Of a stretch of 17,613 nucleotides of DNA, positions 1 to 17,613 are shown one piece after another. This DNA comes from Synechococcus sp. (GTDB taxonomy: Bacteria; Cyanobacteriota; Cyanobacteriia; Thermostichales; PCC-7336). The translations under genes were made by a program, and so were the position numbers. The notes under the pieces were generated by a model. The model was given only the letters and a program-made list of their open reading frames with translations. It was not told where the DNA came from and searched no databases. Positions within the stretch are counted from its first letter, which is position 1. Every line of letters starts with the position of its first letter. The DNA is taken from contig JBFRWN010000055.1 of NCBI GenBank assembly GCA_051439605.1, positions 1 to 17,613 of the forward strand, written 5' to 3'.

Positions 1-106
1 TTACAACGCGAATGGCGCTGAAGCAGGGTTCGGCAACGGTGCCCAGTTTGCCACCATTGAAGGTGCTCCCGTACTCGATGCTAACAACTTTGTTGTTCAG
101 GCATAA
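1..106 (+). CDS. 3' end of an RTX/hemolysin-type Ca-binding secreted protein (partial, T1SS-type C-terminus)
   Basis: The frame starting at nt 2 reads YNANGAEAGFGNGAQFATIEGAPVLDANNFVVQA*, with TAA at 104-106. This matches the usual cyanobacterial RTX tail (LFYNxNGxxxGFGxGxQFAxLxxxPxLxAxDFxx). The rest of the gene lies outside the window. Confidence 0.75.
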   Translation, partial: YNANGAEAGFGNGAQFATIEGAPVLDANNFVVQA

Positions 107-235
107 ACGCTTCCGAAGAGTACGCAAAATTCCTTGAGCCATGTCCAATTTGAACTTAATTTTTTCCCAGAGAAAAGCTATATTAGGGCGTGGCTTAAGT
201 CCAAGCATTAACTATTCGCGACAGGAGAAAATCTC

Positions 236-495
236 ATGACTATTCAATCTAAATATCACTAATAGTCCAACAGGACAAGAAGCATCGTCCGCGATGCGAT
301 CGGAGGAGTCAACCACATCTATTTAGGTAATTTTGGGTCAGACCCTTTGAATGATTGTGTGTGAGTCCGAGCCAGATTTCAGGAGCTGTTGAACGCCATA
401 AATCGCCAAATAAACGATCTGAATCATGAGTTTCCCAGCATGTTTAAGTATGTCGTCCTGAAATCAAATGGCACTCCTCAAAAATGAATATATGG
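236..495 (+). pseudogene. Degraded lipoxygenase remnant (start region followed by the LOX C-terminal ~65 aa)
   Basis: AGGAG at 223-227 precedes ATG at 236. That frame reads MTIQSKYH**SNRTRSIVRDAIGGVNHIYLGNFGSDPLNDCV*VRARFQELLNAINRQINDLNHEFPSMFKYVVLKSNGTPQK*, and a 1-nt shift at 484 gives M-N-I. This is colinear with bacterial LOX C-termini (LGxVxHxxLGxY...RFQxxLxxIxxxIxxRN...YxYLxPxxIPxSxNI, recalled from memory). In-frame stops occur at 260, 263, 362 and 485. Confidence 0.6.
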
Positions 496-589
496 AGTTA
501 TCTATCACCAGTCTTTTGCCAATAAAGGCGTTGATTTATAACCGCCGATTTGCAGTCGACATTGTAGTTTGGTAGGGAGATAGAAGTCA

Positions 590-2050
590 ATGAACCTCAG
601 TTTTGATAATGTTCTGTCGATATCGCCAGCAACGTTAGTGAGTGGGTTGGTTGGAGTCGTTGCTTTGGGATTGGCGATCGCCCGACTGGTTCCAAGGGCT
701 AAGTCCAAAAATACGGCTTCGACGTTTGAGCGGCTGTTAAACGGGTTCCAAATTTGGGCGTTGCAGCATCCCAAAACTGTCTTAAGCCGCTTGGTGTTGC
801 CGATCATCAATGTCGTCGAAGGAGGGTTGGCCAATTTACCGACCTATCTCGATGCCAAACGACTGGCATTTGGGTCAAGTTTTTGCTGTGCGGGTCAGGT
901 AGTGATAGGTGACTTTAGCACGCTCGAAACAGCGCTTACGTCTCCCCAGGCACGGACTTGGCGACTTGGAACATCTCCGCTCGATGCCCATTTCTCACCC
1001 AATCTGGATGCTGGGGGGCGCAACGTTTTTCTACTATCACTCTCCGATGTTGGTGCGGGTGGGGCTGGCGATCGTGAGGTGTTTAGGCAGGCGCTAGAGG
1101 ACTATGCTCTCAATGCAGCCTCAAAGGAACGACAGCACGATGCGACAGCTCGGCAACTGCTCGATCGCTTGGCAGCCGATTACGCCGAGATGCCTCACGG
1201 TCAGGGAGATGTCTTTTTCACCGACAATCGACGAGGGTGGATGGGCTTCCTAGTGCGATACATTCACTACGTGATGCTGGGGATTGACCCAACAGACTCT
1301 GCGACAGTGGAGATGCTGACCGATCTGCATTACACCAAACGAGGTACGGTGCATTATTTTGCCGTTATGGGTCGGTTGTTTCGGCGGTTGAACATTCGCG
1401 GTCACCGTCAAATTTCCCAGCTCATCGAGCAGGCGGCAACGATCTACGAGCAGTCGCCAGCTTTAGCCGATTTCCCCGAAACACTGGAGGGGGCCGAGGG
1501 CATGACCCGACGAGAGTTGGCGAAATTGCTAACGGCCATTCTCAGTATTGCTGGCCTCCAGGGTCCCCTGCACCTGGGGTATACGGCGATGGGATTTCGG
1601 CCCCTGCCTGCCTATAAAGGTCAGCATACGGCCGAGATCGATCCCGTACACTATTGGGACCGTCTCGATCTCGACGATCGCGAGGGCGTACGGCGGTTCG
1701 TCCTGGAATGTGCTCGAATTTGGGCTCCAGTGTCTGCCACCCACCGCGTTGCTACGGAGCCGTTCACTACTGCGATTTCCGGTAAAGAGCGGACGTTTCC
1801 TGCCGGAACGTTAGTCCTCATCCCGATGAGTTTGGGATTGCTCGACAGCAGCTTTTGGGGACCAACGACCTACGAATTTGACGCTCAGCGCGAGAATCTA
1901 TGCCCCTATCACATGGGCTTTCATTCTGTGGGAGATCGCCATGCCGGTCGCATTTGTCCTGGAAAAGACCTGGCCCTCGACATGCTGGTTGATGTGCTGA
2001 TTTCGATTGGACGGGTTCGTCGGTCCGTTGCGGCTGACAACGCTAGGTGA
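590..2050 (+). CDS. Atypical cytochrome P450 with N-terminal membrane anchor (candidate hydroperoxide-metabolising, CYP74-like chemistry)
   Basis: 486 aa. It has the K-helix ExxR (LECAR), a meander-like FDAQR and a heme Cys in FHSVGDRHAGRICPGKD. The I-helix reads SIAGLQGP instead of AGx(D/E)T. The N-terminus has a hydrophobic segment LVSGLVGVVALGLAIA, and GGGAG lies upstream of the ATG. Confidence 0.88.
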   Translation: MNLSFDNVLSISPATLVSGLVGVVALGLAIARLVPRAKSKNTASTFERLLNGFQIWALQHPKTVLSRLVLPIINVVEGGLANLPTYLDAKRLAFGSSFCCAGQVVIGDFSTLETALTSPQARTWRLGTSPLDAHFSPNLDAGGRNVFLLSLSDVGAGGAGDREVFRQALEDYALNAASKERQHDATARQLLDRLAADYAEMPHGQGDVFFTDNRRGWMGFLVRYIHYVMLGIDPTDSATVEMLTDLHYTKRGTVHYFAVMGRLFRRLNIRGHRQISQLIEQAATIYEQSPALADFPETLEGAEGMTRRELAKLLTAILSIAGLQGPLHLGYTAMGFRPLPAYKGQHTAEIDPVHYWDRLDLDDREGVRRFVLECARIWAPVSATHRVATEPFTTAISGKERTFPAGTLVLIPMSLGLLDSSFWGPTTYEFDAQRENLCPYHMGFHSVGDRHAGRICPGKDLALDMLVDVLISIGRVRRSVAADNAR

Positions 2051-2161
2051 CGAATATCAAACGACGACCTTCAAGCGATGAATATCAAGGCAGTCAACGT
2101 TCTTCTCTCATATGTACCTCTCTAAGCTATCTCGTTCACAGACCTCGTTGGGGAACCTCTC

Positions 2162-3019
2162 ATGACCGAGTCCTGGCGTCACGACTACTTGGACACGAAT
2201 GGCATCAAACTCCATTACGTCACCCAAGGCGAAGGACCGTTGATGCTAATGCTGCATGGCTTTCCGGCTTATTGGTATTCATGGAAATATCAAATTCCCG
2301 AATTTGCTCGGCACTACACAGTCGTCGCGCTAGATCTGCGCGGATATAACGACAGCGATCGCCCCAGGAATGCTAGTGCCTATCGGTTCGAACCACTGAT
2401 TGCCGATGTTCGAGGGGCGATCGCTGCACTGGGATACGACCGCTGTATCTTATTGGGACATGACTGGGGGGGGGCCTTGGCTTGGTCGGTAACCTACGCC
2501 CACCCCGAATTGGTTGAGAAACTGATTGTAATGAACTTCCCCCATCCGGCCAAGTTTGCTGCCGGGTTACGAACTCCCTGGCAACTGCTCAAAAGTGCTT
2601 ACATTCTCTGGTTCCAGCTGCCGGTACTTCCGGAACTTCTGTTGTCAGCAAACAATTACCGGGGAATTGCTGCCACTTTTGCTGACATCAACAGGTATAA
2701 CCCCGAATTTACAACTGCCGACATCGATCGCTTCCGGGCTGCTGCCTCTAAACCTGGTGCCATTAGAGCCATGTTGAACTACTATCGGAACCTATTTGAG
2801 GGGCCAATTTTCCAGAATGAGTGGGGGCGATTGGATGTTCCCACCTGCATGATCTGGGGTGAAGAGGACAAAGCTTTTGGCAAAGAATTGACCTACGATA
2901 TGGAGCGATATGTCAACAACTTACAGCTCCAGTACGTGCCTGAGGGGGCTCACTGGGTGCAGTTAGATCGACCCGATATTGTGAATCAGCATGTAAGCCA
3001 GTATTTGGGGCTTGCATAA
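2162..3019 (+). CDS. Alpha/beta-fold epoxide hydrolase (soluble EH-like)
   Basis: 285 aa. Motifs: HGFP oxyanion loop, DLRGYNDS, nucleophile Asp in GHDWGG, lid tyrosines in SAYIL and MLNYYR, acid in WGEED, and catalytic His in GAHWVQ. Confidence 0.88.
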   Translation: MTESWRHDYLDTNGIKLHYVTQGEGPLMLMLHGFPAYWYSWKYQIPEFARHYTVVALDLRGYNDSDRPRNASAYRFEPLIADVRGAIAALGYDRCILLGHDWGGALAWSVTYAHPELVEKLIVMNFPHPAKFAAGLRTPWQLLKSAYILWFQLPVLPELLLSANNYRGIAATFADINRYNPEFTTADIDRFRAAASKPGAIRAMLNYYRNLFEGPIFQNEWGRLDVPTCMIWGEEDKAFGKELTYDMERYVNNLQLQYVPEGAHWVQLDRPDIVNQHVSQYLGLA

Positions 3020-3075
3020 GGGTTTTGTTGCAATAACGAGAAAGCCAGGCTCGGCTCAGAAGCGGAAAACCCTGT

Positions 3076-3098
3076 TGGGGACAGTGCCACTATCCCCA
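3076..3098 (+). terminator. Possible stem-loop downstream of the epoxide hydrolase gene
   Basis: TGGGGACAGTG-C-CACTATCCCCA is an inverted repeat matching at 10/11 positions, about 55 nt after the stop codon. There is no U-tract, so the terminator role is uncertain. Confidence 0.3.
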
Positions 3099-3191
3099 TC
3101 AGTAGTTGAGGGCGCCGAATCCGACTGTTCATAAGCTTGTACTTGGGAAGTTGGCGGCTTCAGCGCTTCTAACAACAGTTCGTAGGCATCA

Positions 3192-4659
3192 GGAAGCGGA
3201 ATATATTTACAGCTTCTATTCTGATTGTTATGGCATGCCTGTAATGAGGTATGAACCGAGTACTTTGTGGAAATGGACTACGAACTACGGGTGATCGTGG
3301 AGAAAGTCGCGGTCAGTTCCCAGAAAGTCGTGAAACGAGATACTCTCAAGGTCTACGACATTACAGCCCCTGAATCGATTCTCGATTTAGGTCTACGTCA
3401 CGAAGAACAAATCTCTCTTCTGGAGAAAGTTCAGAATTCAATCCTAGCCGTCCAATCCAAACTAATCGATCCCGGGCACGATCGCTGTCCGAAATGCGGC
3501 GGGAAACTCAATAAACGTGGGTTCGCCAAATCCAAGTTTCAAGCAGTATTCACCGATCATAAAGTAGGCATCCAAAAGCATCGATGCCAAGCCCCTGAAT
3601 GTAAGTGGCAAAGCACGCCCACAACAACGTCCGTGTTCGGTACCTCTATCCATCCAGATCTAGCCAAGTTGCAGTGCGAGCAAGGAGCTTTGTACAGCTA
3701 CCGTGAAGCTGAGAGCAACTTGGCGAAACTGACTGTTCATCGCCGTCGAGTGAGCAACCACAATCAAATTCGATTGCTGACTGACACTGTGGGTGATGTC
3801 CTAGCCAAAGAGAATCTTGAGTCTCCCAGTCAAAGCAACTGCGCTCCTCCAGCTGCAGAGCTAATTGTCCAAGTGGATGGAGGGCATGTCCCAATCAAAG
3901 AGAAAGAGAAACGTAGCTTTGAAGCCTTGTCAGCAGTCGTTTATCGGTCAGAGAGCATCCGGCAAATGGACAAGCATCATCGAGAGATTAAGAGCAAAAG
4001 CTGTGCACTCTCAGCCAAGGATGATGGGCAGGCCTCAATTAACACTTACATCCTCAATGCTGCTCGCAAGCAAGGGTTAGTTGACGACACCGCAGTGACA
4101 GTTCTGGCCGATGGAGCCCCCAACTGTTGGTCGGCGCTAACGAGCCTAGAGAATCATTGCAAGCAACTGACACGCATCTTGGACTGGTGGCACATTGGCA
4201 AGAATTTTCAAAATGCCAGGGGTGCGGTTGAGGAAGAATTCAAGGAGACGCTAGAGAGTGTCAAATGGAAATTGTGGCATGGCAAAGCTGAGGAAGCCCT
4301 GACCAAGCTGGAACTGCTGATGAGCAATGTTACAGACTCGAAGAAACGTAAGAAGCTTAAGGTTCTGTATAAGTATTTGAAAGGGAATCAAGATTACCTG
4401 GTTAATTATGAAAAGCGAGAGCAAGAGAATCAGCCTTTTAGCAGCCAGGTAGCGGAATCTCACATCGAATCACTCGTCAATGCTCGACACAAAAGAAGCG
4501 GAAAAATGCAATGGACTCGGGACGGAGCCCACAAAGTTCTGCAAATCAGAGGGATGATTGCGAGCAACGAGTGGGAGATGAGATGGCAACCTGCGGTGCT
4601 ACAGGCACTTGAAGTAGCAGCTTAATAGAGCGATTGCGCTGTAAATATATTCCGCTCCC
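3192..4659 (+). mobile_element. Complete ISKra4-family insertion sequence, 1468 bp
   Basis: The left IR GGAAGCGGAATATATTTACAGC (3192-3213) and the reverse complement of 4638-4659, GGGAGCGGAATATATTTACAGC, match at 21/22. They enclose a single transposase. No flanking direct repeat is visible, and there is no perfect HIP1 site inside. Confidence 0.88.
3267..4625 (+). CDS. ISKra4-family (Mutator-like DDE) transposase
   Basis: 452 aa; the start may be GTG 3267 or ATG 3273. It has an N-terminal CPKC...CxxxxC Zn motif and DDE motifs VQVDGG, LADGA and VAES, plus LDWWH and a C-terminal RHKRSGKMQWTRDGAHKVLQIR. Confidence 0.9.
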   Translation: MEMDYELRVIVEKVAVSSQKVVKRDTLKVYDITAPESILDLGLRHEEQISLLEKVQNSILAVQSKLIDPGHDRCPKCGGKLNKRGFAKSKFQAVFTDHKVGIQKHRCQAPECKWQSTPTTTSVFGTSIHPDLAKLQCEQGALYSYREAESNLAKLTVHRRRVSNHNQIRLLTDTVGDVLAKENLESPSQSNCAPPAAELIVQVDGGHVPIKEKEKRSFEALSAVVYRSESIRQMDKHHREIKSKSCALSAKDDGQASINTYILNAARKQGLVDDTAVTVLADGAPNCWSALTSLENHCKQLTRILDWWHIGKNFQNARGAVEEEFKETLESVKWKLWHGKAEEALTKLELLMSNVTDSKKRKKLKVLYKYLKGNQDYLVNYEKREQENQPFSSQVAESHIESLVNARHKRSGKMQWTRDGAHKVLQIRGMIASNEWEMRWQPAVLQALEVAA

Positions 4660-4819
4660 CTCAGTAACGGATTAAAGATGCTGAGCGCATTACTCTCGGA
4701 CCCGAAGTAGTACGAAACCGGTGGTTATTATTAGGCTTTTTCAGTCGCGTGGATAATCCCAGTAAAATTGGCGGTGTCGATCGGGTGCTATCTCAGGCAA
4801 GGAACTCGGCACGCAGGCT

Positions 4820-7800
4820 ATGGCTGATTCGGTACAGGCATCAGAAGCGGGGTTGAAACTCATTGATAGTGCTAGACGCCAAAGACGATGGAATAAAACT
4901 GCAGAGGTATGGTGCCGGAAAGCGTTTACCTCTCGCGCCACATTGAATCGATTTTGGGCCAGGCAACCGATTCGCCGCGAGGCCTTTATTGCCATTTGCT
5001 CTGTTGTCGGAGTGGATTGGGAATCCGTAGCAGAAGAGGGAGTGTCTTCTACCAAGAGGCTTTCTAACGCGGCAACACCCGACAAGGAAGATAGTCCTCA
5101 AGCTATTGCGTCTCAGGTCACCGCAAATACCTCGGGGGCAAAACAGCCTGCATCCGTTGGTGAGGATTGGGGGGATGCTCCTGATGTGGCGGGGTTCTGC
5201 GGGCGATCGCAGGAACTGGACCTGCTCGCTCGCTGGATAGTCAAAGAGAACTGCCGCTCGGTGGCTTTGCTCGGCATGGGGGGGATTGGCAAAACCACAT
5301 TGGTGGCTAAGCTGGCCCGCGAGATTCGACCGCAGTTTGACAATCTGGTGTGGCGCAGTCTGCGCAATTCTCCATCTGCAGACGAGATTCTAGTCGACCT
5401 AATTCAGGTGTTGAGCGGCCAACAGGTGGGGGAAGTGGCTGCAGGGCTGGATGGCAAAATCCGTCAGTTGATGCAGTACCTCCGCCAGTCTCGTTGCTTG
5501 TTAGTACTCGATAATGTGGAGTCTATTTTGCAGGGAGGAAATCGGGGGGGGCATTATCAATCGGGGTACGACGCCTACGGCCAGCTGTTTCGGTGTGTCT
5601 GGGAGACAGAGCATCGCAGTTGTCTGATGCTCACCTCGCGCGAACCCCCCCACGGGCTAATCCAGCGGGCGGGAGATGCCTGCCCTGTACGCAGCCTCAA
5701 CCTGTTGGGGGTATCGACGTCTGATAGCCAGCAGATTTGCCATACCAAAGGACGCTTTTCGGGGTCAGAGACTGACTGGCAACGGTTGACCGAACATTTT
5801 GGGGGAAACCCTCTGGCTCTGCAACTGGTGGCGGCCACCATTCGAGATTTCTTTGCCGGTAGCCTCTCGCAGTTTTTGCAATTGGAACAGCAAGAGATTG
5901 CTCTATTCGACGATATTCAAGCGCTGCTGCACCAACAGTTTCAACGGCTCCCCCTGCTGGAACAGGCTGTTATGTTTTGGCTTGCCATCGAGCGGGAGCC
6001 AACCACCCTGGTTGAGCTGATGGTTGACTGTATGTGCCACGAGTCCACCAGCGAACTCATGCAATCTTTGTTATCGCTGCAACGGCGATCGCTGGTAGAG
6101 GCCAATGAGGGTCGATTTACTCAGCAGCCAGTGGTTATGGAATATGTCACTCGCTGCCTGGTGGAGCGCATCTGCGACGAAATCCTATCTCAAGAGGTTA
6201 AACTCTTCCGCTCCCATGCCCTTGTCAAAGCCCAAGCCAAAGACTACATCCGCGACAGTCAGCTAACCGTTATTTTGAAACCCATTGCCACCCGACTCCT
6301 AGAGCGATTGGGTTCCCCCCAAGCAATCAAGGCTCATCTCGGCCCCATCTTAGAAGATCTCCAAGCGGAAGCTAGTGAGAGCACGCTGCCTGAATTGCCC
6401 GGACAATCTGCCAGCAGCGATCGCCTAGCCAGCAAGACAGGATATGCCTGCGGCAACATCATTACTCTGTTGCAATACCTGCAGGTGGATTTAACTGGTT
6501 ACGACTTTTCGCATCTCACCGTCTGGCAAGCCAACTTGCGTGGCAGCGATCTGCAGAGGGTGAACTTCACCCATGCGGATTTGTCCAAGTCGTTATTCAC
6601 CGAAACGTTAGGGCTAACATTTGCAATTGGTTTTAGTCCGAATGGCCGGATATTGGCAACCGCAGGGGCAAAGGGGGTCATCCATCTCTGGCAGGGAATG
6701 GGTGCAGAAGCCGGTTCGACTGGCCTGGGGAGGAAATTAGGTAGTTTAGTCGGCCACACGGGTTGGATTTGGTCGATCGCCTTTAGCCCCGATGGCCGAA
6801 TGCTGGCCAGTGGTAGTGAAGATGGCACTGCCAGGCTGTGGGGGGTGAAGACCCAAGCTTGCCAGGCTCACCTGGATGCAGAGGGCAGCCAAGTTTGGTC
6901 TGTTGCCTTTAGCCCCGATAGTCAATATCTGGCCTGCGGTTGTGAGGATGGAATTGTCAGACTGTGGGATATTGCCAAACAAACTTGCCTTGAGTTATCG
7001 GGGCACCGGAGTTGGATTCGGAGCGTTGCCTTTAGCCCCAACGGTCAATTTCTAGCAAGCGCAGGTGACGAGGAAGCGATTTATCTTTGGGAACACCCTT
7101 GGGGTGACTACGTGAGGAAATTTGAGGGGCATCTCAGCGATCGCATTTGGTCCATTGCGTTTAGCCCCAACAGCCGCCATTTGGTCAGTAGTAGCAGCGA
7201 TCGCACGGTCAAGATATGGGATGTAGACACTGGTGAATGCCTCCGCACTTTGGAAGGCCACAGGAATTGGATTCGGGCAGTTGCAGTCAGTCCTTGCGGA
7301 GCGATCGTCGCCAGCGGGAGTGAAGACCACACGATTAAGCTGTGGAATGCTGAAACTGGACAGTGTTTGAACACGTTACGCGGTCATTCCAACTGGGTGC
7401 GCGCGATCGCATTTAGTCCTGATGGGTTGTTGCTTGCTAGCGGCAGTGGCGACCATACGGCAAAACTTTGGCAAGTTGCGAGTGGCTTCTGTCAGAAAAC
7501 GCTTCAGGGATATACGAGCCGAGTGTGGTCGGTGGCGTTTTCTCGAGATGGCAGGACATTAGCGAGTGGTCACGATGATTGTGCAGTCCGCCTCTGGTCC
7601 GTAAAAGAGGGGATCTGTCAACAGACACTACGGGAGCTCAATGGCAGCTGGATTTCATCCGTTGCGTTTAGCCCTGACGGTGCGTGGTTGGCCAGTGCCA
7701 GCACTGCGGCCATCAGAGTTTGGGAGGTGGGCAGCGGCCGTTGTTTGCAAGTCTTGCAAGGGCATACCAGTCGAATTTGGTCAGTGGCATTCTGCCCGCA

Positions 7801-8491
7801 TGGTCGCTGGTTAGCCAGTGGCAGTGAGGATGGTACTGTTCGCGTTTGGTCACTCAAGACTGGCACCTGCAGCCATATCTTAGAGGAGCACAGTAGTTGG
7901 GTTTGCGGAGTCTCATTCAGCCCCGATGGCGGAACATTTGCCAGTGCCAGTTATGACAACTCGGTAAAGTTGTGGGATGTTGCCTCTGGCAACTGCCTAC
8001 AAACGCTGAGGGGACACGACAACTGGGTGTGGACAACCGCGTTTAGTCCTGACGGTCGTACGCTTGCTACAGGTGGCGGGGACTCCACCGTTAAACTTTG
8101 GGACCTAGCGACCCAAACCTGCCACCTTACTTTAAAGGGACATACCAGTCGGGTGTGGTCGATTGAATTTAGTCCCGATGGGAATTTGCTGGCCAGCAGT
8201 AGCAGCGATCGCACTGTGCGAGTTTGGGACGTTGGCTCGGGGCGCTGCCTCCGTGTCCTGCAAGGGCACTCAGATATTGCTTGGTCAGTGAGGTTTAGTC
8301 CCCAGGGTCAATCCATCGCCAGTGGTAGCCAAGATGAGACCGTTCGGCTTTGGGATACAACGTCTGGTGAATGCTTGCGGGTCCTGAAATCTGCTCGACC
8401 TTACGAAGGCATGAATATCACAGGCGTGCGCGGAATTACGGACGCTTGCAAACAGACATTGTTTGCGTTGGGAGCCATTTCAATTCAGTGA
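4820..8491 (+). CDS. STAND NTPase: N-terminal HTH-like domain, NB-ARC, pentapeptide segment and 14 WD40 repeats
   Basis: 1223 aa. It has Walker A GMGGIGKTT, Walker B LLVLDNVE, sensor LTSRE, GGNPLAL and a pentapeptide-like WQANLRGSDLQRVNFTHADLS. I counted 14 GH...WD-type repeats by eye, and the C-terminus is RPYEGMNITG. Confidence 0.92.
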   Translation: MADSVQASEAGLKLIDSARRQRRWNKTAEVWCRKAFTSRATLNRFWARQPIRREAFIAICSVVGVDWESVAEEGVSSTKRLSNAATPDKEDSPQAIASQVTANTSGAKQPASVGEDWGDAPDVAGFCGRSQELDLLARWIVKENCRSVALLGMGGIGKTTLVAKLAREIRPQFDNLVWRSLRNSPSADEILVDLIQVLSGQQVGEVAAGLDGKIRQLMQYLRQSRCLLVLDNVESILQGGNRGGHYQSGYDAYGQLFRCVWETEHRSCLMLTSREPPHGLIQRAGDACPVRSLNLLGVSTSDSQQICHTKGRFSGSETDWQRLTEHFGGNPLALQLVAATIRDFFAGSLSQFLQLEQQEIALFDDIQALLHQQFQRLPLLEQAVMFWLAIEREPTTLVELMVDCMCHESTSELMQSLLSLQRRSLVEANEGRFTQQPVVMEYVTRCLVERICDEILSQEVKLFRSHALVKAQAKDYIRDSQLTVILKPIATRLLERLGSPQAIKAHLGPILEDLQAEASESTLPELPGQSASSDRLASKTGYACGNIITLLQYLQVDLTGYDFSHLTVWQANLRGSDLQRVNFTHADLSKSLFTETLGLTFAIGFSPNGRILATAGAKGVIHLWQGMGAEAGSTGLGRKLGSLVGHTGWIWSIAFSPDGRMLASGSEDGTARLWGVKTQACQAHLDAEGSQVWSVAFSPDSQYLACGCEDGIVRLWDIAKQTCLELSGHRSWIRSVAFSPNGQFLASAGDEEAIYLWEHPWGDYVRKFEGHLSDRIWSIAFSPNSRHLVSSSSDRTVKIWDVDTGECLRTLEGHRNWIRAVAVSPCGAIVASGSEDHTIKLWNAETGQCLNTLRGHSNWVRAIAFSPDGLLLASGSGDHTAKLWQVASGFCQKTLQGYTSRVWSVAFSRDGRTLASGHDDCAVRLWSVKEGICQQTLRELNGSWISSVAFSPDGAWLASASTAAIRVWEVGSGRCLQVLQGHTSRIWSVAFCPHGRWLASGSEDGTVRVWSLKTGTCSHILEEHSSWVCGVSFSPDGGTFASASYDNSVKLWDVASGNCLQTLRGHDNWVWTTAFSPDGRTLATGGGDSTVKLWDLATQTCHLTLKGHTSRVWSIEFSPDGNLLASSSSDRTVRVWDVGSGRCLRVLQGHSDIAWSVRFSPQGQSIASGSQDETVRLWDTTSGECLRVLKSARPYEGMNITGVRGITDACKQTLFALGAISIQ

Positions 8492-8527
8492 CCTGAGTGA
8501 GGGGGACGCCCGAAGCAAACGCATCAC

Positions 8528-8726
8528 GGAAGCGGAAATCTTCCTTGTGCTTAAGGTAGCATTTATTACGATGACAATTTGAGGCTTCAGAAAATTGGTA
8601 TTTGTATATTATTAATAGCTAATTTTATGATCGTCGTCCTAAAGGTTATTAGGGATGGAGCTTGCCAAAACATTTTTAAAACGTGTAAACACTTATACGA
8701 GCAGCATAGTAAATATTTCCGCTTCC
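8528..8726. mobile_element. Putative 199-bp MITE with ISKra4-like terminal inverted repeats
   Basis: A perfect 12-bp inverted repeat: GGAAGCGGAAAT (8528-8539) and ATTTCCGCTTCC (8715-8726). The right end read inward (GGAAGCGGAA-ATATTTAC) matches the IS left IR (GGAAGCGGAATATATTTAC) with one gap. The interior is AT-rich with no credible gene. Confidence 0.6.
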
Positions 8727-8811
8727 ATCTTCGATCTCAATTCATATCCTGTAGTGGGCATCTCCGTAGAATACAGGGTACGATCGCTGCCAATTCTGCA
8801 GGATAAATTTT

Positions 8812-10482
8812 ATGGAGGCGATTGACCCATTCGGTACGCAGAAATCCAATGCTTTAGCCACTGTTACCCAAGGTTCCCTCACACAAGGACTTGAGGCGCG
8901 CCTCAACCCAAGTATCTCTGTGGAAGAGATGCGAGTCGGCAAGTTTGTTGTCATCCGAGGGCTGCGCAGTCGTTTTTTTGGGTTGTTGACGGATGTGGCT
9001 CTGGGCAGTAACTCTGCCCAGATTTTGATTGACCCTCCCCAACCCCACGAAGCCTTTTTGGCGGATGTTTTAGCGGGCACGGGTACATTTGGCACCATTG
9101 CCGTGGTACCGATGCTGATGCTGGTAGAACATTCATCCTCTCAAGAAGTAGAACTATTGCCAGTAAAGACGGTACCCGCCCATTTCTCTCAGGTTTTTGA
9201 AGCTGAAGATAGCGATTTTCACGCGGTATTTGGCTCGGAATCCGATCGCCAACACAAGAACTTTGCGATCGGACAACCTGTGGATATGGCCGTTCCTATT
9301 TGCATCGATCTCAACCGCTTTGTAGAACGCAGCAACGGGATTTTTGGCAAGTCGGGAACGGGAAAATCCTTTCTGACTCGCTTACTTCTATCTGGGGTGA
9401 TTCGCAAGCAGGCGGCGGTCAATTTGATTTTTGATATGCATTCCGAGTACGGATGGGAGGCCGCAGCCGAAGGGCATAGCACCAGTACCGTTAAGGGTCT
9501 GAAGCAACTCTTTCCAGGGCAAGTACAAATTTATACTCTGGATGCGGAGTCGACGAAGCGGCGTGGGGTACGCGATGCGTTAGACCTGTTCATCAGCTAC
9601 AGCCAAATTGAAGTGGAAGATTTAGCTCTGCTGCGGGAGGAGATTAATATTTCGGAGGCCAGCCTAGAAAACGCCGTTATCTTGCGCAATGAATTTGGTC
9701 GTGATTGGATAACCCGTCTCATGACTATGTCCAATAGCGATATTCAAGAGTTTTGCGAACAGCGCATGGGTCACAAAGCCTCCATGATGGCGTTGCAACG
9801 GAAGCTGACTCGTCTGGAAGACTTACCTTACTTACGCTCGGCGGTCCCCCACAATTACATCAATCAAATTTTGGAATCGTTGGAAGCCGGCAAGCACGTG
9901 GTGATTGAGTTTGGTGCTCAGGCCAATATGCTGTCCTACATGCTCGCCAGCAACATCATTACTCGTCGAATCCACCAGGCTTACGTTCTCAAAGCAGAGC
10001 GATATTTGCACAGTAAAAACCCAGCCGATCGCCCTCGGCAGTTGATGATTGTCATAGAAGAAGCCCACCGATTTTTGGCTCCCCAAACGGTTAAGCAGAC
10101 GATTTACGGCACGATCGCCCGCGAAATGCGCAAGTATTTTGTGACGCTATTGGTGATCGATCAACGCCCCTCTGGTATCGATAGCGAGGTCATGTCCCAA
10201 ATTGGCACTCGTATTACTGCCCTGTTGAATGACGACAAAGATATCGATGCGGTGTTTACGGGGGTCTTCGGAAGCCAAAACTTGCGCACTATTTTGGCAA
10301 AATTAGATTCCAAGCAGCAGGTATTGGTTTTGGGTCATGCGGTGCCGATGCCAGTCGTCGTGAGGACGCGTCCCTACGATGAACGGTTTTATGCAGAAAT
10401 GGGTGACATTGACTGGAGCGAAGCCTCCGATCGGGACGTCAAGGAAGCGGCTGAACTGGCGCGTTCTGAATTAGGGCTATGA
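8812..10482 (+). CDS. HerA/FtsK-superfamily ATPase (HAS barrel plus DUF87-type domain), conserved cyanobacterial type
   Basis: 556 aa. It has an N-terminal beta-rich HAS-like region, Walker A GKSGTGKS, IFDMHSEYG, Walker B IVIEEAH, the arginine-finger region REMRK and DQRP. Confidence 0.88.
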   Translation: MEAIDPFGTQKSNALATVTQGSLTQGLEARLNPSISVEEMRVGKFVVIRGLRSRFFGLLTDVALGSNSAQILIDPPQPHEAFLADVLAGTGTFGTIAVVPMLMLVEHSSSQEVELLPVKTVPAHFSQVFEAEDSDFHAVFGSESDRQHKNFAIGQPVDMAVPICIDLNRFVERSNGIFGKSGTGKSFLTRLLLSGVIRKQAAVNLIFDMHSEYGWEAAAEGHSTSTVKGLKQLFPGQVQIYTLDAESTKRRGVRDALDLFISYSQIEVEDLALLREEINISEASLENAVILRNEFGRDWITRLMTMSNSDIQEFCEQRMGHKASMMALQRKLTRLEDLPYLRSAVPHNYINQILESLEAGKHVVIEFGAQANMLSYMLASNIITRRIHQAYVLKAERYLHSKNPADRPRQLMIVIEEAHRFLAPQTVKQTIYGTIAREMRKYFVTLLVIDQRPSGIDSEVMSQIGTRITALLNDDKDIDAVFTGVFGSQNLRTILAKLDSKQQVLVLGHAVPMPVVVRTRPYDERFYAEMGDIDWSEASDRDVKEAAELARSELGL

Positions 10483-10642
10483 GAATTTTGAGCTCTGAAG
10501 ATTTTAGGGCTTTGAAGCATGAAGTTGATGCTGTCTGTTTGGAAAGCTAGCCCAACAGCGGTGAATGTTGAATTCAGCTTTGGGTAAATGTGACGGGGCC
10601 TACTATCTTACGTACTCTGGCAGCAAGATTCTGAACGACCGT

Positions 10643-11095
10643 ATGTCCGAGTTACTGCAAATTCTGGTGCTCCACGGCCCGAACCTCAATCTCCTAGGTA
10701 CGCGGGAGGTGGGAACCTACGGCAATACTACCCTTACAGAAATCAACAACCAGTTGAGGGGGTTGGCCACAACGCTATCCGCCGAGTTAACGATTGACCA
10801 ATCGAACCACGAAGGCCGGTTGGTCGATCTGATTCACGATGCCAGAGGCCAACAAGCTGGATTGTTAATCAATCCAGGGGCTTACACCCATACGAGCATT
10901 GCCATTCGAGATGCCGTGGCCGGGACAAGCCTTCCCACCGTCGAAGTTCACCTCAGCAACATTCATCAGCGGGAAACCTTCCGCCATCATTCCTTCCTTG
11001 CCCCAGTGGCGGTAGGACAAATCGCGGGCTTTGGTCCCTTTAGCTATCACTTGGGTCTAAGGGCCTTAGTTCATTACCTTCAATCGCAACCGTAA
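10643..11095 (+). CDS. aroQ: Type II 3-dehydroquinate dehydratase
   Basis: Signature motifs [38 protein letters not shown] and [20 protein letters not shown] 10643 fits the family length better than the ORF-track start at 10565. Confidence 0.96.
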
Positions 11096-11154
11096 ACAAT
11101 GGGATGGAGAGAAAGTACGAGAATCGTTTAGATTCCAAAGCGACTTGACTCCAT

Positions 11155-11775
11155 TCAGCCTAACGATCGATTGGGACCGATATAGCGCGTCAGCAGGTTG
11201 GAGAAAATCTCAACGATGAGCGTCAGGGGTTGTTGGTGATGCCAAAGGACGTAATGGCGTCCCCAAAACGGCCCTTTTACCCCAAATTCACGTTCTAATT
11301 CAGCGGACTGCCCCAAATACAAACCGTGCATTTCTCGGAACAGCTCCGTGCGGTGGAGGCTGAGATTATGCCCAATAGGCCGATCGGGATTACGCAGATG
11401 CGTTCCCATTGATTCAGAGTTCCACCAAGAAGCCCCGTACATGAGCGGATGGCCAGAGGCCCCATGCAACATCACTTGACGGCGCAGGTTAGGTCTGTCC
11501 AGCAACGCAACCGCCGCAGGGGCATTCTCATCAACGGAGGCAATCATCGAAGTAGCAATGCAGCTAGCCGTAATTTCTTCCCCTGTCAGCAGACCCAGGT
11601 TGCGGGTAGTATAGCCGTCATTCAGCAGCAGCAGGCGCCAGGCTGGGGGAATAGGGGGGACAAATTTTTTCTGCTGCAGGTCAAGCGTGTTGGCCTCCCA
11701 AATACAATCCAGCTGCCACCAAGCAGAGGGTGCAACCGAGCGAAGCGTACCTGATGGATGGGATGTGGCTGTCAA
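11155..11775 (-). CDS. ubiC: Chorismate lyase (4-hydroxybenzoate synthase), cyanobacterial Ycf21/DUF98 type
   Basis: 206 aa with a TTG start. Motifs PAWRLLLLNDGYTTRNL, RRQVML, YGASWW, PIG and GPFWGRHY...PLTLIVEIFS are typical of the Ycf21/UbiC-like family. Confidence 0.85.
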   Translation of the reverse strand: MTATSHPSGTLRSVAPSAWWQLDCIWEANTLDLQQKKFVPPIPPAWRLLLLNDGYTTRNLGLLTGEEITASCIATSMIASVDENAPAAVALLDRPNLRRQVMLHGASGHPLMYGASWWNSESMGTHLRNPDRPIGHNLSLHRTELFREMHGLYLGQSAELEREFGVKGPFWGRHYVLWHHQQPLTLIVEIFSNLLTRYIGPNRSLG

Positions 11776-12050
11776 ACTCGCCCTACCGTCGCATTAATGT
11801 TCTGTTACATTTACTTTAGTCTATCCACCGAAAGGCGAAAAGTATTTGTAGAGTGCCCCACTCCGTTGAAGTTATGTAAGGGCAGACATATGGGCGATCG
11901 CCTGTGGCCCCATCAATGAGAAGTCTAAAATGGGAATATTTGGGTTGGCGATCGCTCGAAGCAGCTTGTCGTTTACGATTTGTAACTATACGTTGCCCAG
12001 TTCTGCATAGATAGATGGGGCACTTGCCGATAGCTCTGCAGGAAAAAACC

Positions 12051-12278
12051 ATGCCACACACAATTGTTACGGATGTATGTGAAGGGGTCGCAGATTGCGT
12101 GGAAGCTTGTCCAGTCGCCTGCATTCACCCCGGCGACACCAAAAACGCCAAGGGTACCGACTATTTCTGGATTGATTTTGACACCTGCATTGACTGCGGC
12201 ATTTGCCTGCAGGTATGCCCAGTAAAAGGGGCAATTCTGCCCCAAGAGCAGCCCGATCTGCAGCGCCTGCCAGCTTAA
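12051..12278 (+). CDS. Bacterial-type dicluster ferredoxin, probably [3Fe-4S][4Fe-4S]
   Basis: MPHTIVTDVCEGVADCVEACPVACI...CIDCGICLQVCP. The first motif lacks the second Cys; the second is a canonical CxxCxxCxxxCP. AGGA precedes ATG 12051. Confidence 0.92.
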   Translation: MPHTIVTDVCEGVADCVEACPVACIHPGDTKNAKGTDYFWIDFDTCIDCGICLQVCPVKGAILPQEQPDLQRLPA

Positions 12279-12349
12279 AAGAGTAGGGTTGAGCTGCAGA
12301 GTAGTCTTTAGGACTGCTGCGCTCGAATCCTGTTCGGTGATAACGATCG

Positions 12350-13645
12350 ATGGTGCTCAGATTTTGTAAGTCGAGAACCTATCACGATCCCCTTCATGGG
12401 GCAATTCAGCTGGATGGGCGCGATCCCGCAGAAGCGCTACTTATCCGACTGATCGATACTCCGGCATTTCAACGCCTGAGGCGGATTCGTCAGCTAGATA
12501 CCGCATCTTTCACGTTTCATGGGGCTGAGGGCTCCCGCTTTACCCATTCCGTTGGGGCGCTTTATGTGGCGCGGTGGGTGTTTGATGCAATTTCCCACGC
12601 TCATCCAGAACTGCGCCCCTACCGCACCTTGGTGCTGGTTGCGGCCCTACTGCACGATATTGGCCACAGTCCATTTAGCCATGCCGGGGAAGAGATTTTT
12701 GGCAGCCATCACGAGCTCTGGACGAGCAGGATCGTCACAGAGGACCCGGACATCTCGCATTTATTCGCAGCCTACAATCCCGAACTGCCCCGCCAACTTT
12801 TGCAGGTTTACCGCCATGAATTTCCAATTCCGGCCATAGGACAGCTGATTTCCAGCCAACTGGATTGCGATCGTCTGGATTATTTGCTCCGAGATAGCCA
12901 TTACACGGGGGCCCAATACGGTCGGCTCGACCTAGACCGCATCGTCACGGTGCTGGATTACGACCCAGAGATGCAGCGGTTAATGATCCCCGAGCGCAAA
13001 GGATTGGGGGCGATCGAGCATTACCTAGTGGTGCGGTACTTCATGTACACGCAGGTGTATCACCACCCCAAGAGCATTGCCGCCAGATTTGTATTGGAGA
13101 AGTTATTCGAGCGAGCTCGTCAGCTCTGGCAAGCTGAGGAATTAACTTGCGATCGCATTCTGTCCGCTTGGTTGCAAGGGCCAGTTGACGAGCTGCCCTT
13201 AAAAACCTACTTGGATGCGGACGACATCATGTTTCAGTACCCCATCCGATTTTGGGCAGAACATTCCGACCCAATCCTGTCTGACCTCGCTCGGAGGTTC
13301 TTAGATCGCGATTTGTTCAAGGCCAGAAATTTGGCCGATCTTGATGTACGCCAGCTACAACAGCTTCAAGAGACGATCGAGCACGAATTGAACCGTCTCG
13401 GTTTAGCGTGTGACAGCTACCTCGGCTTGCATTCCGCTCATGCTCGAGGGTACAGCCTTTACCACGAGGGCATCCACCTAAAAGGGGACGGTGGATATCG
13501 AGAAATTGCCGAGCTATCTCCTTTGGTTAACTCTCTGACCCAAACGGCCCCCACTACTCGAATTATTTTTCCTCGCGAGGTGGAAGAAACTGTGGAGTTC
13601 TTTTTGCAGCAGTCGGCCAAACAATCGGCTCCTTTAAGAGTTTGA
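12350..13645 (+). CDS. HD-domain phosphohydrolase (dNTP triphosphohydrolase/SAMHD1-like family)
   Basis: 431 aa. Motifs DPLHG, FQRLRRIRQL, SRFTHSVG, LLHDIGHSPFSH, LDCDRLDYLLRD and RYFMYTQVYHHP. Confidence 0.88.
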   Translation: MVLRFCKSRTYHDPLHGAIQLDGRDPAEALLIRLIDTPAFQRLRRIRQLDTASFTFHGAEGSRFTHSVGALYVARWVFDAISHAHPELRPYRTLVLVAALLHDIGHSPFSHAGEEIFGSHHELWTSRIVTEDPDISHLFAAYNPELPRQLLQVYRHEFPIPAIGQLISSQLDCDRLDYLLRDSHYTGAQYGRLDLDRIVTVLDYDPEMQRLMIPERKGLGAIEHYLVVRYFMYTQVYHHPKSIAARFVLEKLFERARQLWQAEELTCDRILSAWLQGPVDELPLKTYLDADDIMFQYPIRFWAEHSDPILSDLARRFLDRDLFKARNLADLDVRQLQQLQETIEHELNRLGLACDSYLGLHSAHARGYSLYHEGIHLKGDGGYREIAELSPLVNSLTQTAPTTRIIFPREVEETVEFFLQQSAKQSAPLRV

Positions 13646-13830
13646 GGGATGGGACCCAGATTTCTGTCTGGAAATAGTATTGAGGCCGAGCGATGAATAT
13701 GCTGAAGCTTATGCCCAGCAAGGGTTTTGGCTGACGACATATCCTCGACAACTTGACGGTCGCTATAGAAGCAAAGTCAGTTTAGACTGAGAGAGCTTGA
13801 CCCCCCCTTTTATTGTCTGTTGATTTTCCG

Positions 13831-14394
13831 ATGACCGAAGCTACCACCGCTCCCCCACAGTATTTGCGCTACGAAGTTACGGGCTCACGCCGCCTCGGCA
13901 CGCTGTTGGTGGCGATTGCATGCACCATTGGTGGGGTTGGTTTCTCTTTAGCCGGTTTATCCAGCTACACAGGTGTCAACTTGATTCCCTTCTCTAACGA
14001 CCTCAACTTGGTGTTTATTCCACAGGGGTTGGCCATGTCTTTTTACGGAGTGGCGGGTTCCCTCACTGCGCTGTATCAGTGGCTCACCTGGTCCTGGGAT
14101 GTTGGGGGTGGTTACAACGAGTTCAGCCGAAAGACCGGCAAATTCACCGTGCAGCGCAACGGTTTCCCCGGCAAGAACCGCAACATTAAATTTTCCTACA
14201 AGCTGGACGACATCCAGCGCGTACGGGTCGATATCAAAGAGGGATTGAATCCCAAGCGGGCTATCTACGTCACTGTGCGTAAAAAAGGGGACATCCCTTT
14301 AACCCGAGTGGGGCAGCCGATGGCATTGTCTGCCATTGAAGATAGCGCGGCGGAAATTGCCAGTTTTTTGGGGGTTCCTTTGGAAGGAATTTAG
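13831..14394 (+). CDS. ycf4: Photosystem I assembly protein Ycf4
   Basis: Motifs VTGSRR, two hydrophobic helices, FIPQGLAMSFYG, DVGGGYNEF, GFPGKNR, IPLTRVGQP and AAEIASFLGVPLEG. ATG 13831 is preferred over TTG 13813. Confidence 0.96.
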   Translation: MTEATTAPPQYLRYEVTGSRRLGTLLVAIACTIGGVGFSLAGLSSYTGVNLIPFSNDLNLVFIPQGLAMSFYGVAGSLTALYQWLTWSWDVGGGYNEFSRKTGKFTVQRNGFPGKNRNIKFSYKLDDIQRVRVDIKEGLNPKRAIYVTVRKKGDIPLTRVGQPMALSAIEDSAAEIASFLGVPLEGI

Positions 14395-14487
14395 ACTCGT
14401 CTAGCCATCGAAAACGTTAGCTCAAACTCAGCCTTCTTGGAGATAAAGCGCGAATAACCTGAAATCTCAAATCTCAATAACAGGAAA

Positions 14488-17400
14488 CTAAAACCGAGTT
14501 TCGAATTCAATTGAGCCCCTTGTGTCTCTGTTGAAGTCGCTTCGCCCCCGAAGCAGCCAGGAATTGTTCACTCGATATCGCAATCCTAAACGGGGATCTT
14601 CTTCTTGTTCTGTTAAGCTGCCCTCTGCAGAAATTGAGATGTTGCGACCTAGATCTCTTGCAACTTCAAGACCTAAGCTAGTTTCGTTCTTTCTTCCATA
14701 AAACGTCCCAATACTCACTTCATCGAGTCCAAGCCTATCTCCAATGGCATTTTCGCCACCGAAAAGCGTGCTTGTGACAGTGGATTCTAAAGCAGTACCC
14801 ACCAAATCGCTGACGATACTTTGTGCCAACAAGTTGCGAATCTCAGACTGAGAGCGATCGGGGACACTTGAAAAGACAAGCGTAGAAGAGTCTAACCCCC
14901 CAGCCAATTTGCTGGCTTTGCCCTGAACGGTTGCCCGGATTTCAATCGTGCGCGTGCTTCCAGTCCTTCTCGCGCTGAAGTCACTCCCTTGACCGTTTTG
15001 ACCGGTAAATTGCACCACCTCGTTCTTGGGATCGCCTCCCCCAGTCGAGCGGTCTATTTCCTCCGCGCGAGTAAATACCCGAACGTTGAGATCGGGATCT
15101 AGGCCATTCTCACGACTAAACACAGCCGTGTTAGGCCAAGACCGATCGAGGCGCAGGAAGGCCGGTCCTGCTGTAATTGCCCCTCTCGTCAGGGAAATGG
15201 TCCCTTCCCCCTGCGGTGAATCTAACGGACCGTATAGAGATAAATCTCCCTTAGCCGTGAAACGAAAAATGGGTTCCCACCCGATATTGAGTCGATCGCC
15301 TAAGACAAGCTTGAAGCCATCAAACTCTGGCTGGATAGGGGAAGGGCTGGGTGGTTGGTAGGTGCCCACACTAGCTGTAACGGTCGCTTGAGTGTTTCTG
15401 GGAGAGATGTCGACAAATCCTTCCCAAACATTGACTTCCCCAGAAATTTTTGGGGCCAGTAAACTTCCTGCGATCGCAATGTCCCCAGACACTTTCCCGT
15501 TGTACAAGTCAGGCAACTCAATTTGTGTGGGGTCGATCGCAATGGTTAGGGGTGACATATCTGAATCAAGTTTGTCAGGCTCCGATACCGGCAGAAAGCC
15601 AGCGGCCGTAATTTGTCCCCCAACAAAATCTGTTGAGAAAGATTCAACATGAATCCTGTCAAAATCAAAAAATACTCTGGTATTCAGGTTAGTCAGTGGT
15701 TCGGGGGAGGCAATCGCGTCTAGCGTAGTGTCTCTCAGGGAGAGATTTCCGGCAAGAGTTAAATCGTGAATGGTCTTACCATCAAATCTTCCTTGAAAAC
15801 CAACTAATAATTCACCCTTTGGAGATTGTAATGCAATTGCGTCTGTCAGCAAGTTGACGAATATCAGCTCGCTATCTCTTGCCTCGATCTGCACCGCAAA
15901 CCGATCGCTTTTAGGCGGAACCGTTACCAACGGGAATTGATACGGGATTGTCCCAACAAGCGTGGCAGGATCGTCGATATCCGCGCTATTGATAGCCATA
16001 CTCCCATTCAGTTGAAGGATGCTATTTTGGTAGCTATAGTCACCCAGAACTGCATAGATAGGCTCTTCATTAAAGGTGGCTTGGTCAAGCCTCATATCTC
16101 CCTCGACTTTAGGGTTGCTGAGACTGCCTGCCAAGTCGGTCGTAAGACTCAGGTCTCCAGAAAAACTAGGTGAAGAAGGGACAAATCTTTGCAGAAGCTC
16201 GATGGGAAATTCGTTGACTTGGATCGCTCCTTCAATTTCATCTAAGCCAAACGTACCCCTAGCTGTAGCAAAACGATTGTCGGTTTTTGCAGTAAACGTG
16301 GTTATGTTTAGCTGTAAATCTTTTAATAATCCATTCAGCTCTAGCTTCTCGATTAGGAATTCTTCTAGGGACCAATTCTCCCCTTGAAAATCAACTTGCG
16401 CAATGGGATTGTTCAACAGTCCAACCAGTCGAATATCCCCTTGAAAATCTCCTTTAAGGTTAGCCAAGTTTGGGATCCGGGGGTCGCTGACTACCGCAGA
16501 ATCAAGCCGATCTACGATATACGCATAGGCAGAGATTTGGTCGTACAGCGATCGCTGCCAAGAGAGAATTGGATTTGTGCGCAAATCCTCAGCAGTGCCA
16601 AGCTCCGGAATTTCAAAGCTCTGGATGATATCCGACCATTCGTTCCAATCGAGCCCCGCCAATACATCTTCGAGCTTGCCATTCTCCGCAGAAACAAAGA
16701 GATCGACCTGCGCTGGCAGCGGTTGATTTCTGACTAAACGGCCCCCTCGCATAAACGAGCCGGTGTTGCTGGGGAGCGTGACGGAACCATTCGCTTCAAT
16801 AACAGTACCTTCCAGTGCGAGTTGACCGTTATTTAGGGTGACGACGTTATTGGAGAAGGAGAATCCAGATTCTAATCGACTGACTTTCAACCCAGCCCAA
16901 TGGGGCTGCTCGGCAACAAAATCTCCCATAACGCTCCTGTCCTGCAAGTTGACTGCCAACGTGCTGTCCAGGGTGCCACCAAAATATCCGGGCAGAATTC
17001 CATTCAGGAGAGAGAGGGGGACTTGAACAACTTGAAGGTTCAACAGGTCGTTTTGTCTTGCCCCATCAATGGTAGTAATGCCCTGGCGAACGTTGACTTT
17101 GGTAGGAAAAAAATCTGCTCCGGTGGTGAGAAAAATGCGATCCGGTTCCGTGTCATCTGCACTGCCACTCTCGACCAAATCGAGCGATACCCCTTGATTG
17201 GCTTGCCAATTAACCGGACCTTGCAGCGGCTCAAATGCCAGGGCAGCGATCGCGAGCGAATTTGCTGTGGCATTAGCAGCTAGCCGGAGGTTATCCAGAG
17301 GGCCCGTAATAGTTCCCTGAAAGGAAACTATCCCCCCTATAGGTTGAGATGAGAGTACTGGTAGAGTTTCTAGCTGGAGGTTGTCGGCCACTAAGGCAAG

Positions 17401-17613
17401 AGCAACGGGGCCAATGGCAAAGGTCTCGGAATTTACCGGGATACGTCCGTTGACGGCGATCGCATCCAAAGCCAGACCGTTGTTGATATTAAGACCACCT
17501 CCGTCCCATTCCACATCCGCAACAAAATCACCCAGGTCAGCCACCTGCTGTAAGTCAATCTGTCCCTGCCCCCGCAATCCAGCTAGATTCAGATTGTCTG
17601 TTCTAGCCTGCAG
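14488..17613 (-). CDS. tamB: Translocation and assembly module TamB (DUF490), partial; 5' end outside the window
   Basis: Over 1040 aa of glycine-rich beta-strand repeats. The C-terminal region is DUF490-like (GLDPDLNV, FSSVPDRSQSEI, LGLDEVSI, LRYRVNNSWLLRG, IEFETRF*). The frame stays open from 17577 to the window edge. Confidence 0.88.
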   Translation of the reverse strand: MQARTDNLNLAGLRGQGQIDLQQVADLGDFVADVEWDGGGLNINNGLALDAIAVNGRIPVNSETFAIGPVALALVADNLQLETLPVLSSQPIGGIVSFQGTITGPLDNLRLAANATANSLAIAALAFEPLQGPVNWQANQGVSLDLVESGSADDTEPDRIFLTTGADFFPTKVNVRQGITTIDGARQNDLLNLQVVQVPLSLLNGILPGYFGGTLDSTLAVNLQDRSVMGDFVAEQPHWAGLKVSRLESGFSFSNNVVTLNNGQLALEGTVIEANGSVTLPSNTGSFMRGGRLVRNQPLPAQVDLFVSAENGKLEDVLAGLDWNEWSDIIQSFEIPELGTAEDLRTNPILSWQRSLYDQISAYAYIVDRLDSAVVSDPRIPNLANLKGDFQGDIRLVGLLNNPIAQVDFQGENWSLEEFLIEKLELNGLLKDLQLNITTFTAKTDNRFATARGTFGLDEIEGAIQVNEFPIELLQRFVPSSPSFSGDLSLTTDLAGSLSNPKVEGDMRLDQATFNEEPIYAVLGDYSYQNSILQLNGSMAINSADIDDPATLVGTIPYQFPLVTVPPKSDRFAVQIEARDSELIFVNLLTDAIALQSPKGELLVGFQGRFDGKTIHDLTLAGNLSLRDTTLDAIASPEPLTNLNTRVFFDFDRIHVESFSTDFVGGQITAAGFLPVSEPDKLDSDMSPLTIAIDPTQIELPDLYNGKVSGDIAIAGSLLAPKISGEVNVWEGFVDISPRNTQATVTASVGTYQPPSPSPIQPEFDGFKLVLGDRLNIGWEPIFRFTAKGDLSLYGPLDSPQGEGTISLTRGAITAGPAFLRLDRSWPNTAVFSRENGLDPDLNVRVFTRAEEIDRSTGGGDPKNEVVQFTGQNGQGSDFSARRTGSTRTIEIRATVQGKASKLAGGLDSSTLVFSSVPDRSQSEIRNLLAQSIVSDLVGTALESTVTSTLFGGENAIGDRLGLDEVSIGTFYGRKNETSLGLEVARDLGRNISISAEGSLTEQEEDPRLGLRYRVNNSWLLRGRSDFNRDTRGSIEFETRF

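Follow-up and report, generated by a model that had tools for sequence, protein, structure and literature searches.

A divergent cyanobacterial cytochrome P450 family linked to lipoxygenases, with an adjacent epoxide hydrolase: a candidate oxylipin route

Downstream of lipoxygenases (LOX), oxylipin pathways are known to rely on CYP74 cytochromes P450 in plants, in some animals and in a few proteobacteria. Corals and cyanobacteria use catalase-related hemoproteins. A locus of Synechococcus sp., in which the end of a LOX gene is followed by the genes of a P450 of another kind and of an epoxide hydrolase, raises the question of whether these two enzymes act in succession on LOX products, and where the hydroperoxide would come from. 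The window, i.e., the whole stretch of DNA that was analysed, comprises 17,613 nt of Synechococcus sp. assembly GCA_051439605.1, and its base 1 is base 1 of contig JBFRWN010000055.1 (C55). A sequence-only reading of this DNA had placed the three elements (LOX remnant, P450 and epoxide hydrolase) side by side, and all of them were found at the locations that it gave. The features at this end of the window are the following.

2..106, plus strand: C-terminus (3′ gene end) of a calcium-binding repeat protein of RTX type, truncated by the contig end; assigned by a match in the genome G001
299..487, plus strand: LOX C-terminal relic of about 60 codons, a pseudogene remnant; assigned by a LOX C-terminus HMM and synteny
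590..2050, plus strand: divergent cytochrome P450, 486 aa; assigned by family profile, AlphaFold model, motifs and dN/dS
2162..3019, plus strand: alpha/beta-fold epoxide hydrolase, 285 aa; assigned by Pfam Abhydrolase_1, PDB 5ng7 and aligned catalytic residues
3267..4625, plus strand: ISKra4-family transposase gene; assigned by NCBIfam NF033572 (233.5 bits, cut-off 205)

The shared orientation of the P450 and hydrolase genes and the 111-nt gap between them, both described earlier, were recovered from the list of open reading frames. The gap before the P450 had been given as 95 nt and needs correction: the relic ends with PQK-stop at 485–487, and the distance to the P450 start is therefore 102 nt. 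The ISKra4 transposase gene, which starts 248 nt downstream of the hydrolase, is the right-hand border of the P450–hydrolase pair; it is context and lies outside the pathway. At the other end, the 34 residues encoded by 2..106 (+) share 79% identity with the C-terminus of a 659-aa ORF located upstream of the P450 in G001, a genome of the same genus (L005, 5541–7520), and this ORF matches Pfam HemolysinCabind. The minus-strand ORF 2..208 was considered as an IS fragment responsible for the truncation of the LOX gene, and was rejected: the genome holds no second copy of it, its G001 counterpart overlies the end of the RTX gene, and the plus frame 2–106 is the one that carries the match to that protein. 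The downstream genes of the window showed no synteny with G001 or with the genome G002. A promoter and terminator scan of positions 1–4800 gave sites that were not above those in shuffled sequences, and no plus-strand terminator between the P450 and the hydrolase.

The LOX element was analysed with a dedicated profile. The stop-to-stop frames 266..364 and 365..487 (+) share one frame, interrupted by a TGA at 362–364. The Pfam LOX model reported no family on the relic (translated with X at the stop) even at E ≤ 10, and since this model was blind to it a purpose-built C-terminus profile was needed. The HMM was made from 11 C-termini, those of 10 LOX genes adjoining P450 homologues and that of the LOX encoded elsewhere in the same genome. 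It matched frame +2 at nt 299–481 (model positions 47–106 of 110) with 11.1 bits, which bears out, at 299–487, the LOX-like C-terminal similarity previously proposed for 290–495. The remaining frames reported by the search scored −1.0 bits or less, and among the 342 six-frame tiles into which the whole window was cut, the highest score at any other place was 2.5 bits. Dinucleotide shuffles (990 scored of 1000) reached a maximum of 5.2 bits and none attained 11.1. In 10 related genome loci an intact LOX gene ends at the position that the relic occupies here. About 60 of some 630 LOX codons are left, with the TGA in frame; the full catalytic domain with its iron ligands, including the C-terminal Ile, is absent, and the relic is without the terminal SINI residues with which the LOX elsewhere in the genome ends (PQSINI). 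Window 299–487 is a relic and no longer a gene. In G001 the homologous stretch has decayed further, with a frameshift and more stops. An ancestral LOX–P450 pair, of the kind present in many other cyanobacteria, may have lost nearly the entire LOX gene by deletion, an event that would predate the split between this species and its sister G001. The claim that the strain has since lost its LOX did not hold, because an intact LOX of 627 aa is present on contig C17. It belongs to the P450-linked subfamily, and is 59–67% identical to seven of the eight closest P450-adjacent LOXs and 56% identical to the eighth. NCBIfam has no model for this LOX and none for the P450.

The assignment of 590..2050 as a P450 rests on several lines of evidence. 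Pfam p450 (PF00067) gave 14.5 bits on the window protein, under its cut-off of 22.8, while more remote members of the family pass that cut-off (e.g., P0198 at 44.3 bits). A profile of 43 family members matched 359 PDB sequences at E ≤ 1, and the best 60 of the 359 are all P450s (top E 4.8e-9). The AlphaFold model has a pLDDT of 92.4; all 50 rows of its VIA-align comparison are P450s, with Z of 22.5–26.5 and 300–375 residues aligned, and all the Foldseek matches listed from the PDB are P450s as well. The ExxR motif is formed by E373 and R376, followed by R434 and by Cys456 in GRICPGKD. These four residues are invariant in 30 family members, and GRIC456PG aligns to the Cys loops of CYP11A1 and further P450s. 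An N-terminal membrane helix is predicted at residues 13–33. Window 590–2050 is the intact gene of a highly divergent cytochrome P450 with a confident P450 fold. About 200 representative clusters make up the family, which has a homologue with 78% identity in Synechococcus sp. PCC 7335; a literature search found no paper on the family.

The gene neighbourhoods of P450 homologues were surveyed at 116 loci, which represent 20 P450 clusters at 80% identity, and LOX genes were counted within 6 kb. LOX genes were found at 30 of the 116 loci, in 13 of the 20 clusters. At 10 of 80 genome loci (the PCC 7335 locus is not among the 80) the LOX gene is on the strand of the P450 and ends 66–233 nt ahead of it. 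An epoxide hydrolase (EH)-type gene lies within 3 kb downstream of the P450, on the same strand, at 14 of the 116 loci and in 7 of the 20 clusters. These downstream hydrolases have HGFP, GHDWG and the lid tyrosines. Among 301 sampled cyanobacterial genomes, the P450 is present in 11 and LOX in 85; all 11 P450-positive genomes are also LOX-positive, and the two genes are adjacent in four of the 11. Fusions of a P450-like protein to LOX also exist, namely P0195 (Tetraselmis striata, 1130 aa), P0196 (metagenome, 1085 aa), and P0164 and P0268 (Cymbomonas); such proteins are present in green algae. P0195 and P0196 share 30–31% identity with the window P450 over about 420–440 aligned residues. The association with LOX and hydrolase genes that the sequence-only reading had anticipated among homologues was thereby found, with fusion to LOX in some of them. 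Neighbourhood, co-occurrence and fusion all link the P450 family to LOX. Since its relatives adjoin or are fused to LOX, the window P450 likely converts LOX-made fatty-acid hydroperoxides to epoxides.

At 61 of the 116 loci, mostly from Microcoleus, the P450 is paired with a small protein, c2, in place of a hydrolase, and an epoxide product is therefore not implied family-wide. No usable lead to c2 came from the ESM Atlas, a fold search returned weak beta-barrel or lipocalin-like matches only (Z of 7.1 or below), and the c2 query found no homologue in the genome under study. A gene for a patatin-like phospholipase lies downstream of the P450 at five of the 116 loci.

The reading that we favour, at a probability of about one in two, is that the P450 rearranges LOX-derived hydroperoxides to an epoxide oxylipin and that the hydrolase would open this epoxide to a diol or triol. 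The LOX on C17 is the predicted source of the fatty-acid hydroperoxides. The P450 would use the hydroperoxide itself as the oxidant, without O2 or a redox partner, and its product could be an epoxyalcohol, an allene oxide or a leukotriene-A-type epoxide. The P450 and hydrolase genes may be co-transcribed.

The second step of this scheme depends on the neighbouring gene being a functional partner. The best PDB match of the hydrolase, which falls in Pfam Abhydrolase_1, is the epoxide hydrolase 5ng7 (CH65-EH), with E 1.8e-77. HGFP32-35, Asp101, His264, Asp236, Tyr147 and Tyr208 of the window hydrolase align to F34, D101, H270, D241, Y148 and Y209 of CH65-EH. The HGXP oxyanion motif, the Asp nucleophile, the His-Asp relay and two lid tyrosines are all there, and the catalytic residues are complete, as had been asserted. 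In another explanation, unlikely although it survives best among the alternatives, the P450 converts LOX hydroperoxides as an enzyme of the hydroperoxide lyase, divinyl ether synthase or allene oxide synthase (AOS) type with no need for a hydrolase, and the hydrolase is an unrelated accessory placed by recombination. Nucleotide homology between the window and G001, the closest genome, breaks off about 20 nt ahead of the stop codon of the P450 gene, and in G001 an ECF sigma/anti-sigma pair follows the P450 instead of the hydrolase. Given this breakpoint at the P450 3′ end and the ISKra4 transposase gene just past the hydrolase, the adjacency could be a by-product of rearrangement; a Tn5-type transposase also lies beside the P450 of G002. 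The relative of the window hydrolase in G002 (62% identity) is unlinked to the P450, located amid unrelated genes about 600 kb from it, and 102 of the 116 loci have no hydrolase neighbour. Furthermore, the window hydrolase is only 25–31% identical to the seven cluster-13 hydrolases, the usual P450 partners, and belongs to another subfamily than these. Nonetheless, EH-type genes recur immediately after the P450, at this very position and in this orientation in 7 of 20 clusters, and it is unlikely that a second EH subfamily would reach the same slot by chance. The junction is also kept in one related metagenome contig, L095, the only one where it recurs, with 91% and 92% amino acid identity and with intergenic flanks homologous to those of the window, and purifying selection acts on both genes.

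As to the chemistry of the P450, the acid-alcohol pair of the I-helix is needed for O2 activation. In the window protein this region reads A321-G-L-Q324-G325-P-L-H328. The family sequence AGlqGt was aligned on AGTDST of isoflavone synthase (8e83), and the pair of the (A/G)Gx(D/E)T(T/S) motif is absent; Q324 and G325, at the acid-alcohol position, are invariant among 30 close family members. The description of the protein as a P450 that lacks the O2-activation pair was thus correct, Gln324-Gly325 standing there instead. Its placement among CYP74-type enzymes was not upheld. CYP74 features include a conserved Asn in the I-helix groove and a nine-residue insertion in the heme loop, according to PMC8124189. 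Asn is absent from the I-helix core in the window protein as in the family consensus (LMTSIMSIAALQGPLHLGYTAMG), and the family Cys loop, which aligns residue for residue and gap-free with that of CYP11A1, has no nine-residue insert. CYP74 structures were absent from the best 60 of the 359 PDB profile matches and from the Foldseek matches listed. In VIA-align, guayule AOS (3dam) was 11th, with a Z of 24.5, within 2 Z units of the top, and had the longest alignment (375 residues).

These features bear on a further alternative, in which the P450 is an oxygenase or peroxygenase of fatty acids or another lipid that uses H2O2 or a redox partner encoded elsewhere, while the link to LOX reflects a shared substrate pool only. 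The ordinary P450 fold and heme loop, with no CYP74-type insert, would suit such an enzyme, and CYP152 fatty-acid peroxygenases are among the PDB matches of the family profile. We consider it improbable, in view of the Gln-Gly that replaces the acid-alcohol pair across the close family and of the fusion to LOX in a single polypeptide, which argues for consecutive steps. In addition, as had been observed before, no ferredoxin or reductase gene is adjacent, and no redox partner was found among the 11 larger window ORFs scanned against Pfam.

That all of this locus is a remnant in decay, its LOX destroyed and the P450 and hydrolase no longer functional or expressed, is very hard to sustain: deletion has removed more than 90% of the LOX gene, the rest bears a stop codon and IS elements are nearby, but the P450 and hydrolase ORFs are intact with all motifs present, their dN/dS values are 0.19 (P450, against the G001 orthologue) and 0.13 (hydrolase, over 168 codons) although the relic predates the G001 split, an intact LOX exists elsewhere in the genome, and two 151-nt metatranscriptome contigs from a public RNA library lie on the P450 (1299–1646), a point that is weak because DNA carry-over is possible. 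The dN/dS values point to purifying selection on both genes; the P450 would have been kept in this way and now likely partners the unlinked LOX. The contigs from public runs, which include one 473-nt DNA contig that bridges 2040–2512, in a run belonging to the study of the probable source, are too few and too short to claim expression or co-transcription.

Beyond this locus, we propose, with slightly less assurance than for the pathway itself, that the P450 family may be a third independent heme solution for LOX hydroperoxides, beside CYP74 and the catalase-related synthases. It would be common to cyanobacteria, green algae and probably diatoms, would include natural P450–LOX fusions and, in several cyanobacterial lineages, would feed a dedicated epoxide hydrolase, i.e., an unrecognised route to trihydroxy and dihydroxy oxylipins. 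If true, a separate and widely distributed P450 family in the LOX slot would be a new enzyme class for oxylipin biochemistry. It could explain how the epoxy- and trihydroxy-fatty acids that have been reported in filamentous cyanobacteria arise, and would supply cofactor-free biocatalysts for oxyfunctionalised fatty acids. One genome yields a directly testable set of three proteins, the C17 LOX, the P450 and the hydrolase.

The proposed enzymes can be compared with several known systems. CH65-EH is the nearest solved relative of the window hydrolase, which keeps its triad, both tyrosines and HGXP. It is a metagenomic alpha/beta epoxide hydrolase characterised on synthetic epoxides, and its natural substrate and gene context are, as far as described in the source, unrelated to oxylipins (PMC6198070). 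The window family shares with the P450s of the CYP74 clan (AOS, hydroperoxide lyase, divinyl ether synthase and epoxyalcohol synthase) the missing O2-activation pair and the genetic coupling to LOX, and in both a fatty-acid hydroperoxide is expected to be substrate and oxidant alike. In contrast to CYP74, the family has no Asn in the I-helix core (IAALQGPLH) and no nine-residue insert in the heme loop, and in some algae the P450 is N-terminally fused to LOX; such CYP74 fusions were not found in the literature searched.

Catalase-related hemoproteins associated with LOX are the known cyanobacterial solution, according to PMC8124189 and PMC11719350. In the catalase-related AOS-LOX of Acaryochloris and Plexaura, the heme enzyme is likewise upstream of the LOX or N-terminally fused to it and converts its hydroperoxide. 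That enzyme is a tyrosinate-ligated catalase, whereas the window family has a thiolate-ligated P450 fold. Myxococcus xanthus has a LOX and epoxide hydrolase route to hepoxilins and trioxilins, as outlined in PMC5760719 and PMC13319228. The sequence predicted here resembles the route outlined for that bacterium: a hydroperoxide would be turned into an epoxyalcohol and this into a trihydroxy fatty acid, the final enzyme being an alpha/beta epoxide hydrolase. In that outline the LOX of M. xanthus makes the epoxyalcohol itself, whereas in Synechococcus sp. this step is predicted to fall to a separate P450.

The window opens a contig (JBFRWN010000055.1) of a 4.9-Mb cyanobacterial assembly, of which it represents the first 17,613 bases. 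It carries the following features:

2-106, + strand, C-terminus of an RTX-type repeat protein
266-364 and 365-487, two stop-to-stop frames of a single reading frame, with a TGA at 362-364 between them, upstream of 590
590-2050, + strand, ORF of 486 aa, P450
2162-3019, + strand, ORF of 285 aa, hydrolase, separated by 111 nt from the preceding ORF
3267-4625, ISKra4-family transposase gene, next after the hydrolase
4820-8491, WD40-repeat protein of 1223 aa (13 repeats, Pfam)
8812-10482, HerA-type ATPase (HAS-barrel and DUF87), after the WD40-repeat protein gene

The 486-aa protein is a very divergent P450. It scored 14.5 bits with the Pfam p450 model (cut-off 22.8), and the sole match in a single-sequence PDB search was CYP130 (E 0.002). 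With a profile of 43 family members, the number of PDB sequences at E ≤ 1 rose to 359, and all of the 60 that were listed are P450s (best E 4.8e-9). The AlphaFold2 model built on the same alignment had a pLDDT of 92.4, its Foldseek matches were all P450s (TM about 0.45-0.55), and a structural search against representatives returned P450s exclusively (Z 22.5-26.5). E373-x-x-R376, R434 and Cys456 (GRICPGKD) are invariant among 30 close relatives. In the profile alignment, the family sequence A-G-l-q-G-t sits on A-G-T-D-S-T of isoflavone synthase and, therefore, the acid-alcohol position is occupied by Gln324-Gly325. Both residues are invariant in the close family, as is His328 one turn further, confirming that the enzyme lacks the O2-activation motif. 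An N-terminal helix (residues 13-33), modeled with low confidence, looks like a membrane anchor. Two 151-nt contigs from a metatranscriptomic library match the P450 within window positions 1299-1646 with one or two differences, a weak hint that the gene is transcribed in nature.

The sequence-only reading placed a lipoxygenase (LOX) remnant upstream of the P450, and this remnant is real. A profile of the LOX C-terminus, made from the last 110 residues of ten P450-adjacent LOX genes plus the C-terminus of the genome's own LOX, matched nt 299-481 in frame +2 with 11.1 bits (model positions 47-106 of 110), while the remaining reported frames reached -1.0 bits or less. The best score outside this site among 342 six-frame tiles covering the entire window was 2.5 bits, and the maximum among dinucleotide shuffles of bases 1-600 (990 of 1000 scored) was 5.2 bits. 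The match continues until the protein model ends, and the relic stops 102 nt short of the P450; in related loci, intact LOX genes stop at the corresponding place, 66-233 nt ahead of the P450. About 60 of some 630 codons are left, with an internal stop and the end PQK* in place of PQSINI, and the Pfam LOX model did not match the relic. Since an RTX C-terminus lies at 2-106 on the + strand, a deletion must have taken more than 90% of the gene. Window positions 1-2029 share 87% nucleotide identity with 7415-9440 of the P450 locus L005 in G001, a sister genome of the same genus, where the same relic is further decayed. The loss of this LOX is therefore older than the split of both species.

The strain itself, contrary to what had been proposed, did not lose its LOX. 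Contig C17 encodes an intact LOX of 627 aa, ending in PQSINI, which shares 59-67% identity with seven of the eight closest P450-adjacent LOXs and 56% with the eighth. Given this intact gene and the purifying selection on the P450 (dN/dS 0.19 against the G001 orthologue), the pathway can run with unlinked genes. The same must hold for Microcoleus and the sister genomes, whose LOX and P450 are likewise apart.

An exhaustive representative search at E ≤ 1e-3 placed 208 clusters in the P450 family. Its neighborhoods were compared in 116 loci, many of them short: 80 from species-representative genomes, 35 metagenome contigs (at least two of which duplicate genome loci) and the window. A LOX gene was found within 6 kb of the P450 in 30 of the 116 loci and in 13 of 20 P450 clusters (80% identity), bearing out the expected association of the homologues with LOX. 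A LOX on the same strand directly precedes the P450 in ten genome loci out of 80, and in five the order is P450, hydrolase and then a LOX on the opposite strand; these arrangements are present on most deep branches of the P450 tree. Among 301 evenly sampled cyanobacterial genomes, the P450 was found in 11 (6 of 149 genera) and LOX in 85. All 11 P450-positive genomes had a LOX, adjacent in four, a pattern rather than a clean statistic as these genomes are interrelated. Furthermore, four proteins combine an N-terminal P450-like domain and a C-terminal LOX in one polypeptide: P0195, from the green alga Tetraselmis striata; P0196, from a metagenome; and P0164 and P0268 (Cymbomonas). Besides Tetraselmis, the named source is the green alga Cymbomonas tetramitiformis. 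Two of the four, including P0195, have a PLAT domain. P0195 and P0196 share 30-31% identity with the window P450 over nearly the full length and keep the ExxR and the Cys loop. Neighborhood, arrangement, co-occurrence and fusions are thus four lines that agree in tying the P450 family to lipoxygenase. The same P450-like domain is also present in P0259, a 1589-aa protein of the diatom Nitzschia inconspicua. In family f17 (G173, G189, G288 and G211), the LOX open frames that adjoin or co-occur with the P450 reach an unusual length of 754-845 aa, versus about 600-650 elsewhere, and may include an extra N-terminal domain.

The best PDB match of the 285-aa hydrolase was 5ng7 (E 1.8e-77), and further epoxide hydrolases ranked next. 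By residue numbering, 5ng7 is CH65-EH, described with the triad Asp101/His270/Asp241, Tyr148, Tyr209 and an HGXP motif (PMC6198070). The window protein has Asp101, His264, Asp236, Tyr147, Tyr208 and HGFP32-35 in the corresponding places of the alignment, so that its catalytic residues are indeed intact. Among the homologue neighborhoods, 14 of the 116 have an epoxide hydrolase-type gene co-oriented with the P450 and within 3 kb downstream of it; they represent 7 of the 20 clusters, and LOX is present as well in six of these seven. These partner hydrolases carry HGFP, GHDWG and the lid tyrosines. The window hydrolase shares 25-31% identity with them. Within the genus, the window hydrolase is an accessory copy: all sister genomes have a hydrolase whose counterpart in this genome is a second, 46% identical paralogue on contig C53. 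A 62% relative of the window hydrolase in the related genome G002 is located far from the P450 of that genome, flanked by a VTT-domain gene and a two-component system. Homology between the window and G001 breaks off in the P450 gene, about 20 nt short of its stop codon, and at L005:9470-11016 an ECF sigma factor gene, whose start is overlapped by the P450 stop, and an RskA-type anti-sigma gene stand in place of the hydrolase. The adjacency of P450 and hydrolase could be considered a pure accident. Against this, P450 and hydrolase stand in the same order on the metagenome contig L095 (91% and 92% identity, respectively), with a matching P450 C-terminal tail and intergenic flanks homologous to the window, and the dN/dS of the hydrolase is 0.13. 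Recruitment of a second epoxide-hydrolase lineage to the same slot, as these comparisons of sequence and gene order would suggest, is the weakest link of the proposal. In G002 a Tn5-type transposase gene (L094:11372-12727) adjoins the P450; together with the ISKra4 gene of the window, this suggests that the locus is recombination-prone in the genus.

The thiolate heme, the Gln-Gly pair, the fusion or adjacency to LOX and the epoxide hydrolase led us to infer that the P450 would rearrange a fatty-acid hydroperoxide without a cofactor. The 11 window ORFs scanned included no redox partner gene, which was counted toward this reading. The chemistry would be that of CYP74, CYP8A and CYP5 enzymes (PMC9214053). 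The product would be an epoxide (an epoxyalcohol, an allene oxide or one of the leukotriene-A type), which the hydrolase would then open. In Microcoleus the P450 is most often accompanied by c2, a conserved protein of about 187 aa, instead of a hydrolase; product chemistry may therefore vary among lineages. The c2 cluster comprises L057:9554-10117 and 60 further loci; its gene is directly downstream of the P450 in most Microcoleus loci and is also present in the arrangement LOX-P450-c2 in L041. c2 belongs to no Pfam family. AlphaFold predicts an antiparallel beta-barrel (pLDDT 78.9), for which the lipocalin- and nitrophorin-like matches were weak (Z 7.1 or below). The c2 query used found no homologue in the window's genome. 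In five loci (L022, L029, L045, L108 and L111, with L029 and L111 apparently one contig) a patatin-like phospholipase (~1270 aa, DUF3376) follows the P450, and a LOX precedes the P450 in four, which suggests a lipase-LOX-P450 series of lipid release, oxygenation and rearrangement. In marine filamentous Okeania, Trichodesmium and Dapis (L007, L020, L021 and L048), an LRAT/PspA-domain gene is located one to three genes upstream of the P450.

The observation behind the sequence-only reading was confirmed, and its interpretation is supported in part, being right in the logic of the pathway and wrong in the P450 family assignment and in the claim of LOX loss. The object of interest is the P450 family, more than the partly eroded, rearranged window locus. 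A search outside subscription journals found no papers on a P450-LOX fusion or on a LOX-associated P450 from cyanobacteria, and the passages of PMC8124189 and PMC11719350 that name LOX partners for cyanobacteria mention catalase-related proteins only. The former attributes enzymes of the CYP74 clan to plants, some proteobacteria, algae and animals, and the marks of the clan that it lists are a conserved Asn in the groove of the I-helix, the ERR triad, a PPV domain, nine residues inserted into the heme-binding loop, and the Cys ligand. In contrast, the I-helix core of the window P450 family has no Asn, and its Cys loop aligns gap-free to CYP11A1 and thus lacks the insertion. Guayule allene oxide synthase (3dam) gave the longest structural alignment (375 residues) and an ambiguous rank of 11 (Z 24.5, tied with many). 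The window P450, previously taken as CYP74-type, was therefore filed outside CYP74, as an enzyme that would work like CYP74 and is no member of it.
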